Assembly (NCBI GenBank): GCA_963827935.1 | Contig: CAWHCN010000011.1 | Location: 433,183 to 497,182, forward strand | Reading direction: 5' to 3' | DNA: 64,000 nucleotides | From: an uncultured Planctomycetota bacterium | GTDB taxonomy: Bacteria > Planctomycetota > Planctomycetia > Gemmatales > Gemmataceae | In this document: piece by piece, positions 1-64,000 of the stretch | How positions within the stretch are numbered: the stretch's first letter is position 1 | Layout: each line of letters starts with the position of its first letter | The notes under the pieces: model-generated | Databases searched by the model: none | What the model saw: the letters and a program-made list of their open reading frames with translations, nothing else | Told to the model about the DNA's origin: nothing | Translations under genes and position numbers: made by a program

Positions 1-281
1 TGCGTCCGAGCCATCAACGCAAAAACTCCGGCGGGAAACCGCCTCCGCGCCGTGTCGGAAACCTCACCGCGAAGGCTGAAGTCGTGGTTGCCCCAAACAC
101 CGACCGCATTGGCGTCGAGCAGCAGCGCCGCGACTTCCGCAGCTCCTTCAGACCGGGCAAACGCATCGACGGTATCACCGATTGTGACAACACGATCAAC
201 GCGGCGCTGACGGAAAAGGGAAAGAGCGCGGGCCAACTCGGCCGGGTGGCTGTGAACATCGGTAACCAATCCCAGTCGCAC
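1..281 (-). CDS. metallophosphoesterase (calcineurin-like), N-terminal part; gene continues past the window start
   Basis: Reverse-complement translation of 1-281 gives ...GLVTDVHSHPAELARALSLFRQRRVDRVVTIGDTVDAFARSEGAAEVAALLLDANAVGVWGNHDFSL. It shows the D-x-H, GD-x-x-D and GNHD phosphoesterase motifs. A GTG start is preceded by an AGGAGG Shine-Dalgarno. The ORF is not in the track because there is no stop inside the window. Confidence 0.55.
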   Translation of the reverse strand, partial: MRLGLVTDVHSHPAELARALSLFRQRRVDRVVTIGDTVDAFARSEGAAEVAALLLDANAVGVWGNHDFSLRGEVSDTARRRFPAGVFALMART

Positions 282-283
282 GC

Positions 284-580
284 CTAACCTCCTCCGCCGT
301 CTATGAAGTTGACAGTCAAGCCCCAACAGGCATCTTTTCCACTTCGTCCCGGCCGGCGCGGACCATCCACGCGGCCGGCCTCGTAGCAGGTACACACCGG
401 GGCCTCGGCGGGCAGTCCGAAGCGGGCCTTGGCCTTGGCGATCTCCTCCTGCAGTTTGGCCAGGCTGTGCGCCGGCATCGAGCGGATGCGCGGCTTCTCG
501 GCGGCTTCGGTCGCGAAGCCCAGCAGCCACTTGTCCTGGCCCAGTTCGAGGGCGACATACAGCGTCGTGGTAGTAGTCAT
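284..580 (-). pseudogene. IS110-family transposase N-terminal remnant (about 70 aa of the DEDD domain, then truncated)
   Basis: LYVALELGQDKWLLGFA...APVCTCYEAGRVDG resembles the IS110 N-terminal domain (VGIDVSK...vvmEATGrY). The remaining ~270 aa of a full transposase are absent. Confidence 0.45.
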
Positions 581-796
581 GAATCGGTCTCCGTAATCAG
601 GTTAAGGGTGTCCTACCTGATGGAGACTTGTACCACCTCCGATACCGCGCTGCCTACATGGTATCGAACGACCCGGCTCAGCAGCCGGCTCACGCGGGAA
701 GAGACGCAATGTCTCGACTAACCTTCATTCGCGTGGCCGGTCGGCTGCAGCGCCTGGCTCGGCGCGTTCGCCATGTCGCGGGGTAAGACAACCATG

Positions 797-1144
797 CTAT
801 GCATGTTCAAAGTGTCGCCCCAACCTGACGGCAGTGATCAGCACGACAACAGTCCATACCACTGCCATAATAAACACTGGCCCCGTGACCAAAATGATCA
901 ATCCACCTGTTGATCCCGACGGATGCTGGTACTCCGCTCGGGTAGCGAGAGCCGCGAGTATTCCCTCTAACACCAAACCCAGTGCGCCTGCAACAAGCAG
1001 CAGTTGGGCGGCCCGAAGCGCTACACCAGAGCGTGTAAACAGCAGGCAGCCAGCTAGTGGCCTTGGCACGAAATAATGCAAGAAATTCCAGCTGCAGCTG
1101 CTACCCTGGGAATGGAGGCCCATCAGGTGTAGGAGGCTGCCCAT
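797..1144 (-). CDS. hypothetical small membrane protein
   Basis: 115-aa ORF with two hydrophobic helices (LLLVAGALGLVLEGILAALAT and LIILVTGPVFIMAVVWTVVVLITAV). Local GC is lower than background. Confidence 0.3.
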   Translation of the reverse strand: MGSLLHLMGLHSQGSSCSWNFLHYFVPRPLAGCLLFTRSGVALRAAQLLLVAGALGLVLEGILAALATRAEYQHPSGSTGGLIILVTGPVFIMAVVWTVVVLITAVRLGRHFEHA

Positions 1145-1806
1145 GCGTGGTCGAAGGCCTCGCCCTTTGACGCTCGATTCCGATGATGTCGCTATCCTCC
1201 AGTGGCTTGCGCGCTGCCGCTCGCAACCTTGGTTCCAGATTCAACATGCTCGCATCCTCCTGGGGATCGCCGCTGGCAGGCGCGTCAAGACCCTGGCCAG
1301 CGAGTTGCAATGCGACGCGGCCACGGTCTGGCGGGTCTGCCGTGGCTACGAACAGCACGGCCTCGATGTCGTGCTGTGGGAGGCCCCCCGGCCGGGTCGC
1401 CCGCCGCAGCTTTCCCCCCTGCAACGCGCTCAGATCGTGCAGTTGGCTTGTCTGCAACCCATCGCCAAAGGGTTGGAACGTCACGCACTGGAGCAGCGCC
1501 GACTTGGCGCGACAAGCCATCAGCGATGGCATCGTCAAGACCGTCAGTCCGCGTGCGGTGCGACAGATCTTGCATGGCGTCGATCTGCAGCCACACCGCA
1601 CCCGATACTGGAAGACGAGTCGCCTCGACGCGGAGTTCAAGGAACGGGCCGAACGGGTGCTGTGGTGCTACGGAAATGCCGAGCGTTTGGCCGCGCGTGG
1701 GCTCTGGGGCGTTTGCGTCGATGAGATGCCCAACCTGCAGATTCTGGAGCGGCAGCCGATCCGGCGCGCGCGGCCTGGCTGCATCGAACATCAGGAGTTT
1801 GGGTAG
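1143..1806 (+). pseudogene. IS630-family transposase remnant: N-terminal HTH plus the start of the DDE domain, internally frameshifted (~1480) and cut at 1800 by another insertion
   Basis: Frame 1143: ILQWLARCRS...ILLGIAAGRRVKTLASELQCDAATVWRVCRGYEQHGLDVVLWEAPRPGRPP. Frame 1183: KGWNVTHWSSADLARQAISDGIVKTVSPRAVRQILHG...LWGVCVDEMPNLQILER. The second frame is colinear with the intact IS630 transposase at 29520-30850 (VSVDEATSLQAIER). Confidence 0.6.
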
Positions 1807-1813
1807 TGGGCGA

Positions 1814-2086
1814 TTAGTGTGTTGACGCGGATCGCTCGCGATGGCGGCGAAGCCCCTCTTCGAGGGCAAGGAACAGATCAGCCTTCGCTGCGCGAGGAGA
1901 AACAAAAGACCCGTTCGAGTTCGCATAGGTGCCATCGTCGGCGTCGTCCATCCGCCAGCGATAAGCCCCGTTGCTGCCCGTAACTTCGAGAGTCATCTTC
2001 TCCATGACGCATCGGCCGGTGTCGCCTTGCCAGAAAGGGGCCGCAAGGATCAGTTCTAGCCGACGAATGTTCTGTTCGGCGTTCAT
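1814..2086 (-). CDS. DUF1508 (YegP-like) small protein, passenger of the insertion element
   Basis: LEVTGSNGAYRWRMDDADDGTYANSNGSFVSPRAAKADLFLALEEG resembles the YegP/UPF0339 repeat (dG.yrFrLka.NGe...SegY.sk). Confidence 0.35.
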   Translation of the reverse strand: MNAEQNIRRLELILAAPFWQGDTGRCVMEKMTLEVTGSNGAYRWRMDDADDGTYANSNGSFVSPRAAKADLFLALEEGLRRHRERSASTH

Positions 2087-2557
2087 GTCAAAGCTCCCTG
2101 TTCATGCGTGGCCGCTCCTGGGTGGCAGACCTAGATGGCCATTTCACAAGTTCCTGAGCAGCTTTTCAGCCGTAAGTCGTTGGCCTGTAACGTCCGAAGC
2201 TGCTCATGGATTTACGAAACGGTCATCTAGCCCTGATCCGGTTCGTCCTTGATGAACAAGCCCGCCAGTTCCGCCCAGCTCATTCGCCTGGACAGTTTGC
2301 CGTTGTTTGGCCACCAGCGTATCCCGCCGACGCTGACGATCATGGTGCCGAGCTTGCGCTCTTTCTTTCCCATTTGTCCCAGACATCAAATTGAATCCCG
2401 GCCCTCCCGAGCCAGATTGGTTCCTGGATGCTCGCCTTCACGTACTTGGTAGGCCGACCCTTCTGTCTGCCTCGCATGACGACTCCTCGTTGAGTGATGT
2501 CGGGGTGATGCGTGACCGCTCTTGCTATTCTACGCGCGGCGAAGGATAATACCCAGC

Positions 2558-2824
2558 ATGGCCAAGAAACCCCGCAAGCCGAAGACCCCTGACCCGGCAT
2601 CCTTCGCATTCGGCGTGCTCCAGCACGTCATCGAGGCTACGGGCGACACGCCGGCCGAGCCCCCGGCCCCGCCGGCGGATGTCGGCAAGGACCCTGCCGC
2701 CGTCGCCCTGGGGCGCAAGGGCGGGTTGAAGGGTGGGCCGGCCAGGGCGAAAAAGCTCGGCAAGAAGAAACTCCGCGAGGCGGCCAAGAAGGCTGCGGCG
2801 GCCCGTTGGGGCAAAGCCGAATGA
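2558..2824 (+). CDS. small basic protein with a GRKGG...KGG...AAARWGK C-terminal motif
   Basis: MAKKPRKPKTP...ALGRKGGLKGGPARAKKLGKKKLREAAKKAAAARWGKAE. This is a KGG-like basic tail seen on small mobile-element or stress proteins. An antisense ORF overlaps it. Confidence 0.3.
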   Translation: MAKKPRKPKTPDPASFAFGVLQHVIEATGDTPAEPPAPPADVGKDPAAVALGRKGGLKGGPARAKKLGKKKLREAAKKAAAARWGKAE

Positions 2825-2829
2825 ACTCA

Positions 2830-3198
2830 CTAGATCAGGTCTTGCTCATCGAGCACTTTTCGACATTCTTCGGGTAGTCGGTGACTATTCTGCAAAGCCC
2901 CGACGCGGAGCTTCTTCAGTAAAGTGGCAGAGCATGGCTTATGAGGCTTCAGCAGCTTCGCTTTGCGTAGAGTTTCGAGAGCGGCCAAGGATGTAACTCT
3001 TGCTCGCTCGTATGGCACATATGTCTTATGGCCAACGAAAGGGTGCTCGCCCTTTTCTACAATACAACCTGCCTTGTCGCCAACCGTGTGTGTCGTAAAA
3101 TTTACGATAACGACATTATCTGAATCTATATTCGTTTCAGATATGATGATCCACAGATGATGGTACATGCCATCAATAAATGTGTCGCCAGGGTTCAT
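2830..3198 (-). CDS. putative toxin partner of the Panacea antitoxin, with a loosely MazF/PemK-like pattern
   Basis: 122-aa ORF. Its start overlaps the upstream Panacea gene stop by 4 nt. GDTFIDG...HLWIIISE...VVIVNFTT...ERARVTSLAALETL loosely fits the PemK/MazF pattern (GD.v.vdf..pvlVlS..vvvvPiTs..dqirtid.rL). The region is AT-richer than background. Confidence 0.35.
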   Translation of the reverse strand: MNPGDTFIDGMYHHLWIIISETNIDSDNVVIVNFTTHTVGDKAGCIVEKGEHPFVGHKTYVPYERARVTSLAALETLRKAKLLKPHKPCSATLLKKLRVGALQNSHRLPEECRKVLDEQDLI

Positions 3199-3762
3199 TT
3201 CTTCCTTGCAAATAGCTTGTCAAAATAGGCTTTTTCTTGAGCATCTTGAAGAATGGCGTCTTTGTCCTTCAATCGGCCAACCGCCTCAATCAGATGCTCA
3301 AAGGGAATGGCAGTTGACGTACCTTTATGGTAGTTTTTCTCCCATTCCTCGAAGTGAGTTTCCCGAGCGATGTCAAAGTCGTCTTGTCCAAGACGCGCGG
3401 CCGACACCTCGTTCAGCAAGCTGACTTCCTGGCGGGATAGGGCGGAAGGGCTGAGGTCAGTAACAAGACTAATGAGATAGTCTTCATTCTGGAAATGGCG
3501 GGACCATTCAGCTTGGTCCGAGTGAGAAGCCCTTTATGAGATCGTATACCTCGCTGTGAATTGGACCGTAGTCCATCGCGCACAAGCGACCGCCGACAAT
3601 TGGCCGACCCCTCCTCTTGAGACTTTCGCGGTCCGCAATGTAAAGAAGGGCCAATAGCCGTTTCCGGCCCATGATTCGATGGGGGGCGAGCCGCAACAGT
3701 GTTGCCGCTGCTTCAATCGCCTTTCGCGTGTCGATGCGGAAAATCATGGCGGTGCTCCTCAA
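3195..3762 (-). CDS. Panacea-domain (DUF4065) antitoxin-like protein PanA, apparent +/-1 frameshift near 3515
   Basis: N-terminal frame: KRLLALLYIADRESLKRRGRPIVGGRLCAMDYGPIHSEVYDLIKG matches the Panacea/SocA/GepA core (KLqKLLYfa....g.pl...f.AwahGPV.pevY). The C-terminal frame continues SHSDQAEWSRHFQNEDYLISLVTDLSPSALSRQEVSLLNEV.... The two frames overlap at 3511-3533. Confidence 0.55.
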
Positions 3763-3935
3763 TCGGTTAGACGGCCCGAAACGTCTAAAGGTTCAGAGCG
3801 GTCACGTCTCCTAGCGGCGATCACCGTGCGCATTCTCCGGCTTTCTACGAAAAAATCCAGCGAATTGTTCTTGCCATGCGTGAGCGGTCACGTATAATAA
3901 GTATGTGGTGTTGATCGTTACCGGGAGCAACTCAG

Positions 3936-4925
3936 ATGCAATGCCCGACCTGCCAGAACGAAGCCCGCAAGTTCGGCCGCGACCGAGCCGGCAACCAGCG
4001 CTACCAGTGCCAGGCGTGCCGCAAGACGTTCTCTGACCGCCCGGTCCGGCCCCTGGGCGAAATGCGCCTGCCGCTCGACAAGGCACTGCCCTGCCTCCAG
4101 CTCCTGACAGAAGGCAACAGCATCCGGGCCACGGTGCGGATCAGCGGCGTGGCGAAAGACACCGTGATTGCCCTTCTGGTCGCGGTCGGGGAGAAGGGCG
4201 AGGCGTTGCTGCGGGAGAGCTTGCGGGGCGTTCCCGCACGGGACGTGCAGCTCGATGAAATCTGGGGATTCATCGGCATGAAGGAGAAGACGAAGACCCG
4301 GAAGGCGCTGGAGACATCGGACATTGGCGATGCGTATTGTTTCGTCGCCATCGAACGGACGACGAAACTGGTTCTCGCGTGGTATCTCGGCAAGCGGGAT
4401 CAGGGCAGCACGCGGATATTCCTTGAGGACGTGGAGCGCTCCACGCGCGGTCGGGTTCAGTTGAGCACGGACGGCTTGAAGTGCTACCCGTCGGCCGTTC
4501 AACTGGCCTTCTCGGAATGGGAGGTTGACCACGGCACGTTGGTCAAGGAGTACGCGACGAAGGCGGATGAGCACCGCTATTCGCCTGGTGAAGTCATTGA
4601 GACTATCAAGGGGGTTTGCTGTGGCAACCCCGACCCGGCAAAGATTTGCACGCGCCACGTCGAACGGCATAACCTGTCGATGCGGATGCAGAACCGGCGC
4701 CTGACCCGGTTGACGAACGCGTTCAGCAAGAAGTGGCAGAACCATGAGGCCGCGCTTGGCCTGTACTTCGCCGTGTACAATTACGTCCGGCCGCACGGTA
4801 CACTTACGCATGACGCAGAGGATCGGCGGAAGACGACCCCGGCGATGGCTGCCGGGTTGACCGATCATCCCTGGACCTTAGTGGAGCTGCTCCAGGCGGC
4901 GGCCAGTGCGGCGTCAACACACTAA
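3936..4925 (+). CDS. IS1595/IS1-like family transposase
   Basis: N-terminal Zn-ribbon CPTCQNEARKFGRD...YQCQACRKTF. DDE region DEIWGFIGMKEK...DGLKCYPSAV. C-terminal ERHNLSMRMQNRRLTRLTNAFSKKWQNHEAALGLYFAVYNYVRPH is typical of IS1595/IS1 transposases. Confidence 0.75.
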   Translation: MQCPTCQNEARKFGRDRAGNQRYQCQACRKTFSDRPVRPLGEMRLPLDKALPCLQLLTEGNSIRATVRISGVAKDTVIALLVAVGEKGEALLRESLRGVPARDVQLDEIWGFIGMKEKTKTRKALETSDIGDAYCFVAIERTTKLVLAWYLGKRDQGSTRIFLEDVERSTRGRVQLSTDGLKCYPSAVQLAFSEWEVDHGTLVKEYATKADEHRYSPGEVIETIKGVCCGNPDPAKICTRHVERHNLSMRMQNRRLTRLTNAFSKKWQNHEAALGLYFAVYNYVRPHGTLTHDAEDRRKTTPAMAAGLTDHPWTLVELLQAAASAASTH

Positions 4926-5057
4926 TCGCCCACTACCCGATTTTTTTGGTTTCTCCGGCCAATGCGTGCAGCGGGACCTTCGGACAGTGGTTCAGCCTGA
5001 GCGGCCAGCACGCTTTGCTCAAACTGATCCTTTATCGCCAGCGCGTGTCTGCACGCG

Positions 5058-5157
5058 CGGAATTATATGCGACCTGGCGCCTGGCGCTGAAATGTGAAGG
5101 CGCATGTCCTGATTTGACAAGGGATTGCGACTCGCGCGCCAGGTCGCATATAATTCC
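5058..5157. repeat. perfect 23-24-bp inverted repeat (GGAATTATATGCGACCTGGCGC ... GCGCCAGGTCGCATATAATTCC) with a ~50-bp spacer
   Basis: Read directly in the sequence. The AT-rich arms contrast with the flanks. It may be an insertion-sequence or MITE end remnant, or a strong hairpin. Confidence 0.6.
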
Positions 5158-5663
5158 CGGCGAATTCAGTACGACATGGCAATTTCCAGGGAACCGGCAG
5201 CGCCTTCCGTCTCCTCGAACCGGTTCGCGAGGCGGCGAAGCATTCCGGCGAGTAGGCGGGGGTTGGCAGGCCAGCCCTGCGGGAGCTTCTTGGTTCCCGT
5301 GAGCCCAGCGGTGTCGGTGAGGCGTGCGAGAAGGTCGCGGACGATGCCTTCCCATGTCCCGCCCTTGTCATGTAACGGTTGGCGGAGGGGCGGCGCGATG
5401 GCCGAGGTGTCGAGGAAGGCCGTTGCTGGGTGAGGTACGATGAGGCGTCATTGACATTTCTCCCCAGAGCGGTCGGGGGAACGCGTGGTCCGGTGAGGTA
5501 CAATCCCGCGAGGGTTCTTTTGCGGGGCCGTTGGCCATGCAGTGCCGCGCCAGTTCCTTGACGATGCTCCGGGGGATGTATGGGCTGCGCCCCAGCCTGG
5601 GGCTGAGCGGGGCGGCAAAGTGACCTGATCGACCGCGGGCGACGTTAGTCGAGGTCGGCGGCG

Positions 5664-5888
5664 TTACTTCTTGCCATTGAGCCAGTCCTCGATTTCCCAG
5701 GCCCTGAAGCGGATCGTGCCGCGCCGGCCAGGGCTCAGCTTAAGCGGCCCCGGGAACCGCCCCGCGGACACGGCGCGTTCGATAGTACGGCGGGTGAGCT
5801 GAACCAGTTCGCAAACGTCAGCCATCGAGAGGAGCTTGTCGATCCGTCCTTGACGCGGAGCTACGGCGGTTTTCGGTGCGGCGAGCAT
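5664..5888 (-). CDS. alpA: AlpA/Xis-family excisionase-type HTH regulator
   Basis: LLSMADVCELVQLTRRTIERAVSAGRFPGPLKLSPGRRGTIRFRAWEIEDWLNGKK is a typical AlpA/HTH_17 prophage regulator sequence. Confidence 0.7.
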   Translation of the reverse strand: MLAAPKTAVAPRQGRIDKLLSMADVCELVQLTRRTIERAVSAGRFPGPLKLSPGRRGTIRFRAWEIEDWLNGKK

Positions 5889-6241
5889 GGCCTGCCTCGG
5901 TTTGTTCTGGGCGAGGATGCCTGTGTCGGCTTGCGGCGTATCACGACGCACCCAAGTCTAACCGGCGAAGGACGGAGAGTTGAGGGGACTAGGCGGACAG
6001 CAGCGATCTTTTGAGTGCCGGCCGGCGGCGTCTATGGACCTTGTCGAGAAGGTTGGACTATAACGGAGTGTTTGTGTAGCGTTAACGGCCCAGCGCCACC
6101 CCCAGCGCTACACCGCGATGACCGGAATGTGTCGGATTGAGTCGTAATGTGTCGTGTGTTTTGTGGGTCGCAACCCATTGCCGTAACAGAGGTTGTCGCA
6201 TCCGGACGCATAACATCGGCATGTGTTGCATAGGGGACAAT

Positions 6242-6287
6242 TCGGATTGCAAATCCGCCATCCCCGGTTCGCATCCGGGAAGGGCCT
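6242..6287 (+). other. tRNA-Cys(GCA) 3'-half remnant (anticodon arm, T-arm, 3' acceptor strand) with no pairing 5' half; putative integrative-element att site
   Basis: CGGATTGCAAATCCG is identical to the E. coli tRNA-Cys anticodon arm. The loop is TTGCAAA (U33, GCA anticodon, A37). The T-arm is CCCGG-TTCGCAT-CCGGG. The following AAGGGCC has no complementary 5' strand upstream. Confidence 0.5.
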
Positions 6288-6499
6288 CTTTCCTCTCAGC
6301 CCGTCTCACGGGGCCGCAAACCCTGTCATCTCCTGCCACCTGACCACCCTGCCACGCGTGGACCAACGCGCGCGAAATGACGACAACTCAGGCCCGGCTC
6401 GGTAAGAAAGACGCTTGAACAGAACCGCCCTCCCTGACCCTGTGGATGGTTCATGGGGGCTTTCCATCGTAACCCATCGGATTGCGAGCGGCACCTGCC

Positions 6500-8602
6500 A
6501 TGCGATGCACCTCTTCCTTGTCCCTGACCCTGTGCTTCCTGCTGCCCGGCCTGGCCGGCGCGGCCCCGCGGGATGGCGCGACCCTGGAACACCTTCTCGG
6601 AGCGCCGTTTCCCACGGCCCTGACGGCGTCACCCGCGGGAGGCCATGTCGCCTGGGTGGCCAACGACCGTGGTCGGCGGAACGTCTGGGTGGCGGAGGCA
6701 CCCGACTACAGAAGTCGCGCCCTCACCAGCTATACCAAGGACGACGGACAGGACCTGGCCGATCTCGCCTGGACAGCGGACGGCCAGAGTGTCTGTTATG
6801 TCCGGGGGAGTCTGGGCCACGATGGCGACCCGTTCAATCCGCGCAGCCGCCCGCGCACACCGGAGCAGGCGGTCTGGATCGTCGCCCGCTCCGGCGGTGC
6901 GCCGCGCCGGCTCGGCGCTGGACACGCCCCAGCCGCCGCGCCCCGGGGCGATCGCGTCGCCTGGCTGCACAAGGGCCAGGTCTGGGCCGCCCCGGTCGGC
7001 GGGCGAGCCGAGGCGGCGCAGCTCTTCCAGGTCCACGGGCAGGTTCAGCAGCTCCGCTGGTCGCCCGACGGCACAACCCTGGCGTTTGTCTCTGACCGTG
7101 GCGATCACAGCTTCATTGGCGTCTATCGGGGATCGGAGCAGCCTATCCTTTGGCTCGATCCGAGCGTGGACCGCGACAGCGAGCCGGCCTGGTCGCCCGA
7201 CGGTCGGCAGATCGCCTTCCTGCGCAGGCCGACCTCGCGCGAGCCGTTCACCTTTGGCCCGCAGCCGACGGCCGAGCCGTGGTCCCTCCGCGTGGCGGCG
7301 GTCGCCGACGGCAAGGGCCAGCAAGTCTGGAAAGCCGATCCCGGAGTCGGCAGCGCCTTTCGCGGCGTCGAGGCGACCAACCAGATCTTCTGGGGGGCCG
7401 ACGACCGCCTCGTCTTCCCCTGGGAGGCCGACGGCTGGACCCACCTCTACGCGGTTGCCGCGACGGGCGGCAAGGCGACCCTGCTCACCCCCGGCAAGTT
7501 CGAGGTGGAAGCGGTAAGCCTGAGCCCGGATCGCCGCCGCCTTGTTTACAGCTCCAACCAGGGCGACATCGATCGCCGACACATCTGGACTGTCCCCGTC
7601 CGCGACGGCGAGCCGGAGCCGCTGATGAAAAGCGTCGGCATCGAGTGGTCGCCCGTGATGACCAGCGACGGCAAGGCGATCGCCTTTCTCCGTTCCGATG
7701 CCCGCCGCCCGGCCCGGCCGGCCATCCGCGTTGGGACGGCGGCCGTCCGCGACCTGGCCGCGATTCCGTCGGACTTCCCCGCCGACCAGCTGGTGATTCC
7801 GTCGCGGGTGACGATCACGGCCGTGGACGGGAAGAAGGCGCCGGGGCAACTCTTTCTGCCGCCCGGCTTGAAGCCCGGCGAACGCCGCCCCGCCATCCTT
7901 TACACGCACGGCGGGTCGCGCCGCCAAATGCTCCTGGGCTGGCACATGATGGCCGGCTACACCAATCACTATGCCCTCAACCAGTACCTGGCCCTGCACG
8001 GCTTCGTCGTGCTGTCGCTCAACTACCGCAGCGGCATCGGCTATGGCCTCGATTTCCGCGAGGCGCCTGGTTACGGCGCCCACGGGGCCAGCGAGTTCAA
8101 CGACCTGCTCGGTGCCGCCCGTTACCTCAAGGACCGCCCGGACGTGGATGCCGGCCGAATCGGTCTCTGGGGTGGGTCCTACGGCGGCTATCTGACCGGG
8201 CTCGGCCTGTCTCGCGCCTCCGACGTGTTTGCCGCCGGTGTCGACATCCACGGTGTCTACGACTGGAACGTGGTCATCCGCAACTTCGAGCCCGGCTACG
8301 ATCCCCTGGCCCGCCGCGAAACGGCCCGCCTGGCCTTCGAGTCATCGCCGGCCGCCTCGATCAAGTCGTGGCGGTCCCCGGTCCTGGTCATCCACGGTGA
8401 GCACGATCCCGACGTGCCCTTTTCCGAGAGCGTACACCTGGTGGAAGACCTGCGGAAGCAGAAGGTGGAGGTGGAGCAGTTGATCTTCCCGGAGGAAGCC
8501 CACGGCTTCCTGACGCACGAGGCGTGGCTGCGCTGCTTGACGGCGACCGCGGAATTCCTCGAGCGCCACCTGGGCAGTCCTGGCCGGAAGGCGATGCCCT
8601 GA
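6500..8602 (+). CDS. S9-family serine peptidase (prolyl oligopeptidase/acylaminoacyl-peptidase type) with an N-terminal beta-propeller and signal peptide
   Basis: Signal peptide MRCTSSLSLTLCFLLPGLAGAAP. WD/TolB-like repeats (WSPDG...). Catalytic GGSYGGY serine motif and a C-terminal His/Asp region (IHGEHDPDVP). Confidence 0.85.
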   Translation: MRCTSSLSLTLCFLLPGLAGAAPRDGATLEHLLGAPFPTALTASPAGGHVAWVANDRGRRNVWVAEAPDYRSRALTSYTKDDGQDLADLAWTADGQSVCYVRGSLGHDGDPFNPRSRPRTPEQAVWIVARSGGAPRRLGAGHAPAAAPRGDRVAWLHKGQVWAAPVGGRAEAAQLFQVHGQVQQLRWSPDGTTLAFVSDRGDHSFIGVYRGSEQPILWLDPSVDRDSEPAWSPDGRQIAFLRRPTSREPFTFGPQPTAEPWSLRVAAVADGKGQQVWKADPGVGSAFRGVEATNQIFWGADDRLVFPWEADGWTHLYAVAATGGKATLLTPGKFEVEAVSLSPDRRRLVYSSNQGDIDRRHIWTVPVRDGEPEPLMKSVGIEWSPVMTSDGKAIAFLRSDARRPARPAIRVGTAAVRDLAAIPSDFPADQLVIPSRVTITAVDGKKAPGQLFLPPGLKPGERRPAILYTHGGSRRQMLLGWHMMAGYTNHYALNQYLALHGFVVLSLNYRSGIGYGLDFREAPGYGAHGASEFNDLLGAARYLKDRPDVDAGRIGLWGGSYGGYLTGLGLSRASDVFAAGVDIHGVYDWNVVIRNFEPGYDPLARRETARLAFESSPAASIKSWRSPVLVIHGEHDPDVPFSESVHLVEDLRKQKVEVEQLIFPEEAHGFLTHEAWLRCLTATAEFLERHLGSPGRKAMP

Positions 8603-8612
8603 GGTGGATCGC

Positions 8613-10406
8613 CTACAACCGCTCCAGCGCCGCGTCGGCGGTCCGGCTCGTTTCGGTGTCGTCGTTGTCCGTCAAGGCGGCCAGGGCCTGGCGGATACGG
8701 CGATCGGAGAGGGTGAGGAAATAGCGGCCGGCCTGCACGTCGCGGCCCAGTTCCACGGGGTTGCCGTTTCCCACGGTCAGCAGATGGTCCAGCCGCGCCA
8801 GGGTGCAACTCGACGCATAGAGTTCGCAGGCCGCATCCGCGATCCGCTCGTGGAGGTACTCGCTGGGCAGGAACCGCTCGACCGAACCGCAGTGCCGCAG
8901 GACCCACTGGACGGCCAGGCCGAAGTCGCGGACACGGTGGCCCAGACGGCTGGCCTCCGCACGGAGGGCGGTGCTCTGCACCGGCACGTCCGGCGAGGAA
9001 AGGCGGGCGGCCAGTTGCTCCTTGCCGAAGCGCCACAGCCGGCCTGCTTCCTTCAGCGGGCTCTTCACCGCGTGCATCACCGCCAGCAGCCCTTCGCCGA
9101 CGGCCCGCGAGCCGACCACGCTGATGAAGGCCCGCAGGACGTCGTTGGCCCCCTCGCCGATGGTGTTGATGCGTGCGTCGCGCATCATGCGCTCCAGCGG
9201 GTCGGTGGTGAAGTACCCCTGCCCACCGTAAATCTGCAAGGCGTCGTTGACGATTTGCCAAAGCGCGTCGGTCGACCAGACCTTGAGCATGGCCGTTTCG
9301 AGCATGAAGTCGTCGATGCCGCGGTCGATGAACGAGGCGCACTCGGCCGTGGTCGCCTCCATCGCGAAGGCACAGGCGGCCATGGTGGCGATCTTCTTCT
9401 TGACCAGCTCGAACTCGGCGATCGGCTGGCCAAACTGCTGGCGACGCTTGGCGTGCCGCACCGCCAGGCGCAGGCAGGTCTTGGCGGCCCCGGTGCAACT
9501 GGCGCCGAACGTGGTGCGGCCGAAGTCGAGCACCGTCAAGGCCACGCGCAGTCCTTTACCGATCGGGCCCAGGACATTCTCCTTCGGCACGCGCATGTTG
9601 CGGAACGCGAGGCGGGCGGTGGCGGTCCCGCGGATGCCGCACTTCGGCATGCGGGCCTCGACTACCTCGAAACCGGGCATGTCCGGGGTGACCAGGAAGG
9701 CGGTGACTTTGGACTCCCCGGGCTGACGCCCGGGGCTCGCTTCCACCGGTGTGCGAGCCATGACGGTCAGCACGCCGGCAATGGCGCCGTTGGTGATGTA
9801 GCGCTTCTCGCCGTTGAGAATGTAGGCGTTGCCGTCGGGCGTGGGTGTGGCCGTGGTCTGAACATTGGCGGCGTCGGAGCCGGCGGCGGGCTCGGTGAGG
9901 GCGAAGGCGCCGAGCTTCCTACCGCTGACCAAGTCCGGCAGCCAGCGCGCCTTCTGCTCCGCCGTGCCGAACAGCAGCAGGGCCCGGATGCCGATCGAGT
10001 GGTGGGCATTGACGAACACCGACACGCCGGCATCGTGCCCGCCGATCAGCTCCATGATCTTGAGGTAGCCGAGCTGCGAGAAACCGCGTCCGCCGTACTC
10101 CGTGGGCGCCGTCATGCCCAGCACGCCCAGCCGGGCCAGGCCCGCGATCACCTCGGGTGGAATGTCGGCCTGGCGGTCGATGGCGGCAGCATCCACCTGC
10201 TCGTCGAGGAAGCGCTGCACCTCGGCCACCGCCTGGCTGACCCGGTCGCGCTCGCCGGCCTTGATCTCGGGGTAAGGGAAGAGCAGGGGGCCGTTGAAGT
10301 GGCCAAAGAACAGCGCCTTGGCGAACCCGAGTTGCTCGGGCGTGGCCCCCAGAATTTCCTCGGCCTGTTTCTGCTGCTGGGCGACCTGTGCGGCGGTCAG
10401 GGGCAT
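8613..10406 (-). CDS. acyl-CoA dehydrogenase, long form (~600 aa, ACAD with C-terminal extension)
   Basis: MPLTAAQVAQQQKQAEEILGA... followed by ACAD N-terminal, middle and C-terminal domains (AFALTEPAAGSDAANVQTTA, YITNGAIAG, IYGGQGYFTTDPLERMMRDARINTIGEGANDV). Confidence 0.85.
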   Translation of the reverse strand: MPLTAAQVAQQQKQAEEILGATPEQLGFAKALFFGHFNGPLLFPYPEIKAGERDRVSQAVAEVQRFLDEQVDAAAIDRQADIPPEVIAGLARLGVLGMTAPTEYGGRGFSQLGYLKIMELIGGHDAGVSVFVNAHHSIGIRALLLFGTAEQKARWLPDLVSGRKLGAFALTEPAAGSDAANVQTTATPTPDGNAYILNGEKRYITNGAIAGVLTVMARTPVEASPGRQPGESKVTAFLVTPDMPGFEVVEARMPKCGIRGTATARLAFRNMRVPKENVLGPIGKGLRVALTVLDFGRTTFGASCTGAAKTCLRLAVRHAKRRQQFGQPIAEFELVKKKIATMAACAFAMEATTAECASFIDRGIDDFMLETAMLKVWSTDALWQIVNDALQIYGGQGYFTTDPLERMMRDARINTIGEGANDVLRAFISVVGSRAVGEGLLAVMHAVKSPLKEAGRLWRFGKEQLAARLSSPDVPVQSTALRAEASRLGHRVRDFGLAVQWVLRHCGSVERFLPSEYLHERIADAACELYASSCTLARLDHLLTVGNGNPVELGRDVQAGRYFLTLSDRRIRQALAALTDNDDTETSRTADAALERL

Positions 10407-10546
10407 GTGATGACTCCCGGTCGTCCGCCCCGGGCGGAGGGCGGTGCGGTCCCTCTCATGGTAGAGCATGGAGGACGGCGGTGGGAAGTCAACCCGGGGA
10501 AGCGGGGCCGGCCTTCTCGGCCCGCCAGAAGGGAAAACCACCACGG

Positions 10547-10762
10547 CTGGGTGGCACGCCCTGAGGTACTCCGAAGGGCGTGCTTTACTGGCAGGCTTGC
10601 TTGTTAGCCCGACGCGCTAGCGAGGGTGGGCGAGTCGTTCCCTCGCTGGCGCGTCGGGCTAACATGCACGCCCTTCGGAGTACCTCAGGGCGTGCCACCC
10701 GCCGAAGGGCGTGTTGCAGTGCATGCACGCGCTTCGGAGTACCTCAGGGCGTGCCACCCGCC
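10547..10762. repeat. palindromic intergenic repeat cluster: family A (GGTGGCACGCCCTGAGGTACTCCGAAGGGCGTGC), one forward and two reverse copies, plus one family C hairpin (CCAGCGAGGG...)
   Basis: The same 35-bp unit recurs at 35169-35303, 44722-44803, 58775-58903 and 59700-59781. Copies form long inverted pairs. Confidence 0.8.
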
Positions 10763-10776
10763 GCGGTCAGCAGTTC

Positions 10777-10998
10777 TTACGCCACAGGTAGGGCCAGTTC
10801 CTCTTCCGGCTGGAGCGGCACAACATCGTCGCCGCGAACACGGGCATGGAAGTCACACTGACACCGGGGACACAGGAACGTAACCACCCGCTTCGTCGGC
10901 ACAGCCGCGTCCCAGACATGGCGGTCGTCTCGTGCGAGGAGATCACCGGACCAGTGGCAGCCGATGCGCGGACAGGTTACCCAGTAGCTGGTCAACAT
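10777..10998 (-). CDS. small Cys-rich (zinc-ribbon-like) hypothetical protein
   Basis: 73-aa ORF with CPRIGC...CPRCQC, sitting between the repeat cluster and arfB. Confidence 0.3.
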   Translation of the reverse strand: MLTSYWVTCPRIGCHWSGDLLARDDRHVWDAAVPTKRVVTFLCPRCQCDFHARVRGDDVVPLQPEEELALPVA

Positions 10999-11192
10999 TT
11001 GCCGGCCTCCGTGAAGTGAAAAGAGAGGACGAACGGCACAGGGAAGTCTAACAGACGATCCCGGACCGCGTCAAAGAAAATACAAGAAGATTTGCCGAAC
11101 AACCCTCGCCCTCGCGCCCGGCGGGGTGTCTTCTACAATGCTGTTTGTGGTTTGAATCGGTCCGGGCCGCAGCTCCCAAAGGGGTGATCGCC

Positions 11193-11612
11193 ATGCTCGA
11201 AATCAACGCCTCCCTGCGCATCCCCGACGACGAGTTCACCTGGACGTACGTCCGTTCGAGTGGGCCGGGCGGGCAAAACGTGAACAAGGTGGCGTCCAAG
11301 GCGGTGCTGCGCTGGGGCCTGTCGGCCAGCCCGAGCCTGCCGCCCGACGTGAAGGCCCGCCTGCGCGCCCGCGAGGCCAACCGCATCACCGCCGACGGCG
11401 AGCTGGTGCTCACCTCGCAACGCTTCCGCGACCAGGAGCGCAACCGGCAGGACTGCCTCGACAAGCTACGGGCCATGATCGCCGGCGCCGCGGCCCGGCC
11501 CAAGAAACGCCGCAAGACCAAGCCGACCCGCGGCTCCCAGGAAGCGCGGCTGCGAGAGAAGAAGCGACGGGCAGGGACGAAGGCGGGACGCCGGGGTGGG
11601 GTTGAGGAGTGA
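11193..11612 (+). CDS. arfB: peptidyl-tRNA hydrolase ArfB (alternative ribosome-rescue factor B)
   Basis: GPGGQNVNKV GGQ motif, followed by a basic C-terminal tail (KKRRKTKPTRGSQEARLREKKRR). Confidence 0.85.
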   Translation: MLEINASLRIPDDEFTWTYVRSSGPGGQNVNKVASKAVLRWGLSASPSLPPDVKARLRAREANRITADGELVLTSQRFRDQERNRQDCLDKLRAMIAGAAARPKKRRKTKPTRGSQEARLREKKRRAGTKAGRRGGVEE

Positions 11613-11701
11613 GGCTTCCTCCCCACCCCGTGGCATCCCCCGCCTGCACGCCCTATAATGCGGCACGGTTCTTGGATCGCCCGTCACCAGGCAGTCACCG
11701 C

Positions 11702-12274
11702 ATGCCCCATCCCACCCAGATGTCCGCCGCCGACACCGGCCTGCTCGTGATTGACGTGCAGGAGAAGCTGATGGTCAAGATCCCCCAGGCGTCGGCCCTG
11801 GTACGCGACATCGGCTTCCTCGTCGATGTCGCCCGCCTGCTCGACATGCCGGTGCAGGCGACCGAGCAGTATCCGAAGGGGCTGGGCCCGACCGTTGCCG
11901 AACTGGCCCGCCGGCTGCCGAACCGTCCCGACAAGACTGGCTTCAGTTGCTGTGCCATCCCGCGCATAGTCGAAGCATTCCATAGAGCGGCCCGGCCGAA
12001 GATTGTGCTGGCGGGGATCGAGGCCCACGTCTGCGTGCTGAATACGGCGCTTGATCTCCTGGCCCGGCAGTTTCGCGTGTACATCGCCGCTGACGCCGTG
12101 GCCAGCCGGTATCTGATCGACCGCGAGTTCGCGCTGCGCCGGCTGGAACAGGCCGGGGCGATCTTGACGACGGTTGAGACGTGCGCGTTCGAGTGGATCG
12201 GCGGCTCAAACCATCCGCAGTTCAAGGCGATCAGCGCCCTGATCCAGGAGCGGGCGAAGGGGATACAACAGTAG
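11702..12274 (+). CDS. isochorismatase-family cysteine hydrolase
   Basis: [11 protein letters not shown]...[19 protein letters not shown] has the isochorismatase fold with the catalytic Cys. Confidence 0.75.
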
Positions 12275-12353
12275 CGGCCGCTTGCGGCTTAGCGTTCGGG
12301 GCATCGAGGGATGGTGTTCACGCGAAGCCGCAAGCGGCCCAAGGAAACCCACC

Positions 12354-13533
12354 ATGCCACTCCCCGGTCAGCTCAATCCTTCGCCGCGTGTCCTGCTCGG
12401 CCCGGGCCCCAGCGATGTCCATCCGCCGCGTGTTGACCGCGATGGCCACGCCGCTGGTCGGCCATCTCGACCCGGAATTCCTGGTCCTGATGAATGAAAC
12501 GCAGGAGATGCTGCGCCAGGGCTTCCGCACGCAGAACCGCCTGACGTTCCCGGTGAGCGGCACCGGGTCGGCCGGCATGGAGACCTGCGTCGTCAACCTG
12601 ATCGAGCCGGGCGACCGGATGGTGGTCTGCGTCAACGGCGTGTTCGGCCAGCGCATGACCGACGTGGCCCAGCGGGCCGGGGCCGCCGTCACCACCCTCG
12701 AACGGCCCTGGGGCGAGGTCTTCGACCTGGACGGGATCCGTGCGATGCTGCAGAAGGTGCGGCCCAAGGTGCTCGGCATCGTCCATGCCGAGACCTCCAC
12801 CGGCGCCTGGCAGCCGCTCGAAGGCCTGGGTCAGCTGTGCCACGAATTCGACACGCTGCTGCTCCTCGACACCGTCACCTCGCTGGCCGGGGTGCCGGTG
12901 GAGATCGACGCCTGGGACGTGGATGCCGTCTATAGCGGAACGCAAAAGTGTCTGAGCTGCCCGCCCGGCCTGGCTCCGGTGTCGTTCAGCCCGCGGGCCG
13001 TCGAGACGATCAACCGCCGCAAGACCAAGGTGCAATCGTGGTACTTGGACATGACGATGGTCCAGCGCTACTGGGGCGAGGAGCGCTTCTACCACCACAC
13101 GGCCCCGATCACGATGATCTATGCCCTGCGCGAGGCGCTGCGGCTGGTCCTGGAGGAGGGGCTGGAAGCGCGGTTTGCCCGGCACCGGCGGAATCATCAG
13201 GCGTTGAAGGCCGGACTGGCGGCGCTGGGGATCACCTATGCCGCGGCGGAAGGGCACCAGCTACCGCAGCTCAACGCCGTCCGCATCCCGCCGGGGGCCG
13301 ACGACCTGACGACACGCAAGCGCCTGCTGGCCGAGTTCGGCATCGAGATCGGCGGCGGACTGGGCGATTTCAAGGGGAAGGTCTGGCGCGTGGGCTTGAT
13401 GGGACACGCCAGCCGGCCGGCCAATGTGCTCCTCTTCCTGGCGGCGCTGGAACAATGCCTGGTCGCCCAGGGGGTGAAGGTGACGGCCGGGGCGGGCGTG
13501 GCGGCGGCCAACAGGGTCTACGCAGAAAGGTGA
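12354..13533 (+). CDS. class-V aminotransferase (alanine-glyoxylate/serine-pyruvate type), 1-bp insertion frameshift near 12428
   Basis: [24 protein letters not shown] in one frame. [18 protein letters not shown]...[10 protein letters not shown]...[19 protein letters not shown] continues in the next frame. Deleting one C from CCGCCGCG restores DVHPRVLTAMA. Confidence 0.8.
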
Positions 13534-13618
13534 CACAAGCCCCGAGCGCGAGCGAGGGGGGCCCACTCCCCTCGCTCGCGCTCGGGGCTTGTGACTTCGG
13601 CGACAGAGGGCCGCCCTC

Positions 13619-13933
13619 ATGTTGCAACACCGCGAGGAAGTCCGCTTCCGCAAGGTCTTCGCCAAAGAGCTGAAACGCCTCTGCAAGGACGCACTCGACG
13701 AGCTGGGATGGCGCTGGGAGATGGACGGGAGCTGGCGCATCGTGGCCTATGTGCCACGCACTTTCTCCTCCTGGGGCGAATGGCTGGTCGTGGAGGTCTA
13801 CGATGAGGAGCTGGTGGTGCTGAGTCATTGCAGGGTCCGCAACCAGCTCGTCGATTGGGGCAAGAACCGTCAGAATGTGCAGCGGTTCCTCGATAGCGTC
13901 GACGACATCCTGGAGGAAGAAGACGACCGATGA
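13619..13933 (+). CDS. hypothetical protein, paralog 1 of a tandem pair
   Basis: 104 aa. It aligns with the next ORF: W.I.A.VP....WG....VY..EL.VLS.C.....GKNR..V..FL. The stop overlaps the next start (ATGA). Confidence 0.55.
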   Translation: MLQHREEVRFRKVFAKELKRLCKDALDELGWRWEMDGSWRIVAYVPRTFSSWGEWLVVEVYDEELVVLSHCRVRNQLVDWGKNRQNVQRFLDSVDDILEEEDDR

Positions 13934-14346
13934 TCGTCCATGCCCTCCTCTGGTCGGCGCGAATGGCGGCGTGGCGGCGCCGATGGCGGGCCTGGCTGCG
14001 TGCCTTGATCCCGACTGAGCCTGCGCACCACGAGGTCCGCGTCTGCTACGATGACGCCTGCGAAGAGGATCTTCGCGCAGCCGCGAAGTTTGTCCTCACG
14101 TGCCTGCGCTGGAAATGGACTGAGGCGCGGCCTGGCACGATCCTGGCGCGAGTTCCAATCAACTGGCGAACCTGGGGACAGCGGTTCACGATCAGAGTCT
14201 ATCCGCGCGAACTGCGGGTGCTCAGTGCGTGCGTTATGCAGCGCTTTGATGGTGGGAAGAATCGGGACGATGTGGACCTGTTTCTGGCCCACCTGCATAC
14301 CCTTCTTTGTATCGAGCCTGTCCGAACCATGAGGCAGCTGCCATGA
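13930..14346 (+). CDS. hypothetical protein, paralog 2 of the tandem pair
   Basis: 138 aa and homologous to the preceding ORF. Its stop overlaps the hemB start (ATGA). Confidence 0.55.
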
Positions 14347-15338
14347 CTGCTCCCGCATTTCCTGATAGCCGCCTGCGCCGCCTCCGACACAATCCCCTCG
14401 TTCGCCAGATGGTCCGCGAGACGGCCCTGGCACCCGACGATTTCATCCTGCCGCTATTCGTGCGCCCCGGCCGGGGCGTTCGCAACGAGATCGCCTCGAT
14501 GCCGGGCAACTACCAGCTCAGCGTCGATACCCTTGTCGATGAGGTCGGTAGCGCGGCCGACCTGGGTATCCGCGCGTTCATGCTGTTCGGCGTCCCCGCC
14601 CACAAGGACGCCACCGGCGCGGTTGCTTGGGAGGACGAGGGGATCGTCCAGCAGGCGCTGCGGGCGTTGCGGACGGCTTACAAGGACGACGTGGTGCTCA
14701 TTACCGACGAATGCTTCTGCGAGTACACCGAGCACGGCCACTGCGGCGTGCTGTCGGAGTACGGCCGGCGGCGCGACGTGGACAACGACGCCACCTTGCC
14801 CAACCTCGCCGCCCAGTGCGTCAGTCATGCGAAGGCGGGCGCCGACATGGTGGCTCCGAGCGGCATGCTCGACGGCATGGTCGGCGCCATTCGCCGCGGC
14901 CTGGACGCGGCGGGCTTCGGCTGGCTGCCGATCCTGAGCTACGCCGCCAAGTACGCCAGTGGTTTCTATGGCCCGTTCCGCGACGCGGCCGAGTCCCCGC
15001 CACAGTTCGGCGACCGCGGCGGCTATCAGATGGATCCTGCCAACGGCGACGAGGCGCTGCGCGAGGTGGCCCTCGACCTCGGCGAAGGCGCGGACCTGGT
15101 CATGGTGAAGCCGGCCCTGGCCTACCTGGACATCATTCGCCGGGTCAAGGAGCGTTTCGGCGTGCCGCTGGCGGCGTACAACGTGAGCGGCGAGTTCGCC
15201 ATGGTCAAGGCCGCCGCCGCCAAGGGCTGGATCGACGAACGCCGCATCACAATGGAGATCCTCACCAGCATCAAGCGGGCCGGGGCCGACCTGATCCTGA
15301 CTTACCATGCCTGCGACGCGGCCCGGTGGCTACGCTAG
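14343..15338 (+). CDS. hemB: porphobilinogen synthase (delta-aminolevulinate dehydratase)
   Basis: LPLFVRPG...[18 protein letters not shown]...[16 protein letters not shown]...[16 protein letters not shown]...[13 protein letters not shown] are canonical HemB blocks. Confidence 0.9.
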
Positions 15339-15544
15339 TCGTGGCCGGACCGGTCGGCCTGCCTCAGCGGGCGGAGCCAGCCCGATGCCCGGCCACACCC
15401 AGGTCGGCGGACCAGAAGCCATCCGGGCAGGCCACCGGCTGACGCGAGCCGCTGCGGTTGGCGGGCGGCAGCTGCAGATCGCTGAACGGGTCCATGATGT
15501 TGCCTCCGCTGGAATTCAGATGTCCGGAAGAGTGGGTGCTATGA

Positions 15545-15690
15545 CGGTGCCACGACAGTGCCACGATGGTGCCACCACCCTGCCACGATGGTGCCGCCAC
15601 GGTGCCACGATGGTGCCAGAGGGTGCCATCAGGGTGCCACGATGGTGCCATCAGGGTGCCATAATGGTGCCACGGGGTGTCCAAGAGTGG
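15545..15690. repeat. degenerate ~12-bp tandem repeat (GTGCCACGATGG)n, about 11 units
   Basis: tgccacgacagtgccacgatggtgccaccaccctgccacgatggtgccgccacggtgccacgatggtgccagagggtgccatcagggtgccacgatggtgccatcagggtgccataatggtgccacgg. It lies intergenically between hemB and the O-methyltransferase. Confidence 0.75.
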
Positions 15691-15825
15691 TGGTGGCACC
15701 CTGGACTGACGGGCCTGGACCCTTCCTTATATCGACTCCCGGGGTAGGCCAGGCCAGCAACCATCCATACGTATGCGAGCGCGGCGTCATTATTTGCGAA
15801 CGCTGTCCAACAGGGGAAGACCATC

Positions 15826-16858
15826 ATGTCATCCGCCGCTTCGCCGCCTGATCCCACCCCGGTGCTGGACCTGCTCGAAGCATTCCGCCGCTCCAAGGCG
15901 ATGTTCGCCGCCCTTGACCTGGGGGTGTTCGATCAACTGGCGGGCGGCGGGCTCTCACTGTCGGCCCTCGCGCAGCATCTGCACGCCGACGCCGGTGCCC
16001 TGGGCCGGCTGCTGGATGCCTGCGTCGGCCTGGGTCTGCTGGCGCGGCAAGCGGATGGCTACGCCAACACCCCGGCGGCGGCGGCCTATCTCACCACGTC
16101 CAGTCCGCTGCGGCTGACGGGCTATGCCCGCTATTCCGACGCCGTCCTCTGGCAGCTCTGGGCTCACCTGGCCGATGCCGTGCGCGAGGGGACCCACCGC
16201 TGGAAGCAGGGCTTTGGCCTGGAAGGGCCGATCTTCGACCACTTCTTCCGCAACGACACCGATCGCCGCGAGTTCCTGATGGGGATGCACGGCCTGGGCC
16301 AGATCAGCTCGCCGGCGGTGGTGGCAGCGTTCGACCTGTCGGCGTACCGCTGCCTGGCGGACCTGGGGGGAGCGACGGGCCACCTGGCCGTCGCCGCCTG
16401 CCGGCGTTACCCAAACCTGCGGGCCGTGGTCCTGGACCTGCCCGGCGTCTTGCCGCTGGCCCGCGAACTGACGACTGAGGCAGGAATGGGCGGCCGGATC
16501 GACATCGTCAGCGGCGATTTCTTCGCGGACCCGCTCCCCGGGGCCGACCTCTTCGCCCTGGGCCGCATCCTGCACGATTGGTCGGAGGACAAGGTCCGGC
16601 AGTTGTTGCGCACGGTGTACGACAGCCTGCCGCCGCGCAGCGCACTGCTAGTGGCAGAGAAGCTGCTCGATGACGATCGCACCGGTCCGTCCGTAGCCCT
16701 GTTCCAGTCCTTGAACATGCTGGTGTGTACCGAGGGGAAGGAGCGCCACCTTCGGCGAATACGAAGCTCTGCTGCGCGAGGCCGGCTTCGCCCGGGTGGA
16801 GGGGCGACGGACCAGCGCCCCACTCGACGCGGTGCTGGCGGTCAAGGGCGGCTCCTGA
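15826..16858 (+). CDS. class I SAM-dependent O-methyltransferase (family 2), 1-bp insertion frameshift near 16752
   Basis: Dimerisation domain plus LADLGGATGHLAVAACRRYP (SAM motif) plus DLFALGRILHDWSEDK. After ...VCTEGKER the protein continues in the +1 frame as TFGEYEALLREAGFARVEG...AVKGGS*. Confidence 0.8.
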
Positions 16859-16994
16859 ATCATGCCGGCTTGCGGGCTCCCAAAGTTCCTCTCGGCGCCG
16901 GTCGCCTGGGCGGCTATAGTCCGCGCGCCGGGGCGGACGGTTCGCTTGCGCCGACCCCGCGGCCGACCCATCTTCCGAAGCGAGGAGTCCCTTC

Positions 16995-18035
16995 ATGTCG
17001 ATACGGATGTCGCTGGTTTCCCTGCTGGCCCTGGGCCTGGCGGCCACCTCGGCGCTGGCGCAATCCGGTGCCGCCGGGCTGCCGCCGCTGGCTGCGACCG
17101 AGGACAAACTCTCGAACGACCCGGTGGCCAAGGTCAATGGCGAGGTCATCACCGAGACAGCGGTTCGCCGCGCCTTTCGGGTTCAACACGTGACCCGCGA
17201 AAACCAGGCCAGCGCTCGGGCCGGAGTCATCCAGCTCCTGATCGACAGCGCGCTGGTCGATCAATACCTGGTTCAGCTCAAGGTGGCGGTTGACAAGAAG
17301 GAGGTCGAGGCTCGCCTGGACAAGATCGCGGCCGAGATCAGCCAGCACAACGAGAAGTTCGAGGACGTGTTGAAGGAGCTGATGTATACCGCGGCGGAAT
17401 TCCGGGCCCATGTCGAGGCCGATTTGCGCTGGGAGAAGTTCGTCAACGACCAGGCGACGGACGAGAAACTGACGAAGTATTTCGAGTCCAATCGCGAGAC
17501 GTTCAATGGGGCTCAGGTGCGGGCGCGGCATATCCAGATTGCGGCAACAACGCCGGATGCGAAAGCCGCTGAGGGCGTGGTGGCCCGCTTGCAGCAGATG
17601 AAGAAGGATGTGGAGGCGGCCGGTGCCACGGCCGTGGCCAAGCTGCCGGCCAATGCCGACGCGTTCACGAAGAAGCAGATGTTCAACGAAGGGGTTGAGT
17701 CGACGTTCGCGGACTTTGCCCGGAGCAATTCGATTTGTCCCAGCAAGTCGGCCGGAGGCGATGTGGGTTGGTTCGAGCGCAGTGCCGGCCGGGCCGAGCC
17801 GTTTGCCCGGGCCGCTTTTTCCCTGGAACCTTACCAGATCAGCGACGTGGTTCAGACGAAATACGGCTACCACCTGATCCTGGTCACCGACCGCAAGGCG
17901 GGACGGGATGTGAAGTTCGAGGACGTCAAGAACGACGTGAAGGAAGTCTACGGGTTCCGCCTTCGCGATGCCGTGATTGCAGCAATGCGGCCGCGGGCCC
18001 AGATCGAGCTCATGCCGCCGCCGGCGGCGCAGTGA
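16995..18035 (+). CDS. parvulin-type peptidyl-prolyl isomerase (SurA/PrsA-like), secreted
   Basis: Signal peptide MSIRMSLVSLLALGLAATSALA. PpiC domain GGDVGWFERSAGRAEPFARAAFSLEPYQISDVVQTKYGYHLILV. Confidence 0.85.
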   Translation: MSIRMSLVSLLALGLAATSALAQSGAAGLPPLAATEDKLSNDPVAKVNGEVITETAVRRAFRVQHVTRENQASARAGVIQLLIDSALVDQYLVQLKVAVDKKEVEARLDKIAAEISQHNEKFEDVLKELMYTAAEFRAHVEADLRWEKFVNDQATDEKLTKYFESNRETFNGAQVRARHIQIAATTPDAKAAEGVVARLQQMKKDVEAAGATAVAKLPANADAFTKKQMFNEGVESTFADFARSNSICPSKSAGGDVGWFERSAGRAEPFARAAFSLEPYQISDVVQTKYGYHLILVTDRKAGRDVKFEDVKNDVKEVYGFRLRDAVIAAMRPRAQIELMPPPAAQ

Positions 18036-18071
18036 CCCGGGCCCATAGAACCGCCCCCCTGCGGGTGGCAG

Positions 18072-19989
18072 CTAAACCCCGGCCAGCGCCTGCCGCACGG
18101 CAAACCAGAGCTCGTTCATCTTGAACGGCTTGCGCAGTACGCCGGCGGCTTCGCGCGCCGCCGGGTCGGCCAGGAGTGCTGCCGGCGGCAGGCCGGTGCA
18201 GAGCAGGACGGGCAACTGCGGGCGCGCCTGCCGCAGCCGCTGCAGCGTGGCCAGGCCGTCCTCGCGCGGCATCATTAGGTCGAGAATCACCAGATCGATG
18301 TCGCGCCCTTTCGCACCTGTTCCAGCGCATCGTGGCCGTTGGTAACGGCCACGATGTGATGCCCGGCAATCTCCAGAAAACGGCCCACCACGTCGAGGAT
18401 CGCCTCCTCGTCATCCACCACCAGGATGGTCCGGCCCGGTGTGGCCTCGGGCTCGACGACCTGTCCGGCCTCAAAGTCCGGCCGCCAGGCTGGGTCGGTC
18501 GCAGCCTTGTCCAGTCGCGGCAGATACATGCCCACGCACGTCCCCTGTCCCGGCGTGCTGTCGATGGTCAGATACCCCTGGTGCCCCTGCACGATGCCGA
18601 AGACCATCGGCAGACCCAGGCCCGTTCCCTGCCCGACTTCTTTGGTGGTAAAGAAGGGATCGATGGCCTGGGCCAGCACCGGCGCCGTCATGCCGCAGCC
18701 CCGATCCTGCACCTCGACTATGACATAGTCGCCGGGCGGCACGTTCTGGGGAAAGGCCTTCAGCTCGGCGTTCAGCAGCAGCGGCCGAACACGGAAGGTG
18801 ATGGTGCCCGGGTCCGGATGTCCCTCAACCGAGCGCCCGCCGGGCGCGATGGCGTCGCGGGCATTCAGGGCCAGGTTGACCAGGGCCTGCTGCAGCTGGT
18901 TGACATCGGCGGCAATGAGCACGGGCCCTTCACGAGCGGGAGCCTCCAGCTCGACGCGCAGGCCCAGGGTCTGGCGGATCAGGTCGAGGGTGGCCGCTAC
19001 CATCTCGACAACCGCCGTCGGGTGCCGAATCAGGTCCGGTTTGCGAGCGTAGATCAGCAGCTGCCGGGTTAGATGGGCCGCCCGTTCCGATAGGGTGACA
19101 ACATGGCCCACGAACTCCGTAGCGGTGGCCCCCAGGTCCAGCTCGCGCAGGGCCAGGGAGGCGTAGCCACTGATGCCGGCCAGCAGGTTGTTGAATTCAT
19201 GCGCCACGCCGGCCGCCAGCGTGCCAACGCCCTGCATCTTCTGCGCCTGGAGCAACTGGCGTTCCAGATGCTTGCGTTCGCTGACATCGCGCAGGATCCC
19301 CGTCAGATGCGTCAATTGACCCTGGGCGTCGAGCACCGGCGAGACGGTGAGCGAGACCTCGACCAGCCGGCCGTCCTTGCGCCGATTGGTCAGCTCGCCT
19401 TGCCAGGAGCCGCGGGCCAGCACGGTATCCCAGAGCTTCTTGTAGACCTCGGTGGGGTGCAATCCACTCTTGAGGAGGCTTGGTTTCTGGCCGACCAGCT
19501 CCTGGCGGCTAAAGCCGGTGAGCAGCTCAAGCGCCCGGTTGACATGGATGATGGTGCCTTGCAAGTCGGTGACCATGACGCCGTCGCCGGCCGACTCCAG
19601 GGCGGCCACCAGCAGGCGATTGCTCTGCAGCAGGTGATGGCGCGTGACCGATTCACTCACGCGCTTGGGCAATTCGGCCAGGAAGGCCAGGGCTCGGTCC
19701 TTGACGACATAGTCAAGGGCACCGGCGCGCAAGACCTGGCTGGCCAGGTGCTCATCGCCGTGCGCCGTCACCATCAGGGCCGGCACGAGGATGTTCTCGC
19801 GCGCAGTGCTTGCAGCAGCTCGACGCCGGACAGATCGGGCAGCTTCTGATCGAGCAGCACCAGGTCGAACGTCGTGTGCCCCAGCACCGTCAGGGCGTCG
19901 GCGCCGGTTCGGCAACGCGTCACCTGGTGCCCGGCCCGCTCCAGGCTCTTGCGTACCAGCAGGGCGATATCGTCGTCGTCTTCGACCAC
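18072..19989 (-). CDS. hybrid sensor histidine kinase REC-PAS-HisKA-HATPase-REC, two 1-bp deletions (near 19800 and 18290)
   Basis: N-terminal receiver: DLVLLDQKLPDLSG...VPALMVTAHGDE. PAS: ALESAGDGVMVTDLQG. Kinase: H-box VAHEFNNLL, with N and G boxes. C-terminal receiver: ILVVDDEEAILDVV...DLVILDLMMPREDG. Three track ORFs join after single-base corrections. Confidence 0.8.
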
Positions 19990-20013
19990 GAACAGACGCA
20001 GGCTTCTCGGTCG

Positions 20014-20769
20014 TCATGACGCGGATCCTCGGACCCCATCGCCGGTCAGGACTCGCGTCGCACCGGCGAGCGGACATGTGAGGAGAATCGTGGCGCCCCG
20101 GCCGGGTCGGGCTTGCAGGCGAGCCGTGCCGCCCCAGCGTTCCGCGAGTTGGCGCACGAGGAACAAGTCGAGCCCCCGGTCCTCGCCGCCGGCGACGGGC
20201 TCGAATAGCCGCTCGCAGGGGAAGGTCTGCCCCTCCGCGGCCACACAGATTTCGGCAGCGGTCGCGGCGGGGCGGAGGCTCAAGACGATCCGGACAGGGC
20301 GCTCGTCCGTGCCGGTGGTCGCCGCCCACTGGAGCAGGTGGACGAGGGCTTTGCGAAGGGTGGTACGGGGTGCGGCCAGGAGGAGTGTGCGATCCGGGCC
20401 ATGATACTCGGCCGGCCTGCCTGCTGCCAACTGTTTCGCCAGGGCGATGGCCTCGGTGGCGACTTCGTCGAAGTCCACCGTCTCGATGGGCTCGGGCGGC
20501 CGACCCAGGCGGGCCACCTCAGCCAGCGAGGCCACCAGGGCGTGCGCTTTCTCCGCGGCGGCCGTCAGCCGCCTCAGATAGTCCCGCCCATCCGCGCCCA
20601 GCCGCTCCCCCTCCTCCAGAGCCAGGAGGCGGGCGAGTCCTTCGACGGCAATCAGCTGGTTGGGCAATTCGTGGCCCAGGCCCTGCTGCAAAACGGTCAG
20701 CAGCGGCAGCAGCCGCGCCCCGTCGGCTGCCTGGGTCACGGGCGTGGTGACGTCGAGATCGGTGTCCAT
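20014..20769 (-). CDS. cytoplasmic sensor histidine kinase (no TM), immediately upstream of the hybrid kinase
   Basis: H-box LGHELPNQLIAVEGLARLL plus a HATPase_c region. The gene ends 24 nt before the hybrid-kinase start. Confidence 0.65.
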   Translation of the reverse strand: MDTDLDVTTPVTQAADGARLLPLLTVLQQGLGHELPNQLIAVEGLARLLALEEGERLGADGRDYLRRLTAAAEKAHALVASLAEVARLGRPPEPIETVDFDEVATEAIALAKQLAAGRPAEYHGPDRTLLLAAPRTTLRKALVHLLQWAATTGTDERPVRIVLSLRPAATAAEICVAAEGQTFPCERLFEPVAGGEDRGLDLFLVRQLAERWGGTARLQARPGRGATILLTCPLAGATRVLTGDGVRGSAS

Positions 20770-20830
20770 CGGATCACCTCCCACCCGTTCGGCTCCGCCT
20801 TCTCACCCACGCACCGCGGGCCAGTGCGAG

Positions 20831-21220
20831 CTAAGCTCCCGTTAGTCGCAGGCGGCGCTCGCGGCGTTGTTCGTCCAGCAAGAAGACCCACAGAGCCTTG
20901 TCGCGTGCTTCCTGGGCCTCGATATCGTCCAGGGGCAGGAAGCGCAGGCCAAACTGCCTGCTCTCGCCGTCGACGCTTCGGTGCACGACCGTCGAGGCCA
21001 GCGCGAAACGACGCAGCCCATGCGGGATGCCGAAATGGGCGGAAACGGGGTCGGTGGGAGGGAAGCGGCAGGATGGGTCGTCCAGGGTGACACCGATGCC
21101 GCCCACCGACATGTCCCTGATCTGGCCGATCGCCCGCCGGCCTGCCGGCCAGACCAGTTCGACGCGGAGTTGGTCGTCGGGCGCAAAGTGATGGCGGTAA
21201 TCGGAGCGGCGGTTGCTCAT
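20831..21220 (-). CDS. PilZ-domain c-di-GMP-binding protein
   Basis: RRSDYRH (RxxxR) and DMSVGGIGV (DxSxGG) motifs. Confidence 0.7.
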   Translation of the reverse strand: MSNRRSDYRHHFAPDDQLRVELVWPAGRRAIGQIRDMSVGGIGVTLDDPSCRFPPTDPVSAHFGIPHGLRRFALASTVVHRSVDGESRQFGLRFLPLDDIEAQEARDKALWVFLLDEQRRERRLRLTGA

Positions 21221-21372
21221 GGAGGACTCCTGCGCAGAGGGGAGAAGGGTAGTTTGCGGAAACGCTGCGGGGAGGGGATTCGGCTACCCCCGATCATCGG
21301 AAAAAACGGTGCGGCCGTCAAGCCCAAGAAAATTGATGCGACCCGCACGACCCCGACGATAGTAGGTCTATC

Positions 21373-22139
21373 ATGCGCTACTCCGTTCATGTTGTCTGGC
21401 TTCTGCCCCTCCTCGGCGTGGCCGTCCTCGGCGTGGCTGCCCCCGGCGCCGACGATCTGCCGCAACCGAGGAAGGACCCCAGCGCCCCGGCCACTTTCCC
21501 CGATTTGCCCGGGCCCGGAGCCCTGGGACCAGGGGGACCCGATGGCGATGGGACCGAGCTGTCGCGTCTGCTACACCAGCTTCGCGCGAGCGCGAGGCCC
21601 TACGCAACGAGCGGGCCACCCCGGATCGCGATAGCCCTGGCGCGGGTCCGATCACCGGCAACGAGGCCGAGATCGCCCGCCTGCGCAAGCGTATGAAGGA
21701 GCTGGCCGCACACGGACCGGTCAGCCGTCCGGAGGTCTCGGACCCGCCGCTGCGACCATTGCAGCCCTCCGTATCCCCCGCGGCATCCACCGAGATCACT
21801 AGCCACAACGGCGTCATCGATCCGGTCGCCGTGGCGCAGAATTACTTCCGCGCGAGCGATTTCGAGGCAGCTCTCGAGGCATACCGCCGCGTGCCGACGC
21901 GGGGCGCGCTGGCCGAGGAGCGAGCGCCGGTGCAATACATGATCGCCACCTGCCTGCGCAAGCTCGGCAAGCACGAGGAGGCGGCCCAGGTCTATCGCGA
22001 GGTGGTGGGCATCAAGGACGATCCCTTCCTCGCCGACTGCGCCCGCTGGCAGCTGGAAACCCTGACCTGGCGGAAGGACGTCGAGACCCAACTCGCCTCC
22101 CTGCGTCAGCGCCGCAAAGGACTGGAAGGCAAGCCATGA
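21373..22139 (+). CDS. secreted TPR-like hypothetical protein; either frameshifted near 21590 or two translationally coupled ORFs (21373-21696 and 21693-22139)
   Basis: Signal peptide MRYSVHVVWLLPLLGVAVLGVAAP. The downstream frame reads like real protein well upstream of its Met (REREALRNERATPDRD...EIARLRKRMKELAAHG). The tail of ORF 1 is Arg/Pro/Ala junk-like. Confidence 0.45.
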
Positions 22140-22501
22140 TCCGTACCGATCCCGCGGCCGAGACTGCCCTGTGTGCCGCCTATCGCGAACAGGCCGCCCG
22201 CTACCGCCAGGCGGTAGCCCTGGGCGAGGAGCTGCCAGCGCTGCTTCAGAAGGGCGGCGAGGCGCATGCCGACCACCTCAGCCGAGTCATGGCGCTGTTG
22301 GCCGACATCGCGGCGATCGAGGCGGGGATTCGGACAAGCAAGGAGCACTGGGTCGCCAGGGGCGGCCGGCCGGGAGCCGACTTGCGGACCGTCCTGGAAG
22401 AGGTGATGCAGTTGCTGGAACGTCTGCGCGCAGCCTGGCGGCTGCCGAGGCCGAGGCGGCTGCCCGGCAGGCCCGCCTGGCGCCCCAAGTCGAAACGATG
22501 A
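22136..22501 (+). CDS. hypothetical protein (possible flagellar-chaperone-like helical protein), C-terminus uncertain
   Basis: Start overlaps the upstream stop (ATGA). The helical N-terminal 100 aa look genuine. The last 20 aa may be out of frame. Confidence 0.3.
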   Translation: MIRTDPAAETALCAAYREQAARYRQAVALGEELPALLQKGGEAHADHLSRVMALLADIAAIEAGIRTSKEHWVARGGRPGADLRTVLEEVMQLLERLRAAWRLPRPRRLPGRPAWRPKSKR

Positions 22502-22603
22502 GTCGCGGCCGGAAGATGCGGCGGGCCTATGGCTTCGCGTGAGAGAGCCGGTGCGTTTCGCCATTGTCTGCCAGGTGGCGCTACATCCGCCGGAGCGAAT
22601 GCG

Positions 22604-23524
22604 TCACGCCGCAACGCCAACGTCCTCCACTTCCTGCGCCGTTTCCGCTAGTATCTCCTCCGCTTGCTCGAGAAAGCTCCTCTCCCCTGGGACCAGCGGC
22701 TCAAGCAGGGGCCAGGCCGGGTTGCTCGCGGCGTCGTACCCGTCTGTCCTCTTTTCGCGGTGGAAATAGTTGGCCATGTGGTCGGCCAGCGCAACAAGGG
22801 CCACCAGCGGCCGGTGTTCCTCGGCGGCGTCCGGGGCGTGATGGAACTGTACCGCGCTAACCAGCGAGCCCGGCAGGTTATTCAGGTTGGCAAACCAGGC
22901 CCCAAAATAGCAGTGATCGGTCCCGAGCACCTCCTGTTCGTGAAGGAGAAGGTCCGGGCCTTCGATGAACTCCATTGGGTCGGCGGCCTCGGCCTGGTCC
23001 GGTGCGCCAAGTCCAATGAGCACGCGGCCGATGTCGTGCGACAACCCGCAGGTGAATTCCTCGCCTTCGAAGCCCAGGCCCAGGCCCTTGTTGAGGCGGC
23101 GGCACAAGCAGCCGGTCATGAACGAGTGGCGCCACAGCCCCTCGAACCGCACTTGCCGGACGCGCGGGACGTTGCGGAACAGGCTGCGCATGCCGACGGC
23201 GAGAACAAGGTTCTGGCACTCGCGCACGCCCAGGCGGACGACGGCCTGGTGCAGGCTGCCGACGCTGTAGGTGGTCCGGTACAGCGCACTGTTGGCCAGC
23301 TTGAGGATGCCTGCGGCCAGGGCCGGATCGCGCTCGATGACCCCCGACAGCTTGGCCAGCGAGCTGTTGGGATCCTTGGCGACAGCCATCGCCTTGGTGG
23401 CCGCATCCGGCAGCGTCGGCAGTCGGTTCAGGTTGCCGACCGTCCTCTTCAATGTCTCCAAAACAGGCCGCGCCTCCGCGGGGGGTGGCTCTTTGTGGCG
23501 GCGCATCCATTCGGGTAGGTGCAT
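22604..23524 (-). CDS. HDOD-domain signalling protein
   Basis: TLPDAATKAMAVAKDPNSSLAKLSGVIERDPALAAGILKLANSALY...CGLSHDIGRVLI is a typical HD-related output domain. Confidence 0.7.
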   Translation of the reverse strand: MHLPEWMRRHKEPPPAEARPVLETLKRTVGNLNRLPTLPDAATKAMAVAKDPNSSLAKLSGVIERDPALAAGILKLANSALYRTTYSVGSLHQAVVRLGVRECQNLVLAVGMRSLFRNVPRVRQVRFEGLWRHSFMTGCLCRRLNKGLGLGFEGEEFTCGLSHDIGRVLIGLGAPDQAEAADPMEFIEGPDLLLHEQEVLGTDHCYFGAWFANLNNLPGSLVSAVQFHHAPDAAEEHRPLVALVALADHMANYFHREKRTDGYDAASNPAWPLLEPLVPGERSFLEQAEEILAETAQEVEDVGVAA

Positions 23525-23841
23525 GGCCGGTCGCTTCCCGTAGTCAGTGACGGTGACGAACGTCGGTAGAGACCCTGAGCCGGGCGGACTCGATTCAAGC
23601 ATAGGTCATGCACCGCTCGGCGCACCAATCCCTCTTCAATGGGCGAAGCCACCGCCCGCGAGCGGGGTTGACAGGCCCGTGTCAGTTCGGGTCCGGCGAC
23701 AATTCTGCGGCGGCGGCGCAGGCGCGGGCCAGCTCTCCCGCAATTCCCCGGATTTTTGCACCCTACCGACTTGACACTGCGGATTGTGTGCTATGGTCCC
23801 TGCATCTTTGCGTCACAATCCGTGCTTCAGGACCCGGCATA

Positions 23842-25272
23842 ATGCTCCCCCCGGCCTTCTCCCCGGCCGTGCCCCTGGGCCAGGCGTCCGCGCCTGCCGA
23901 CCCCACCGGCGCCCCGAACGAATCCGCGCCCGCGTCGCCAAGCCAGCGCCGCCCCGACGACTTCGTGGACGAGCTGGACATCGCGCTGGCGGGCAGCACT
24001 CAGGTCACCGCCAGCGCACCGCCCCCGCCGCTCGAAGCCAGTGGGGACAGCGTCACGTCCAGTCCCGACACCCAAGTCAACGCCGCAATATACTCCCAAC
24101 AAGCGAGTGACGAGCCTGCTGCCGCCACGTCGGCGGCTCAGGGCGGGGGCAGCACAGCTCAGGCAGGGACACCGGCCTCCGCCGCGACACCCAAGACCCA
24201 GGCCAAGCTTGGCTTCAGCGCCGCAAAGACGGACTCTTCGGCCGCTCCGGCTGCGCTGACTGCCACTACCCCCGCGCCACTCCCAGCGGCGGCCTCCAAC
24301 GCCGGGGCTAATCCAAACGTCCCGCCGCTGCCGGGGGCCGCCCTCCCGGAGGCCAGGACCTTGCCGCCGGTACCGGTCGCGCCGGCGCCGACGTTCCCGC
24401 TGTTGCCGAAATCACCGGCGGTAACGGTTCCCATTCATATTCCGACCACCGCGCGGCCGACTACAGCCTCGTCGGCTCTGCCGTCGGCCCGTCTGGCCAC
24501 CCCGCCGTCCGCCGGATCGGCCGCTCCGACTAACCGGCCCGGCGGCGCGGCGCCGGTCAGCAATGCTGCCGATACCAGCTCGACATCCACCTTGATCGGC
24601 ACCCCCAGCACGGACAACGCGTCAGACTCGGCGGCCGTCTTTCAGCCGCTGCTCACTCGCGTTGAATCGGCCGCCATCAACGGCCCGGCAGCGGGCGTAA
24701 GCGTGGCCCAGGTCGCGGTCGGGAACCTGGGCAGCGCGGCGCCCAGGCGTGGCGAGACCGCCGGGACCCAGGCTGTCTCCACGACGGGTGACTCTCTGCC
24801 GGCTGGCGCTTACGCCGCGACCCCGCCGCAGGGCCTGGCAACGAGCGACGTTAGCCCGGCCGCCCCCTCGGTGGCCGAGCAGATCAGCAGCGCGGTGCAG
24901 GCAAACCTGGAAAGCACGCCGGACCAGGGCCGGATCGACTTCCATCTGCGCCTCGATCCGCCCGAGTTGGGAACCGTGCGCGTGCAGCTGACGCTGTCCG
25001 AGCAGACCCTGACGGCGCGGCTGGTGGCCCAGGATCGCGCGACCCGGCAGTTGATCCAGAACCAGATGGACACACTGCGACAGCGCCTGCAAGAGACCGG
25101 CCTGGGGCTGGGTCACATTGACGTGAGCGGCGGGGGCGGGCGAGGCGGCCAGCGACAGCAACCTCTGCTGGCCTTCCCCGACCTCAGCGCGGGCGCGGGA
25201 CCAGCGCCCCCAAGGCTAACTCTGCCTGTGGCGACCCCGGTGGCCACCGGCCGGGTTGACGTGATGGCCTGA
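23842..25272 (+). CDS. fliK: flagellar hook-length control protein FliK
   Basis: Ala/Pro/Ser/Thr-rich N-terminal region. C-terminal Flg_hook domain: DQGRIDFHLRLDPPELGTVRVQLTLSEQTLTARLVAQDRATRQLIQNQMDTLRQRLQETGLGLGHIDVS. Confidence 0.75.
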   Translation: MLPPAFSPAVPLGQASAPADPTGAPNESAPASPSQRRPDDFVDELDIALAGSTQVTASAPPPPLEASGDSVTSSPDTQVNAAIYSQQASDEPAAATSAAQGGGSTAQAGTPASAATPKTQAKLGFSAAKTDSSAAPAALTATTPAPLPAAASNAGANPNVPPLPGAALPEARTLPPVPVAPAPTFPLLPKSPAVTVPIHIPTTARPTTASSALPSARLATPPSAGSAAPTNRPGGAAPVSNAADTSSTSTLIGTPSTDNASDSAAVFQPLLTRVESAAINGPAAGVSVAQVAVGNLGSAAPRRGETAGTQAVSTTGDSLPAGAYAATPPQGLATSDVSPAAPSVAEQISSAVQANLESTPDQGRIDFHLRLDPPELGTVRVQLTLSEQTLTARLVAQDRATRQLIQNQMDTLRQRLQETGLGLGHIDVSGGGGRGGQRQQPLLAFPDLSAGAGPAPPRLTLPVATPVATGRVDVMA

Positions 25273-25362
25273 GCGCGACCAGGGAGCCCGATCGTCCGGA
25301 GAAGCCGGAGGCGTCAAGGAGACGACGCCCTACCATCCCACTGGCATAAAGGAGTCCGAGCC

Positions 25363-25773
25363 GTGGCCATAGCAGCGGTACCGCCGAGCACTAGCACGAC
25401 CGCCCAGGCGAGCACGACGAGCACCGGCCTCGCCGGCATCAGCACCGCGGATTTCCTCAACCTGTTCATCACGCAGCTCCAAAACCAGGACCCGCTCAAT
25501 CCGACCGACAGCAACGACTTCCTGACGCAAACCGCGGAGTTTTCGGAGGTGCAGGGGATCACCCAACTCAATCAGAATGTGAGTCAGCTGCTGTCGTCGC
25601 AGCAACTGACACAGGCCGCCGCCCTGATCGGCCAGACCGTGACTTACCAGCCGGCGAGCGGCGGTAGTACGCAGTCGGGGACGGTCAGCGCCGTAAGCAT
25701 GCTGAACGGTCAGGCCCAGCTGACCATCGGCTCGTCCAGCGTACCGTTGACTCAGGTCGTCAGCATTCAATAG
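25363..25773 (+). CDS. flgD: flagellar hook assembly/capping protein FlgD
   Basis: DFLNLFITQLQNQDPLNPTDSNDFLTQTAEFSEVQGITQLN is the FlgD signature. Confidence 0.85.
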   Translation: MAIAAVPPSTSTTAQASTTSTGLAGISTADFLNLFITQLQNQDPLNPTDSNDFLTQTAEFSEVQGITQLNQNVSQLLSSQQLTQAAALIGQTVTYQPASGGSTQSGTVSAVSMLNGQAQLTIGSSSVPLTQVVSIQ

Positions 25774-25907
25774 GCCCATCCTCGGGCCAGGGACCGGAGG
25801 AGGCCGGTATCAACGCCGGCCTCTCCGGAACGGGACCAGGCAGGTCCCCAAGGTGGTTTAACTCCCATGATGACGCTTCCTAGATCCATTCAACAGGGGA
25901 TGCAGCA

Positions 25908-27629
25908 ATGGCAGGCTTCGGCTCGATCCTGGCCGGCGTGACCGGCCTCAACGCGAACCAGCAGATGCTGGACATCATTGGCAATAATCTGGCCAACTCG
26001 AATACGACCGCTTTCAAGGGGCAATCGGTAAGTTTCGAGGACCTCTTCTACCAAACGCTCCAACCGGCGACGCCCTCGACACTGAACGTCGGCGGCATCG
26101 ATCCCATTCAGGTCGGATTCGGCACCAAGGTGGCCAGCATCGACAATGACATGTCACAGGGCACGTTGACGCCCACTGGAAACGATCTGGACATGGGCAT
26201 CCAGGGGTCCGGCTTTTTCGAAGAGAGCGACGGGACCAACACGTACTACACGCGCACGGCTCGTTTGCGGTCGATAGTGAGGGCTACCTGCAGGACCCGG
26301 CGACGGGCTTCAACGTCCTCCGTTTCGGCAACGTCGGCGAGCCGACTGCCGCCGGGCCGGGCTTCCAGGTGCCCGGCGACGACCGCATCCAGATTCCGTA
26401 CGGCAGCAGCATTCCGGGAAACATCACCCAGAACGTCACGCTGCAGGGCAACCTCGACGCCGCCGCGGCCGGCGCCGCCAGCGGCCAGGCCACGGCCAAT
26501 GTCACGCTGGCCGGCACGCTCGACTCGGCGGCCTCCAACGGAACCACGGTGAATGGCACAATCCAGATCTACGACTCGTTGGGGGCGCCTCACACCCTCA
26601 GCGCGACGTTTACCAAAGTCGGTGTGGATGCCCAAACGAACGACGACGAATGGTCGCTGGCCACCTCGGTGCCCGCCACGGAAGGTTCCGTCTCCGCCGG
26701 CACGCCGGTGACGCTCAAGTTCGATCCCAACACTGGTGCCCTCGTAACTCCGCAGTCGGGCACGGCGTCCCTAACCCTGGATTTCAGCCCGAGCGGCGCC
26801 TCCAGCAGCCAGCCCGTCACGCTCAGCCTGTCCGGGCTGTCGGAGGCCAATTCCGTCTCAACGGCGGCCGCGACCAGTCAGGACGGTACAGCGGCCGTGG
26901 CCGGTGCCACCGTCCCCGCGGCCATTCAGATCTTCGACTCCAAGGGGACAGGCCATACTCTCACCCTCACCTTCACCAAAACCGCCGCCAACCCGAACGC
27001 CAACCCACCGATTCCTGAATCGTGGAGCATTGCCGCTTCGATCCCGGCCAGCGAGGGGACGATCAGCGGCACCCTGGGTCCATCACGTTCAACACCGACG
27101 GCTCATTGGCCTCCACAGGGTCTACCAGCCTGACCTTCGACTTCAGCAATAGCGGAGCTTCGTCCAACCAGGTCATCAATTTCAGCGAGGGGGTAGTCAA
27201 GGGGTTCACCGGACTGACCGAGTTCGGGGGCAACTCCACGGCCGCGGCCATCAATCAGGACGGGTTCGCCTCCGGCACGTTAAACACCGTGAGCATCGGC
27301 GTGGATGGGACCATCGACGGCGTCTTCACCAACGGAAAGACCACGCCGTTGGCCCAGCTGGCCGTGGCCCAGTTTGCCAACGCGGCCGGCCTGTCCCGTC
27401 AGGGGAACAACCTCTTCAGTGCCACCACGCAGTCGGGCCAACCCTTGGTCGGCGCCGGCCAGAGCGCGGGCGCGGCAGCGTCCAACAGGGAGTCCTGGAA
27501 CAGTCGAACGTGGATGTGGCCCAGGAGATGACGCAGCTCATCATCGCCCAGCGCGGCTACGAGGTGAACGCTCGCACGATCACGGTGAGCGACCAGGTGC
27601 TGCAAGATTTGACGCAGATCATTCGGTAA
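25908..27629 (+). pseudogene. flgE: flagellar hook protein FlgE with at least 3 frameshifts (near 26262, 27075, 27485)
   Basis: MAGFGSILAGVTGLNANQQMLDIIGNNLANSNTTAFK (Flg_bb_rod) ... SFAVDSEGYLQDPATGFNV ... hook repeats ... SLEQSNVDVAQEMTQLIIAQRGYEVNARTITVSDQVLQDLTQIIR (Flg_bbr_C). The segments are spread over three frames. Confidence 0.8.
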
Positions 27630-27635
27630 CGAAAA

Positions 27636-27709
27636 GGCGAGCGGGGTGGCGTTAGCCCCCCGGTGATGACATCATCATCAGCGGGGGCTAATGCCACTCC
27701 GCTCGCTCC
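27636..27709. repeat. family B palindromic repeat (GGCGAGCGGGG.GCGTtAGCCCCCCGGTGA ... TCA.CGGGGGCTAA.GCC...CGCTCGC), terminator-like hairpin after flgE
   Basis: Related copies at 39450-39516, 40265-40327 and 52100-52161. Confidence 0.7.
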
Positions 27710-27752
27710 AATCGCTGCTGATCCCTTCGGCGGCAACGGCGCCAACCCGGCA

Positions 27753-28349
27753 TCAGATCAATTCGATGCGACCGCAGACGTACGCCGGCGCCAGCTGCCG
27801 CCTTTGCGTGGACGGGTCAACGGTGTACTGGATCGCGGAATGATCGAGGAAAACTCGCCAACCGTATTGGGTCAAGAACTGCTGGCCGAGGAGCACCGAT
27901 GTCGGTCGCGGGCCGCCCGGGTCCGATTGTGGGAAGAGCGCGACGAAGGGAAACGCTGCATAGCCTGATGGGCGCAGGCGGTTCATAACCCATACTGTCG
28001 CGGTGCCGACCTTGCAAACCACCCCGCGCCAGCGCGGCACCGGGCGGCCTTGCCATCCCAGAGGCGCCGGCCCCGGTGTCAGGCTGTACTGCAGCTGAAT
28101 CGATCGAGGGATGACCGAGTAAGGCAACTCGGGGGTTACGACGGCGAGGACAGCGCCGGGGCAAGGATAGACGCCAGATCCGGGGTCAGCAGACGCGTGA
28201 AGAGTCCGAAGCGAACCACGGGCGATCCCAACCCGGGGCCGCCGCTCCAGGTGTCCTCCACGGCGAGCAGGGAGGCCCGAAACCAGGCACGGCGGCGCAG
28301 ACAAGCCATGGTCTTGAACCAATCCCCGCAGAATACCTGGAACCCTCAC
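27753..28349 (-). CDS. retropepsin-like aspartic peptidase (putative, frameshifted)
   Basis: C-terminal frame: PTSVLLGQQFLTQYGWRVFLDHSAIQYTV (LLG.dfL..y...iD). The overlapping frame 27817-28164 has SIDSAAVQPDTGAGAS (DTGA active-site-like). Confidence 0.3.
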   Translation of the reverse strand: MRVPGILRGLVQDHGLSAPPCLVSGLPARRGGHLERRPRVGIARGSLRTLHASADPGSGVYPCPGAVLAVVTPELPYSVIPRSIQLQYSLTPGPAPLGWQGRPVPRWRGVVCKVGTATVWVMNRLRPSGYAAFPFVALFPQSDPGGPRPTSVLLGQQFLTQYGWRVFLDHSAIQYTVDPSTQRRQLAPAYVCGRIELI

Positions 28350-28365
28350 ACCAAACGCCGGGTCG

Positions 28366-28665
28366 CTAAACGCCCCGCTCCTCCGGCCGCCGCGCGGGCG
28401 TGTTGCCGAAGAATTCCGGGTCGAAGCCGACGGGAGCCACGACGCTCATCACCAGGACTTCATCGTGCGGCGGCAGGGATCGCTTCTCCACTTCCGCCTG
28501 GCGTTGCGCATCCGCCAGCGCGGCCGGATAATCGTCGCCGCTGCCGAGAACTCGTCTCTGGTGCAACAGAACGATCCGTCCCGCGCATCGGGCGACGAGG
28601 TCGGCTTGGCTGAGGAACCTGGCGTAGTCAGTTGCCGAATCCTGGGACCTTTTCATCAGTAACAC
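28366..28665 (-). CDS. hypothetical protein
   Basis: 99-aa ORF with moderate coding look and no recognised domain. Confidence 0.25.
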   Translation of the reverse strand: MLLMKRSQDSATDYARFLSQADLVARCAGRIVLLHQRRVLGSGDDYPAALADAQRQAEVEKRSLPPHDEVLVMSVVAPVGFDPEFFGNTPARRPEERGV

Positions 28666-28886
28666 CCCTTGCGCGTGGGTAGTGTCGAGTCATGGCGATT
28701 AGCTCGCCGGCCTCGTCGTACTGTAATCCAGGTGAATGGGCGGAGCAAGCGAGCAGCGGGAGCGAATGGGAATTCATGGCTTGGGGAAAAGATGGAGCGC
28801 GCGTAGATTGCCGGCTAGTTCAGCTTTGACCGAAAAAGGGGAGATTACGTCTACGCAGTCCCCGTGATCGGCGTTTGGGTCCAGGG

Positions 28887-29427
28887 ATGCCTACGTTCAT
28901 TGACGAGTCGGGTGAAACGGGCCGAGTGTCCCCTTATTTCCGCCTGGCCGCGGTTTGGCTGCCCACGCAAGCGGCGGTTGAGGCTTACCGAGCGGGCATC
29001 CGGCATTTTCAGCAGCAGATCGGCCTTCAAGGGTACGAGTTCAAGTCGAGCAAATCCCTCTCACCGGCGCGACGTGTTGCCTACTTCCAAGCCGCGATGG
29101 CGCACCCGTTTCAATTCGCCGTCGCCTCGGTGGACAAGCAACACCCCGAATGGCAAGAGGCGGGTGGGTCGGTCCTTCACTGGGCCTGTGCCGTCTCCCT
29201 GGCGGTTAGCCTGCGTGACTGTTATCTGAAAGAAGAGACACGCCGAGCTGCCGAGGGTGGCGGCGATCGCCCGCTGAACGAACTGGTCGTGGTGGATGAC
29301 AACCAAGACCGTGACTTCCTTGCGGTTATCAAGTGCAAGTTCCGCCAACTTGGTTCCGGGGTACGGGCAGGTTCGCCCCTGGTGGGTAAAGTGAAATTCC
29401 GCGGTTCTGGACCTGAAGAGCTGATCC
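28887..29427 (+). pseudogene. DUF3800-family gene, 5' portion, interrupted by the IS630 insertion (reads through into the transposase frame)
   Basis: MPTFIDESGETG... carries the DUF3800 N-terminal hallmark (IYIDESG). A possible C-terminal remainder follows the IS at about 30871-30965. Confidence 0.45.
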
Positions 29428-30876
29428 AGCTAGTGCCACACCGCGGAAACGGCGTAGCACGAAAACTGGACATGGCGTATCTTGCCTGGTCCCTCGATTG
29501 TGAGGCGGGAGATCGACCTATGCCAGGGAAGGCCGCGAAGATCATCGTCAGCGAAAGGCAGCAGGTTCTGCTGCAGGAATTCAGCAAGTCGCGTACGGTC
29601 GCCAAGTGCGTGGTGCAGCGGGCGACGATCATTTTGCTGGGATTCGCCGGCCTGCTGAACGAGGAGATCGCCTCGCGGGTCGGCCTCAACCGACTGCAGG
29701 TGGGCCTCTGGCGGCAGCGCTGGCGGGACGCGTGGGATTCGCTGTGCGTGTGGGAATGTACCGAACCGCACCGTCTGCGTGAGGCGATCGTCAACGTCCT
29801 CTCCGACGCCCCGCGACCGGGTGCCCCGGCGACGTTTACCGCCTTTCAGGTGTCCCAGATCGTGGCCTTGGCGTGCGAACCGCCGAAGTTGTCGGGCCGG
29901 CCGATCGACCACTGGACGCTCCGGGAACTGCGTGACGAGGCGATCACGCGGCAGATCGTGGAGGATATTTCCGTGTCTCAGGTTGGCCGCTTCCTGCAGC
30001 AGGCCGCCGTGCAGCCGCACCGCAAGAAAATGTGGCTCAACACCACGGAGAAGGACCCCCAGAAGTTCCAGGCCGAGGTCGAAAATGTTTGCCGAACCTA
30101 CCTCGAGGCGCCGGCGAAGGCGGGCGCTGGCACGCACACGGTGAGCGTGGACGAGGCGACCTCGCTGCAGGCCATCGAGCGGAACGCCCCCGACAAGCCG
30201 GCCCAACCCAACAGCGTACCGAAGCAGGAATTCGAATACACCCGGCACGGGACGACGACGCTGACCGCCGGTCTGGACGTGGTGACGGGGATGATCGTCT
30301 GCCCAACGCTGGAGGCGACCCGTACCGAAGCGGAGTTCGTCGCGCACATCACCCGCACCGTGGACACCGACCCCGCCGCCGAATGGCTCTTCGTGGTCGA
30401 CTGCCTCAACACGCACATGTCGGAAAGCCTGGTGAAGTTCGTCGCCGAACGCTGCGGCCTGCCCGAAGAGCTGGGAAAAAAAACGACAGCGGCATCCTCG
30501 CATCGATGGCTACGCGGAAGGAGTTCCTGTCGGACGCCGCCCACCGGATCCGCTTCGTCTACCTCCCGAAGCACAGTTCGTGGCTTAACCAGATCGAGAT
30601 CGTGTTCGGGATCATCCACCGGAAGCTGCTGCGGTGCGGAAACTTCACGTCGGTGACGGACCTGGAAGCGCAGTTGCGAGAATTCATGGACTACTACAAC
30701 GCTACGATGGCCCACCCCTTCGCCTGGACTTACACCGGCAAGCCGGTGCAGAAGCAACGCCGCGCGAGCTTCGTCGCACCGCACCGCCGCCTCAAACTGG
30801 GGAAAATCCAGCGACTGGCGGAAGCCGCTGCCTTATGCAATGATGCTTGAGAGATGCGGCACTAGCTGACATGATC
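29428..30876. mobile_element. IS630-family insertion sequence (boundaries approximate; 11-bp terminal inverted repeat CAGCTAGTGCC / GGCACTAGCTG)
   Basis: The inverted 11-mers at 29428-29438 and 30866-30876 bracket the transposase gene. The element sits inside a DUF3800 ORF. Confidence 0.5.
29520..30850 (+). CDS. IS630-family transposase, frameshift inside an A8 homopolymer near 30477-30484
   Basis: HTH: IIVSERQQVLLQEFSKSRTVAKCVVQRATIILLGFAGLLNEEIASRVGL. DDE region: TVSVDEATSLQAIER...WLFVVDCLNTHMSESL, then after GGGAAAAAAAACG the +1 frame gives ...FVYLPKHSSWLNQIEIVFGIIHRKLL...YYNATMAHPFAWTY. Confidence 0.8.
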
Positions 30877-31196
30877 TGTGGTGCCGTGGGGGATTTCCTC
30901 AACGGTGATGCCACGTGCTACAACATCATCGCTGCTCGGGACTTGGGGATTACGCGCATCCCATGAACGAGGAAGGGCGGGATAGCACCTCGGCCATCCC
31001 GCCCAGCCGAATTCAATCAGCACAAAGCCCGGAGTTACCCGAACCCTGTCCGAAACAGGTCAATTCATAGTTATCAGCCGGATGGCCTTGCAGCCCCGGC
31101 ACCTGCCCGTAAGTGCCTGTATCACTATCGGCCTTTTCCCGCCCGGGGTCAAGGGGCGTTTGGAGTTTATCGGCGAGAAATAGGGCGCGACGCGGC

Positions 31197-32804
31197 CTAT
31201 CCCTTCGGCGGCGGAGCCCCCGCCCCCTCCGTCGCCCGCGTCCCGTTCCCCGGCGTCTCCGGCGAGAACCGCGCCACGTACTCCGGCATCTCCACGCCGC
31301 CGATGTCCTTCATCACCTGCATCATCGGCGGCATCACCCGGGCCAGGTTGTGCAGGAAGTTGGCCGTGTTGGTGCTGCCGTTGGCGTGGCCGTTGCCGTT
31401 TTCCCAGACCACCACCTTGTCGAACTTGATGTTCGAGATGGCCTGGGCGGAGGCCTGGGCCAGGGTGTCGATGTGCTCCAGCATCAGGAGCTGGAAGGCC
31501 TGCTGGGCGCCGCCGCAGGCGTCGATAATCATTCGCAAACCCTCGCCCTTCTTGGCCAGGATTTCGTACTGGCCGCGGGCCTCGGCCTGGAGCTTGGCGA
31601 AGATGGCCGACGCCTGGCCCTCGGCCTCGACGCGGCGCTTTTCGGCCTCGGCCTCGGCCTCGACGATGATGCGTGCCTTCTCGGCCTTGGCCGGCGCCTC
31701 GACGGCGGCGCGGCGTTCGGCCTCCACGCGCTCGGCCTGGGCCAGGGCGGCCTTGGCCATGGCCCGGTTCTGCGCCTCCTGCACGGCGGCCTCGGCCTCG
31801 CGCTTGCGCGTCTCGCCCAGCTGATACGCCTCGGCCTGCTTGACCTGCAAGCCAGCCTGGGCGCCAGCGACCCGGGCCTGGGCCTCGGCCTCGCCGGCGA
31901 TCGCCTTGGCGTTGGCGTCGGCCAGGGCGATGCGCATGGCCCGCTCGGCATCCTTCACCTGGGCCTCGCGCTCGAAGCCGGCCTTCTGTTCGCCGACTTT
32001 CTGCTCCTTGTCCAGCTCGGCGACGCGCACCGCCTGCTCGCGGACTGCCTCGCGGGTGCCGATCTCGCGGAGCTTGGTGGCGTTGGCGACGCTGATCTGT
32101 TTTTCCTTTTCCGCCTCGGCGATGCCGATGTTGCCCAGCTTCTCCTGCTCGGCCACGGCGATCTTGGCCTGCTGGATGGCCTGGGAGGCGGCCTTGCGGC
32201 CGATGGCCTCGATATAGCCCGATTCATCCGTGATGTCGGTGATGTTCACGTTGATCAGCACCAGGCCGAACTTCTTCAGCTCCGGCTCCAGCGACATCTG
32301 GATGTTCTGCAGGAACTTGTCACGATCGCGGTTGATCTCCTCGATGTGCATCGAGGCGATCATCTGGCGGAGCTGACCGAAGATGACGTCGCCTGCTTGT
32401 TGCTTGACCTCATCGGTGCGGAGGCGAAGCAGGCGGATGGCCGCGTTGTTCATCGTCTCCAGGTCGGTGCCGATGGCCACGGTGAAGACGCTCGGCACGT
32501 TGACGCGGATGTTCTCCGCCGACAGGGCTCCCTTGAGGGGGATTTCGATCTGGATCGGCTCGAGGCTGAGGTAAGCGTGGTCCTGGATGAGCGGCCAGAC
32601 GAACGCGGCGCCGCCGTGGATGCAGTGGGACGTATTGCCGCCGGCCACCTTGCCGAAGATGACCAGCACCTGGTCGCTCCGGCAACGCTTGTAGCGGTTC
32701 ACCACCAGCATGAACATGCTGAAGGCGAAGATGACGGCAAAGACAATCAGCACCACCAACCACTCGAGACCTGACGGCAGATCGGCGAAGAGAGGGCTAA
32801 GCAT
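31197..32804 (-). CDS. flotillin-family SPFH/band-7 protein (FloA/YqiK-like)
   Basis: N-terminal TM, then the SPFH domain, then a long Ala/Glu-rich coiled coil (AEAEKEKQ...EAQARVAGAQAG...). Confidence 0.85.
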   Translation of the reverse strand: MLSPLFADLPSGLEWLVVLIVFAVIFAFSMFMLVVNRYKRCRSDQVLVIFGKVAGGNTSHCIHGGAAFVWPLIQDHAYLSLEPIQIEIPLKGALSAENIRVNVPSVFTVAIGTDLETMNNAAIRLLRLRTDEVKQQAGDVIFGQLRQMIASMHIEEINRDRDKFLQNIQMSLEPELKKFGLVLINVNITDITDESGYIEAIGRKAASQAIQQAKIAVAEQEKLGNIGIAEAEKEKQISVANATKLREIGTREAVREQAVRVAELDKEQKVGEQKAGFEREAQVKDAERAMRIALADANAKAIAGEAEAQARVAGAQAGLQVKQAEAYQLGETRKREAEAAVQEAQNRAMAKAALAQAERVEAERRAAVEAPAKAEKARIIVEAEAEAEKRRVEAEGQASAIFAKLQAEARGQYEILAKKGEGLRMIIDACGGAQQAFQLLMLEHIDTLAQASAQAISNIKFDKVVVWENGNGHANGSTNTANFLHNLARVMPPMMQVMKDIGGVEMPEYVARFSPETPGNGTRATEGAGAPPPKG

Positions 32805-33475
32805 GGGTCACTTTCTCCGTTTCGGGAGCAGGTGCGACTTCCACCGTATCGCGGCCGATGACGGCGGTGACGACGACCTTGGTCCCGTTGGGCAGGGTCG
32901 GGTGCGCGGTGACGGCCTGGCACTCGACGGTGCGGTTTTGCAGGTTGAGCTGGACCTTGCCGACGCCGGCCTTGTTGCCCGGCACGGTCAAGTACACGGT
33001 GCCGCTCTTGCCGAGGGCCCGCTCGATGCGGGCAGTCCCCTCGGCGTTGAGGCGGGCCAGGGAACGCATGATCCAGGCGACGATGAACATGGCCCCTGCG
33101 CCGATCGCCAGGGCCACGGCCAGGACGAGCCAGGGATTGCCCGTGGTCTGCGAGGCCGCCAGCCCAGCCAGGCCGAAGAAGGTCAGGGCGGCGACGACGG
33201 TGCGGAATGTGATGACACCGACCAGCCAGTTGGCCGGACCGGGATGCTGCGCGGGGTGCGACTGGTCGTGTGCCTCGTGCCCCCCGGCGTCATGGCCGCC
33301 GGCTTCATGGCCTCCCAGGTCGTGCAACTCCGCCCCACCGATCTCGTGGTCGCCGCCGCCGAACTCGTGCTGCCCGCCCAGGCCTAGGATGCCGAGCACG
33401 AACTGGCACACCATGAGCGTGCCGCCGATCAGGAAGCAGACCAGGAACACGTAGTACAAGACACCGAGGTCCATG
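32797..33475 (-). CDS. NfeD-family membrane protein (YqiJ/YuaF-like flotillin partner) with a His/Gly-rich insert
   Basis: MDLGVLYYVFLVCFLIGGTLMVCQFVLGILG TM helices. His-rich loop GGGDHEIGGAELHDLGGHEAGGHDAGGHEAHDQSHP. C-terminal OB-fold GTVYLTVPGNKAGVGKVQLNLQNRTVECQAV. It overlaps the flotillin start by 8 nt. Confidence 0.7.
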
Positions 33476-33691
33476 ACCTTACCCTCCCTCCGGGGACAGG
33501 ACTTGGGGCGCGGAGGCGGTTGTTGACGAGACTGGTGAGCCCCATGATGGGCGCCCAGGGGCATGGCGTCAACACCTTTCCCCAAGTGCCGAAGCGGCAA
33601 AGCCGCACCGCGGACGCGGCGCGTGCGGCCTGTGCCGTGCGGGGCAGACAAATCGCATCGCAAACCGTCGCGGTGAGGATCTGGCAGCCCG

Positions 33692-33768
33692 AAGCGCCAG
33701 CGAGGGTCTGGGCTGGATCCCTCGCTGGCGCTTTGGGCTGCCCGGCGACCAGGCCGGCGCTGTTTCCC
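33692..33768. repeat. family C palindromic repeat (CCAGCGAGGG-n-CCCTCGCTGG)
   Basis: Copies also at 10596-10662, 55441-55482 and 56434-56495. Confidence 0.6.
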
Positions 33769-33916
33769 AGACGTAATTCGCCGGGAGGCGCGACCTCTTG
33801 CATTATTGAGCGGAGCGGCTGACGATTTGCGATTGCGGGGATCGTTTAGCCTCCGCCCCGCGGGCGGCGTGGCAAACTGCGCCGCCCTCCGGGCGGCGGC
33901 TAAACGAACGGGGGCT

Positions 33917-34525
33917 TTACCCAACGGCATTGAGGGACTGACGTGGCGATGGGTTGCGGGTCACCGGAATGGTGCCCGAGGCGTGGGTGGCCCGGCGCAG
34001 GCGGCCCATCGCCCGGTCAAAAATCTGCCGGACGCGCTCGCCGCTCAGGCCGACATGCTCGCCGATCTGGGCGAAGGACATGTCGCGCCAGAAATACATT
34101 TGGAAGATGGCCCGCTCGCGAGCCTGGAGCAACCGCAGCAGCCGGGTGACGCGCTCCTTGCCTTCCGAAAGCATGGCCGCGGCGTCCGGCGACTGGGTGT
34201 GGCCGTCCTCGGAATCGAATACCGTCCCCTGGGGACTGACGGGCAGGCCGCGGAGCATGCGGAAACGCCGGGCGGTAAGCACGTTTTGCAGGTGGTGGCG
34301 GACCGCGATGCACGCGAAACTGCTGAATTGTGTGCCCAGGCTGGGGTTGAAGCCGTGACTGGCCCGCAACAGGCCAACGACCGCTTCCTGATGCAGATCC
34401 TCGCGGGTCAGGCCCAGGGCCCGCGCCCGGCGAGTGTAGAACTTTGCGATGTGGAACGCGAGGCGGATGTTGTCGGCCGCCAGGGTGGCGGCGGTGGGGT
34501 AGGTCTGCGGATAAGGGGCGGCCAT
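33917..34525 (-). CDS. sigma-70-family RNA polymerase sigma factor (group 3/4, FliA/ECF-like)
   Basis: Region 2: DLHQEAVVGLLRASHGFNPSLGTQFSSFACIAVRHHL. Region 4 HTH: SFAQIGEHVGLSGERVRQIFDRAMGRLR. Confidence 0.7.
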   Translation of the reverse strand: MAAPYPQTYPTAATLAADNIRLAFHIAKFYTRRARALGLTREDLHQEAVVGLLRASHGFNPSLGTQFSSFACIAVRHHLQNVLTARRFRMLRGLPVSPQGTVFDSEDGHTQSPDAAAMLSEGKERVTRLLRLLQARERAIFQMYFWRDMSFAQIGEHVGLSGERVRQIFDRAMGRLRRATHASGTIPVTRNPSPRQSLNAVG

Positions 34526-35168
34526 AGAGGGCCCTCGCAGGGACTGCGGATAACGCTGCGCCGCTGCACATGGGTTGAGCGCGAGCCGGTCCGCCTGGCT
34601 CGCGTCCCAGGACCAGTCCTCTTCTCTAGGCCGCAGTCCATCGGCCTACCGTGCCGCCCCACACCGTTCCGATGCGTCGTGACCCGGGCGGCAAGCGTCG
34701 GCCCGTATGCCGACGAATGCACCACTGCTGCCCTCGACCCAGGAGTGCAACGACCTCGCAGGAGGTCTGAGTTCCGGCCCCGCGTTAACCTGGGTTTCAG
34801 GTAACCGTGATGGAAGAGTGAATCGCAATTAGCGCGCAAGACTTACCGGCGTTACAATTGTTTCAAGAGTCAATGCCGCAAGTTGCGAAATGTGCTATAG
34901 ATATGCGGGCGAGCCTATCATTTCCGTCGTTACGCACTGTCCCCTCAGATCCGGGTTGGCTCCAGCTGCATCGGCGAAAAACTGATCGCGCGGCGAAAAA
35001 TTCGCCGCAGCTCCGGGTTCGACGGCGAGTTGCCTGCCACCCCAGTGGACGGGCGTTCGTTTCCGGAGAGGGGGTGTCCGAGGGGTGCTGAAACGAATGA
35101 TCACAAGTCATGGCGCAGCATTAACTTGGGACATGCGATTCGTTTCAGCTCCGCCTTCAGAGGAAGAG

Positions 35169-35303
35169 GCAGGGTGGCACGCCCTGAGGTACTCCGAAGG
35201 GCGTGCTGCACTGATAGCACGCCCTTCGGAGTACCTCAGGGTGTGCCACCCAGATTGTTGGACCGTCAGCACTCCTTTCGGAGTACCTCAGGGCGTGCCA
35301 GCC
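35169..35303. repeat. family A palindromic repeat cluster (one forward, one reverse and one partial copy)
   Basis: gggtggcacgccctgaggtactccgaagggcgtgc ... gcacgcccttcggagtacctcagggtgtgccaccc ... ctttcggagtacctcagggcgtgcc. Confidence 0.8.
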
Positions 35304-36598
35304 CCCTGACGCTTTAGCAATGTCGCCAGCAACCGGCGATCGCAAGGGTCGATCGCCTGGTCCCAGGGATGCGAGGCCTCGCCCAGCGGGGTCTCGATCA
35401 GGTCGCCGGGATGGGGGCTTGGCTCGGGAGATATGGCGTCGGTCGCCTGGCGAAGCCACGGGGGCAAGTCGTCCAGCCGCAGCGTCGAGCCAGCGTCCGC
35501 TGCACCCAGGGCCTGTCGCAAGACGGCCTCCAGTTGGCGGGTATTGCCCTCCCAGGGCTGCCGTTGCAAGGCCTCTACCACGCCGGGCTCGAATGGCCGC
35601 GCCGGCCGGTAACGGCCGGTCTGCAGGGTGTCGAGGACATGCTGGGCCTGCCGGGCGATGTCTTCCGGCCGGCCGCGCAGCGAGGGCAGCGGGATGCGGA
35701 ACAGGCCCAGGCAGGCGGCCAGGTCCGGATCGAACACCCCATCCAGGACCTGCTGGCGCAGGGCGCCCTCGGTCGCCGCCAGGATGCGCACCTCCGGCGG
35801 CCGCCGTTGTGCCGTCCGCTGCAAGATGGCTTGCAGCGGTGTGTCCAGGCTGGCGATGTGGTCCAGAAAGAGTGTCCCGCCGCTGGCCGCCCGCAGGAGA
35901 TCCTGCCAGCGGTCCGTTTGCGGACCGGGGCTTAGGATCCGCTTCATGGCACGGCAATCCAGGGCGAAATAGGGCATGCGGATGGCGGTCGGGTCGAGGT
36001 AAAGGATGGCCGAGGCCAGCCGTCGCCGCGGCGTCCCCGCTTCGCCCTCGATGAGCACCGGCAAGTCGTGGAAGCGGTTGGCGCGGACGGCGCGGCGGAA
36101 GACGTTGTGCATGGCCGCGCTGGCGCCGACCAGGTTGTAGGGTCGGAACAGGCCGGCCCGGGCCTGGTCCTCGCGCAGCCGGCGGCGCAGCGCTCGCCCC
36201 AGCTCGGCCACCTGGTGACAGAGGGTATCGCCGCGCCTTGGGCCAGTGGCGAGGAATCCGCGGGCCCCGGCAGCCAGCGCCCGTTGTCGGACTGCCTCCG
36301 GAACGGCCCCCGAGTCGGCGTAGAGGTAGACGGCGATGCGGCGGCCCCGCTCCCGCAGGAAGGCCAGCAGGGGCTCCACGCCGGCCCCGGCGGGCAGCGG
36401 CAGGACCGCGGCCGCCGGCGCCCGGCGCCGACACTCCGCGACGGCGGCTGCGAGGTCGCCGGGCGGGAGCACTTCCACTTCGCGGGGCGCGAACGCAGCC
36501 GACGCCCCGGCGCAGGCCGGGCGGGGCTGCAAACAGCAGCGGCGTGTCCATGCGTGGGGATCCGTAACAGGGATGGTGGGCTCAGGGGACCAACCCAA
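35288..36598 (-). CDS. sigma-54-interaction (AAA+) domain regulator with a degenerate Walker A and a receiver-like N-terminus
   Basis: LVGASAAMHNVFRRAV...LPVLIEGEAGTPRRRLASAI (GEAGT instead of GESGTGKE), GTLFLDHIASL, RILAATEGAL, C-terminal CDRRLLATLLKRQGAG (Fis-like). The start codon is uncertain and the N-terminus overlaps the repeat. Confidence 0.55.
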   Translation of the reverse strand: MGWSPEPTIPVTDPHAWTRRCCLQPRPACAGASAAFAPREVEVLPPGDLAAAVAECRRRAPAAAVLPLPAGAGVEPLLAFLRERGRRIAVYLYADSGAVPEAVRQRALAAGARGFLATGPRRGDTLCHQVAELGRALRRRLREDQARAGLFRPYNLVGASAAMHNVFRRAVRANRFHDLPVLIEGEAGTPRRRLASAILYLDPTAIRMPYFALDCRAMKRILSPGPQTDRWQDLLRAASGGTLFLDHIASLDTPLQAILQRTAQRRPPEVRILAATEGALRQQVLDGVFDPDLAACLGLFRIPLPSLRGRPEDIARQAQHVLDTLQTGRYRPARPFEPGVVEALQRQPWEGNTRQLEAVLRQALGAADAGSTLRLDDLPPWLRQATDAISPEPSPHPGDLIETPLGEASHPWDQAIDPCDRRLLATLLKRQGAGTP

Positions 36599-36915
36599 GA
36601 TCGCATCAGCGGGGGCGGCTGGATGCGGGGGGAATAAATCCGGAGCCGACGGAGCGAGCCGCCCCCCAGATGAACCCGCCTTCCAGACGCCCTCCGTCCT
36701 ACGATGCGAATGCGGGGTGGGTATCGCACCTGGCGTGCCAAAGCCGCGCCTGCGGCTTAAGATGAGCCGTAAGCCTTCATTTCACAAGGAGATAGGAAAA
36801 GAGATGTTCCCGGTCGGTTGCGCACGCTCCGTGGAGCCTGCTTGTAAGATCGCCACAGTCGGCCGGGATGGGCGGTGGGGAATCCGTCGCCCGGTGAAGA
36901 GTTCGCCGCAAACTG

Positions 36916-39432
<2,517 letters not shown>

Positions 39433-39524
39433 GGCGAATATCCCTCAGCGGCGAGCGGGGAGGCGTAAGCCCCCCGGTGACGCGAAAAACCGGGGGGCTA
39501 ACGCCCCCCGCTCGCCGGTTGCTT

Positions 39525-39896
39525 CTACGTACTATGACCCAACAGCCCCTCGATCGCCTCTAGTAGCTCATTCTCGTCGAGGATCGGCTTGGAGACATAG
39601 TGATCGAACCCCTGGGCCAGGTAGCGTTCGCGGTCGCCGGTCATGGCGTGGGCCGTGAGGGCGATGACGGGCAGACCGCGGAAGGCGGGCTCGGAGCGAA
39701 TATGCCGCAGCAGTTCGGTCCCGTCCATGCCCGGCAGGGAGATGTCGAGCAAGACCAGGTCCGGAGGAGCGAGCCTCATCCCTGCCAGGGCCTCGGCGCC
39801 GGCATCGTATTCGACGATCCGATAGGTGTCGGCCAGGATGGCGCTGAGGAGCAGGCGGTTGTCAGCATTGTCTTCGACGACGGCGATGGTTTTCAT
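39525..39896 (-). CDS. single-domain response regulator (CheY-like receiver)
   Basis: MKTIAVVEDNADNRLLL...DLVLLDISLPGMDG...LPVIALTAHAMTGDRERYLAQGFDHYVSKP. Confidence 0.8.
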   Translation of the reverse strand: MKTIAVVEDNADNRLLLSAILADTYRIVEYDAGAEALAGMRLAPPDLVLLDISLPGMDGTELLRHIRSEPAFRGLPVIALTAHAMTGDRERYLAQGFDHYVSKPILDENELLEAIEGLLGHST

Positions 39897-40243
39897 GGAT
39901 TGAGCCCCTGTTTGCGGTCGCTGAGGAGTTGGCGTGCTTGCTGCCAGGATTGTTCCAGGTCGTCGAGCTGTGCGGCCAGGTCCGCCGCCCCGCCGGCCGC
40001 CTCTCGTTCCAGGGCGTAGGCCGCCTCCTGCATCTGGCCGGCGCCGAGGTTCCCCGCGCTGGAAGCTAAGGCGTGCGCAATCCGCGCGATCGGCTCCGCA
40101 TCCCCGTTGGCCAGGGCGGCTTGGGCCGCCGCCAGCTTGCCCGGCGCTGTGTCCAGCAACAGGTCGATCAGGTCGCGGATGAGCCGATCGCCGCCGATGC
40201 GCCGCAGCATGGCCCACCGCGCTTCCAAGGCATCGTGAGACAT
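39893..40243 (-). CDS. Hpt (histidine phosphotransfer) domain protein
   Basis: IARIAHALASSAGNLGAGQMQEAAYALE has the H-x-x-K/A-x-S-x-x-x-G-A Hpt signature. The stop overlaps the REC start (ATGA). Confidence 0.7.
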   Translation of the reverse strand: MSHDALEARWAMLRRIGGDRLIRDLIDLLLDTAPGKLAAAQAALANGDAEPIARIAHALASSAGNLGAGQMQEAAYALEREAAGGAADLAAQLDDLEQSWQQARQLLSDRKQGLNP

Positions 40244-40264
40244 GGATTCTCCGCGCACACTCTC

Positions 40265-40327
40265 GGCGAGCGGGGGGCGTCAGCCCCCCGGTGATCTCAC
40301 CGGGGGGCTGACGCCCCCCGCTCGCCT
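40265..40327. promoter_or_regulatory. 28-bp perfect palindrome (family B) in the divergent Hpt / NtrC-like intergenic region
   Basis: gagcggggggcgtcagccccccggtga tc tcaccggggggctgacgccccccgctc lies between the Hpt start (40243) and the regulator start (40378). Confidence 0.5.
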
Positions 40328-40377
40328 CTAGCCACTTTAGACTTGAAACGGCTCCCTTGAAACGGGAAACTGACCGC

Positions 40378-41829
40378 ATGCCGACTCTTCTAGTGATCGA
40401 CGACGAACCCGATGTGCTCCTGTGCTTCCGCGCGGTGTTCGGCGGGGGCGAGGTGACCCTGCTGACGGCGGCCTCCGCGGAAGACGGGCTGGGCCAGCTG
40501 TCCCGGGTCCGGCCCGATGCCGTCATCCTCGACATCCAGCTCCCCGATCGCTCCGGGCTGGAGACCTTCCGGCGCATCCACGAGCACGATCCGCGTGTAC
40601 CGGTGATCTTCATCACCGGCCGCGGCACCGCGGAAACCGCCATCGAGGCCATGCGCCTCGGAGCTTACGAGTACCTCCTCAAGCCGCTCGACCTGGACCA
40701 TCTGCGCGAGGTAGTCCACCGGGCCTTTGGCATCAGCCGCCTGATGTCGGTGCCGGCGGTCGTGCCGGAATCGGGCACGGAGGAGGAGCGGTCCGACCTG
40801 CTCATTGGCAGCGGCACGGCGATGCAAGAAGTGTACAAATCGGTGGGCCGCGTGGCGCCCCAGGACGTAACCGTCCTGCTGCGCGGCGAGAGCGGCACCG
40901 GCAAGGAACTGGTGGCCCGCGCCATCTATCACTACAGCCGCCGGGCCGACAAGCCGTTCCTGGCTATCAACTGCGCCGCCATCCCGGAGGCGCTGCTGGA
41001 AAGCGACCTGTTCGGCCACGAGAAAGGGTCCTTCACCGGCGCCGACCAGCGGCGCATCGGCAAGTTCGAGCAGTGCCACGGCGGCACCCTGTTCCTTGAC
41101 GAAATCGGCGACATGACGCCGATGACCCAGGTCAAGGTCCTGCGCGTGCTCCAAGACCAGCAGTTCCAGCGCGTCGGCGGCAACGAGGTGATCCAAACCG
41201 ACGTGCGTCTCATCGCGGCCACCAACCGCGACCTGGAAGCGATGGTCGCCGCCGGCAGCTTCCGCAACGACCTGTATTATCGCCTCAACGTCTACACCAT
41301 CCCCCTGCCGCCGTTGCGCGAGCGCGGCGAGGACCTGCCGCTCCTGGTCGGCTACTACCTCAAACGCTTCAATCAGGACCTGGGGCGGGAGGTGCGGCGG
41401 ACGGCCCCAGAGGCCATGGCGCTGCTCGAACAGTATCCGTGGCCCGGGAATGTCCGCGAGCTGCAAAGCGTGCTCAAGCAGGCCCTGCTTCAGGCGACCG
41501 GCTCGGTGCTGGCGCCCGAGTTCTTGCCGGCAGTGGTCCGCAAGGACGGACCGCCGCTGCCTGCGGCCCCATTGCCGCCCGGCATCCCATCGGCTGGTCC
41601 GGTCCTGGCAGAAGGGGATCTGACGCGCTTTGTCCGCGAGCACCTGGCAGCCGGGTCCACAAACCTCTACGAGGAGTACGCCGCTCTGACCGAGCGCCAC
41701 CTGTTCGTGGAAGTGTTGGCGCACACCAGCGGCAACCTGACGGCGGCGGCGAAGGTGCTGGGCATCAATCGCGGCACTCTGCGAACCCGGCTGGAGGCGC
41801 TGGGGATTCGACAGGAGTCGGGGGTCTGA
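40378..41829 (+). CDS. sigma-54-dependent Fis-family response regulator (NtrC-type: REC, AAA+, HTH)
   Basis: [11 protein letters not shown]...[35 protein letters not shown]-like [21 protein letters not shown]-terminal [26 protein letters not shown]. Confidence 0.9.
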
Positions 41830-42508
41830 CCGATTGCAGAATAGTGCCGGCCTCCGCAACGCGCGCCGCAAAGGCGGCGTTCGACCACGGCCAGGTCGGC
41901 GGATGGGCCGGCGGTGGTCCGGCGCCGGCGGCCCATTGCTCTGCCACATCGGGAATCGCTGCTGCAATAAGGACAGCCAAGTGGCCGGCGACAACCTGAT
42001 GGTCTCTTTGCAATCGCTTCGCCGGACCTGTACCCTCCCGGTAGTGCATCTCGTCGTACATCCAGTGGCGGAGGAAATTGTCTTCCTCAGGGGACAGTCT
42101 CATGAGGGGAGGCTTGCTCAGCATAAGTGTAGTTCCCCAGGGGCAGATAGGTGCCGGGCGCAGGAAACGGTAGCGCAAGGCCCAATCCGGTAGTGAAGTC
42201 GTCGCGGGCTCACCGTCCGCGTCTCGTTTTGTCTCTAACTCAGCTCGGCCATATCGAAAAACCGGCCAGCCGGATTCCGGGACCTGAACCTGCCCCTTAT
42301 CATCGAAGCCGATCAGGCCCCCGCAATAAGGACAGGCCAGAGCCGCGCCCGCCCGTTGCAGCACAAGCAGAACATAGCCGGGATCGGCCCTTCGCTGGGC
42401 CGGCACGCATTCCAGCAGCGCGTCCGCAAGATACCCGTTACACCAGAGGCAATAAATGCTCCAGTATGGCACGCCCGTTCCCTCACAAGGCGGATGCCCA
42501 CCTCTCAA
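41765..42508 (-). CDS. hypothetical Cys-rich protein; last gene of the Bat-like operon, C-terminus uncertain
   Basis: 247-aa ORF with CEGTG...CLWCNGYL...CPYCGG motifs. Its 3' end overlaps the convergent regulator gene by ~65 nt, suggesting an earlier true stop or a frameshift. Confidence 0.35.
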   Translation of the reverse strand: MRGGHPPCEGTGVPYWSIYCLWCNGYLADALLECVPAQRRADPGYVLLVLQRAGAALACPYCGGLIGFDDKGQVQVPESGWPVFRYGRAELETKRDADGEPATTSLPDWALRYRFLRPAPICPWGTTLMLSKPPLMRLSPEEDNFLRHWMYDEMHYREGTGPAKRLQRDHQVVAGHLAVLIAAAIPDVAEQWAAGAGPPPAHPPTWPWSNAAFAARVAEAGTILQSVRPPTPVESPAPPAGFAECRD

Positions 42509-42688
42509 TCACAGTAACAATCGCATTCCCCGCGCTCAATGCTTCGCTTGCGGAATGTCTTCCGCGCGGGTGCCGGACAGCGTGGCGCCTAGCCGAGCTT
42601 TTGGGATCGCTTGAGCAGTGACATGAGGGGCGCGACGGAGTGTAGCAGCCGCGCAAATCGGAAGTCAAGGGATCGCCTGAGGCGCAAT

Positions 42689-44683
42689 TCAGGCCACGGC
42701 CACGGGCAGGCTGGCAATGATCTGGCCCATGAGCTGTCGGGCATAGGCGTCCAGCTCGGCGGGAGCCGCGGTGACCAGGCCGGGGGCGAACTCGGCGGTT
42801 TCGCAGGTGTCGAGTAAGGCCGCAAGGGAGCGTGCCAGTCCAGAAGCCACGCCGCCCTGGCGCAGTGCGGCCTCGGCATCGCGCGAGGTCACCTCGCCGG
42901 TTGTCGTCAGAAAGTGGCGCCGCAGAAAGTCCTGAAGCGACTGGCGCACGCGGGCATAAGTCGGCGGCGGGGGCAGCGGCCCCGGACGGACCACAGGGAT
43001 CGCCACGGGCAGCGGCTCAGGAGGCGCGATGGGTGGGCGGCGCGATCGGCGCCATCGGCCCGCGACCCAGAGCATCGCACAGGTCATCAGGACCGCGGCC
43101 ATCGCCAGTTCTACCCACAGCATCACGCCGGCGGACCCGGAGTCGGACTCCGGGATCGCCTCCTCGATAGGCGGCGGAGGCGGCGCGGCGGCAGCGGGGG
43201 CCGGCGCCGGCGGCGGTGTGGCAGGCGTCAGATTGGGGGCCGGGGTCACCCGCAGGGGGATCGGTTCGCTCCGCGTGGTGGCGAAGTGCTTGGCCTGCGG
43301 ATCGAAGTAGCTGACCGGCACGGGCGGGATTTCGGTCACCTGCTCGTTGAGCGGCCGCAGGGTGTAGGTGAACTCGCGGGCCTTCTCGCCGGCCGAGTGC
43401 GCTTCGCCAGCGCGGACGCGGAAGCGCTGGGCAAACTCGGGCCGCGCCGCCAGGTCCGGGCCGCCCGCCGCAATCACCGACCCATTGCCCTCCAGGCGAA
43501 CCGTCAGCGTGAACGGCGTTCCGGCGGCCATCTCGGTGGCGCTGGCCTGGGCCGTGACGCGGACGTTGCCGACCACCCCGGTGAAATCGGCCGGCCTGCC
43601 GGCCTGGCGGCGCAGGTCCAGCACGGAGAACGTCAAAGGCGCACTGGCCGCGACAAACGGCTGCCACCGCCCCTTCCTGGCGTCCAGGGCCACGTACACC
43701 TCGCCGGCGGCGTGGGCCGGACCAAGGGTCACCTCGCCTCCCTCACGGAGGCGCAGCGGGATAGCCAGGCGGCGGCGGTAGCGGGCTGGGTCGAGGTCCG
43801 CCGCGCCGGCCGGCTCGTGCTCCAGCTTCACCTCCCCGGCGAAACCGTTCACCCGGAACCCGTGCTTGCCCGGCTCGATGGCGTTCGCCTGGACGAACTG
43901 CTCCAGCGGTTGTGCCAGCTCGAGCTGCGGCAAGCCGTCCAGCGCCGGCAGCGTCAGCGACATCTTGCTGAGCGGCAGGTAGGGATAGGTCTTGCCGCCA
44001 TAGACCACCTGGCCGCGCTCGATCAGCAGATCGAGGTACAACTTGACTTCCTCACCCACCTGCGGCGTCGCGTTGGACAGCGACAGCCCGACGCGAACCC
44101 ACGGTTGGGCCCGCGCCTCGGTCACCGTGATCGACAGCGGCTGGGTGGTAAGCGCCTGGCCACGCGTCGTGACGGTGAAGGCCGGGATCGCGAGCGGTCC
44201 CGGGCGCTGGGGAGTCACCAGATAGGTGAAGGAGTAATCGTTGGTGGTCAGTCCGGCGATGGCCTGGGCCGCCTGCATCTGACCGCGCAGCAGACTCGGG
44301 TCCCCGAGCAGCTGGGCCAGATCGGGATCGAGCTTGGCCGGGTCGGGCATTTGCCCCAGGCCGCGCAGGGCATTGACGAGGTGTTGCCCCCGCCCGGCGT
44401 GGAAGACGCCCTGGGCTTCCAGGTCGGCCGCCAGGGTTGGTACCACGGCCGGCGGACCCACGGCGGTCAGCGGCACGCCGGCAACCACCGGTGGCTTCAC
44501 CGTGGGCGCCTCCTCGGCACCACGCACGCGGACAGTCAGCAACACCGGTTGACCGACCTGAGCCTCCTTGCGATCGGCCTGCACCGTCACCCGCGGTGGT
44601 GCGGCCAAGGCCGGCGCAACCACCCAAAGCAGCGCAAGCAGGACGATGGTCGAGCGACTGAGGGGAGAACGGTGGCCGATCAT
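42689..44683 (-). CDS. batD: BatD-family protein (aerotolerance operon), signal peptide plus C-terminal TM
   Basis: Signal MIGHRSPLSRSTIVLLALLWVVAPALA. Long beta-rich extracellular region, Pro-rich linker, TM (VMLWVELAMAAVLMTCAMLWVAG) and a cytoplasmic tail, as in BatD. The ORF's N-terminal extension is read-through of a family A repeat. Confidence 0.65.
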   Translation of the reverse strand: MIGHRSPLSRSTIVLLALLWVVAPALAAPPRVTVQADRKEAQVGQPVLLTVRVRGAEEAPTVKPPVVAGVPLTAVGPPAVVPTLAADLEAQGVFHAGRGQHLVNALRGLGQMPDPAKLDPDLAQLLGDPSLLRGQMQAAQAIAGLTTNDYSFTYLVTPQRPGPLAIPAFTVTTRGQALTTQPLSITVTEARAQPWVRVGLSLSNATPQVGEEVKLYLDLLIERGQVVYGGKTYPYLPLSKMSLTLPALDGLPQLELAQPLEQFVQANAIEPGKHGFRVNGFAGEVKLEHEPAGAADLDPARYRRRLAIPLRLREGGEVTLGPAHAAGEVYVALDARKGRWQPFVAASAPLTFSVLDLRRQAGRPADFTGVVGNVRVTAQASATEMAAGTPFTLTVRLEGNGSVIAAGGPDLAARPEFAQRFRVRAGEAHSAGEKAREFTYTLRPLNEQVTEIPPVPVSYFDPQAKHFATTRSEPIPLRVTPAPNLTPATPPPAPAPAAAAPPPPPIEEAIPESDSGSAGVMLWVELAMAAVLMTCAMLWVAGRWRRSRRPPIAPPEPLPVAIPVVRPGPLPPPPTYARVRQSLQDFLRRHFLTTTGEVTSRDAEAALRQGGVASGLARSLAALLDTCETAEFAPGLVTAAPAELDAYARQLMGQIIASLPVAVA

Positions 44684-44721
44684 GGGGTCCTCGTCTACTG
44701 CGACTGCGCAGTCAAGGCTTC

Positions 44722-44803
44722 CGGGTGGCACGCCCTGAGGTAATCCGAAGGGCGTGCTACACTGACTGCACGCCCTTCGGATTACCTCAGGGCGTGCCAC
44801 CCT
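44722..44803. repeat. family A palindromic repeat pair (variant TAATCC)
   Basis: gggtggcacgccctgaggtaatccgaagggcgtgc tacactgact gcacgcccttcggattacctcagggcgtgccaccc. Confidence 0.8.
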
Positions 44804-44824
44804 CGCTAAACGTCAGCGCATTGG

Positions 44825-46293
44825 TCACGCACTCCTCAATAAAGTGCATTCACCAATCCCGCTTGAGGCCCGAGCCTGGATCGTCGTGCTTTCCGGCTTC
44901 CGGAAGACGGCGGCTGTCGCGGCCGAGCTGGATGCGCTGCACCGCCTGGCGCAGCGCCGCGCCGCCGCTCGCTCCACGGGATCGCCGCTGCCGTCAACCA
45001 GGTCAGCGTCCGGAGCTGCGCCGAACTGACCCGGGCCGCTGCGGCCCTGCCCCGCGATCGCACCTCCCGGGCCCTGCCCGGTCCGGTCGTTGGGCCGCAG
45101 CGTTCCCGGCTTGAAGAGTTTGTCAACCTCGGCAGGCGAAGGTGGTTCCTGGTTATTGACTTGTTGACCCGCATCGCCGGGAGCCCCGGGGCGTGTGCCG
45201 TCCTTGCCGCCGGGTTGCGGAGGTTGCGGATCGTTCTTCGCCCCCTGGCCGCCGCCAGACTGCCCATCGCGCGACGAGCTGGTCTGCTGATCCTTGGTGC
45301 TGCCGTCGCTGCCCGGCTTCGTGCCTTCGGCTGTACTTTTCTTGTCGGCCCGGGCGTTCTCGTCCACGGGGCCGGTGCCCGGATCCTTAGCGTCGCCGAC
45401 GCCGTTCTTTTGGCCGGGGTTGGGCTTGCCGCCCTGGCCGGGCTTACCAGGCCCGGAACCTGGATCGGGATGCTTGGCCTCCTGCGGACTTTTCCCCTGG
45501 CCGCGTGCTTGCCCGTTGTCCGCCTGCCCCGGGTTCGGTTTGGGGCCGTCGCCCTGGTTCGATGGAGAAGGTCCCGGTCCCTTGCCGGGGTTCTTCTTGC
45601 ACTTCGGGCAGCCGCCCCGCTTGCACTCCTTGGCTTGCTGGTCCTTCTGCTCCGCCTTGTCCGACTTCTTCTCGGCATCGGCAGTCTTCGGCTGGCCGTT
45701 CTTTTCAGGAGGATGTGCGGCATTGGCGGGCGAGAAGGGGTCGTCCGCGGCAGGTGCCGGCTTGTCCGCATCGGGTTTGTCGCTGTCGGGGCTTGCCGGT
45801 GCGAGCTGGGCAAACTCCGCGAGGATGAGCTTGGCCAGCTCCAGGTTATGCCGGGCATCGTCGAAGAGCGGACCGGCGGGCGGGACCTGATCCTCCAGCG
45901 CCAGGCAAGTCTCGTAGCGGGCAACCGCCTGCTCCAGCAGTGCCGGATCGGCCGTCCCCTCCTCCGCGCACCCCTGAGCGAAGGCACAGTTGCCCCGGTC
46001 GTAGGCGGCGCGGGCGGCATGGGCGGGTTGGTCGTCGGCCGAGCGCCGATAGCCACGGTCGGCGTCGTCGAAGCGAGCCTGGCGATAGATCGCCGCCGCT
46101 CGGTTGGCGGCTGCCTGGGAGTGGTCCGCGCGCTCGGCTCCGCCTGGCGGAAGCGGGCCTCGGCGCGGGCGAAGTCGCCGGCATTGTAAGCGGCCAGGCC
46201 CGCCGCTGACGCGGTATCCGCCGGCCGGTCAAGCCGCCGACCCGCTTCCAGGAGCACCAGCCCGATCACTAATCCGATCAAGATGCGTTTCAC
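44825..46293 (-). pseudogene. BatC/BatE-like TPR protein with a long low-complexity Lys/Pro/Gly/Asp-rich tail; at least 1 frameshift (~46135)
   Basis: GTG start. Signal/TM KRILIGLVIGLVLL. TPR AAGLAAYNAGDFARAEARFRQAE. After a -1 shift: ERADHSQAAANRAAAIYRQARFDDADRGYRRSA...AVARYETCLALEDQ (TPR), then a K/P/G/D-rich tail with CKRGGCPKCKK. Confidence 0.55.
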
Positions 46294-46299
46294 GACCGC

Positions 46300-46512
46300 G
46301 TTCCTTTCCTCTTAGCAGCTTGCGACGGTGCAACGGCGCAGCTGATTCGTTGCATCCTTGCAGTGCAAGCTTGCAACGATGCAACGGTGCAGCTGATTCG
46401 TTGCATCGTTGCATGCATTGCATGAATTGCACTGCAATGCATGCATTGCAGTGCAATGCAGGGCTGATGGGATGGCTGCAACGGTGCAACGATGCAATGC
46501 CATCCATCTCCT
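46300..46512. repeat. TGCA-rich repetitive intergenic element inside the Bat operon (49-bp direct repeat plus reiterated TTGCA/TGCAA palindromic words)
   Basis: gcaacggtgcagctgattcgttgcatc occurs twice, then ttgcatgcattgcatgaattgcactgcaatgcatgcattgcagtgcaatgcagg. It is AT-richer than the genome. Confidence 0.7.
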
Positions 46513-47652
46513 TCACGCCGAACTCTCGCCCCGATATTCCTGCGCGAGAGGAGAAGCCTTCCGGCGGCGTCCCAACCAGGTGAAGTACCCCGTACCCCGG
46601 GGCGCCTGGTTACCAGTGCGAGCATCGCGCAGCAGGAATTCTAACAGAAGCAGCGCCAGCGCGGGTAGCAGGAAGAGCTGGTAGCGCTGCTTGAAGCGTG
46701 GACCGTGGCTGTCGGCCTCCAGCTTCCGCTGCGTTTTCGAGGCCATCAGCTCTTCCAACCAGCGATCCAGCTCGACAAATCCGGTGCCGACGCTCAGGTA
46801 TTCGCCCCCGGTCCGCTGGGCGATGCGGCGCAGGACATCCTCTTCCAGGTAAGTGCGGACCGGTTGGCCCTGAAATTCGAGGTGGCCCCGTCGGCCGTCG
46901 CGACCGACCACCGGGATGAAGACGCCGGGCGACGGACCGCCCAGGCCGATGGCGTGGACGGGCACTCCGAGGTCCTTCAGCTCGTCCGCGGCGGTCAGCG
47001 TATCCTCTTCCATGTCGCCGCCGTCGGAAATCAGCAGGACGTCGGTGTAAGGAGCCACCTGCCGCGGGATGGCCTGGGCTGCCCGGTGCAGGGCCAGGCC
47101 GATCTCGGTGCCGCCTTCGCCGCCGTTATCGCCACGCCGGCGCAGCGTGTCCACGGAGGCCCGGGCTAGCTCTTCCTCGAAACAGCGAAAATCGGTGGTA
47201 AGCGGGCAAAGGAGGGAAGCACGATCGGCAAAGGCGACCAGTCCGATGCGATAGCCGCCCTGCCGTTCGAGGCTGGCGGCCAGGTCGCGGATGTCGGCCT
47301 TGGCACGGGCCAGGCGGCTGGGGGCCACGTCCTCGGCGAGCATGCTGCGGCTCACGTCCAGGACGATCATGACGTCCCGGCCCTGGGTCGATGGCTCGGA
47401 TGGCTCTTCGGCAATCTGGCCCCACTGCGGGCCGAGGAGGGCGAAGGCCGCCAGTCCCGCCGCTGCGAGGAGCAGCCCGGCCTTGGCCAGGCGCCGCGGC
47501 CGACTAACCAGGAGCAGTGGTTTGGTGGTAGGCTCGTCTGCCAATCGGCGCAGCGCGCGGCGGCGGCGCAGCCAGGCCAGGGCCAGCAGGCCGGCCATCG
47601 CGCCCACGACGAGAACACTCGCCGGGGTCAGGAGGGGATAGGCGTAGTGCAT
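46513..47652 (-). CDS. batB: BatB-like von Willebrand factor A protein
   Basis: N-terminal TM. vWA MIDAS: VMIVLDVSRSMLAEDVAPSRL...GTEIGLAL...LLISDGGD. C-terminal TM. Confidence 0.75.
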   Translation of the reverse strand: MHYAYPLLTPASVLVVGAMAGLLALAWLRRRRALRRLADEPTTKPLLLVSRPRRLAKAGLLLAAAGLAAFALLGPQWGQIAEEPSEPSTQGRDVMIVLDVSRSMLAEDVAPSRLARAKADIRDLAASLERQGGYRIGLVAFADRASLLCPLTTDFRCFEEELARASVDTLRRRGDNGGEGGTEIGLALHRAAQAIPRQVAPYTDVLLISDGGDMEEDTLTAADELKDLGVPVHAIGLGGPSPGVFIPVVGRDGRRGHLEFQGQPVRTYLEEDVLRRIAQRTGGEYLSVGTGFVELDRWLEELMASKTQRKLEADSHGPRFKQRYQLFLLPALALLLLEFLLRDARTGNQAPRGTGYFTWLGRRRKASPLAQEYRGESSA

Positions 47653-47703
47653 CGTTCCACCGATCACGCCGCCACATCGTTCCGCGCGAAACGATGAATC
47701 AGC

Positions 47704-47829
47704 TCAGCGTCCGGCCACATGCCCGACCAGCATGTACAGCCACACAAGGCTGCTGGCGAACACAGCAATCACCAAGAAGGCCAGGGGACAGGAGCGATCC
47801 TCCGCCGTGGTTGGGATTCTGGTCTGCAT
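47704..47829 (-). CDS. possible small membrane peptide between batA and batB
   Basis: MQTRIPTTAEDRSCPLAFLVIAVFASSLVWLYMLVGHVAGR, 41 aa with one TM. Confidence 0.2.
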   Translation of the reverse strand: MQTRIPTTAEDRSCPLAFLVIAVFASSLVWLYMLVGHVAGR

Positions 47830-47867
47830 TGGGAAGCCCTCTCTCCGCGTTCCGAAAAAAACCTGCC

Positions 47868-48893
47868 TCACGGGATTCGTAGCAGCCGGCCGGCGGCCAG
47901 CGTCTGTTCCACAAGCAAGAGAACGACGGCCGGCAGCAGTGCGGCCAGGAACCACTCGCCGTGGGTGACACGCACCGTCCGTTCCATGTGTGTCGTTTCC
48001 AGGCGGTCGATTTCCTGGTAAATGTCCGCCAGGCCGTTGGTATCCGTGGCCCGGTAATACTGTCCGCCGGCGCGGGCGGCCATTTGCTGCATCAGCGGCT
48101 CGTCCACCGAGTCGCCCGCCAGCCGCAACCCCTGGGCCTGGCGCAGCATGTCGGCCAGCGTCTGGGCCGGCTTGCCGAAGCGGTTGCCCACGGCGCCGAT
48201 GGTGTAGACCTTGATCTTCAGGTCCGCCGCGAGCTGGGCCGCTTCCACAGGCGGCATGCCTTCCTTGACGTTGTGTCCGCCGTCGGTCAACAGGACGACC
48301 ACCTTTTGCCGGGTCGGATCGTCCCGCAGACGGTCCAGGGCCCAGGCCAGGGCGTCGCCGATGTTGGTGCCGACCGGCGGGGCGAGCTTGATGTCGTTGA
48401 CGGCGTCGAGCACCGCCTGGTGATCGAGCGTGAGGGGGCAGACGACATCGGGATCGCGGGCAAAGGTAATGACGCCGACCTTGTCGTTGGGCCGTCCCGC
48501 CAGGCCGTGCTCGCCGCCGGCGACGAACAAGCGCACGGCGTGTTTGACCGCATCCAGCCGCGAGATCGACTCGTCACCAAGGTCGTAATCGCGGTTGCGC
48601 ATGCTGTAGCTGTTGTCAATGACCAGCTGGATAGCGATGCCGTCCGCATGCGTTTGTTCCAATGCGTTACTTGTCTGCGGTCGGGCCAGGGCGACGATTA
48701 CGAGCGCCAGCACGCCCGCCCGCAGGGCAGCCATAATCAGAGGGCCCCAGTGCGCCCAACCCGCAGGCAGCCGACCCGCCAACCCGAGTGCCGAGAATCG
48801 CGCCGCACCGCGCCGCCCGGGACGGAGCGACCACCACAGGGCCAAAGGCACCAGGGGCAGCAGCAGGAAGGCCTCGGGGTTCGCGAAGCGCAT
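47868..48893 (-). CDS. batA: BatA-like von Willebrand factor A protein
   Basis: MRFANPEAFLLLPLVPLALWW TM. vWA MIDAS: IAIQLVIDNSYSMRNRDY...GTNIGDALAWA...VVVLLTDGGHN. C-terminal TM. Confidence 0.8.
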   Translation of the reverse strand: MRFANPEAFLLLPLVPLALWWSLRPGRRGAARFSALGLAGRLPAGWAHWGPLIMAALRAGVLALVIVALARPQTSNALEQTHADGIAIQLVIDNSYSMRNRDYDLGDESISRLDAVKHAVRLFVAGGEHGLAGRPNDKVGVITFARDPDVVCPLTLDHQAVLDAVNDIKLAPPVGTNIGDALAWALDRLRDDPTRQKVVVLLTDGGHNVKEGMPPVEAAQLAADLKIKVYTIGAVGNRFGKPAQTLADMLRQAQGLRLAGDSVDEPLMQQMAARAGGQYYRATDTNGLADIYQEIDRLETTHMERTVRVTHGEWFLAALLPAVVLLLVEQTLAAGRLLRIP

Positions 48894-49054
48894 CGGGGAG
48901 AGCCCGGGCGAAATGGGGAGAATGGGCGGCAACGTCCTGTCGCGACAACCGTGCCTTTGGTGCCGTCTCTACTATAGTTCACGAATGTGAGGGAAGCGAG
49001 GAATGTGCCGATTCTTCGGGCTGCCCGGGCAACTCCGATCCAGCAGGCGTGAAC

Positions 49055-49801
49055 ATGCGTATCATTCCGGTGCTCGACCTCAAGAACGGCGTCGTAGTAC
49101 GCGGTGTGGGGGGACGTTGAGACGAGTATCGGCCCGTCGTCAGCCGGCTCACGTCCTCACCCGACCCAATGGCCGTGGCCCGCGCCTTCCGCGATCACCT
49201 GGGCCTGGTCGAACTCTACCTCGCCGACCTCGACGCGATCGCCGGGGCCCGGCCGGCCACGGCGCTGTATGCGGAGCTGGTTGCCGCGGGGACCGTCCTC
49301 TGGGTGGACGCCGGAATCCGCTACTGCACCGAACTGCCCCAGGTGGCAGCGACCGGCGTGCAGCGGATCGTGGTCGGCCTGGAGACCATTCTCGGCCCCC
49401 AGGAACTGGCCCTCTGTTCTTGCGAACTGGGCGAGCGGCTCGTCTTCTCGCTCGACTTGAAAGAGGGCCGGCCCCTAGGCGCTCCCTGCTTCTGGGAGAG
49501 TTCAGACGTTCTCGGCATCGCCGCTGAGGCCATCGACCTCGGCGTCCGGCGAATCCTGGTGCTCGACCTGGCCCGGGTGGGCGAACGGCAAGGGACCGGG
49601 ACCGAGGAGTTGTGCGCCGCCCTGGCCGCGCGACATGGCGGTGTGGAGCTGGTCGCCGGTGGAGGCATTCGGGGGCTGGACGATCTGCGGCGGCTGCAGG
49701 CCTGCGGCGTTTGCGCCGCCCTGGTGGCGTCGGCCTTGCACGATGGCTCGCTAACACGCTCCGACCTGGATCAGCTACGGCCGCCACTCGACGGTCGCTG
49801 A
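49055..49801 (+). CDS. HisA/HisF-family TIM-barrel protein with an in-frame TGA at 49118-49120
   Basis: MRIIPVLDLKNGVVVRGVGGR-TGA-DEYRPVVSRLTSSPDPMAVARAFRDHLGLVELYLADLDAI...VDAG...GGGIRGLDDLRRL. The same frame runs before and after the stop. Confidence 0.6.
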
Positions 49802-49804
49802 TTG

Positions 49805-50482
49805 CCCAATCTCGTTCCCAAACTCCGTTTGGGAACGCCGGAGCGAAACTCTGTTTCGCGTCCGCAGATTGGAGCCGCTTACGTCAGCGCCAGTCCGTGA
49901 TCACATCGATCAGGCCCAGAACGCCTGCATAATTGCGCGCTGGAACAGCGCCAATGCACGGGATCGTCAACATATCCGCGCTTTACCGGGTTATAATGAG
50001 CATATTCCAGTTTCTGGATCATCATCTCGTCGTCCTTGATCTGCTTGGGTTTGCTGCCCTCCTCCCAGACCTGGTAATCACTGTTTGTCTTGTGCCGTAG
50101 CTTGAGCGCGCGAAGTTGCTTCAGAAGAACCGTGGCCCCACGAGCCTCCAGCAGATCGACGATCTGACGCGCGGTGTACATCTTGAAGCTCTTGATGACG
50201 CTCGAGATGTCCGGCGCCGATGCGATAAGGTGCAGATGATTCTCGAGGATGACGTAGCCATACAGGCGAAAGTCCTTTTCCTTCCTCAAGAAGTTCCACG
50301 AGTCGAACACGATTTGAACGGCTTCAGGCCGCGTGAATACAGCGAGCCAGCCGACGATCGTACAGGTCAAGAAGTAGGGGTATTCGTTCTCGTAAAATCG
50401 GTAGCGAGTGCGGGTCATGGGAAGCCTCGCAAACGCGAAACGGAGTTTCGCGGGGTGCGTTCCCAAACGGAGTTTGGGAACG
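49805..50482. mobile_element. REP-RAYT-REP unit (REPtron-like): IS200-like tyrosine transposase flanked by inverted palindromic REP pairs, with 58-bp direct repeats outside
   Basis: Left end: gttcccaaactccgtttgggaacgc...gagcgaaactctgtttcgcg. Right end: cgcgaaacggagtttcgcg...gcgttcccaaacggagtttgggaacg. The flanks 49742-49800 and 50487-50545 are identical except for 1 mismatch. Confidence 0.7.
49879..50418 (-). CDS. REP-associated tyrosine transposase (RAYT, IS200/IS605 Y1 family)
   Basis: MTRTRYRFYENEYPYFLTCTIVGW...RLYGYVILENHLHLIASAPDISSVIKSFKMYTARQI has the HxH motif and the catalytic Tyr. Confidence 0.8.
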   Translation of the reverse strand: MTRTRYRFYENEYPYFLTCTIVGWLAVFTRPEAVQIVFDSWNFLRKEKDFRLYGYVILENHLHLIASAPDISSVIKSFKMYTARQIVDLLEARGATVLLKQLRALKLRHKTNSDYQVWEEGSKPKQIKDDEMMIQKLEYAHYNPVKRGYVDDPVHWRCSSAQLCRRSGPDRCDHGLALT

Positions 50483-50516
50483 AGGTGAGGGGCTAACACG
50501 CTCCGACCTGGATCAG

Positions 50517-51005
50517 CTATGGCCGCCACTCGACGGTCGCTGATTGCCCGATATTCTCTTCCACTTCAACGCGCAGCACCTCGGGAACGAACTGATGGTG
50601 CTTGCGCAGGTCCTCCAGCAGCCGCTGGGCGATGTAGCGGGCCAACAACTCGGCGGTGGTGTTCTCGATGGGCAGCAGGACGCAATCGTCCCGCGGAAAG
50701 AGCCACTGCCGGTCGCGATAGCGAACGCTGACGCCGCGCGCACCTTCCTCCAGGACGATGTGCGGATTGCGAGTGGCCAGCATCATGCGATGGTCCAGCT
50801 CATCGGTGATGGCCTTGGTGCGGTGCTTGAGGGCGATGAAGTCGAAGACGTACTGGTTTTTGTCGAGGGGACCCTCAATCTCGACCGCGGCGCGGTAGTT
50901 GTGGCCGTGCAGCCGTTCGCAACGGTCGCCCTCATAGCTGATGAAGTGCCCGCTACAGAACACCAGGTGGTCCTTCGTGACTCGGACCTTGAAGCGCTCG
51001 GACAT
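50517..51005 (-). CDS. queD: 6-carboxytetrahydropterin synthase QueD / 6-pyruvoyl-tetrahydropterin synthase family
   Basis: CSGHFISYEGDRCERLHGHNY carries the CxxxHGH zinc motif. Confidence 0.75.
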   Translation of the reverse strand: MSERFKVRVTKDHLVFCSGHFISYEGDRCERLHGHNYRAAVEIEGPLDKNQYVFDFIALKHRTKAITDELDHRMMLATRNPHIVLEEGARGVSVRYRDRQWLFPRDDCVLLPIENTTAELLARYIAQRLLEDLRKHHQFVPEVLRVEVEENIGQSATVEWRP

Positions 51006-51223
51006 GGGAAGCTGGGTCGGGATGACGGTTTCGCAACTCACGGGGTCTATCTTACGAATCCAGGGTGAAGAGGTCGAATGGGGGGTGACCGGATCGCGTT
51101 ACCCGGATTGGCCATTTCGCCAGTCTTGGCCACCGCCTGCGGCAAGAGCTCTTTAGAGAAACTCGAATAAAGTTCGCGCCGCCGCGTGCCGATGGACAGA
51201 AGAGTCGATACTCTCGGCCCATC

Positions 51224-52087
51224 TTGACCCGGAGGCACACCCAGCCAATGAACGCAATGGTTCTAGTCCGCGGCGTCAGGTACTCCCCGTCGTTTCGCTT
51301 CTGCAAGAAGGCCGGGAAGCGGGTCATCCCCCTGGTGCTTGGGATCGTGTTCGTGCCTTATGTGCTGGCCTTTTATGTCGCCGTGGGCCTGCTCGACGTG
51401 TTGCGGAACCAGCACCGGACGTTGAGCACCCTCGATCGCTACTTCGCCGGCAACGGCTTCTTCACCTGGCTGCTGGCACCCTTCAATCTGCTGGCGGATG
51501 TGCTGACGCTGCCTTACCAGAACAAGAAGGTCTACAAACTCACCGATCTACCTGTCCCCTACCGGCAGGAGATCAACGCGGTCGTGGAAGCGGCCGGGCG
51601 CAACGACCTGGTCGGCAAGCTGCAAGCGCGCATGGGCGGGAAAAAACGCGGGATGATCTTCTTCAAGTGGTACGGCAAGAACGTGCAGACCAGCGTGGAC
51701 ATCCCCGAGTACCATCAGCGGTATCGGTACATCCGCACCATCGGCCTATCGATCTTCAACACCAAGCAGTCGACCACGAAGCATTTTGGCCCGCTGCGGC
51801 TTACCTTGCGCGTGCTTTACAACATCAACGACATCGACAGCGAGCAGGTGTACATCAAGGTCGGCAACGTGGTCAATTACTGGCGGACGAACAAGCTGTT
51901 CATTTTCGACGATACGTTGCAGCACCAGTCGTGCAACCAGTCCGACGAATTGCGTTATTGCCTGTTCGTGGACATCCTCCGGCCCAGCCTGATTCCGGGC
52001 GTGCTGAGCGCCCTCCTGGCCGCGGTCCGCCTGGCGATGGCCCCGTTCAATGCCATTTTCTACCAGCACTGGACGTTTCTGAAGTAA
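51224..52087 (+). CDS. aspartyl/asparaginyl beta-hydroxylase-family (LpxO-like) membrane protein
   Basis: N-terminal TM (VIPLVLGIVFVPYVLAFYVAVGLL). C-terminal cupin block HFGPLRLTLRVLYNINDIDSEQVYIKVGNVVNYWRTNKLFIFDDTLQHQSCNQSDELRYCLFVDILRP. GC is about 10% below background. Confidence 0.65.
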   Translation: MTRRHTQPMNAMVLVRGVRYSPSFRFCKKAGKRVIPLVLGIVFVPYVLAFYVAVGLLDVLRNQHRTLSTLDRYFAGNGFFTWLLAPFNLLADVLTLPYQNKKVYKLTDLPVPYRQEINAVVEAAGRNDLVGKLQARMGGKKRGMIFFKWYGKNVQTSVDIPEYHQRYRYIRTIGLSIFNTKQSTTKHFGPLRLTLRVLYNINDIDSEQVYIKVGNVVNYWRTNKLFIFDDTLQHQSCNQSDELRYCLFVDILRPSLIPGVLSALLAAVRLAMAPFNAIFYQHWTFLK

Positions 52088-52099
52088 TCCAAAAGCCCT

Positions 52100-52161
52100 G
52101 GCGAGCGGGGGGCGTAAGCCCCCCGATTGAACAATCAGGGCGATTACGCCCCCGGCTCGCC
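52100..52161. terminator. family B palindromic hairpin between convergent genes
   Basis: ggcgagcggggggcgtaagccccccg...cgattacgcccccggctcgcc. Confidence 0.5.
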
Positions 52162-52166
52162 ATTTC

Positions 52167-54354
<2,188 letters not shown>

Positions 54355-54488
54355 TTCTGGTTAGTCTCCTGAGGGATACGGCGCGTCCAGGGGCCGCAAG
54401 CCCTCGGCCGATGTCGGCGGTAGGATGAGGAAGCACCGGCGTGCCGATACCGCTCTGACCTTCGGCCACCCGGCGGGAGAGTTAGGTC

Positions 54489-55406
54489 TTAGATATGAAG
54501 CCGCTCCGGCAGAGTCCAGGGATGGGAAGGGGGCAAAGTCAGGTGGCCCTCGCGCAGTGCGACGAAAATGCTGGCTGTTACTAAGTCCGCGGTCGTGCCG
54601 GGGTTACGGCCGTGCCCCTCGGCCCGCAACCAGGCGTCGAACTCGCGGAACAGGATGGAAGAGTCGGCGCGGGGCCAGCCGGCGTCCCGCAGGGCACGAG
54701 CCCGGCGGCTCGCTTCCTCCGCCTCGGCCAAACCGCGCTTGCGGGCGATCAGGCTGTCGGGGTGGGTCGCCATGAGTGACAGATGGCACGTGATGATGGC
54801 ACCTTCCAGGCAGCCGGTGACCTCCAGGCCGCGGAGGAGTGCAGGGACGCCCTCGTCGAACACCTCGCGGAACCCGTTGGCGTACTGCCGGGCGACCAGG
54901 TCGCGGTCGGCGGCCAGGGCCATGACTTCGCGGAGAGGGAGGGTGGGTTCGGCGGAGATGTCTTGGTTTTCGACCTGGCCTAGGCCAGCCGGCCCGGCAT
55001 AGCGGATCGCCTGATAAACGTACTCCGCATCTTTCTGATCGAGGCTTGCCAGGACGCACTCGATTCCATCCCGCAGCGGCATTCCGTCGGGGGCTTTCGC
55101 GAGTGGGGCGAGCAACAGGGCAATGCCCAGGTTGGTGTTCGTGTTGACGTAGCATCCTCTCAAGAAGACGACATCAAGCACCAACCGGCTCACGCGCGTA
55201 CGCCGCCCTCCAAGTAGTTCCGCCTCCTGAAAGACCGCTTGCAAGGTTGCAGCGCTGGTCTGGAAATCGAGAAAGCATGCGTCGTCAAAATCGCGATAGC
55301 GGTGGACGTTTCCCGGCTTCCGCGCAGTCACTTCCCAGAGACAGGCGAGCCCTGCGTATAGGCCGGCAAGACGGACCACAGGGTATTGGGGTGGATCATC
55401 CGCCAT
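54489..55406 (-). CDS. triphosphoribosyl-dephospho-CoA synthase family (CitG/MdcB-like)
   Basis: YVNTNTNLGIALLLAPL and GRNPGTTADLVTASIF motifs. No citrate-lyase or malonate-decarboxylase ACP genes are nearby. Confidence 0.6.
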   Translation of the reverse strand: MADDPPQYPVVRLAGLYAGLACLWEVTARKPGNVHRYRDFDDACFLDFQTSAATLQAVFQEAELLGGRRTRVSRLVLDVVFLRGCYVNTNTNLGIALLLAPLAKAPDGMPLRDGIECVLASLDQKDAEYVYQAIRYAGPAGLGQVENQDISAEPTLPLREVMALAADRDLVARQYANGFREVFDEGVPALLRGLEVTGCLEGAIITCHLSLMATHPDSLIARKRGLAEAEEASRRARALRDAGWPRADSSILFREFDAWLRAEGHGRNPGTTADLVTASIFVALREGHLTLPPSHPWTLPERLHI

Positions 55407-55476
55407 GGCGTGGAGGCAACTCCAGCGCGGAGCCCGTGGCGTCAGCGAGGGCGCTCCGCCGAAACCCTCGCTGACG

Positions 55477-56094
55477 CTACGGGCTCTGACTCGTGGGATT
55501 GTTGCCCAGGTAAAAGCGACCGACTCGCTCCTCAAACCACACCATGCGTGGGTCGTCCAAAGCCGCCACCGTCTGCCATTCGGTTCGGACCGGATCGAGG
55601 TCCAGTTGGCCCTGGTTGCCGGCCAGCAGGTTCTCGATGTCCACCTGATCTTGAAGGCGAAAGGCCAGCAGTTTCATAAGGATGAGCCCTTCCGCGGTAG
55701 CGACGAGGACCGGGTGACCGAACCAGTCCTCAAGAAATGCCTGGTCAAGCACGTGTTGATACGCGAGTAGCGCCGGCTTGAGCCAATCGATCCGGACACC
55801 GTGGAACGACATCACCGTCATGCTCTCGCGGGTCCATTCGCGGATGGCGACATCCGTCTCAAATGCAAAACCGCGGGCGCGCAACTCATCCAGCAGCCCC
55901 GGCAAGGTGATCTGCGGAACCTGGAGCAATAGGTCCACATCCTCGGTAAACCGGGGTCGGCCACGATAGGCCGCGGCTAACCCGCCGATCAGGGCATACT
56001 TGATCCGTCGCGCATCCAGCGCTTCCGTCAGTTGCCGCACGCCGTCGAGCAGGTATTCCGGGAACTCAACAGTTTCAGGTTCCATGACGCGCAA
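55477..56094 (-). CDS. Pol-beta-superfamily nucleotidyltransferase-like protein
   Basis: IKYALIGGLAAAYRGRPRFTEDVDLLLQVP is a GG/S-x(n)-DxD nucleotidyltransferase-type motif. Confidence 0.45.
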   Translation of the reverse strand: MRVMEPETVEFPEYLLDGVRQLTEALDARRIKYALIGGLAAAYRGRPRFTEDVDLLLQVPQITLPGLLDELRARGFAFETDVAIREWTRESMTVMSFHGVRIDWLKPALLAYQHVLDQAFLEDWFGHPVLVATAEGLILMKLLAFRLQDQVDIENLLAGNQGQLDLDPVRTEWQTVAALDDPRMVWFEERVGRFYLGNNPTSQSP

Positions 56095-56308
56095 ACAACT
56101 CCTTCTGGATTCGCTGCCACTCGGCCTCCTGCAGAAGCCGCAGCTTGCGACCGGCCTCGCGCTGCGGTGAATGCTCCAGCAACTTCACGCCAGATCCAAT
56201 CAGGTCCAACAGCCTCAGGAATCGTTCCCGCGACGACAACCGCCGAAACGCCTCGGCATCCCGGCGAATCACCTCGGCCTCGTTCGGGAAGCGGTAGGGA
56301 AGTTCCAT
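56075..56308 (-). CDS. small hypothetical protein overlapping the nucleotidyltransferase start (possible cognate partner)
   Basis: MELPYRFPNEAEVIRRDAEAFRRLSSRERFLRLLDLIGSGVKLLEHS... It overlaps the downstream gene by ~20 nt. Confidence 0.35.
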   Translation of the reverse strand: MELPYRFPNEAEVIRRDAEAFRRLSSRERFLRLLDLIGSGVKLLEHSPQREAGRKLRLLQEAEWQRIQKELFARHGT

Positions 56309-56681
56309 GCGATTTCTCCGACAAGCGAGCACCTGCGCGAGTCATCGTGATTATATCGCCGCGGCCTGTGCCTTGCGAGCGTCTTCGGCTATCCCCCCCG
56401 GTTCGCGATTCAGCCGTCGCCAGAGCCAAATCGGGCAGCCCGACGCGCCAGCGAGGGATTCCGGCCAAACCCTCGCTGGCGCGTCAGGCTGCCCGGACCG
56501 GCCGCTGGTGGGGCAATTGCAGTGCCGTCCGTGAATGTAACCGAACCCCGCCCGGCAGTACCTTGTGGTTGTGGCATAATCGCTCCTACGGTAACATCAA
56601 CCAGTGAACACCCGACCGGGCGCGGGGCAGTCGGCCCTGGCCCGGCATCCTTTCCCCGAGGAATGCGAGGCTTCTGGACCA

Positions 56682-58780
56682 TGCCGCGAACGCACGCTTC
56701 CCGTCAAATCACTGTCGCTCCTCCTGGTCGGCCTGGCCGGCCTGTTTCTGATGCCGGCACCCACGCCGGCCGAACCACACATCGGCAAGCAGGACCCTGC
56801 CGTCGCCAAGCTGGTCTGCGAGTTCCTCCACGGCGGGCCACCTCAACCGCCCGGAAATCGGCGACGAGATGTCCAAACGCCTCTTCCGCCGCTTCCTCAA
56901 GGGCCTCGATCCCACCAAGCTCTATTTCCCAAGAGCGACATCGACGAGTTCAAGAAGCACGAAACCGACCTCGACGATCAGCTCCTCAGGCCGGCGACTC
57001 AGCTTCGCCTACAAGGTTTACGAGCGTTTCATCGACGCGCGTCGCCGAACGCCAGAAGCTGATCGAGGAACTGGTCGAGGCCAAGCACGATTTCACCGTC
57101 GAAGGAAAGCCTGGACACCGAATCACGACGCGATGCGACTACGCCGAGCAACGAGGCCGAGGTCCACGAGCGCTGGCGGAAGCGGATCAAGTTCGACCTG
57201 CTGGTGCAGCGCATGGCCGAGAAGCCGATGCCCGAGGCCGAGGCCAAGAAGAAGATCCTGACCCGCTACCAGAGCGTCCTCAAGCGCTGGAAGCAGGTGG
57301 ACAACTCCGATCTCCTGGAACTCTATCTCGCCGACCTGGCCACCAGCGTCGATCCGCATTCGACCTACATGTCGCCGACCACGCTGGACGATTTCGAGAT
57401 CGCCATGCGCCTGAACCTGGACGGCATCGGGGCGGTGCTGCGGCAGGAGAACGGCCAGACCATCATCGTGGAAGTCGTGCCCGGCGGCGCGGCGGCCAAG
57501 GACGGCCGGCTCAAGCCCAAGGACAAGATCGTCGGCGTGGCCCAGGGCGACGACAAGTTTGTCGACGTGATCGACATGAGGCTGCGCGACGTGGTCAAGC
57601 TGATTCGCGGGCCGCGCGGCACCAAGGTGCAATTGAAGGTCGTCCCGGCCAGGCAAGGTCGACCGCGTCGTCTACGACCTGACCCGCCAGAAGATCGAGC
57701 TGAAGTCGCAGGAGGCCCGCGGCGAGATCGTCGAGCAGGGCAAGAAAGCCGACGGCAAGCCGTACCGGATCGGCGTCATCGACCTGCCGTCCTTCTACGC
57801 CGAAATCGACCCCGGCGGCGACGGCAAGCCGGACGCCAAGAGCGCCACCGAGGACGTCCGCAAGATCCTCAAGGAGTTCGATGCCAAGGGGGGCGTGGAC
57901 GGCGTGGTGCTCGACCTGCGCCGCAACGGCGGCGGCTTGCTGACGAAGCCCTGCGCCCTGACCGGGCTGTTCATCGACCAGGGGCCGGTCGTCCAGGTGA
58001 AGAGACGCCGCAGGGCCGGGTCGCACCATCAGGACGACCCGGACAAGGGGATCGTCTACGGCGGGCCGCTCGTGGTGCTAGTCAGCCGATTCAGCGCCAG
58101 CGCGTCGGAAATCCTGGCCGGCGCGCTTGCAGGACTACGGCCGGGCCCTGATCGTCGGCGACTAGCACCACCTACGGCAAGGGGACGGTGCAGACGATCA
58201 TCGACCTGGGCATCGAGGCTTCGGACCAGAACCCGCGCCAAGCTGGGCGCCCTGAAGCTCACCATCCAGCAGTTCTATCGCCTCAACGGCGACAGCACGC
58301 AGGATCGCGGCGTGCTGTCCGACGTCGTCCTGCCGTCGCTGACCGAGTACATCACCAGCGGCGAGAAGGAGCAGGAGTTTGCCCTGGCCTTCGACAAGGT
58401 CAACCCGGTGGAGCACGAGGAGTTGGGGCTGGTGCCGGCCGACCTGAAGGCGGTCCTCAAGGAGCGTTCCGCCAAGCGCGTCAAGGACTCCGCCGATTTT
58501 ACCAAACTGGCCAAGGACATCGAGCATCTTCAAGGCACGCAAGGCGAAGAAGAAGCTGCCGCTCAATGAGAAGGAGCTGCGCGAGCAGACCAAGAAGGAC
58601 GATGCCGACAAGCTGGAGCAGAAGATCAACGATCTGGCCCCGCCCGAGGCTCCGTCAGGCGATGCTACCTTCAAGTTCAAGCACAACTACATGAACGACG
58701 AGGTCCTGCGGATCATGGAGGACTTCATCCAGGGCAAACGGCTGGTGGCGGGCGCTGAGGCGGCAGCTGTCATTGGGGTG
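56682..58780 (+). pseudogene. prc: tail-specific (C-terminal processing) protease Prc/S41A-like, split over at least 7 frame changes
   Basis: Signal peptide and fragments across three frames: DIDEFKKHETDLDDQLL, SFAYKVYERFIDARR, LIEELVEAKHDFTVEGKPGHRITTRCDYAEQ, LLVQRMAEKPMPEAEAKKKILTRYQSVLKRW...IAMRLNLDGIGAVLRQENGQTIIVEVVPGGAAAKDG (PDZ), GVVLDLRRNGGG...VVLVSRFSASASEILAGAL (S41 catalytic Ser region), LGALKLTIQQFYRLNGDSTQ. The 3' end merges into a family A repeat. Confidence 0.65.
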
Positions 58781-58903
58781 GCACGCCCTGAGGTACTCCG
58801 AAGGGCGTGCTGCCTCATGAACACGCCCTTCGGAGTACCTCAGGGCGTGCTGCCTCATGAACACGCCCTTCGGAGTACCTCAGGGCGTGCCACCCTGCAT
58901 TTC
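58775..58903. repeat. family A palindromic repeat cluster (one forward and two reverse copies with identical spacers TGCCTCATGAAC)
   Basis: ggggtggcacgccctgaggtactccgaagggcgtgctgcctcatgaacacgcccttcggagtacctcagggcgtgctgcctcatgaacacgcccttcggagtacctcagggcgtgccaccc. Confidence 0.8.
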
Positions 58904-59235
58904 GGCGGCGACGCAAGTCCAGGTTCAGGTTCAGGTTACTACGATCCATCCTCCCGCTCACCCACTCCCCCGATTTTTTCCCGATTTTTTCCTTGACATT
59001 CCCCCCCGAGACATTACCATCGCCCTATCTCAACGGCCTCTTCTCTGTTCCGGCCCCGCTGTTCGACGTGCTTGCACGGAGTTCAGCGGGGTTTTTTCAT
59101 GCGCCCGTGTCCTGTCTCGACTTGAGCAAAAAGCCGCGCCTCAATTCCCAGGGTCCCCCGAGCCGATGGAACGATCGACACGGCTTGCCGGAACTCCCGG
59201 CAGCCACTCCGTCCGCGCCCGGGGAGGCTTAACGC

Positions 59236-59715
59236 ATGAACGCCAATGGGAACCGTCAGTACCGTCCGCAACTTGAATTGCTGGAAGACCGGTTCCTTCT
59301 GAGCGGCTATCGCCGGATCGTCCTGCTGCCTGCGCCGCAGATTCATCCCATCGTGCCGGCCACGCGCGGGACGGGCACACCAGCGGATATCCACACCATC
59401 GTCAACCCGGCCAACGTCGTCACGAGCTCCGTTTCCATCGTGCCCCAGCACATCAGCCTGGGCTTATTCGACCAGCCGACCCCAATCACGATCAGCGGCG
59501 TCGATCCAGGATTGACCACGCCGGGCCTGCCCGTGGTGACAAACTTTGCCAGCGATCCGGGCCTGACGATGCCGGGTTTGCCCATCTACTGCGCCGTCAC
59601 AGCCTGTGATGCCCCCTCCCTTGCAGGTAGGCGGACTCACGCTTTCGCCCGAGGGCATCATCAGCGGCAGCTTCCCGTAAGGGCCCTCAAATCAAAGATG
59701 GGTGGCACGCTCTGA
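59236..59715 (+). CDS. small secreted hypothetical protein with a Gemmata-type N-terminal LEDR motif
   Basis: MNANGNRQYRPQLELLEDRFLLSG..., then Pro/Gly/Thr-rich repeats (GVDPGLTTPGLPVV / ASDPGLTMPGLPIY). Confidence 0.5.
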   Translation: MNANGNRQYRPQLELLEDRFLLSGYRRIVLLPAPQIHPIVPATRGTGTPADIHTIVNPANVVTSSVSIVPQHISLGLFDQPTPITISGVDPGLTTPGLPVVTNFASDPGLTMPGLPIYCAVTACDAPSLAGRRTHAFARGHHQRQLPVRALKSKMGGTL

Positions 59716-59781
59716 GGTACTCCGAAGGGCGTGCAGTTAGTGCAGCACGCCCTTAGGAGTACCTCAGAGCGTGCCACCCGA
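59700..59781. repeat. family A palindromic repeat pair (variant)
   Basis: gggtggcacgctctgaggtactccgaagggcgtgcagttagtgcagcacgcccttaggagtacctcagagcgtgccaccc. Confidence 0.8.
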
Positions 59782-60101
59782 CGCTCGCGGAACTCCTGTC
59801 GAGATACCTGCGCAAATCACTCGCACGCACTGGGTATTCGATTGCTCAGTCGCGGCGGCGTGCTCATTGGCTCGGTGATTCCACGCAAATCTTGGGCGTC
59901 ACTTCTCCGCTCCGCCGGTGTGTCTGACACTCCGGCACGCATGCATGCATCACGAACTCCCCCGGTTGGCACGCCGGTTGCACTTTCATCAAGGGCGGGT
60001 GGCAACGGTTCTGCCCGTTCCATCCCGGGATTTCCAGGCCCCACGAGCGGGGCCGCTCATGTCGGGGTCGCGCACGACCCCCTCTACGAAGGAGTGCGAT
60101 C

Positions 60102-60605
60102 ATGGCGAATACGAGCAACCGGGGCGACGCACCGATGGGCCAGGCTCGACAGCAGGCGGACGAGGCGATGGGGCATCTCCAGCAAGCGGGCAACGAGGCT
60201 CGGCAGGCGGCCTCCGCGGCGGCTTCCGGGCTGGGGCAGAAGGCTCAGGAGACGGCCGCCAACCTGGCGGACAAGGCCCGGGAGAAGGCGTCGAACCTCT
60301 CCCAGCGGACCGGCGATCTCGCCCGCAAGGCCGAGGATCGCGCCGACGATGCCCTCGCCTCGATGGGGCAGCGCATCACCTCGATGGGCGGTTCGATCAG
60401 GCAGGCGGCTCCGCGGAGCGGGGTGGTCGGCTCCGCGGCCGGCGCCGTCGCCGAACGCCTCGAAAACAGCGGCCGCTACCTCCAGGAGCATGGCGTCAGT
60501 GAAATCACCGACGACGTGGCCAGCACCGTCCGACGGCACCCGCTGCCGGCCCTGGGACTGGCCTTCGGCGTCGGCATCCTTATCGGCATGCTCGCCCGGA
60601 GGTGA
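60102..60605 (+). CDS. DUF883 (ElaB/YqjD-family) membrane-anchored stress protein
   Basis: Ala/Gln-rich helical region, then C-terminal HPLPALGLAFGVGILIGMLARR. Confidence 0.7.
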   Translation: MANTSNRGDAPMGQARQQADEAMGHLQQAGNEARQAASAAASGLGQKAQETAANLADKAREKASNLSQRTGDLARKAEDRADDALASMGQRITSMGGSIRQAAPRSGVVGSAAGAVAERLENSGRYLQEHGVSEITDDVASTVRRHPLPALGLAFGVGILIGMLARR

Positions 60606-60608
60606 GCA

Positions 60609-61013
60609 ATGGCGGACCGCATTCCGACCGACACCGCGCCGAGCGTGACGTCCCTGCTCGGCGGCATCGTCAGCGACATCCAGACGCTCATCCATCAGGA
60701 GATCGCGCTGGCGAAGACCGAGATGCTGCGGGAGTGGGACAAGGCCAAGACCGCGGCCGGCGCGATGGCGGTCGGGGCGGCCTTGCTGGGGCTGGGCGGC
60801 ATCCTGCTGTGCCTGACCGTGGTTAGCGCCCTGCACGAGGGGGCCGGCCTGCCCTGGTGGGCCTCGACTCTGATCGTCGGCGGCGTCCTGGCCGCGGCCG
60901 GCGCGGTGCTGCTCGTGGTCGGACGCAGTCAGGCCGCGCGCATCCATGTCGTCCCGCCCCAAACCGCCGAAACCCTGAGGGAGAACGTGCAATGGATCCG
61001 CAACCAGAGATGA
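60609..61013 (+). CDS. phage-holin-family / YqjE-like (DUF1469) membrane protein
   Basis: Two TM helices (AGAMAVGAALLGLGGILLCLTVV, WWASTLIVGGVLAAAGAVLLVVG) directly after a DUF883 gene, as in the E. coli yqjD-yqjE arrangement. Confidence 0.55.
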   Translation: MADRIPTDTAPSVTSLLGGIVSDIQTLIHQEIALAKTEMLREWDKAKTAAGAMAVGAALLGLGGILLCLTVVSALHEGAGLPWWASTLIVGGVLAAAGAVLLVVGRSQAARIHVVPPQTAETLRENVQWIRNQR

Positions 61014-61666
61014 TCCGCCAACAGATCGACCAGACGCGCTCCTCCCTGACCGAAAAGCTCGAAACGCTGGAGGCCGAGGTGAAGGGGACCGTGCAAACCG
61101 CCCGGGAGACCGTTCACGACACCATCAGCAGCGTCAAAGAGACGGTCCAAAGCGCCAGGGAAACGGTGAAACGCACCTTCGATGTGGAGTACCAGGTGGA
61201 CCAACATCCCTGGGCCATGCTGGGCCTGTCCCTGGTCTCCGGCGTGGCTGTGGGCGCCCTACTTGGCCCGCGGCTGCGGCCCGCCAACTCTGTCGCGCGG
61301 CGGATGGCCGAGGCCGCCGCCCCGCCAATGGACCGCGCAGGAGCGGCACCCGCCACGGCCTGGTCGCGGCTTAGCCACGATCAGGGCGCTCGGCCTGGCT
61401 TCCTCGACAAGCTGGGCCACCAGCTGGGCGAAGAACTCGACAAGGCCCAGGACCTGGCCATCACCACGATTGCCGGCGTCGTCAGCGACGTGGTCAGACG
61501 GTCGATCCCGGCGGTGGGGTCGGCGGTTGAGGAGATGATGGTTCGCGCCGCCACTCAGTGTGCGCGCCGCCGCAGCAACTCGCCGAGGAACGCCGCCCGG
61601 GCCAGGCCGGAGCCCGCTACCAGACCCCGCCCCCGTTCTGATCGATCGATAGTGCAACCGCCATGA
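60992..61666 (+). CDS. second DUF883/YqjD-like protein with a C-terminal extension
   Basis: MDPQPEMIRQQIDQTRSSLTEKLETLEAEVKGTVQTARE...QHPWAMLGLSLVSGVAVGALLG. The C-terminal ~100 aa are Arg/Pro-rich and of uncertain frame. Confidence 0.5.
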   Translation: MDPQPEMIRQQIDQTRSSLTEKLETLEAEVKGTVQTARETVHDTISSVKETVQSARETVKRTFDVEYQVDQHPWAMLGLSLVSGVAVGALLGPRLRPANSVARRMAEAAAPPMDRAGAAPATAWSRLSHDQGARPGFLDKLGHQLGEELDKAQDLAITTIAGVVSDVVRRSIPAVGSAVEEMMVRAATQCARRRSNSPRNAARARPEPATRPRPRSDRSIVQPP

Positions 61667-61675
61667 GGTGTCCGG

Positions 61676-61718
61676 AGCCGGCCTCGTTCGCTCCGGACAC
61701 CTCGTGCGCTTCCTGTGA
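61676..61718. terminator. GC-rich hairpin downstream of the yqjD-like gene
   Basis: ggtgtccggagc cggcctcgttcg ctccggacacc. Confidence 0.4.
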
Positions 61719-62213
61719 GCTCCCTTTGCGCGGTACTCACTGAGGAGGCGTAAGGCGAACGGCAGGAGATAATCTCCCCTCGGCCCGGTGCTCCGACCGA
61801 GTACGGGGGGCTGGGGCGACGATCCCTCGCCCTGCGGCGAAGGGGCCCGTCGTAGCGCTCCCGCACACATCGGACTTCAGTTCAACCTGGCGATTTTTGC
61901 TGAGTTGCGAAGGCACATGTCGTTATTTACCAATGGCTTGCGGTGTCCGCGCCAGGTTGAACAGAATTCCCGGTCACTTCAGTTCAACCTGGCAACGCGT
62001 GCGGTGCCGGCGGGCGGTCGGAGATGCGCTGCCGAGGGCTACTAACTCCTGCCGGTCGCCTAATGACGCGGCTCGTGATTTGGATACTTGTCGTTCTCTT
62101 CCTGGCCTTCACCTATATTGGGTGTACAGGTACACCGGAGCCGCACGACGAGTCGGTGTTCAACAACCCTCGGGACTCATCGGCTCCGTGAGCCACTGAA
62201 GGGCAAGCACGCC

Positions 62214-62666
62214 ATGATTCAATTCGAGGGCGATCGGGACTTTGCCCATCCGCCGGCCCTGGTTTGGGGCCGCCTCAGCGATGCACGCTTCCTGGTGACC
62301 TGCGTCCCCGGGGTCGAATCGGTGGCCCGAGCGGAGCCCGGCGAGACCGTCTTCACGATTCGGCCCGGCTTCTCCTTCATCCGCGGGACCCTGGACATTA
62401 CCGCGCGGGTGGCCGAGGCTGAGCCCGAGAAGTCGGTCAAACTTCTCCTCCACAGCAAAGGGATCGGCAGTTCCAGTGTCGCCGAGGTGCTGCTCGCACT
62501 GGCACCGCACAATGGCGGCACCCGCGTCCACTGGCAGGTGCAGGTCACGGAGCTGGGCGGTCTGCTGAAGCTGGCCCCGCAAGGATTGGTCCGGGCGTCC
62601 GCCCAGAAGGTCATTGCCGATGCCTGGGCAATGGTGGAGTCGCAGCTCAGCAAACCGAAACTTTGA
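62214..62666 (+). CDS. CoxG-like SRPBCC-family protein
   Basis: MIQFEGDRDFAHPPALVWGRLSDARFLVTCVPGVESV...GTLDITARVAEAEPEKSVKLLL... fits the CoxG fold pattern. Confidence 0.6.
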   Translation: MIQFEGDRDFAHPPALVWGRLSDARFLVTCVPGVESVARAEPGETVFTIRPGFSFIRGTLDITARVAEAEPEKSVKLLLHSKGIGSSSVAEVLLALAPHNGGTRVHWQVQVTELGGLLKLAPQGLVRASAQKVIADAWAMVESQLSKPKL

Positions 62667-62730
62667 CGAGCCGGAAGCGTAAGCGACGGTTCGGCTTGAC
62701 AATCCGTCGCTTACGCTTCCGGCTCGTACC
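62655..62730. terminator. 21-bp-stem palindrome between convergent coxG-like and nnr genes
   Basis: gagccggaagcgtaagcgacgg ttcggcttgacaat ccgtcgcttacgcttccggctc. Confidence 0.5.
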
Positions 62731-62743
62731 CGAAATCACTGCA

Positions 62744-63388
62744 CTACTGTAGCGCCGCCCGCGGCGCACCGATACCGACCACGTGAACAGCCCCAGTCCA
62801 TTCCCTTGAGGCCGGGTTCGCGAATCCTTTCTTTTCCGCCACAAACGTCACCGCGTGTTGCGCCTTGATCGTGGCCCCGAGTGGCGCGCCGGTGTCGCAG
62901 TCGAGGCCGGAAGGGATGTCCACAGCCAGCACCTTGACGCCGCTGGCGTTGATCGCGTCGATGACCTGGTCAAACGGCGGACGCACCCCTCCGGCCAACC
63001 CGGTGCCGAAGAGGGCATCGACGATCCAGTCCGCGGCGGCCAGCCCCGGCCCCAGCCCGCCGGCATCGCCGTGCACTTCCAGCGGAAGGCCCGCTCGCTT
63101 GACGATCTGGTAATTGATGGCCGCGTCGCCGGTGAGCTGTTCGGGAGCGGCAAAGAGCAGGATGCGAACGGTGATGCCGTGAAGGTCGAGGTGGCGGGCG
63201 ATGACGAAGCCGTCGCCGCCGTTGTTCCCCTTGCCGCAGCAGACGATCACGGGGCCGCGAACGCCCAGGGACAACAGGACCTCGGCCGCGCCACGGCCGG
63301 CGTTTTCCATCAGGACCACGCCGGGGACGCCGAATTCGTCGATGGCCCGGTGATCGATGGCCCGGACCTGGTCGCGGCTGAGCATCAT
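62744..63388 (-). CDS. nnrE: NAD(P)H-hydrate epimerase (YjeF N-terminal domain)
   Basis: VLMENAGRGAA...VIVCCGKGNNGGDGFVIARHL...VDALFGTGL...VLAVDIPSGLDCDTG. Confidence 0.8.
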   Translation of the reverse strand: MMLSRDQVRAIDHRAIDEFGVPGVVLMENAGRGAAEVLLSLGVRGPVIVCCGKGNNGGDGFVIARHLDLHGITVRILLFAAPEQLTGDAAINYQIVKRAGLPLEVHGDAGGLGPGLAAADWIVDALFGTGLAGGVRPPFDQVIDAINASGVKVLAVDIPSGLDCDTGAPLGATIKAQHAVTFVAEKKGFANPASREWTGAVHVVGIGAPRAALQ

Positions 63389-63428
63389 GACGGAATCCCT
63401 GATGAGGCGAACGCTACGCCGCAAGTGG

Positions 63429-64000
63429 CTAACGGCTAATGCGCAGCCCGCCGCCCTTGACGACGGCCTCGACCTCGTCGCGGGTGACCCAGGCGAAGTC
63501 GCCCGGCAAGGTGTGCTTGACGGCACTCATCGCCACGCCCCAGTCGAGCCCCTTCTGCACGTCGCCGTCGAGCAGGCCGTGGATCAGCCCCGCGGCGAAT
63601 GAATCGCCGGCCCCCAGGCGGTCCACGATTTCGACCTCGTAAGTGCGCGTTCGGTAGACCGTCCCAGCGCGAACAGCGATGGCGGTCCAGCGATTCTTCC
63701 ACACCAGCGGGTTGTCGCGGAGAGTGATGGCCACCGTGTCCAGCGGAAACCGGCGGGCCAGCTGGGCGGCCACGTCCTCGAAGTCCTTCCCCTTGATGCC
63801 GAAGACACGGTCGGTGTCCTCCTCGGTGGTGACCAGAACATCGCACCACTGCATGAACTCGGTCATCCAGCGGCCGGCCTCGGCATTGCTCCACAGCTTG
63901 ACGCGATGGTTGAGGTCGATGCTGGTTTTCAATCCCGCCGCCCGGGCCGCCTGAAGGGCTTCGCGGGTGGCCTCGGCGGCTCCCGTCCCCAGGGCGGGCG
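63429..64000 (-). CDS. PfkB-family sugar kinase (KdgK-like), C-terminal part; gene continues past the window end
   Basis: DTDRVFGIKGKDFEDVAAQLARRFPLDTVAITL...GAGDSFAAGLIHGLLDG (PfkB signature 2). Confidence 0.75.
   Translation of the reverse strand, partial: PALGTGAAEATREALQAARAAGLKTSIDLNHRVKLWSNAEAGRWMTEFMQWCDVLVTTEEDTDRVFGIKGKDFEDVAAQLARRFPLDTVAITLRDNPLVWKNRWTAIAVRAGTVYRTRTYEVEIVDRLGAGDSFAAGLIHGLLDGDVQKGLDWGVAMSAVKHTLPGDFAWVTRDEVEAVVKGGGLRISR

Follow-up and report, generated by a model that had tools for sequence, protein, structure and literature searches.

Why does the 3' half of a tRNA-Cys gene stand alone near the left end of this DNA? The stretch analysed here (the window) comprises 64,000 nucleotides of an uncultured Planctomycetota bacterium, and a preliminary description had taken its first 6.3 kb for what is left of an integrative island, with a tRNA-Cys 3' fragment at its end. 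That reading was supported and is given a probability of roughly 0.6: positions ~284-6287 probably formed the distal end, on the attR side, of a small tRNA-Cys-integrating island, now decayed, of the HTH_17/AlpA regulator, primase/helicase and tyrosine integrase type. It is backed independently by the identity of the fragment and its start in the anticodon stem, by the frequent use of the same tRNA half as an integration target, by a gene module found at another such target and by GC content. Three insertion sequences would then have accumulated in this island end. Genomic scars of this kind are common, and the first 6.3 kb do not represent a new system. All six features claimed for this region were found approximately where they had been placed, with the corrections given below (Table 1).

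Table 1. Features of the left part of the window and of the adjoining core DNA.
Feature	Position	Strand	Basis or remark
Metallophosphoesterase gene, 5' part	1..281	-	runs off window start
IS110-family transposase N-terminal remnant, ~70 aa	371..580	-	tblastn
IS630-family transposase remnant	1143..1800	+	NCBIfam IS630, HTH_32, HTH_29
IS1-family cargo-carrying insertion sequence, 3136 bp	1802..4937	+	perfect terminal inverted repeats GGTAGTGGGCGATTAGTGTGTTGACGC
Small lysine-rich ORF (MAKKxRKPKTPDP...KAAAARWGK)	2558..2824	+	conserved among IS copies
Cargo gene, 122 aa	2830..3198	-	phrog_19071, unknown function, E = 1.2e-14
SocA/Panacea-domain antitoxin-like gene	3195..3762	-	SocA_Panacea 46.7 bits
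IS1-family transposase, 329 aa, N-terminal zinc-binding domain	3936..4925	+	DDE_Tnp_IS1
Large palindromic element	5054..5162		one of two window copies
Primase/helicase C-terminal stump, mobile-element type	5166..5447	-	93 codons + stop
AlpA-type gene (HTH_17, excisionase/regulator family), intact	5664..5951	-	HTH_17, phrog_66
12-nt motif CGGAATGTGTCG, four copies	6123..6228	+	three copies spaced 10 nt apart
tRNA-Cys(GCA) 3' fragment	6243..6287	+	tRNA positions 28-73
Core DNA: S9 prolyl-oligopeptidase-family peptidase gene and upstream region	6368..8602	+	common to relatives

Identification of the tRNA-Cys fragment

The fragment comprises the anticodon arm with its GCA anticodon kept, the variable loop, the T arm, the 3' acceptor strand and the discriminator U, kept as T in the DNA. 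Compared with intact tRNA-Cys genes on more than 80 metagenome contigs, 43 of its 45 bases were identical, and no 5' half lies beside it, as had been claimed for 6242-6287. ARAGORN detected no tRNA gene in the whole 64-kb window, nor the complete tRNA at 6215-6290 that had been set beforehand as counter-evidence. In truncated mode the Rfam tRNA model aligned to 6238-6287 (model positions 22-71) with 18.9 bits (E = 0.052), under its gathering score of 29, as would be expected if the stretch were tRNA-like by chance in a hairpin-rich sequence. This origin was ruled out by the 43/45 identity to real tRNA-Cys genes and by shuffling of the window, which gave 0 matches for 25-mers and 0.02 for 20-mers. 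On sequence comparison, 6243-6287 is taken to be a true 3' part of a tRNA-Cys gene.

Similarity begins abruptly at tRNA position 28, on the 5' side of the anticodon stem. At intact tRNA-Cys loci it never extended 5' of 6243 (blastn); two of 127 blastn alignments began further 5' (L017 at 6225 and L021 at 6241), both at loci that themselves carry a fragment. Among the islands in Islander, 3760 of 3919 have a 3' tDNA fragment and 2083 an attP centred on the anticodon, sublocations being classed as anticodon loop or T loop/junction (Hudson, Lau & Williams 2015, PMC4383910). The window carries such a displaced tDNA without its 5' half, bounded at tRNA position 28, and resembles the anticodon-centred class in that a 3' fragment starting in the anticodon stem marks the island end. 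Further likenesses are the foreign composition of the flanking DNA and two genes beside the att site, one for an excisionase-type HTH protein and one for a replication primase. Unlike Islander islands, the window shows one end, without an integrase and a regenerated tRNA; its interior is mostly deleted and replaced by insertion sequences, and the fragment has two substitutions.

The tRNA-Cys 3' half at other loci

A 36-mer of the fragment was present in at least 120 metagenome contigs, one copy of it in a viral contig. The fetched loci contained 126 sites of this 36-mer, classified as intact genes (89) or as fragments without a 5' half (33), with four left unclassified because they were too near a contig end. 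At each of the 33 fragment-type sites, too, exact identity to the tRNA began in the anticodon stem, and the upstream flanks of these sites lacked the D-arm motif of intact genes. A tyrosine integrase was encoded directly 3' of at least 13 intact tRNA-Cys genes. The 36-mer is an integration hot spot.

One metagenome island, L037 (Ga0208044_1001114), has as its target the same 36-nt tRNA-Cys 3' half as the window fragment. Its genes are ordered HTH_17, Prim-Pol primase, integrase and tRNA-Cys, on one strand and reading toward the tRNA (Phage_integrase, 52.5 bits; Prim-Pol/DUF3987, 151.7 bits; two HTH_17 genes). In L037 the integrase end is intact and the distal end lies outside the DNA fetched for the locus, whereas the window retains the distal part of an L037-type module: alpA, with the fragment on its upstream side, and a primase stump. 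Because the module is ordered in this way in the same target, the window has the appearance of a distal (attR) island end of this type. Against this reading, neither an integrase, nor an intact tRNA, nor a second copy of the fragment occurs in the 64-kb window, and the AlpA protein has no detectable close homologues, being weakly similar to the HTH_17 proteins of L037 and not a close homologue of them.

The statement that no integrase is visible held across the window. No integrase domain was found in any ORF of 1-6300 (Pfam, NCBIfam), and an integrase HMM built from 33 matches to the L037 integrase within tRNA-Cys loci matched nothing in the 64 kb except the translated tRNA fragment itself.

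Right flank and composition

GC content was 0.60 over 284-6287 and 0.66-0.70 to the right, a difference in composition of the kind used as a criterion in Islander. The peptidase gene had a GC content of 0.696, the rest of the window 0.664 and the metallophosphoesterase part 0.629. Homology to L003 and L004 (81-82% amino acid identity) resumed only at ~6368-6377, which fits an island end, but the 79 nt between it and the fragment (6288-6366) are unassigned, a point against this reading.

The fragment might instead be derived from the element, as an attP-type copy (P arm followed by a tRNA-like core), with no tRNA-Cys gene ever at this locus; it could have been carried in with a piece of island when insertion sequences rearranged the DNA, could have come from integration into a secondary site that is not a tRNA gene, or could mark the junction left by an earlier tandem array. 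The closest available relatives (L002-L004, 79-82% amino acid identity) have no tRNA-Cys beside the orthologous peptidase, which would fit such a history, but their left neighbours of the peptidase also differ among themselves, so the missing tRNA says little either way. The acceptor variant AAGGGCC was otherwise seen only in the fragment-type site L001/L013, and the T-arm decamer TCGCATCCGG, its unusual C included, is repeated 73 nt upstream in the putative P arm. Three insertion sequences able to move DNA lie within 5 kb. At loci such as L001 and L008, fragment-to-element junctions are followed by conserved element sequence; here, however, the DNA right of the fragment contains neither an integrase stump nor element-type conserved sequence, and core homology is back within 80 nt. 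The two substitutions are equally expected in a decaying host-derived fragment. The CT-rich trailer cannot separate the two origins, because it is present at occupied and unoccupied tRNA-Cys loci alike. An element-derived fragment is considered rather unlikely.

Genes and repeats left of the fragment

The claimed AlpA-type excisionase gene was present, 291 nt from the tRNA fragment. Its product scored 36.8 bits with HTH_17 (cut-off 27) and matched phrog_66, 'excisionase and transcriptional regulator', at E = 1.4e-9; the deposited gene call is a 74-aa form (P0122) starting at 5885. A small winged-helix gene of the HTH_17/Phage_AlpA type thus lies beside the att site, with a putative role in excision. 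A promoter-like site for alpA was located on the minus strand at 6085-6057. Three copies of CGGAATGTGTCG occupy 6123-6154 at a spacing of 10 nt, and the fourth (6217-6228) ends 15 nt ahead of the tRNA fragment. These repeats are candidate arm-type protein-binding sites.

The primase stump has lost its N-terminal ~500-800 codons. A search of 1.84 billion proteins returned 73 matches at E <= 1e-3, with residues 11-77 aligned to the C-terminal regions of 600-950-aa proteins. Ten long homologues were scanned, and five had a primase-type domain (Prim-Pol with PriCT_1, DUF3854, Toprim or Zn_ribbon_DnaG with AAA). The stump had been missed in the preliminary description.

P4-like and CP4-57-like islands carry a module of integrase, AlpA and primase-helicase. 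The window resembles them in having an AlpA-family small HTH gene followed by a primase/helicase, and a tRNA-type target. Unlike in those islands, alpA and the presumed integrase are at opposite ends, the Phage_AlpA score is under the Pfam cut-off (17.5 vs 21 bits) and the primase is a 93-codon stump; the likeness seen here is one of gene content and order.

A resident tRNA-Cys gene could also have been truncated by an ordinary deletion or insertion-sequence event, without site-specific integration, alpA and the primase stump then being unrelated mobile debris. Signs of rearrangement are indeed visible: the IS1-family element has no target duplication, the IS630 and IS110 copies are truncated and most of the primase gene is gone. 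However, the break lies at the anticodon stem, as in the 33 other fragment-type sites, the DNA next to it is the alpA promoter region with its phased repeats and not the end of an insertion sequence, and outright loss of tRNA-Cys would require a second genomic copy. Such a truncation is regarded as improbable.

Proposed history of the island

If the window is the distal end of an integrated island, a tyrosine integrase would have recombined the attP of the element with a tRNA-Cys gene. The attP would have held a copy of tRNA positions ~28-73, and the crossover would therefore have been centred on the anticodon loop. The tRNA would have been restored by the copy of the element at the integrase-proximal end, and the integrase and intact tRNA would lie to the left of the window. 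The displaced 3' piece would have stayed at the far end, beside the alpA promoter and the 12-nt repeats that would make up the P arm, and would since have gained two substitutions. In the order that seems most plausible, the island died, most of the primase gene was deleted, and IS630 and IS110 elements were inserted and then truncated. The IS1-family cargo element would have landed in the IS630 copy and later have rearranged the DNA on its own right, at the cost of the target duplication and the 3' half of IS630.

Insertion sequences and their cargo

The IS1-family element is bounded by perfect inverted repeats of 27/28 nt (1801-1828 and 4911-4938) that start with GGTAGTG. No target-site duplication was found at the window copy (left flank caggagtttg, right flank cgattttttt). 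Related elements sharing these ends were 2979 bp (L128) and 3510 bp (L129/L130) long, the latter with an 8-bp duplication GAAAACTG that is perfect in the sister copy L130. The window element belongs to a recurring cargo-carrying IS family.

It had been described as a nested 3.1-kb IS1595-like element with passenger genes. The element and its cargo stand, but the family is IS1. The transposase has both the catalytic and the N-terminal zinc-binding domain of that family (DDE_Tnp_IS1, PF03400, 36.5 bits, cut-off 24.1; NF050000 zinc domain, 36.3 bits, cut-off 28), and its full-length homologues carry IS1-family annotations. Neither Pfam nor NCBIfam gave a match to an IS1595 model at E <= 0.01, and the IS1/IS1595 zinc-binding N-terminus is the sole feature in common with IS1595. 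Single-ORF, cargo-carrying IS1 members ('transporter IS', ISMhu11-type subgroup in ISfinder) are taken here to be its kin. The single-ORF transposase with its zinc finger, ends fitting GGnnnTG, passenger genes inside the inverted repeats and a sister copy with an 8-bp target duplication are shared with them. Unlike the family, the transposase scored under the curated NCBIfam cut-off (NF033558 IS1, 88.7 vs 100 bits), the window copy lacks a target duplication, and a conserved lysine-rich accessory ORF is combined with swappable cargo. This ORF was kept in every copy examined, with 73-82% amino acid identity over four elements that differ in their other cargo. It had no significant family match (Pfam, NCBIfam) and a weak match to phrog_2384 (E = 0.0034).

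One frameshift splits the Panacea gene into ORFs 3508-3762 and 3195-3419, which match phrog_1281 at positions 4-79 and 101-163. As in PanA-PanT pairs, it lies directly upstream of a small gene of unknown function and overlaps it, here by 4 nt. This 122-aa gene (local GC 0.47-0.48) had no Pfam match and no recognised toxin domain (Pfam, phrog), and is possibly the toxin partner. Unlike intact Panacea (PanA/SocA) toxin-antitoxin modules, the pair has a frameshifted antitoxin-like gene and a partner of phrog_19071, and its function is putative.

The claimed IS630 remnant was recovered in two frames (NCBIfam IS630, positions 2-73 and 69-169 of 299; 38 and 33 bits, cut-off 100), separated by one frameshift near 1453-1463. 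It retains the N-terminal HTH part, the first ~170 of ~300 model positions, and is severed at 1800/1801 by the IS1-family element. The catalytic C-terminal half is absent, no continuation being found beyond 4938. These matches are consistent with a truncated family member.

An IS110 N-terminal remnant had been said to abut the metallophosphoesterase start. Both the remnant and the gene are there. Residues 2-70 of the ORF 284-580 (minus strand; nt 371-577) were 44-46% identical to annotated IS110-family transposases (tblastn, 69 residues, E = 3e-8), and a DNA-level match covered 370-449; neither Pfam nor NCBIfam gave a match. Beyond this part the ORF runs on without homology to a stop at 284. 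The metallophosphoesterase (Metallophos_2, 35.8 bits; Metallophos, 34.3 bits) starts at GTG 281-279 behind a ribosome-binding site GGAGGAGG, so the IS110-homologous part is ~90 nt away and does not abut it.

The palindromic element

The large hairpin had been described as AT-rich and perfect (5058-5157) and counted as a component of the island. Its arms (5059-5080 and 5136-5157) are perfect over 22 nt with ~55 nt between them, and 93% complementary when extended to 27 nt. The element as a whole is 58% GC, so local AT-richness is confined to the arms. A second, diverged copy lies in core DNA at 61869-61976, which makes the hairpin a repeat of the genome and not specific to the island. The DNA fold of the hairpin had a z-score of -7.2, and the two copies differ by compensatory changes in their arms.

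tRNA-Cys fragment

The first ~6.3 kb is best explained as the attR-type (distal) end of a defunct tRNA-Cys-targeting island (probability about 0.6). The island would have integrated into tRNA-Cys, the displaced 3' fragment marking this end, and IS110, IS630 and a cargo-carrying IS1-family element would have moved in after its death. This reading predicts an intact same-strand tRNA-Cys upstream of the window, with a sequence of approximately GGCCCCTTAGCCAAGCGGTAAGGCAGCGGATTGCAAATCCGCCATCCCCGGTTCGAATCCGGGAGGGGCCT, and a tyrosine integrase next after it. All features listed in the preliminary description were found in the window.

No tRNA genes were called by ARAGORN across the whole 64-kb window, and no Rfam family reached threshold anywhere in it. 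In truncated mode, 6238-6287 aligned to positions 22-71 of the Rfam tRNA model (18.9 bits). The fragment comprises tRNA positions 28-73, with the GCA anticodon and discriminator U, and differs from the GGCCCCT/AGGGGCC class of intact genes at two positions only (A58 to C at 6272, G to A at 6281), confirming the proposed tRNA-Cys 3' half without a 5' half. No complete tRNA with a paired acceptor stem was found; the 5' acceptor position pairs at three of seven bases only. A tRNA-like stretch arising by chance was excluded. In 127 blastn alignments of fetched loci to the window, no intact tRNA-Cys gene extended 5' of 6243, and the only two loci that did were of the fragment type (L017 to 6225, L021 to 6241). 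Because intact genes never align there, a 'D-arm' at 6224-6241 in one Rfam local alignment was rejected as non-homologous. Separately, a sub-threshold Acido-Lenti-1 RNA match at 9716-9741 (23.7 bits, gathering score 37) lies inside or antisense to an acyl-CoA dehydrogenase gene and is probably due to chance.

Features of the region and of the loci compared with it
Feature	Location	Strand	Details
Metallophosphoesterase gene	GTG start 281-279	-	Metallophos_2, 35.8 bits; runs off window start; start preceded by GGAGGAGG
IS110 remnant (ORF)	284-580	-	~70 N-terminal residues 44-46% identical to annotated IS110-family transposases
IS630 remnant	1143-1800		first ~170 of ~300 transposase positions, two frames (NCBIfam)
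Inverted repeats of IS1-family element	1801-1828 and 4911-4938		perfect, 28 nt
Internal 39-nt inverted repeat	2126-2164 and 2197-2235		77% complementary, 32-nt spacer
Lysine-rich ORF	window 2558-2824; L128 601-978; L130 770-1150; L126 4732-5007		MAKKxRKPKTPDPASFAFGVLQHVIEATGD...GRKGGLKGGPARAKKLGKKKLREAAKKAAAARWGK
Panacea/SocA gene	3195-3762		one frameshift
IS1-family transposase	3936-4925		DDE_Tnp_IS1 36.5 bits (cut-off 24.1); IS1/IS1595 zinc domain 36.3 bits; NCBIfam IS1 88.7 bits (just below cut-off 100)
Hairpin arms	5059-5080 and 5136-5157		perfect, 22 nt; z = -7.2
Primase/helicase C-terminal stump	5166-5447	-	open 93-codon stretch and stop, without start codon
AlpA/HTH_17-type gene	5664-5951	-	profile matches
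12-nt motif, tandem copies	6123-6154		three copies, 10 nt apart
Decamer TCGCATCCGG, upstream copy	6196-6205		in putative att arm
tRNA-Cys(GCA) 3' fragment	6243-6287	+	
Decamer TCGCATCCGG in fragment	6269-6278		T arm, with atypical C
Second IS630-family transposase	~29770-30656	+	within ORF 28875-30656; NCBIfam 107.8 bits, above cut-off
Second hairpin copy, diverged	61869-61976		compare 5055-5163
L037, tyrosine integrase	gene 1 from tRNA		Phage_integrase 52.5 bits
L037, 199-aa gene	gene 2 from tRNA		
L037, 823-aa Prim-Pol/DUF3987 primase	gene 3 from tRNA		151.7 bits
L037, 119-aa gene	gene 4 from tRNA		
L037, two HTH_17 genes	genes 5-6 from tRNA		
Integrase frame open across opposite-strand tRNA-Cys	L037, L052, L097, L118, L073, L033, L070, L124, L007, L086, L053		peptide …GPSRIRTGDGGFAIRC…

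tRNA-Cys as an integration target

Public collections were searched with the 36-mer 6244-6279, two T-loop positions being left free. Matches were obtained in one GTDB genome, one viral contig and at least 120 metagenome contigs. The fetched loci held 126 sites: 89 intact tRNA-Cys genes, 33 3' fragments without a 5' half, and four that were left unclassified as too near a contig end. The intact genes fell into two acceptor classes, GGCCCCT/AGGGGCC and GGCGCCG/CGGCGCC. Tyrosine integrases were scanned for with an ad hoc HMM built from those at tRNA-Cys loci, and one lay directly 3' of 13 of the 89 intact genes. It was on the opposite strand in 12 of these, and in 11 of the 12 its open frame enters the tRNA, so that integration may change the C-terminal tail of the integrase. 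Other fragment-type sites adjoin prophage ParB/methylase and terminase genes. With integrases beside intact genes and prophage genes beside fragments, tRNA-Cys carrying this 36-mer emerges as an often-used integration target. Islander documents the principle that island ends are recognised by a regenerated tRNA and a displaced fragment, as well as the prevalence of 3' fragments and of anticodon-centred sites (PMC4383910).

The sole GTDB match (L001 2505-2571, Gemmataceae MAG DATGZX010000010.1) is called by ARAGORN as a 67-nt tRNA-Cys. It was rejected as an intact gene and counted as fragment-type: its 5' half lacks the D-arm motif that intact genes have, C faces C at acceptor pairs 1-72 and 2-71, and its trailer runs on into conserved element sequence. 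Both L001 and L013 appear to be displaced fragments mistaken for genes, a problem described previously (PMC9897764).

Two conserved sequences were seen beside tRNA-Cys at other loci, and neither is in the window. In seven loci (L001, L014, L028, L036, L074, L114, L120) an open frame leaves the fragment leftward on the minus strand (…PGFEPGMADLQSA…), with a conserved peptide, DPDLARVIDAWPALPExIRxAIxALV, ~40-70 codons further; L120 has an integrase further on, on the same strand. In L036, L045 and L080 the DNA before the fragment contains the motif CGGAAGT-N18-20-CTTGTGG, variants of which occur in L009, L017, L028 and L063. Frame and motif look like a small conserved gene, or a feature of the att arm, belonging to a single family of tRNA-Cys elements. 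The second sequence, …GTGCAAnCnGATGCAACnTCGTGCGnATTGGTGCGGATCGTC…, is conserved in the first ~100 nt 3' of tRNA-Cys in L001, L007, L008, L037, L052, L053 and L076, following intact genes and fragments alike, and probably represents the arm on the integrase side in a single family of elements.

Genes and repeats beside the fragment

Locus L037 has an intact tRNA-Cys that contains the identical 36-mer, and the genes after it are all on the opposite strand and point toward the tRNA. The expected distal end of such an island is a tRNA 3' fragment, then an HTH_17 gene, then a primase, which is the arrangement in the window. Relatives of the AlpA protein were sought by word-indexed protein search, which returned AlpA itself only, and by tblastn against 125 loci, which returned none. 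The open stretch downstream of alpA was overlooked in the preliminary description. Its translation gave 73 matches at E <= 1e-3 in an exhaustive HMMER search; residues 11-77 match the C-terminal portions of proteins 600-950 aa long, and five of ten long proteins scanned carry Prim-Pol and PriCT_1, DUF3854, Toprim, or Zn_ribbon_DnaG and AAA domains. As judged from these alignments and domains, a mobile-element primase/helicase gene survives here as its C-terminal stump. Only ~216 nt lie between this stump and alpA, so the remainder of the gene has been lost by deletion. Plasmid and phage-family searches with the region and the stump gave a weak IS110 match and nothing else.

A promoter-like site is directed at alpA. 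Between alpA and the fragment a 12-nt motif occurs four times, the fourth copy 15 nt from the fragment; these repeats are candidate arm-type binding sites of an att region. Both the genes adjoining the fragment and the position of its breakpoint disfavour non-specific truncation of a resident tRNA, which is improbable. In the main rival, judged unlikely, the fragment would be an attP copy belonging to the element itself, brought by rearrangement or by integration at a secondary site. It is consistent with the decamer TCGCATCCGG recurring inside the putative arm, 73 nt upstream and with flanking GGTT similarity (~0.06 expected by chance, a rough estimate), and with relatives having no tRNA at the locus.

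Island boundaries

These relatives were found through the S9 peptidase gene (L003 and L004, 81-82% amino acid identity; L002, 78-79%). Their alignment begins only at ~6368-6377, and the right boundary therefore lies between 6287 and 6368. None of L002-L004 has a tRNA beside the peptidase, and their left neighbours are unrelated to one another and to the window, in which they do not occur. Peptidase synteny is thus neutral as to whether a tRNA-Cys was native to this locus. Similarity of L073 and L116 extending to 6340 was rejected as evidence, being low-identity, CT-rich and without gene synteny. GC content is 0.60 over 284-6287, with a minimum of 0.47 within the IS cargo; the peptidase gene has 0.696 and the remaining window 0.664. 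The metallophosphoesterase fragment, at 0.629, may or may not belong to the island. Named relatives of window genes are from Terriglobia (peptidase, ~60%) and Gemmataceae (IS1 transposase, 61%; tRNA fragment).

The region is a further example of a well-known feature type, and current understanding of island integration is unchanged. The main value is in annotation: the boundary between core and acquired DNA is placed, tRNA finders calling, or not calling, a pseudo-tRNA at the site are accounted for, and among uncultured soil-type bacteria tRNA-Cys with this 3' half is seen to be a much-used site of integration. Two by-products are mildly useful: an IS1 family that recurs with varying cargo but keeps an accessory gene conserved, and the palindromic element with its second copy; only this IS1 family and the covarying palindrome might be undescribed.

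Insertion sequences

The IS110 remnant had no match in any profile library scanned. The label 'IS1595-like' given to the cargo-carrying element was wrong: homologues of its transposase carry IS1-family annotation, and no IS1595 model matched. In L128, ends equal to those of the window element (0-1 mismatch) enclose 2979 bp (338-3316); in L129 and L130 related ends enclose 3510 bp (463-3972 in L130), and the L130 copy is flanked by a perfect 8-bp duplication, GAAAACTG. Going by these copies, the 3136-bp unit (1802-4937) is genuinely a mobile element. Common to all copies are the transposase (80-86% amino acid identity) and a lysine-rich ORF of ~88 aa (73-82%) whose protein had no significant family match; the remaining cargo differs. 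It is the Panacea/SocA gene and an overlapping 122-aa gene in the window, an nSTAND/AAA NTPase in L128, and an HTH_3 protein with genes without assigned function in L129 and L130. The internal 39-nt inverted repeat sits in a 435-nt gap between a 90-aa ORF and the conserved small ORF.

The IS630 remnant ends where the 28-nt inverted repeat starts (1801). The window copy is without a target duplication and no continuation of the IS630 3' half was found past 4938, so a rearrangement came after the IS1-family insertion. With only ~27-35% identity to the remnant, the second IS630-family transposase comes from another IS630 element; no stop interrupts its frame for a long way upstream of the transposase portion.

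Tentatively, and less likely than not, the IS1 copies may represent an undescribed 'transporter' subgroup widespread in soil and peat bacteria and, separately, the palindrome a new structured element. The subgroup may have a fixed backbone (transposase, lysine-rich accessory protein, 27-nt ends) and a swappable slot, which may hold toxin-antitoxin or defence-like genes. If so, it would be a vehicle moving small defence modules between genomes.

Palindromic hairpin

The hairpin had been treated as part of the island, which was not borne out: its second copy is in a core intergenic region among ordinary genes (DUF883-like and SRPBCC-like, labels guessed from translations). A covariance model found these two true copies in the window and none in 65 loci or viral contigs; its other matches, generic GC hairpins with the same score on either strand, were rejected. 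The 109-nt palindrome is repeated at low copy number in the genome, in the manner of a MITE or a REP. The arms differ between copies at several positions, and five main-stem pairs change on both sides and stay complementary (7 of 32 predicted pairs overall). The central ~55 nt is more conserved than the arms, and in both copies the right arm has a third arm sequence after it, partial and in direct orientation (at about 5166-5185 in one and 61977-61996 in the other).

Follow-up and report, generated by a model that had tools for sequence, protein, structure and literature searches.

What is the repeat-bounded segment near the start of this 64-kb stretch of planctomycete DNA (the window, by which we mean the whole stretch analysed): a single transposable unit with cargo, or a chance assembly of neighbours, and in what state are its genes? 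We conclude that positions 1802–4937 very probably constitute an IS1-family transporter IS that carries a toxin–antitoxin pair, belongs to a clade with a fixed layout and was altered after insertion. A sequence-only reading of the same DNA had described a real, repeat-bounded insertion-sequence-type element bearing non-transposition genes, and in that outline it holds.

The ends of the element are marked by GGGTAGTGGGCGATTAGTGTGTTGACGC, of which the 64-kb window contains exactly two copies, inverted relative to each other; none is expected by chance, and 100 shuffles yielded 0 matches. The left terminal inverted repeat (IRL, 1801–1828, + strand) is complementary at 28/28 positions to the right one (IRR, 4911–4938, − strand). 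The perfect 28-bp repeats reported earlier are therefore genuine, as is the position given for the left arm, but the right arm had been misplaced at 4917–4944. We fixed the functional termini by means of the 8-bp target duplications that flank relatives, together with a 2688-bp contig (L048) that begins and ends precisely at element termini (GGTAGTG/CACTACC). The functional ends run from GGTAGTG at 1802 to CACTACC at 4937, enclosing 3136 bp, and the repeats at these ends are perfect over 27–28 nt and match the pattern GGnnnTG. GC content is 43–52% over 2850–3450 versus 60–66% in the surroundings, in agreement with the AT-richer cargo segment already noted. This copy is the only one of the element within the window and, again as noted, lacks a clean 8-bp target duplication, the flanks of the true termini (GGAGTTTG vs CGATTTTT) matching at 5/8 positions.

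The transposase gene (3936–4925, + strand) is one uninterrupted 329-aa ORF with an N-terminal CxxC...CxxC zinc finger, and its TAA stop codon (4923–4925) does lie within the right repeat, as claimed. The transposase homologues (n = 110) are single ORFs too (310–345 aa), and the zinc-finger residues C3, C6, C25 and C28 are kept in them. The window transposase retains 93 of the 95 positions conserved in at least 97% of 109 relatives; the two exceptions, C88G and S240R (beside H241/E243), affect near-invariant positions and could impair the enzyme.

Relatives reveal how such elements move. At least ten of them, 1.95–4.7 kb in length, share these ends and are flanked in full, cargo included, by clean 8-bp duplications. 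Perfect duplications flank units of 1950 bp (L005), 2561 bp (L025), 2634 bp (L058), 3112 bp (L030), 3320 bp (L050), 3510 bp (L010), 3550 bp (L053) and 4683 bp (L017), and 3013-bp units at two different sites (L054 and L056). Since these duplications enclose whole cargo-bearing relatives, we conclude that the elements move as units. L010 and L011, moreover, have the same transposase and cargo in differing flanks. Both the ends and the target duplications of other copies had been put forward as checks on the original proposal, and both favour it: relatives show GGTAGTG...CACTACC like the window element, and the duplication is perfect in ten. What does not survive is the remark that cargo-bearing elements are uncommon; in this clade they appear to be the rule. 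In all relatives with enough sequence, IRL and the transposase gene are separated by additional genes, and no compact relative without such genes was found among approximately 18 elements examined.

Two other views of the unit, one of its family and one of its length, can be weighed on this evidence. The family had been given as IS1595/IS1-like, of which the IS1 half stands: judged by its sequence, the element is IS1 and not IS1595. Membership in IS1595 has in its favour that the N-terminal zinc-binding domain model matched by the transposase (NF050000, 36.3 bits vs cut-off 28) is common to IS1 and IS1595, and that 8-bp target duplications are typical of IS1595 elements as well. However, the catalytic-domain matches are all to IS1 (Pfam DDE_Tnp_IS1, PF03400, 36.5 bits vs cut-off 24.1; NCBIfam transpos_IS1, NF033558, E = 4.8e-25), and neither Pfam nor NCBIfam gave a hit to an IS1595 model (DDE_Tnp_IS1595 or transpos_IS1595) at E ≤ 0.01. 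E. coli IS1B is matched directly by tblastn (93–97% query coverage, E = 5e-10), and the element ends agree with the IS1 terminal repeat consensus, which starts GGnnnTG; an IS1595 assignment is barely credible. The NF033558 score of 88.7 bits falls below the equivalog cut-off of 100, which points to a divergent IS1 subgroup, and identity to E. coli IS1 is only ~25%. Because the gene is a single uninterrupted ORF and not insA/insB′, the element belongs in the single-ORF subgroup of the family. ISfinder lists single-ORF and ISMhu11-type IS1 subgroups, and one IS1 subgroup in its tables comprises elements of up to ~4.6 kb with passenger genes. The length of the unit could be an accident if a compact IS1-like element of ~1 kb (about 3880–4937) and a solo repeat at 1801 merely bracketed host DNA, and a partial inner IR motif, GTGTTGA (3908–3914), does lie where the left end of that compact IS would fall. 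Yet this internal copy resembles an operator more than an element end, because it is without a GGTAGTG terminus and lies downstream of a conserved −10 box. The compact form has not turned up in relatives, ten of which duplicate 8 bp around the whole long unit, and the basic protein gene beside IRL is conserved clade-wide. We consider such an accidental composite very unlikely, and treat 1802–4937 as one unit.

Among the relatives compared, conserved modules alternate with variable slots. The clade layout consists, in order, of IRL, a short variable region, the basic protein gene with its own promoter, a variable cargo slot, a conserved promoter with a copy of the inner IR motif, and the single-ORF transposase gene with its stop in IRR. 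The same slot in relatives holds Fic, PemK, RmrA-like, PD-Lambda-2_B-like, GmrSD/HEC-06 or PDC-M24 genes, and the toxin–antitoxin pair and basic protein gene of the window element are found again in L047/L048, a second and divergent element whose transposase is 57% identical. Of the four-gene cargo first proposed, the toxin–antitoxin pair remains; the other two genes are a core accessory gene and an orphan.

The accessory gene (2558–2824, + strand, the same as the transposase) encodes an 88-aa small basic protein specific to the lineage. A consensus scan placed a promoter-like site, TTGCTA-17-GATAAT (2522–2550, + strand), ahead of it, and the DNA block 2500–2818 is conserved in 7/9 relatives compared. 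The protein is 37–84% identical to its counterpart in 10 related elements, with the invariant motif KDPAAVALGRKGG.KGG.ARA...KKAA.ARW. It had no Pfam, PDB or plasmid match, and 0/11 family members hit Pfam at E ≤ 1; the label “KGG-like” had to be dropped, as none of these 11 matched Pfam KGG. The last 35 aa of the protein are similar to the N-terminus of phrog_2384. To judge by its conservation across the lineage, the gene behaves as a core accessory and not as variable cargo, and the protein presumably has a role in the element. To its left, a 90-aa ORF (1814–2086, − strand) reads out through IRL. It had been called DUF1508-like, which neither sequence nor fold supports (no DUF1508 match, no YegP-like fold); the ORF is an orphan, possibly a small gene that evolves fast. 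The left variable part also contains an imperfect hairpin with 39-nt arms (2126–2235; repeat search and RNA fold, −54.7 kcal/mol, z = −5.7), which occurs once in the window and in none of the loci retrieved.

The variable cargo of the window copy is a toxin–antitoxin pair only: a Panacea antitoxin and, as its partner, a 122-aa protein predicted to have a fold of the MazF/Kid/CcdB type. The slot would here hold a type II toxin–antitoxin operon. The antitoxin gene (SocA/PanA; 3195–3747, − strand) is disrupted by a 1-nt insertion at 3527/3528, an extra T relative to L047 and L045 that produces a +1 frameshift and does not lie in a long homopolymer. Panacea (PF13274) matches the N-terminal fragment (6.9e-12) and, with one base removed, the repaired protein (4.6e-16, positions 4–112 of the 113-position model), which shares 82.6% identity with its intact L047 counterpart; intact relatives have 183 aa. 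The sequence-only reading was correct about the Panacea gene, to which we add that a frameshift splits it.

The candidate toxin gene (PanT; 2830–3198, − strand) overlaps the antitoxin gene by 4 nt, and the pair is transcribed divergently from the transposase. Homologues lie directly downstream of a Panacea gene, with the same 4-nt overlap, in L045, L046, L047 and L048, a two-gene synteny conserved across unrelated contexts. For the 122-aa protein, an SH3-like barrel of the MazF/PemK/Kid/CcdB superfamily is predicted, with 6–16% identity to the top 11 solved structures (MazF/Kid/CcdB); PemK_toxin (PF02452) was not matched, nor was any Pfam model at E ≤ 5. Together with the synteny, this predicted fold agrees with the toxin-like gene proposed earlier beside the antitoxin, and it suggests toxin activity. 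Nucleotide identity at codon positions 1/2/3 is 72/84/35%, a pattern of purifying selection, and the protein has lost none of the invariant or nearly invariant residues of its family. MazF-like Panacea-associated toxins that were tested experimentally inhibit translation (PMC8832971). The pair would likely serve to penalise loss of the element (addiction), to protect the host in the manner of abortive infection, or both, and either would repay carriage of the element. Given the frameshift in the antitoxin gene, it is doubtful that the addiction module previously suggested is active in the window copy. A frameshifted antitoxin next to an intact-looking toxin fits an active toxin poorly, barring an assembly error, a silent toxin or an antitoxin acting in trans.

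Between the antitoxin and transposase genes lies a divergent control region (3748–3935). Its antitoxin side has a ribosome-binding site and the palindrome TTAGACG-N8-CGTCTAA (3767–3788). On the other side, the transposase promoter TTGCCA-16-TATAAT (3871–3898) agrees with 11/12 consensus positions in a consensus scan and is followed by GTGTTGA (3908–3914), where the inner IR motif occurs for the third time. Six relatives conserve the −10 box and the TGTGTTGATG motif ahead of their transposase genes, and the DNA of the region is 83% identical to L047, although the genes on either side reach only 35–55% identity at third codon positions. We propose that the transposase would use its N-terminal part, with zinc finger and helix-turn-helix, to bind the repeats that contain GTGTTGA, and would cut at the GG termini. 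It probably also represses its own promoter via the third, internal site, an autoregulation that we infer from the IR-like motif.

How did this copy come to its present place and state? A truncated IS630-family transposase gene (1143–1800, + strand; NCBIfam transpos_IS630 in both frames, Pfam HTH_32 and HTH_29) abuts the left end of the element and comprises the N-terminal ~206 of ~385 residues, in two frames split near 1450. If the element had entered an intact IS630 cleanly, both halves should still flank it, and the left junction does look so: the IS630-like ORF runs to ...CIEHQEFG, as described earlier, reaches the terminus and finds its stop codon in IRL. On the right, however, the gene does not resume. 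A full-length Nostoc IS630 transposase matched by tblastn with residues 1–206 only (at 1143–1740), its residues 207–385 had no tblastn match near 4939–6000, and three-frame translation of 4939–5700 revealed no continuation. The 8-bp flanks agree at 5/8 positions here versus perfect duplications in ten relatives. Clean nesting is rejected for the immediate flanks, where the gene is not resumed and the target not duplicated, and a nested insertion of this kind is highly improbable overall; the interruption claimed earlier holds at its left junction and not as nesting. A second, unrelated IS630 copy lies at 29.5–30.7 kb. Since the IS630 gene breaks off at the left junction, its 3′ 45% is missing from the right flank and no target duplication is present, we favour deletion or recombination after insertion: IS-mediated adjacent deletion, or recombination between two copies, would have followed it. 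The window copy, with its +1 frameshifted antitoxin, absent target duplication and missing IS630 3′ part, is past its prime, and as the only copy in the window and one without a target duplication, its own mobility is unproven. The toxin–antitoxin cargo may then be a decaying remnant without present function, its frameshift real and its toxin silenced or inactive. The inserted base is a single one outside any long homopolymer, and the copy, lacking a target duplication, has other degenerate genes of mobile elements for neighbours: the IS630 fragment, and an AlpA-like gene for which no integrase was seen within the first 8 kb. Against decay, the toxin keeps all invariant and nearly invariant residues of its family, both inverted repeats are perfect, the transposase ORF is full length and the extra T may be an assembly error. 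We find the case for a remnant evenly balanced.

With the IS1 family, the element shares a DDE transposase with an IS1 catalytic domain and N-terminal zinc finger, ~25–28 nt repeats starting GGnnnTG, a transposase stop in IRR and, in its relatives, 8-bp target duplications. E. coli IS1, in contrast, joins InsA/InsB′ by a −1 frameshift where a single long ORF is found here, measures 0.77 kb against 3.1 kb, and has its promoter in IRL, whereas the transposase promoter of the window element is internal; the conserved small basic protein gene and variable cargo slot are additions to the IS1 plan. Insertion sequences with passenger genes are termed transporter IS (tIS), an expression credited to Siguier, Gagnevin and Chandler (2009) where PMC3129680 and PMC7986276 mention it. 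As in a tIS, non-transposition genes lie between IS-type ends, and in relatives a single IS-type transposase moves the entire unit; the difference is that cargo appears the rule in this clade and is mostly a toxin–antitoxin or defence-type module. The window element is thus a new member of an already known kind, and any novelty of kind would lie in the cargo-slot pattern seen across the family.

Panacea/DUF4065 antitoxins pair with toxins of unrelated sequence, MazF/PemK-like PanTs included (Kurata et al. 2022, PMC8832971), and these PanAT pairs often adjoin transposase genes and may serve as addiction modules (PMC8832971). Our pair likewise combines a Panacea/DUF4065 antitoxin with a toxin of MazF/PemK type by predicted fold, but it is demonstrably enclosed between the terminal repeats of a defined transposable element and recurs in L047/L048, its antitoxin is frameshifted, and its toxin family lacks a Pfam model. 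Tn3-family transposons also carry toxin–antitoxin pairs, proposed to stabilise the transposon (Lima-Mendez et al. 2020, PMC7157771), in an analysis that did not involve PanAT pairs (PMC8832971). In both cases a type II operon lies beside the transposition genes and promoters, not among distal passengers; the window element differs in its IS1-type DDE transposase, much smaller size, lack of a resolvase or res site, and antitoxin family (Panacea).

We tentatively propose a broader reading, in which an undescribed IS1-family clade would comprise minimal carriers of toxin–antitoxin or anti-phage modules whose cargo is exchanged by recombination in conserved flanks. Each element would combine one transposase and a dedicated, conserved small basic accessory protein with a divergent control region under strong constraint and a single exchangeable slot for PanA/MazF-fold, PemK, Fic, RmrA-like, PD-Lambda-2_B-like, GmrSD or PDC-M24 cargo. 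If this is true, the clade is a small-scale analogue of the defence-carrying Tn7-like transposons (Benler et al. 2021, PMC8649781), which share a cargo rich in defence and toxin–antitoxin genes but are large, multi-gene machines with target selectors, whereas these elements have 2–4.7 kb, one transposase and one small module each. The clade occurs in metagenome contigs, its only named relatives being planctomycete MAGs (Fimbriiglobus, Gemmataceae), and more distant relatives are found in other phyla and on plasmids.

Two copies of the 28-nt sequence GGGTAGTGGGCGATTAGTGTGTTGACGC, and no more, are present in the 64-kb window, at 1801-1828 (+) and 4911-4938 (-); shuffled versions of the window contain none. 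The sequence-only reading had recognized this perfect pair of inverted repeats (IRs) and had set its right arm six nucleotides off, at 4917-4944. As it also described, the stop codon of the transposase (a 329-aa ORF at 3936-4925, TAA at 4923-4925) lies inside the right arm, and no target duplication surrounds the window copy, whose flanks agree at 5 of 8 positions. We gathered relatives by exact-protein look-up, by metagenome and genome scans, and from plasmids (fetched contigs and plasmids are denoted by L-numbers). The termini of these relatives read GGTAGTG...CACTACC, fitting the GGnnnTG pattern of IS1-type ends, and therefore delimit the window element to 1802-4937, or 3136 bp.

Ten relative loci carry perfect 8-bp target duplications around entire long units: L010 (3510 bp, GAAAACTG), L017 (4683 bp, GACAAGCA), L030 (3112 bp, TGCCCGGA), L005 (1950 bp, TTAAGACG), L050 (3320 bp, TCGTTTCC), L053 (3550 bp, CGAAATCG), L054 (3013 bp, TAATTTTG), L056, which is the L054 element at a second site (3013 bp, TGATTTTG), L025 (2561 bp, CAGCTCTT) and L058, an Acidiphilium multivorum plasmid (2634 bp, AAGCCGAG). 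Copies in relatives thus share the ends of the window element, in keeping with the original assignment of the repeats, and their target duplications flank whole units. A target duplication was also absent at L052, L047 and L057. The first and last bases of L048, a 2688-bp Logan contig from three samples, fall exactly at the element termini; L010 and L011 have the same transposase and cargo and different right flanks; and no compact relative of ~1 kb was seen among the elements examined. From these observations, together with the duplications around whole units, we conclude that the extra genes of these relatives transpose together with them. A match to ATTGTGTTGATG had suggested L014 as a compact ~1-kb IS, a reading we dropped because the motif is a conserved internal site 5' of every transposase gene. 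Similarly, 2870-2892 was rejected as a degenerate left IR: this 78% match falls within the conserved toxin ORF and is comparable to chance matches. A search of viral contigs for the IR motif found no copy.

We then considered the family of the transposase, which had been labelled IS1595/IS1-like. The IS1 half of this label holds: the protein matches Pfam DDE_Tnp_IS1 (36.5 bits, above the gathering score of 24.1) and NCBIfam transpos_IS1 (4.8e-25; 88.7 bits, under the cut-off of 100), and the ends agree. The IS1595 half does not, as the Pfam and NCBIfam matches reported (E ≤ 0.01) include no catalytic model of IS1595; the zinc-binding domain that the protein also matches in NCBIfam is common to IS1 and IS1595. 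In tblastn searches of plasmids, E. coli IS1B showed ~25% identity across 93-97% of the transposase (E 5e-10), and genes annotated as 'IS1 family transposase' in Alphaproteobacteria showed 35-42%. At least 6953 homologues are present in the protein database, the closest being one identical protein on a single 1.24-Mb contig, followed by the next best at 86% identity; a scan of the genome collection returned distant relatives only (43-54%). The window transposase retains 93 of the 95 positions conserved in at least 97% of 109 other full-length homologues, including the four zinc-finger cysteines, D107, D179 and E243, and deviates at the near-invariant positions C88G and S240R, the latter adjoining the conserved H241/E243. 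Among IS1-family features, the catalytic domain, zinc finger and ends are found in the window element and the 8-bp duplication in relatives only, while the classical two-ORF frameshift is absent and the score stays below the NCBIfam equivalog cut-off; we therefore assign the element to a divergent single-ORF subgroup.

Comparison of the window element with nine relatives revealed a recurrent architecture. Three blocks are present in most of the nine: the IRs; 2500-2818, comprising a small basic protein gene with a promoter-like site (TTGCTA-17-GATAAT); and 3878-4937, comprising the transposase promoter, gene and right IR. The stretches 1829-2500 and 2819-3877 are variable. The 88-aa basic protein (2558-2824) is 37-84% identical among 11 elements, with the invariant motif KDPAAVALGRKGG.KGG.ARA...KKAA.ARW, and has no match in Pfam, PDB or plasmids. 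The term KGG-like is therefore descriptive only, and we count the gene among the core accessory genes, not the cargo; the proposed four-gene passenger cargo is accordingly right in that extra genes are carried and wrong in counting this one. The transposase promoter is near consensus (TTGCCA-16-TATAAT at 3871-3898, 11 of 12 positions), and its −10 box is kept in relatives. About 20 nt 5' of the transposase ATG, a TGTGTTGATG-like sequence (3908-3914) repeats the inner part of the IR and, judged from this resemblance, may act as a transposase-binding operator. The divergent control region between the antitoxin and transposase genes (3748-3935, 188 bp) shows 83% DNA identity to L047 4264-4452; a palindrome, TTAGACG-N8-CGTCTAA, lies within it at 3767-3788.

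In the left variable stretch, the 90-aa ORF at 1814-2086 is an orphan whose sole database match is itself, with weak similarity to same-position ORFs in the two closest cargo-bearing relatives. Its earlier description as DUF1508-like found no support in Pfam or in a structure model of moderate confidence. Both this ORF and the transposase finish in ASTH before the stop codon (1814-1828 and 4911-4925), because each reads out through the identical IR in the same frame. Between the 90-aa ORF and a 48-aa ORF lies a 110-nt hairpin (2126-2235) with 39-nt imperfect arms and a predicted fold of -54.7 kcal/mol (z -5.7), which occurs nowhere else in the window and in none of the fetched loci.

The right variable stretch holds the toxin-antitoxin cargo. 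It includes the AT-richer segment that had been noticed, with a GC content of 43-52% over 2850-3450 versus 60-66% nearby and 65.8% for the window. The Panacea (SocA/PanA) antitoxin gene is indeed present on the minus strand (3747-3195), although not intact: relative to intact 183-aa homologues, a single additional T at 3527/3528 breaks it in two, and removing one base yields a match to positions 4-112 of the 113 in the Pfam Panacea model (4.6e-16). Overlapping its stop codon by 4 nt, a second gene (3198-2830) encodes a 122-aa protein with no match in Pfam, NCBIfam or PADLOC; nor does any PADLOC model match the intact Panacea antitoxin of L047. The suggestion that this gene is toxin-like is borne out, as a cognate toxin candidate, by Panacea synteny, a large family and kept invariant residues. 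In L045, L046 and L047, whose contexts are unrelated in other respects, a Panacea gene invariably stands immediately upstream of the homologue; the family numbers 3492 cluster representatives at E ≤ 1e-3 and includes the phage family phrog_19071, and the window protein retains every invariant residue. Kurata et al. (PMC8832971) showed that toxins of many types are partnered by Panacea antitoxins; the MazF/PemK-like PanT toxins of their study inhibit translation, and they noted that such pairs are often found beside transposase genes. Third-position GC of the toxin gene is low in both the window (2830-3198, 49%) and L047 (5001-5369, 52%), compared with 81% and 67% for the respective transposases, which might be a sign of foreign origin or of selection that keeps expression low.

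The same cargo occurs in a second element (L047/L048; 2688 bp), whose transposase is 57% identical to that of the window and which shares antitoxin, toxin and small basic protein in identical order, at 83% (antitoxin, intact in L047), 65% and 59% protein identity, respectively. The difference between 83% for the antitoxin and 57% for the transposase prompted us to consider a recent exchange of cargo. We rejected this explanation: every gene is saturated at third codon positions (35-55% identity), so that the difference reflects constraint rather than recency. The toxin gene is 72, 84 and 35% identical at codon positions 1, 2 and 3; this pattern, the saturated third positions and the 83% identity of the control region together indicate that the association is old and selectively maintained.

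Other relatives carry different genes in the slot between the small basic protein gene and the transposase control region. These comprise HTH-peptidase M78 proteins matching PD-Lambda-2_B with a small partner in L010 (1.6e-42) and L057, Methylocapsa pRX1 (4.1e-40); an RmrA-like protein with a small partner in L053 (1.5e-34); Fic in L015 and L052; PemK/MazF with a 257-aa partner in L020; PDC-M24A/B with a P63C protein in L017; and GmrSD/HEC-06 in L030 (5.8e-145). Only weak matches (DUF5343, PDC-M34A, SWIM_XIII) were obtained in L050, L054, L007/L005, L025 and L058. Recognizable toxin-antitoxin or defence-type genes were thus present in ~10 of ~18 elements, a raw count from a small, non-random sample. 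A protein of 174-197 aa recurs in L007 (7140-7733) and L005 (2413-2937; blastp 5e-10), whose transposases are distantly related, and is a candidate for a further cargo family. The elements on the isolate plasmids L058 (2261-4894, A. multivorum JZ-6) and L057 (1863-4987, Methylocapsa polymorpha) are distant IS1-like relatives (35-40% identity) with GGTAGTG ends and extra genes; the former adjoins a RES-Xre toxin-antitoxin pair, and the latter, with its PD-Lambda-2_B-like gene, adjoins a Shedu gene.

In how it works, the window element resembles an IS1-type DDE element and a transporter IS (tIS), and it belongs to an already known kind of element; PMC3129680 and PMC7986276 describe the tIS concept, citing Siguier et al. 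2009. Toxin-antitoxin pairs embedded beside transposition genes are known in Tn3-family transposons (PMC7157771), as is defence-rich cargo in Tn7-like transposons (PMC8649781). The layout of this lineage combines a small basic protein that is conserved, a control region under constraint and a single swappable slot, often filled by toxin or defence genes. We found no description of it in the searchable literature, a scope outside which ISfinder lies, and its novelty is uncertain. The value of the case rests on the pattern among relatives rather than on the window copy alone: they show an IS1-type lineage moving toxin-antitoxin and defence-type genes as 2-4.7-kb units with a fixed architecture and a conserved accessory protein. 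Should the pattern hold in a systematic survey, few autonomous carriers known to spread defence modules would be as small as these elements, unfamiliar slot proteins (e.g. 247, 248 and 197 aa) would become candidate new defence or toxin genes, and the predicted MazF-fold 122-aa family, which has thousands of members but lacks a Pfam model, would be placed in a functional context.

Taken alone, the window copy is an ordinary, partly decayed mobile element; its IRs are perfect and its transposase is full length, the antitoxin is broken, and the transposase carries two unusual substitutions. The present activity of the copy is uncertain. The claim that it interrupts an IS630 ORF survives on the left side, where the ORF ends ...CIEHQEFG with its stop in the left arm, and fails on the right. 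The IS630-like gene (1143-1800) matches a 385-aa reference over residues 1-206, and nothing matching residues 207-385 lies right of the element. Given the missing target duplication, the most economical history is that the element inserted into or beside IS630, and that an IS1-type adjacent deletion, or recombination of two copies, would then have replaced one flank. L055 joins the left flank of L054 to the right flank of L056, a mosaic left either by copies recombining or by chimeric assembly. Taken with the other loci that lack duplications, it means that flank exchanges of this kind take place, unless the assemblies are chimeric. A second IS630-family element (29529-30736, +) was considered as the source of the missing half and discarded, its DNA being unrelated. 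It is likewise split between two frames, perhaps the two-ORF organization of annotated Nostoc relatives.

No Pfam matches were obtained for the ORFs to the right of the element (4946-5503) or to the left of the IS630 fragment. A tRNA-like stretch near 6215-6290 returned nothing by ARAGORN or Rfam, and 1-8000 as a whole gave no tRNA or Rfam match. An AlpA/excisionase-like HTH_17 gene (5664-5951, -) lies immediately to the right of the element, and the region thus resembles a decayed patch of mobile elements. The right flank also holds, where no ORF matches Pfam, a 27-nt inverted repeat (5054-5080/5136-5162, 93% complementary, 55 nt apart) containing a TATAAT-like sequence.

Follow-up and report, generated by a model that had tools for sequence, protein, structure and literature searches.

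Pairs made of a Panacea antitoxin (PanA) and a MazF-like toxin (PanT) were described by Kurata et al. (2022, PNAS; PMC8832971), who reported PanT clusters without domain match, the similarity of which to EndoA, PemK and MazF was found by HHpred. Clusters T5 (for example WP_116809181.1) and T6 (P. moraviensis PanA WP_083354365.1 and PanT WP_083201923.1) correspond to MazF-like PanT associated with PanA, and a PanAT pair of B. ruminantium, with the PanT WP_026646888.1, is also given (PMC8832971). In the pairs of this study the antitoxin gene is followed by the toxin gene, with overlaps of -4 or -1 (PMC8832971). The PanT of P. moraviensis is toxic and inhibits protein synthesis, and PanA neutralises it; in the same screen, not all MazF-like PanT candidates were toxic in E. 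coli (PMC8832971).

In the window, i.e. the whole 64 kb stretch of DNA analysed here, a first-pass annotation made from the sequence alone had proposed a Panacea antitoxin gene followed by a small toxin-like partner, both carried as passengers by an insertion sequence (IS), and had suggested that the partner could be a new PanT type. This last suggestion is not supported as far as a new kind is concerned, since a PanA with a MazF-like PanT was already reported and validated, and MazF-like PanT without domain match are among the clusters of Kurata et al. (2022).

Passenger genes of an IS1-type element

The features of the locus are listed below by position in the window.

1801 to 4938, no strand: whole IS1-family insertion sequence of 3,138 bp, passenger genes included, ending on both sides in perfect inverted repeats of 28 bp
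1801 to 1828, plus strand: left terminal inverted repeat GGGTAGTGGGCGATTAGTGTGTTGACGC, 100% complementary to 4911 to 4938 and containing GGTAGTG
2558 to 2824, plus strand: 88-aa ORF rich in Lys and Ala, convergent with the toxin gene and kept in the related IS
2830 to 3198, minus strand: 122-aa MazF/PemK-fold toxin candidate (panT), intact ORF, fold taken from a predicted structure
3195 to 3527, minus strand: C-terminal part of panA, codons 74 to 183, in the shifted frame, its TGA overlapping the toxin ATG
3527 to 3528, minus strand: extra base in panA, CTTC against CTC in relatives, from the alignment with L003/L004
3529 to 3747, minus strand: N-terminal part of panA, codons 1 to 73, up to the frameshift, with conserved LLALLYIADRE and GP motifs
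3748 to 3830, minus strand: panA leader, with the palindrome TTAGACG-N8-CGTCTAA at 3767 to 3788 and a GAGGAG ribosome-binding site at 3755 to 3760
3871 to 3898, plus strand: promoter-like TTGCCA-16-TATAAT upstream of the transposase gene (11 of 12 consensus positions, a consensus match only)
3936 to 4925, plus strand: IS1-like DDE transposase of 329 aa, encoded by a single ORF and bearing a zinc ribbon at its N-terminus, from profile matches
4911 to 4938, minus strand: right terminal inverted repeat, overlapping the transposase ORF at its 3' end

The transposase gene, panA and the 122-aa ORF are all located between the inverted repeats 1801-1828 and 4911-4938, and 28-bp inverted repeats were recovered in none of 100 shuffles, the chance expectation being 0. 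A related element of 2,688 bp (L004, found identical inside the locus L003) displays the same gene order as the window IS between inverted repeats of its own. The PanAT pair is thus a passenger of an IS1-type element, inside its inverted repeats, as had been proposed. Ends of the IS1 family follow the consensus GGnnnTG (ISfinder), to which the GGTAGTG of the window repeats conforms, and GGTAGTG is also present at both ends of L004. An 8-9 bp target-site duplication was sought at the IS flanks and was absent (AGGAGTTT and GATTTTTT on the two sides in the window, ACTTCT and AGAAAG in L003), so that a recent transposition of the window IS finds no support there.

The transposase matched Pfam DDE_Tnp_IS1 (E 7.4e-9, 36.5 bits for a cut-off of 24.1) and the IS1/IS1595 zinc domain (36.3 bits, cut-off 28), and scored 88.7 bits with the NCBIfam IS1 family transposase, below the equivalog cut-off of 100. 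It shares 56.5% identity with the transposase of L003/L004. The 88-aa ORF is 59% identical to an 86-aa ORF of L003/L004 and is missing from the non-IS copies of the pair; no family match was found for it, and a Pfam search of the small ORFs within the IS gave zero matches.

The panA-panT pair: linkage, spread and role

An ORF at 3508-3762, in which the first-pass annotation had recognised the Panacea core, is present on the minus strand and encodes 84 aa from a TTG, while the panA homologues begin at ATG 3747 (MIFRID...). The gene goes on in a second frame up to the TGA at 3197-3195, as had been noted. The frameshift between the two parts does exist and lies at 3527/3528, about 12 nt from the estimated position near 3515; it consists of a single additional T in the minus strand (GGGCTTCTCAC in the window against AGGC-TCTCAT in L003), the removal of which restores an ORF of 183 aa. 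This frame-corrected product matched PF13274 SocA_Panacea above threshold (E 5.9e-16, 59.8 bits, gathering cut-off 25.7), residues 34-135 covering positions 4-112 of the 113 of the profile across the frameshift junction, which upholds the assignment to the Panacea antitoxins; it also matched phrog_1281 (E 7e-21). PanA has a Panacea domain followed by a C-terminal tail of 48 residues and lacks a DNA-binding N-terminal domain, and its C-terminal part retains the invariant or near-invariant residues W81, L103, L111, H131, E134, W135, I147 and A155. No solved PanA structure was turned up by sequence search.

The stop codon of panA overlaps the start of the 122-aa ORF (3198-2830) by the expected ATGA, and this 4-nt overlap is common to the loci of the relatives. 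A gene of the same PanA subfamily was found directly upstream and on the same strand in 95 of the 96 loci having upstream sequence, and both genes displayed a dN of 0.05-0.30, far below a saturated dS, which indicates a coding ORF conserved beside Panacea genes. With this bicistronic arrangement, which is that of PanAT systems, the pair forms an obligate two-gene unit in more than 90 loci. There are thirteen close homologues and several thousand more distant ones, and the toxin family (~125 aa) comprises 3,492 clusters at 50% identity. It occurs in prophages of ~4% of complete E. coli genomes, where the homologue is WP_000458584.1 / WP_014640052.1, and a genome scan with a narrower family alignment returned mostly Planctomycetota.

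Taken together, the locus is very probably a toxin-antitoxin operon of the PanAT kind and of type II, for which an IS1-family element serves as the carrier, with an assembly indel as the cause of the panA frameshift. The ATGA overlap suggests that panA and the toxin gene are translationally coupled, and PanA would bind and neutralise the toxin directly, by analogy with other PanAT pairs. As part of the IS, the pair probably works as an addiction module, at the cost of cells that lose the element or the carrier DNA, and abortive-infection defence may be an alternative role.

Two IS lineages whose transposases are 56% identical keep the same set of panA, panT and small ORF. Between them, PanA (83% amino-acid identity) and the 83-nt leader (85% at the nucleotide level) both stand above the transposase, the leader, 85.4% identical to L003, being better conserved than any other segment of the element. 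Its palindrome is confined to the IS-borne copies, and a regulatory role of this leader can be proposed from its sequence.

A main role in phage defence by abortive infection, with Panacea as the sensor and the pair as an accidental cargo of the IS, is possible but appears rather unlikely to us. Homologous pairs are found in temperate phages of E. coli, Yersinia, Klebsiella, Pseudomonas and Vibrio, and in Escherichia phage Lys8385Vzw, the only one examined, the pair adjoins the integrase gene, a typical position of accessory or defence genes; the non-IS locus L002 has GmrSD and methylase genes as neighbours, and a sensory role of Panacea as well as links between TA systems and defence systems have been put forward by Ernits et al. 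(2023). However, PADLOC models matched neither PanA nor the toxin, and the better conservation of the pair and its leader than of the transposase between the two IS lineages suggests selection within the element. This proposal concerns the biological role only and is compatible with the molecular mechanism of a type II PanAT operon given above.

Origin of the panA frameshift

The frameshift of panA most likely reflects an indel of the assembly and not a biological inactivation, because many frameshifts of this kind are found in flgE and prc of the window and because the reconstructed PanA shows no loss at conserved positions. By direct inspection of these two genes, the frame was seen to change at least three times in flgE and at least eight times in prc, each piece being still well conserved. 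Beyond its frameshift, panA remains open for 110 codons up to the correct overlapping stop, every conserved residue is retained in the reconstructed PanA, and its dN shows no increase in comparison with the L003 lineage. In the toxin gene, which is intact, none of the conserved residues is lost. The first-pass annotation had offered both a consensus error and an inactive module as readings, of which the former is clearly favoured by the indel-type frameshifts of flgE and prc at the expense of the latter.

A real frameshift is unlikely. It would truncate panA to 84 aa and make of the module a decaying or silenced remnant, unless the truncation were tolerated. In that case antitoxin could come in trans from another IS copy with an intact panA, or the toxin could still be neutralised by a 74-aa C-terminal fragment whose translation restarts at the in-frame TTG 3419, with AGGAAG 5 nt upstream. 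The extra base is indeed present in the sequence as given, panA is broken in three relatives (L001, L008 and L012), and a disrupted toxin gene is found in L018, L019, L022 and L021, the last of these from the finished genome of Singulisphaera acidiphila. However, with so many indel-only frameshifts in conserved genes of the window, one more is expected through error alone, and no secondary damage is seen downstream of the frameshift, where the conserved residues are all kept. Selection should moreover act against an intact and fully conserved toxin deprived of its antitoxin, the 64 kb contain panA, the toxin gene and the transposase gene in one copy each, and the three relatives with a broken panA may, as we assume, come from error-prone assemblies too. 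The assembly of the window being rich in indels, single frameshifts in it are not to be read as biology.

The toxin candidate and its described counterparts

The loose fit of the 122-aa ORF to PemK/MazF, previously noted from its hydrophobic and β-strand pattern, found support in the predicted structure (pLDDT 91.8, pTM 0.85), which corresponds to the SH3-like barrel of MazF, Kid and CcdB followed by two extra C-terminal helices. The large majority of the top structural matches of this model were MazF/Kid RNases. At the sequence level, the window protein had no match in Pfam, including PF02452 PemK_toxin, which was the most recurrent weak Pfam match among its relatives (7 of 141, sub-threshold, best E 0.0013), and one JGI homologue carries the name MazF-type endonuclease. 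With the profile built from 141 sequences of the family, hmmsearch against the whole of PDB returned nothing at E<=10. Alignments by hhalign of the toxin family with E. coli MazF, or with a 5-sequence alignment of MazF, Kid, EndoA and ChpBK, were not significant, and a search seeded with the latter alignment led to near-identical Bacillaceae NdoA only.

His14 is the sole invariant residue of the toxin family, and C45 and H52 are more than 90% conserved. The canonical catalytic Arg of MazF (R29 in E. coli) is not conserved; from the topology and the insignificant alignment, its place, at the start of strand 2, is apparently taken by His14. In the same alignment, which is consistent in register, Thr35 (>90% conserved) pairs with T52 of MazF and may occupy its place, and the GEHPF loop would resemble the GYPFE of MazF. 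The free toxin would most likely act as a sequence-specific endoribonuclease which blocks translation. That it is instead a MazF/CcdB-fold toxin of non-RNase type, i.e. a CcdB-like gyrase poison or a protein reaching another target through its two extra helices and the His/Cys-rich set H14, C45 and H52, seems quite improbable to us: the missing Arg, the pattern of His and Cys conservation and the lack of a significant MazF profile match would suit it, but the structural matches are in large majority RNases, the weak Pfam matches point to PemK and not to CcdB, validated MazF-like PanTs inhibit translation, and the catalysis of Kid also involves a His.

What is new here is modest and resides in the carriage by an IS1-family element and in the well conserved panA leader, the pairing of a PanA with a MazF-like toxin being already known. 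We would only tentatively go further and regard PanAT as a selected, integral part of an IS1-family lineage, with a toxin belonging to a large His-dependent, Panacea-tied clade of the MazF fold whose specificity or target differs from that of canonical MazF. If true, the element would bear an IS-encoded or transposition-coupled addiction circuit, as proposed for Tn3. A family of ~125 aa, devoid of Pfam, NCBIfam or PADLOC model and labelled 'hypothetical protein', becomes annotatable as a MazF-fold PanT candidate, always located after one specific PanA subfamily.

With regard to the clusters of Kurata et al. (2022), the E. coli, Acinetobacter and Endozoicomonas accessions of the toxin family were absent from the part of Dataset S1 consulted, and genus-name look-ups in the supplements of that study, together with accession look-ups in those of Ernits et al. 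(2023), gave no family accession in the parts covered. Cluster T3 (E. coli STEC O31) was rejected as it contains membrane toxins, and membership in T1, where phage Emek is placed, is unlikely given that the subfamily's PanA from E. coli has no match to Emek. The window pair resembles T5 and T6 by its upstream Panacea antitoxin without N-terminal domain, by the overlap of the two genes (1-4 nt) and by a toxin without CDD or Pfam match which recalls MazF, PemK or EndoA at the structure or profile level. Vicinity to transposase genes, frequent for pairs of T5 and T6, is a further shared trait; the window pair is demonstrably inside IS inverted repeats, in a host which is probably a planctomycete.

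The pair differs from MazEF and PemIK (Kis-Kid) by its Panacea antitoxin, in place of a MazE or PemI of AbrB or RHH type, and the toxin differs from MazF and PemK by the lack of a PF02452 match, a loop between strands 1 and 2 shorter by ~7 residues, an invariant His which apparently stands at the position of the catalytic Arg, and two additional C-terminal helices. PanA shares the PF13274 family with SocA of the type VI system SocAB of Caulobacter, to which it is linked by a weak NCBIfam SocA_antitoxin score (29.5 bits), far under the equivalog cut-off of 190, and between the toxin and SocB there is no relationship. In its mode of action SocA is a ClpXP adaptor and not a stoichiometric inhibitor.

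The carrier itself resembles what we take to be the single-ORF, ISMhu11-like subgroup of IS1 elements (ISfinder), with one long ORF for a zinc-ribbon and DDE transposase, GGnnnTG-type ends and a target-site duplication which is variable or absent. Its length of well over 1 kb is due to the passenger genes, and its transposase departs from the IS1 equivalogs by its score (88.7 against 100 bits). As for the TA passengers of the Tn3 family (Lima-Mendez et al. 2020, mBio, PMC7157771), the pair lies inside the transposon ends, beside and divergent from the transposition gene, an arrangement which suggests shared regulation and an addiction role. Unlike them, it belongs to the PanAT family and is carried by an IS1-family element with a single transposase and neither resolvase nor res site. 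The locus offers a clean example of a TA operon which a small IS1-type element holds between its inverted repeats, and extends from Tn3 to simple IS the idea of TA genes as part of the transposition module.

An IS1-like element enclosing the panA-toxin pair

The Panacea-domain antitoxin gene (panA) and the 122-amino-acid toxin ORF lie between the inverted repeats of a 3,138-bp IS1-like element, where they are divergent from the transposase gene. The element comprises the following features.

1801-1828 and 4911-4938: perfect 28-bp terminal inverted repeats (GGGTAGTGGGCGATTAGTGTGTTGACGC; 0 expected by chance)
1814-2086, minus strand: 90-aa ORF overlapping the left inverted repeat
2227-2506, minus strand: ORF of ~83 aa, one frame correction needed
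2558-2824, plus strand: 88-aa Lys/Ala-rich ORF, convergent with the toxin gene, 59% amino-acid identity to the ORF of the related element (L003/L004)
3747, minus strand: start of panA by ORF reading, ATG (MIFRIDTRK...)
3936-4925, plus strand: single-ORF transposase gene, 329 aa, with an IS1/IS1595 zinc ribbon and IS1-type DDE homology

The transposase exceeded the cut-off of Pfam DDE_Tnp_IS1 and scored 88.7 bits with the NCBIfam IS1 equivalog, just under the required 100. About 730 bp of the element hold two further small ORFs besides the 88-aa one, and none of the three (88, ~83 and 90 aa) had a family match. A related element was recovered as a 2,688-bp unitig from three samples (L004), which starts with GGTAGTGTCTTA and ends with its reverse complement, and which is contained base for base in a 17-kb contig (L003). 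It has the transposase, PanA, toxin and small ORF of the window element in an identical layout, which independently supports the IS reading. No target-site duplication was found in the flanks of either copy. The perfect repeats enclosing the pair and the layout shared with L004 bear out the proposal, made in the first-pass annotation, that the pair is an IS passenger. The GC content is 43-52% over the toxin-antitoxin genes (2850-3450) versus ~60-66% in the transposase gene, 60-70% around the toxin-antitoxin genes and 65-75% in the surrounding genome, so that the cargo genes seem to be of other compositional origin than the IS backbone.

Nucleotide identity between the window element and the related L003/L004 element, per segment
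Transposase gene: 62%
Toxin gene: 64%
Small ORF: 65%
panA: 77%
83 nt upstream of panA (3748-3830, minus strand): 85%, above every gene of the element

This leader contains a palindrome, TTAGACG-N8-CGTCTAA (3767-3788), which the GAGGAG ribosome-binding site closely follows. It was not found upstream of the non-IS copies of the pair, and may correspond to an operator or leader structure particular to the IS-borne operon.

To the left, an IS630-like transposase remnant (1143-1800, plus strand; HTH_32/HTH_29 N-terminus, continued in a different frame) stops abruptly at the left inverted repeat and does not resume past 4938; this suggests that the IS1-like element either inserted into another IS or recombined beside it. 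A 27-nt inverted repeat (93%; 5054-5080 and 5136-5162) is present just to the right, and a small HTH_17/AlpA-like DNA-binding gene lies nearby (5664-5951, minus strand). This region may belong to a larger integrated element.

The antitoxin gene and its frameshift

On the minus strand, a mechanical ORF call starts with TTG at 3762 and ends at 3508 after 'DLIKGFSLGPS*', and another reading frame, open from ~3527 onwards, ends with a TGA at 3197-3195. Alignment to the two related contigs bearing an uninterrupted 183-aa gene (L003, L004) revealed exactly one surplus base in the window ('AAAGGGCTTCTCACTCG' versus 'AAAAGGC-TCTCATTCA' in the relatives), which places the frameshift at 3527/3528; the first-pass annotation had rightly detected it but set it near 3515, about 12 nt away. 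Deletion of one T restored the 183-aa ORF. The corrected protein matched Pfam PF13274 (SocA_Panacea) from residue 34 to 135 (profile positions 4-112 of 113, E 5.9e-16, 59.8 bits for a cut-off of 25.7), and this match runs continuously across the junction at residue 73/74, which establishes the PanA domain identity and confirms that the Panacea ORF noticed at 3508-3762 continues, frameshifted, to 3195. Matches were also obtained with phrog_1281 (PHROGs, E 7e-21) and, weakly, with the NCBIfam SocA equivalog (29.5 bits vs 190). About 48 residues extend past the end of the Pfam domain. As previously noted, the TGA of panA and the ATG of the intact 122-aa ORF (3198-2830, minus strand) overlap as ATGA.

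Genuine decay does happen in this family, since some relatives have a disrupted panA or toxin gene, as does the toxin gene of the finished Singulisphaera acidiphila DSM 18658 genome (L021). Among the first 22 related loci, roughly one in three carries a frameshift, either in panA (L001, L008 and L012) or in the toxin gene (L018, L019, L021 and L022); part of these may be assembly errors and part real decay. Other genes of the window are similarly affected. The flgE gene (25,900-27,650, plus strand) has its rod N-terminus, D2 domain and canonical C-terminus in three separate frames, with at least three switches (junctions at ~26,256, ~27,078 and ~27,470). In prc, encoding a tail-specific protease (56,700-58,800, plus strand), the TSP_NTD, PDZ, S41 and DUF3340 domains are spread over three frames with at least eight switches, all three frames being used within 58,084-58,211. 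The pieces of both genes are still clearly protein-like and look otherwise undamaged; such switches fit an indel-error-prone assembly and render any lone frameshift in the window suspect. Past the panA frameshift, the correct frame runs through 110 codons without interruption before reaching the stop that overlaps the toxin start, and retains the subfamily-conserved Trp81, Leu103, Leu111, His131, Glu134, Trp135, Ile147 and Ala155. Its dN to the non-IS locus L002 (0.242) is close to the value for the intact L003 copy (0.206). An undamaged, fully conserved toxin gene, as present here, would be hard to tolerate without its antitoxin. Taken together, these observations make an assembly error the likely cause of the frameshift, favouring the consensus error over the inactive module, both of which had been envisaged.

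The 122-aa partner

The 122-aa protein had no match in Pfam, NCBIfam or PADLOC, and matched phrog_19071 of PHROGs (function unknown, E 1.2e-14). Thirteen close homologues (33-67% identity) are nearly all 122-129 aa long, and a profile search of 1.84 billion cluster representatives returned 3,492 sequences at E<=1e-3 and 1,932 at E<=1e-10. In an alignment of 141 sequences, His14 is the sole invariant residue, and Gly4, Phe7, Leu15, Trp16, Thr35, Cys45, His52, Tyr63 and Leu94 are at least 90% conserved; all are kept in the window toxin. Compared with L003 or L002, the window genes have saturated synonymous sites but a dN of 0.24-0.30 (toxin) and 0.05-0.24 (PanA), which shows purifying selection acting on both.

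We gathered 102 loci from exact-protein look-ups, GTDB species genomes (15), JGI metagenomes (52) and IMG/VR (28), and searched their six-frame ORFs with HMMs for both proteins. Synteny is strict: among the 96 loci that extend 300 nt or more upstream of the toxin homologue, a PanA-subfamily gene lies directly upstream on the same strand in 95, the single exception being L049, where PanA is divergent. Identities of the two proteins drop in parallel across loci, a pattern consistent with co-evolution. These data indicate that the ORF is a genuine conserved gene, coding and kept beside Panacea genes elsewhere.

The family was found in Planctomycetota (Gemmataceae, Isosphaeraceae, Pirellulales, Singulisphaera), Chloroflexota, Elusimicrobia and Terriglobia, in temperate phages of Escherichia, Yersinia, Klebsiella, Pseudomonas and Vibrio, and on Acinetobacter and Endozoicomonas plasmids. 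Of 5,426 complete E. coli genomes, 208 carry the pair, under the RefSeq names 'Panacea domain-containing protein' and 'hypothetical protein'. One E. coli prophage carries homologous PanA and toxin proteins (L104; NZ_CP028112.1 5,122,190-5,123,178; WP_000458584.1 and WP_014640052.1), and in phage Lys8385Vzw (L103) the pair adjoins the integrase gene.

An AlphaFold2 model built with a 14-sequence alignment was confident (pLDDT 91.8, pTM 0.85), with seven strands and three helices. The 50 best Foldseek matches in the PDB were without exception MazF or Kid (TM 0.49-0.67), and the best BFVD matches were phage 'PemK-like' proteins; a MazF-type fold is thus predicted, and the initial impression of a loose PemK/MazF fit was right at the fold level. 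By sequence, the link stays below threshold: the commonest weak Pfam match among relatives is PemK_toxin (7/141, best E 0.0013), one JGI homologue is annotated as MazF endonuclease, and both the profile searches of PDB sequences and hhalign against MazF were negative. A non-significant, unfiltered HMM alignment paired 'VPCTT' of E. coli MazF with 'VNxTT' of the family. From topology, we infer that His14, at the start of strand 2, would take the place of the catalytic Arg29 of MazF, and 'GEHPFV' appears to resemble MazF 'GYPFEV'. The toxin is MazF-like in fold only; being below the curated PemK_toxin threshold it is not a member of that family, and the MazE/PemI partner is missing beside it.

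Proposed mode of action and relation to described PanAT systems

The feature is real and its first reading correct: probably, it represents an operative PanAT toxin-antitoxin module on an IS1-like element. PanA proteins bind and directly neutralise their toxins, those without an extra N-terminal domain acting via the Panacea core or C-terminal helices, and MazF-like PanTs inhibit translation (Kurata 2022, PMC8832971; Ernits 2023, PMC10440598). By analogy, the window PanA would bind and neutralise its toxin, which would itself inhibit translation. From the predicted fold, the toxin may be an endoribonuclease, for whose active site His14, Thr35 and His52 are candidates, and we lean slightly towards such an RNase-type model for its enzymology. 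The module could serve as an addiction system for the IS or the DNA that carries it, or in phage defence.

Among the 88 PanT clusters listed by Kurata et al. (PMC8832971), T5 and T6 (~40 members each) have the antitoxin-then-toxin order, an overlap of -4 or -1 nt, and toxins lacking CDD hits that HHpred relates to EndoA/PemK/MazF. For the pairs of P. moraviensis (T6) and B. ruminantium, both toxin-antitoxin function and inhibition of translation were validated. By description (order, overlap, MazF-like toxin) the window pair resembles T5/T6, and its family may be T5, T6 or a separate MazF-fold cluster. The T3 cluster, which contains membrane toxins, was ruled out as its home, and accession look-ups of toxin-family relatives gave no match in the portion of the Kurata supplementary lists covered. 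This kind of system is thus already known, and the suggestion of a new PanT type is not supported as a new kind. PanATs often adjoin transposase genes (PMC8832971). The most interesting remaining point is the IS1-family carriage with a conserved leader, a parallel to the toxin-antitoxin modules that Tn3 transposons carry (PMC7157771).

Follow-up and report, generated by a model that had tools for sequence, protein, structure and literature searches.

The dispersed palindrome that we call family A, present at five loci in the stretch of planctomycete DNA analysed here (64 kb, hereafter the window), is very probably a REP/REPIN family, that is, a non-autonomous hairpin element served in trans by a RAYT, an enzyme of the HUH/Y1 type. 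Thirteen copies of its unit lie on both strands of the window with 0-3 mismatches, eight of them with 0-1 mismatch relative to the consensus, compared with a mean of 0.00 matches in 100 dinucleotide-preserving shuffles. A Hamming scan of the window that tolerated up to 9 mismatches returned no copy beyond those 13. The first-pass annotation had reported the repeat at five coordinate ranges, which are correct within a few bases, and all 13 unit matches fall at exactly these loci. The unit it described is real, but the length is 34 nt and not 35, with position 35 unconserved. Its view of the repeat as a dispersed REP/BIME-like palindrome family is borne out: the structural definitions of REPs and REPINs both apply, and other genomes carry a cognate RAYT together with the same units.

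The unit reads GG-GTGG-CACGCCCT-GA-GG-TACT-CC-GA-AGGGCGTG. When folded it has an unpaired 5′ foot, GG-GTGG, followed by an 8-bp GC-rich stem (CACGCCCT/AGGGCGTG) and an apex made up of a symmetric 2x2 GA/GA internal loop, a 2-bp GG/CC stem, and a TACT tetraloop. The folding energy calculated for a single unit is -21.5 kcal/mol as RNA (z -4.2) and -10.6 kcal/mol as single-stranded DNA (z -3.6). Published rules for REPs place GTAG or GTGG 0-2 nt 5′ of the hairpin foot and call for a basal stem of 7-20 bp that is GC-rich and paired throughout, with a bulge and second stem being optional and a total length of 20-65 nt (PMC6006769). In family A, GTGG stands directly 5′ of the stem CACGCCCT, and the 8-bp basal stem and total of 34 nt are within the published ranges. 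GGTGG is retained in 125-133 of 135 units drawn from the window and from the other loci among the matches listed. The basal stem hardly varies, so covariation lends the hairpin little support; both partners of one pair are changed in a compensatory manner in only three variant sequences, and variants carrying an additional T misalign. A search of the whole window against Rfam 15 gave no match at the gathering score.

The units are arranged in the window as follows.

10549-10700, unstranded: REPIN 1, made up of two units that match the consensus exactly, 10549-10582 (forward) and 10667-10700 (reverse); its spacer, C-TTTACTG ... AT-G, is split by a nested unrelated palindrome, family B, at about 10591-10663.
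10701-10759, unstranded: second REPIN of locus 1, 5′-truncated, with forward remnant CCGAAGGGCGTG at 10702-10713, spacer TTGCAGTGCAT of the family type, and reverse unit 10726-10759 (1 mismatch); locus 1 lies 5′ of an acyl-CoA dehydrogenase gene on the minus strand.
35172-35251, plus strand: REPIN 2, with forward unit 35172-35205, spacer CTGCACTGATAG, and reverse unit 35218-35251 (1 mismatch).
35270-35303, minus strand: lone diverged reverse unit of locus 2, 3 mismatches.
44723-44802, plus strand: REPIN 3, with forward unit 44723-44756, spacer CTACACTGACTG, and reverse unit 44769-44802.
58776-58895, plus strand: REPIN 4, with forward unit 58776-58809, spacer CTGCCTCATGAA, and a duplicated reverse unit (starts at about 58821 and about 58861); locus 4 lies just 3′ of a prc-like tail-specific-protease gene whose coding sequence is spread across three or four frames.
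59700-59779, minus strand: REPIN 5, with units starting at about 59701 and about 59745 and spacer CAGTTAGTGCAG; locus 5 lies between two hypothetical plus-strand genes.

The doublets in the window consist of two inverted units placed head-out, with the foot facing outward, around a 12-nt spacer, and form hairpins of about 80 nt. The forward-reverse order is found at 5 of 5 loci. As single-stranded DNA each doublet is predicted to fold into a stem of 35-37 bp at -48 to -52 kcal/mol (z -12.7 to -15.9), the hairpin of REPIN 2 giving -50.6 kcal/mol and z -15.9, and as RNA the values are -80 to -85 kcal/mol. When the window, the loci among the matches listed, and the RAYT loci described below were taken together (63 sources), all 47 doublets were head-out and none head-in, and their spacers were mostly of 7-19 nt, with one of 1 nt. 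Inverted REPs separated by a short spacer and able to form one long hairpin are REPINs in the sense of Bertels and Rainey (PMC3116915). The same arrangement sets the repeat apart from a CRISPR, as the first-pass annotation had argued, with inverted units, no more than three per locus, and spacers of 8-24 nt except for the interrupted one at locus 1.

An extra reverse unit is present at three loci, so the forward-reverse-reverse order noted earlier exists, but it is not a shared design, having three unrelated origins. At locus 4 it is a tandem duplication: Tandem Repeats Finder reports a perfect 40-nt repeat at 58802-58890 (2.2 copies, 100% match), and slippage is a likely cause because the duplication is bounded by AGGGCGTGC, which is present in both arms. 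The third unit of locus 1 belongs to a second, truncated REPIN, since the 24-nt gap before it holds CCGAAGGGCGTG and TTGCAGTGCAT; the forward arm of this REPIN has lost its first 22 nt. At locus 2 the extra unit is a diverged lone copy. The family B palindrome in the loop of REPIN 1 is 73 nt long and has further copies of its own, and the 82-nt insert folds by itself as single-stranded DNA (-35.6 kcal/mol, z -8.0).

All 13 units sit at gene boundaries, at five loci in 64 kb, which agrees with the intergenic or gene-end placement first reported and with the dispersed extragenic character of REPs. This density, one locus per 12.8 kb, would extrapolate to several hundred units in a whole genome. 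Several open reading frames run into the repeat, and the spurious ends attributed to it are real, comprising a false extension, stop codons within units, and REP-derived peptides. The BatD-like gene (42689-44800, minus strand) does have a misleading N-terminal extension, as had been proposed, of 39 codons contributed by REPIN 3; the probable true start is MIGHRS..., which is followed by a signal-peptide-like stretch. A comparable extension claimed for the regulator at 35288-36598 was misplaced. This sigma-54-activator-like frame is on the minus strand, so the lone unit at 35270-35303 is at its stop end and not at its N-terminus; the unit contains the stop codon (35288-35290) and overlaps the last codons (...RQGAGTP). 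The stop codon of the plus-strand frame 59236-59715 likewise falls within the forward unit of REPIN 5.

The spacers of the window doublets are related to one another. Their mean similarity is 0.32, compared with -0.19 +/- 0.08 after shuffling, and 0 of 200 shuffles scored as high, a comparison that involves only 4-5 doublets. The related set comprises CTGCACTGATAG, in which the two outer bases correspond to position 35 of the flanking units, CTACACTGACTG, the reverse complement of CAGTTAGTGCAG, and the split spacer of locus 1. The family spacer is asymmetric, so each REPIN has an orientation; CAGTTAGTGCAG corresponds to the family spacer when read on the opposite strand, so REPIN 5 is inverted with respect to the others. 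A second metagenome-assembled genome (MAG), CAVVFU, has its own, different 18-nt spacer, which is likewise conserved among its doublets, with a similarity of 0.56 compared with -0.17 and again 0 of 200 shuffles scoring as high. Between genomes, spacers are unrelated. In the MAG CAVVSQ, 30 doublets among the matches listed have near-perfect arms and almost random spacers (-0.17, shuffled -0.24), which fits poorly with simple copying of whole doublets; published REPINs likewise have poorly conserved spacers (PMC3116915). The two arms of a doublet also share substitutions. REPIN 3 has a C-to-A change in the apical loop of both arms, mirrored as GGTAATCC and GGATTACC, and REPIN 5 has a mirrored C-to-T change at unit position 12, so two of the five window REPINs carry an arm-mirrored substitution, as does a copy in the related genome L020. 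Outside position 35 we counted 6 mirrored substitutions where about 0.5 would be expected if the arms changed independently, an excess of about 10-fold by a rough estimate.

Forms other than the doublet occur as well. Lone units and single hairpins with a foot at both ends were seen in other genomes (L043, L009), and 35270-35303 is a lone unit of the window. Nine matches consisted of the foot motif GGTGGCAC only, located within 60 nt of a full unit (e.g., L037, L056), which are too few to interpret as excision scars.

Within the window we found no gene for a cognate enzyme, and the evidence for one comes from other genomes, where inverted family A units bracket a gene of about 600 nt at six loci (L054, L039, L061, L053, L063, and L064); at several of these the enclosing units are about 670 nt apart. 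Three of the products were scored, from L054 and L039, and they give 85-92 bits (85.5 and 92 for the L054 and L039 proteins) against the NCBIfam model NF047646, "REP-associated tyrosine transposase", for which the cut-off is 80, and the only PDB match of the family A RAYT is E. coli TnpAREP (4ER8). The residues expected of an HUH enzyme with a catalytic tyrosine are in place: H73 and H75 of the HUH motif, W130 and Q131 of the WQ motif, and Y152, the catalytic Tyr in YIHANP, are invariant in 18 homologues. Searching protein databases gave 5520 homologues at E <=1e-20, and the best 120 of the 5520 are nearly all about 198 aa long. The RAYT P0065 occupies one and the same locus in 21 of the 21 contigs that carry it, with a unit on both sides. 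In CAVVSQ one family A RAYT was seen among at least 33 loci.

A metagenome scan supplied 80 further RAYT loci, which were binned by identity to a reference RAYT and scored for units with up to 2 mismatches; this RAYT-anchored set is free of the selection bias of the genome scan described below. For RAYTs at least 69% identical to the reference, a unit precedes the gene in 23 of 32 cases, usually 52-64 nt away from the start codon, and an inverted unit follows it in 20 of 31, usually at about 20 nt from the stop codon. For RAYTs 51-67% identical, the corresponding counts are 3 of 40 and 1 of 37; the foot 8-mer GGTGGCAC is kept in about half of these, and the apical part differs. At 14 independent loci the two flanking REPs are 97% and 95% identical, compared with 75% for the RAYT coding sequence, 33-39% for the linkers, and 22-26% for the outer flanks, so that within the RAYT locus the REP is under the strongest constraint. 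In a neighbour-joining tree the apical variants of the REP (GGTACTCC, GGTCCTCC, a bulge form with an additional T, GAGGAACGA, and others) cluster by RAYT clade. The foot and basal stem are mostly still recognisable at about 51% RAYT protein identity. Thus in other genomes a RAYT is bracketed by the same inverted REPs, the linkage that characterises REPIN-RAYT systems.

The window does encode a RAYT, at 49879-50418, and a test of its association with family A had been suggested. This protein scores 95 bits against NF047646 and is 23% identical to the family A RAYT. It has its own inverted pair of double hairpins as flanks, different from family A and found nowhere else in the window, and no family A unit lies within 5 kb of it. 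We rejected it as the partner. No family A RAYT was detected in the 64-kb window by tblastn, and the cognate 198-aa enzyme should be encoded elsewhere in the source genome.

We propose that each 34-nt unit serves as a single-strand DNA recognition module consisting of the unpaired foot and the GC-rich hairpin, and that the unit of copying would be the REPIN, two head-out inverted units with a spacer of about 12 nt. The partner enzyme would be the 198-aa RAYT clade that is widespread in Planctomycetota. By analogy to E. coli TnpAREP and IS608 (PMC6006769), the RAYT may bind the folded hairpin through its foot and basal stem while the DNA is transiently single-stranded, cleave beside the hairpin, and rejoin it in extragenic DNA without generating a target-site duplication. 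The gene-less doublet could have arisen as an internal-deletion derivative of the arrangement in which a RAYT lies between its flanking units. We looked for target-site duplications at the five window loci and at 47 listed doublets and found none. A comparison of locus L002, where a REPIN lies beside a response-regulator-like gene, with the window near 18040 gave no clean empty site, because the far flank is not homologous.

The account that we consider next is compatible with the REPIN reading but unlikely as the main explanation: the hairpins may be selected by the host as terminators, stabilisers of mRNA 3′ ends, or sites for nucleoid or gyrase-type proteins, in which case sequence identity would reflect selection for function and not RAYT-driven copying. 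E. coli REPs have been reported in such roles (PMC6006769), and the location of the five loci at gene boundaries, three of them abutting 3′ ends, would suit them. Conservation of the REP arms also greatly exceeds that of neutral flanks and surpasses even that of the RAYT coding sequence, and a REPIN follows the prc-like gene both in the window and at the equivalent site of L020, despite the genes being only about 72% identical in DNA. However, the hairpins lack the mark of intrinsic terminators, as no T/U tract follows any copy and a terminator scan gave 0 sites at loci 2, 4, and 5, and two loci lie 5′ of genes (BatD and acyl-CoA dehydrogenase). An identical 34-mer, an invariant unpaired foot, and the linkage to a RAYT in dozens of genomes are also not accounted for by selection for a hairpin of a generic kind. 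We regard it as somewhat less likely still that the copies are relics, decaying or drifting in a lineage whose RAYT has been lost or inactivated. The window has no cognate RAYT, truncated and duplicated copies are present, and the only family A RAYT of CAVVSQ among the matches listed (L061) is broken into three reading frames; however, those frameshifts may be long-read assembly errors, and a 64-kb window cannot prove that a RAYT is absent genome-wide. That 8 of 13 units have 0-1 mismatch and that the spacers are still related points to recent copying or active maintenance, which argues against relics.

Two further possibilities concern what moves and by which chemistry. If the mobile entity were a single 34-nt REP, with new units landing inverted about 12 nt from an existing one, doublets would form by repeated insertion. 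The 30 CAVVSQ doublets among the matches listed, whose near-perfect arms enclose unrelated spacers of 7-16 nt, would be accommodated by this route, as would the lone units and double-foot single hairpins. Nevertheless, we doubt it strongly: spacer sequence and length are conserved, in both orientations, within the window genome and CAVVFU, mirrored arm substitutions exceed the independent expectation about 10-fold, and poor spacer conservation is also a property of published REPINs (PMC3116915). A classical MITE, meaning a deletion derivative of a DDE-transposase IS with terminal inverted repeats, shares with family A the inverted termini, the small size, and a full-length form that has a gene between the arms. 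The term MITE-like, used in the first-pass annotation, can stand loosely for a non-autonomous element, but an origin from a DDE element is extremely improbable given the lack of target-site duplications at the five window loci and the 47 listed doublets, an enclosed gene that encodes an HUH/Y1 enzyme and not a DDE transposase, and arms that are each a hairpin with an unpaired foot, a hallmark of single-strand transposition substrates.

With the REPIN reading preferred, family A can be compared to systems already described. It resembles the REP/BIME elements of E. coli and their TnpAREP (RayT/YafM; 4ER8) in having a 5′ GT[AG]G foot that adjoins a GC-rich imperfect palindrome, in being extragenic, multi-copy, and arranged in inverted pairs, and in that a RAYT is bracketed by inverted REPs (a "REPtron"); both enzymes have HUH, WQ/WE, and YIxxNP motifs. 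In contrast to E. coli REPs, the foot is GTGG after GG instead of GTAG and the sequence is unrelated, the conserved linker motifs of BIMEs (L, S, l, r) and the IHF site are missing, the 198-aa RAYT has a marginal match to TnpAREP (E 1.8e-4) confined to two catalytic motifs, and the host phylum is Planctomycetota. The REPINs of Pseudomonas fluorescens SBW25 (GI-GIII, with Group 3 RAYTs; PMC3116915) share with family A inverted doublets that form a long hairpin, a spacer less conserved than the arms, and compensatory or mirrored arm changes. In SBW25 the doublet behaves as the replicative unit, and the RAYT, present as a single copy, has the same REPs as flanks (PMC3116915), the family A RAYT being similarly flanked. 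The two differ in size, about 80 nt with a 12-nt spacer for family A and 71 bp between the invariant 16-mers of the two arms for SBW25 (PMC3116915), and in that the family A REP is nearly unchanged across many species-level genomes from several families, whereas REPs of the SBW25 type are species-specific.

The REPs of TnpAY1 subclasses 2.4, 2.5, and 2.7 (Quentin et al. 2018, PMC6006769) are like family A in that a GT[AG]G foot accompanies a long hairpin interrupted by a bulge or an internal loop, and the double-foot form GGGTGG...CCACCC on one hairpin is known both from TnpAY1 subclass REPs (PMC6006769) and from L043. By motif comparison only, the family A RAYT, with (D/E)HVH, WQ, and YIHANP, is placed between the listed motifs of subclasses 2.5 and 2.7 (PMC6006769). 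The Planctomycetes of that study fall mainly in class 3, with a Y motif ending in Q and atypical hairpins (PMC6006769), which the family A RAYT does not match. The ends of IS200/IS605 elements (IS608, ISDra2) also have subterminal hairpins and a 5′ guide tetranucleotide and insert without target duplication, and they are recognised on single-stranded DNA by an HUH/Y1 transposase, as we suggest by analogy for family A. Those elements are autonomous and multi-copy with asymmetric left and right ends, whereas family A has symmetric ends, a gene that is seemingly single-copy, and a short gene-less form that multiplies. REPs of the GTAG type have been reported in the PVC superphylum at the class level (PMC3733652). 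We found no description of family A or its RAYT clade in the literature that we searched.

Outside the window, a scan of one genome per species for an exact 22-nt core pattern returned at least 62 loci, and conservation of the core among these loci is inflated because they were chosen by an exact match to it. The loci listed are mostly from Planctomycetota MAGs, with family labels that include Gemmataceae, Planctomycetaceae, and Pirellulaceae, and at least 33 separate 8-kb loci come from a single MAG. The closest genome among the matches listed is CAVVSQ, with genes about 70% identical in DNA to those of the window. Many of the source assemblies are long-read MAGs with frameshift-type errors, and the taxon labels are those of the depositors. 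Further matches are in MAGs labelled Alcaligenaceae, Acidobacteriaceae, Terriglobia, Bryobacterales, and Hydrogenedentales. The two of these that we checked have planctomycete-typical genes as neighbours, an N_methyl plus DUF1559 gene at L039 and a PSCyt2/PSD1 (DUF1549/DUF1553) gene at L062, and because such genes adjoin the repeat, mis-binning is the simpler explanation for both. We did not accept spread across phyla, and the non-planctomycete matches are probably binning errors, at least at L039 and L062. Carriage by phages was also rejected, with 1 match in 2.9 million viral contigs.

Family A is thus an expected class of element, and what is mildly unusual is the constancy of its REP across many species-level genomes. 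We tentatively raise the possibility, with the chances leaning against it, of a third major REPIN-associated RAYT lineage that is native to Planctomycetia, independent of the proteobacterial Group 2 and Group 3, and served by one REP that is near-invariant across several families. If the lineage reading is true and inheritance is vertical, the REP-RAYT recognition code would be far more constrained than the picture of species-specific REPs implies. Repeated horizontal spread, if it took place instead, would contradict the view that REPIN-RAYT inheritance is solely vertical.

The family also has practical consequences for the genomes that carry it. Its hairpins corrupt gene calls by producing false N-terminal extensions, stops inside repeats, and peptides such as ARPEVLRRAC, and they probably break short-read assemblies as well; the contigs with a cognate RAYT are mostly only 1-2 kb long. 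Masking family A would improve the annotation of planctomycete genomes. To our knowledge, REPIN-RAYT systems have been studied almost solely in Gammaproteobacteria. Family A is a REPIN-RAYT system outside Proteobacteria, well sampled in Planctomycetota: RAYT homologues number in the thousands, and the REP varies in step with RAYT clade. The system would provide an independent test bed for the co-evolution of a domesticated transposase with a population of hairpins, and for whether or not such systems are inherited in a strictly vertical manner.

The family-A REPIN 4 (58776-58895) follows a prc-like tail-specific protease gene (56522-58996) that is split across three or four reading frames, the last of which reads straight through the repeat.

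Reading frames of the prc-like gene
56522-57682, prc-like frame
57204-58151, prc-like frame
57895-58569, prc-like frame
58691-58996, prc-like frame reading through REPIN 4

The split gene is either a pseudogene or the result of frameshift errors typical of long-read assemblies. At L020, a locus retrieved from another genome with the family-A unit, a family-A REPIN (3313-3393) also sits directly after the prc-like orthologue, and synteny with the window stops at this REPIN. The DNA of the two prc-like genes is only about 72% identical, and the L020 REPIN has its own T>A change, which is mirrored in both arms. The shared placement reflects either one long-lived insertion or independent insertions at the same gene end.

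Conservation of the spacer between REPIN arms differs among genomes. The 30 doublets of the MAG CAVVSQ (loci L002-L061) have arms with 0-2 mismatches and spacers of 7-16 nt that are nearly as dissimilar as shuffled sequence. In contrast, spacers are conserved in the window genome and in the MAG CAVVFU. REPIN 1 (10549-10700) houses in its loop one of four window copies of a second palindromic repeat, family B, with the layout AGCCCGACGCGCCAGCGAGGG - about 13 nt - CCCTCGCTGGCGCGTCGGGCT; this copy splits the spacer exactly between ...ACTG and AT....

Family B copies in the window
10591-10663, within the REPIN 1 loop
33686-33739
55431-55485
56437-56490

A third family of palindromes, GC-rich and of the form GGCGAGCGGGGGGCGTCAGCCCCCCGGTG...CACCGGGGGGCTGACGCCCCCCGCTCGCC, also came up in a repeat survey of the window.

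Third palindrome family in the window
39489-39516
40265-40326
52100-52161

Two further repeats were observed in the window. A 46-nt unit, AGCTTGCGACGGTGCAACGGCGCAGCTGATTCGTTGCATCCTTGCA, is repeated at 51-nt spacing with 91% identity (46317-46421), holds the inverted motifs TGCAACG / CGTTGCA and is apparently intergenic. An 11-nt unit (GGTGCCACGAT and variants) forms about 13 tandem copies at 15543-15680 (and 15689-15699), directly upstream of a gene starting at 15826; its periodicity equals one helical turn, and an inverted GGTGGCACC comes after the array. The box GTGCCAC is complementary to the foot of the family-A REP and the first bases of its stem, a likeness that may be coincidence, or the array may bind a protein.

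The window itself contains a RAYT element (49750-50552, CDS 49879-50418), a second kind unrelated to the family-A RAYT of other genomes, with a GC content of 55% versus 66% for the window. The RAYT is flanked by inverted double hairpins (GTTCCCAAAC..GTTTGGGAAC and GCGAAAC..GTTTCGC). Beyond these hairpins, the two copies of a direct repeat of 61 nt, 97% identical to each other, lie at 49750-49810 and 50492-50552. This repeat corresponds to the overlapping 3′ ends of the convergent genes 49169-49801(+) and 50517-51041(-), and its duplication leaves both ORFs intact. A 61-bp duplication is not the expected product of a Y1 transposase.

The family-A repeat also occurs on contigs binned outside the planctomycetes, L039 (Alcaligenaceae MAG CAZQXG01), which carries the family-A RAYT as well, and L062 (Acidobacteriaceae MAG CAVUQE01). 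Planctomycete-typical genes adjoin both, N_methyl + DUF1559 at L039 and PSCyt2/PSD1 at L062, and the two contigs are probably mis-binned. A REP variant whose 5′ stem strand is one base longer, the +T form (GGCACGTCCCTGAGG), was found at L011, L042, L049, L053 and L055, whose MAGs are labeled Pirellulaceae, Bythopirellula and Anatilimnocola. In metagenomes, some of the RAYT clades are flanked by this +T form, apparently a variant of the REP that is specific to a lineage.
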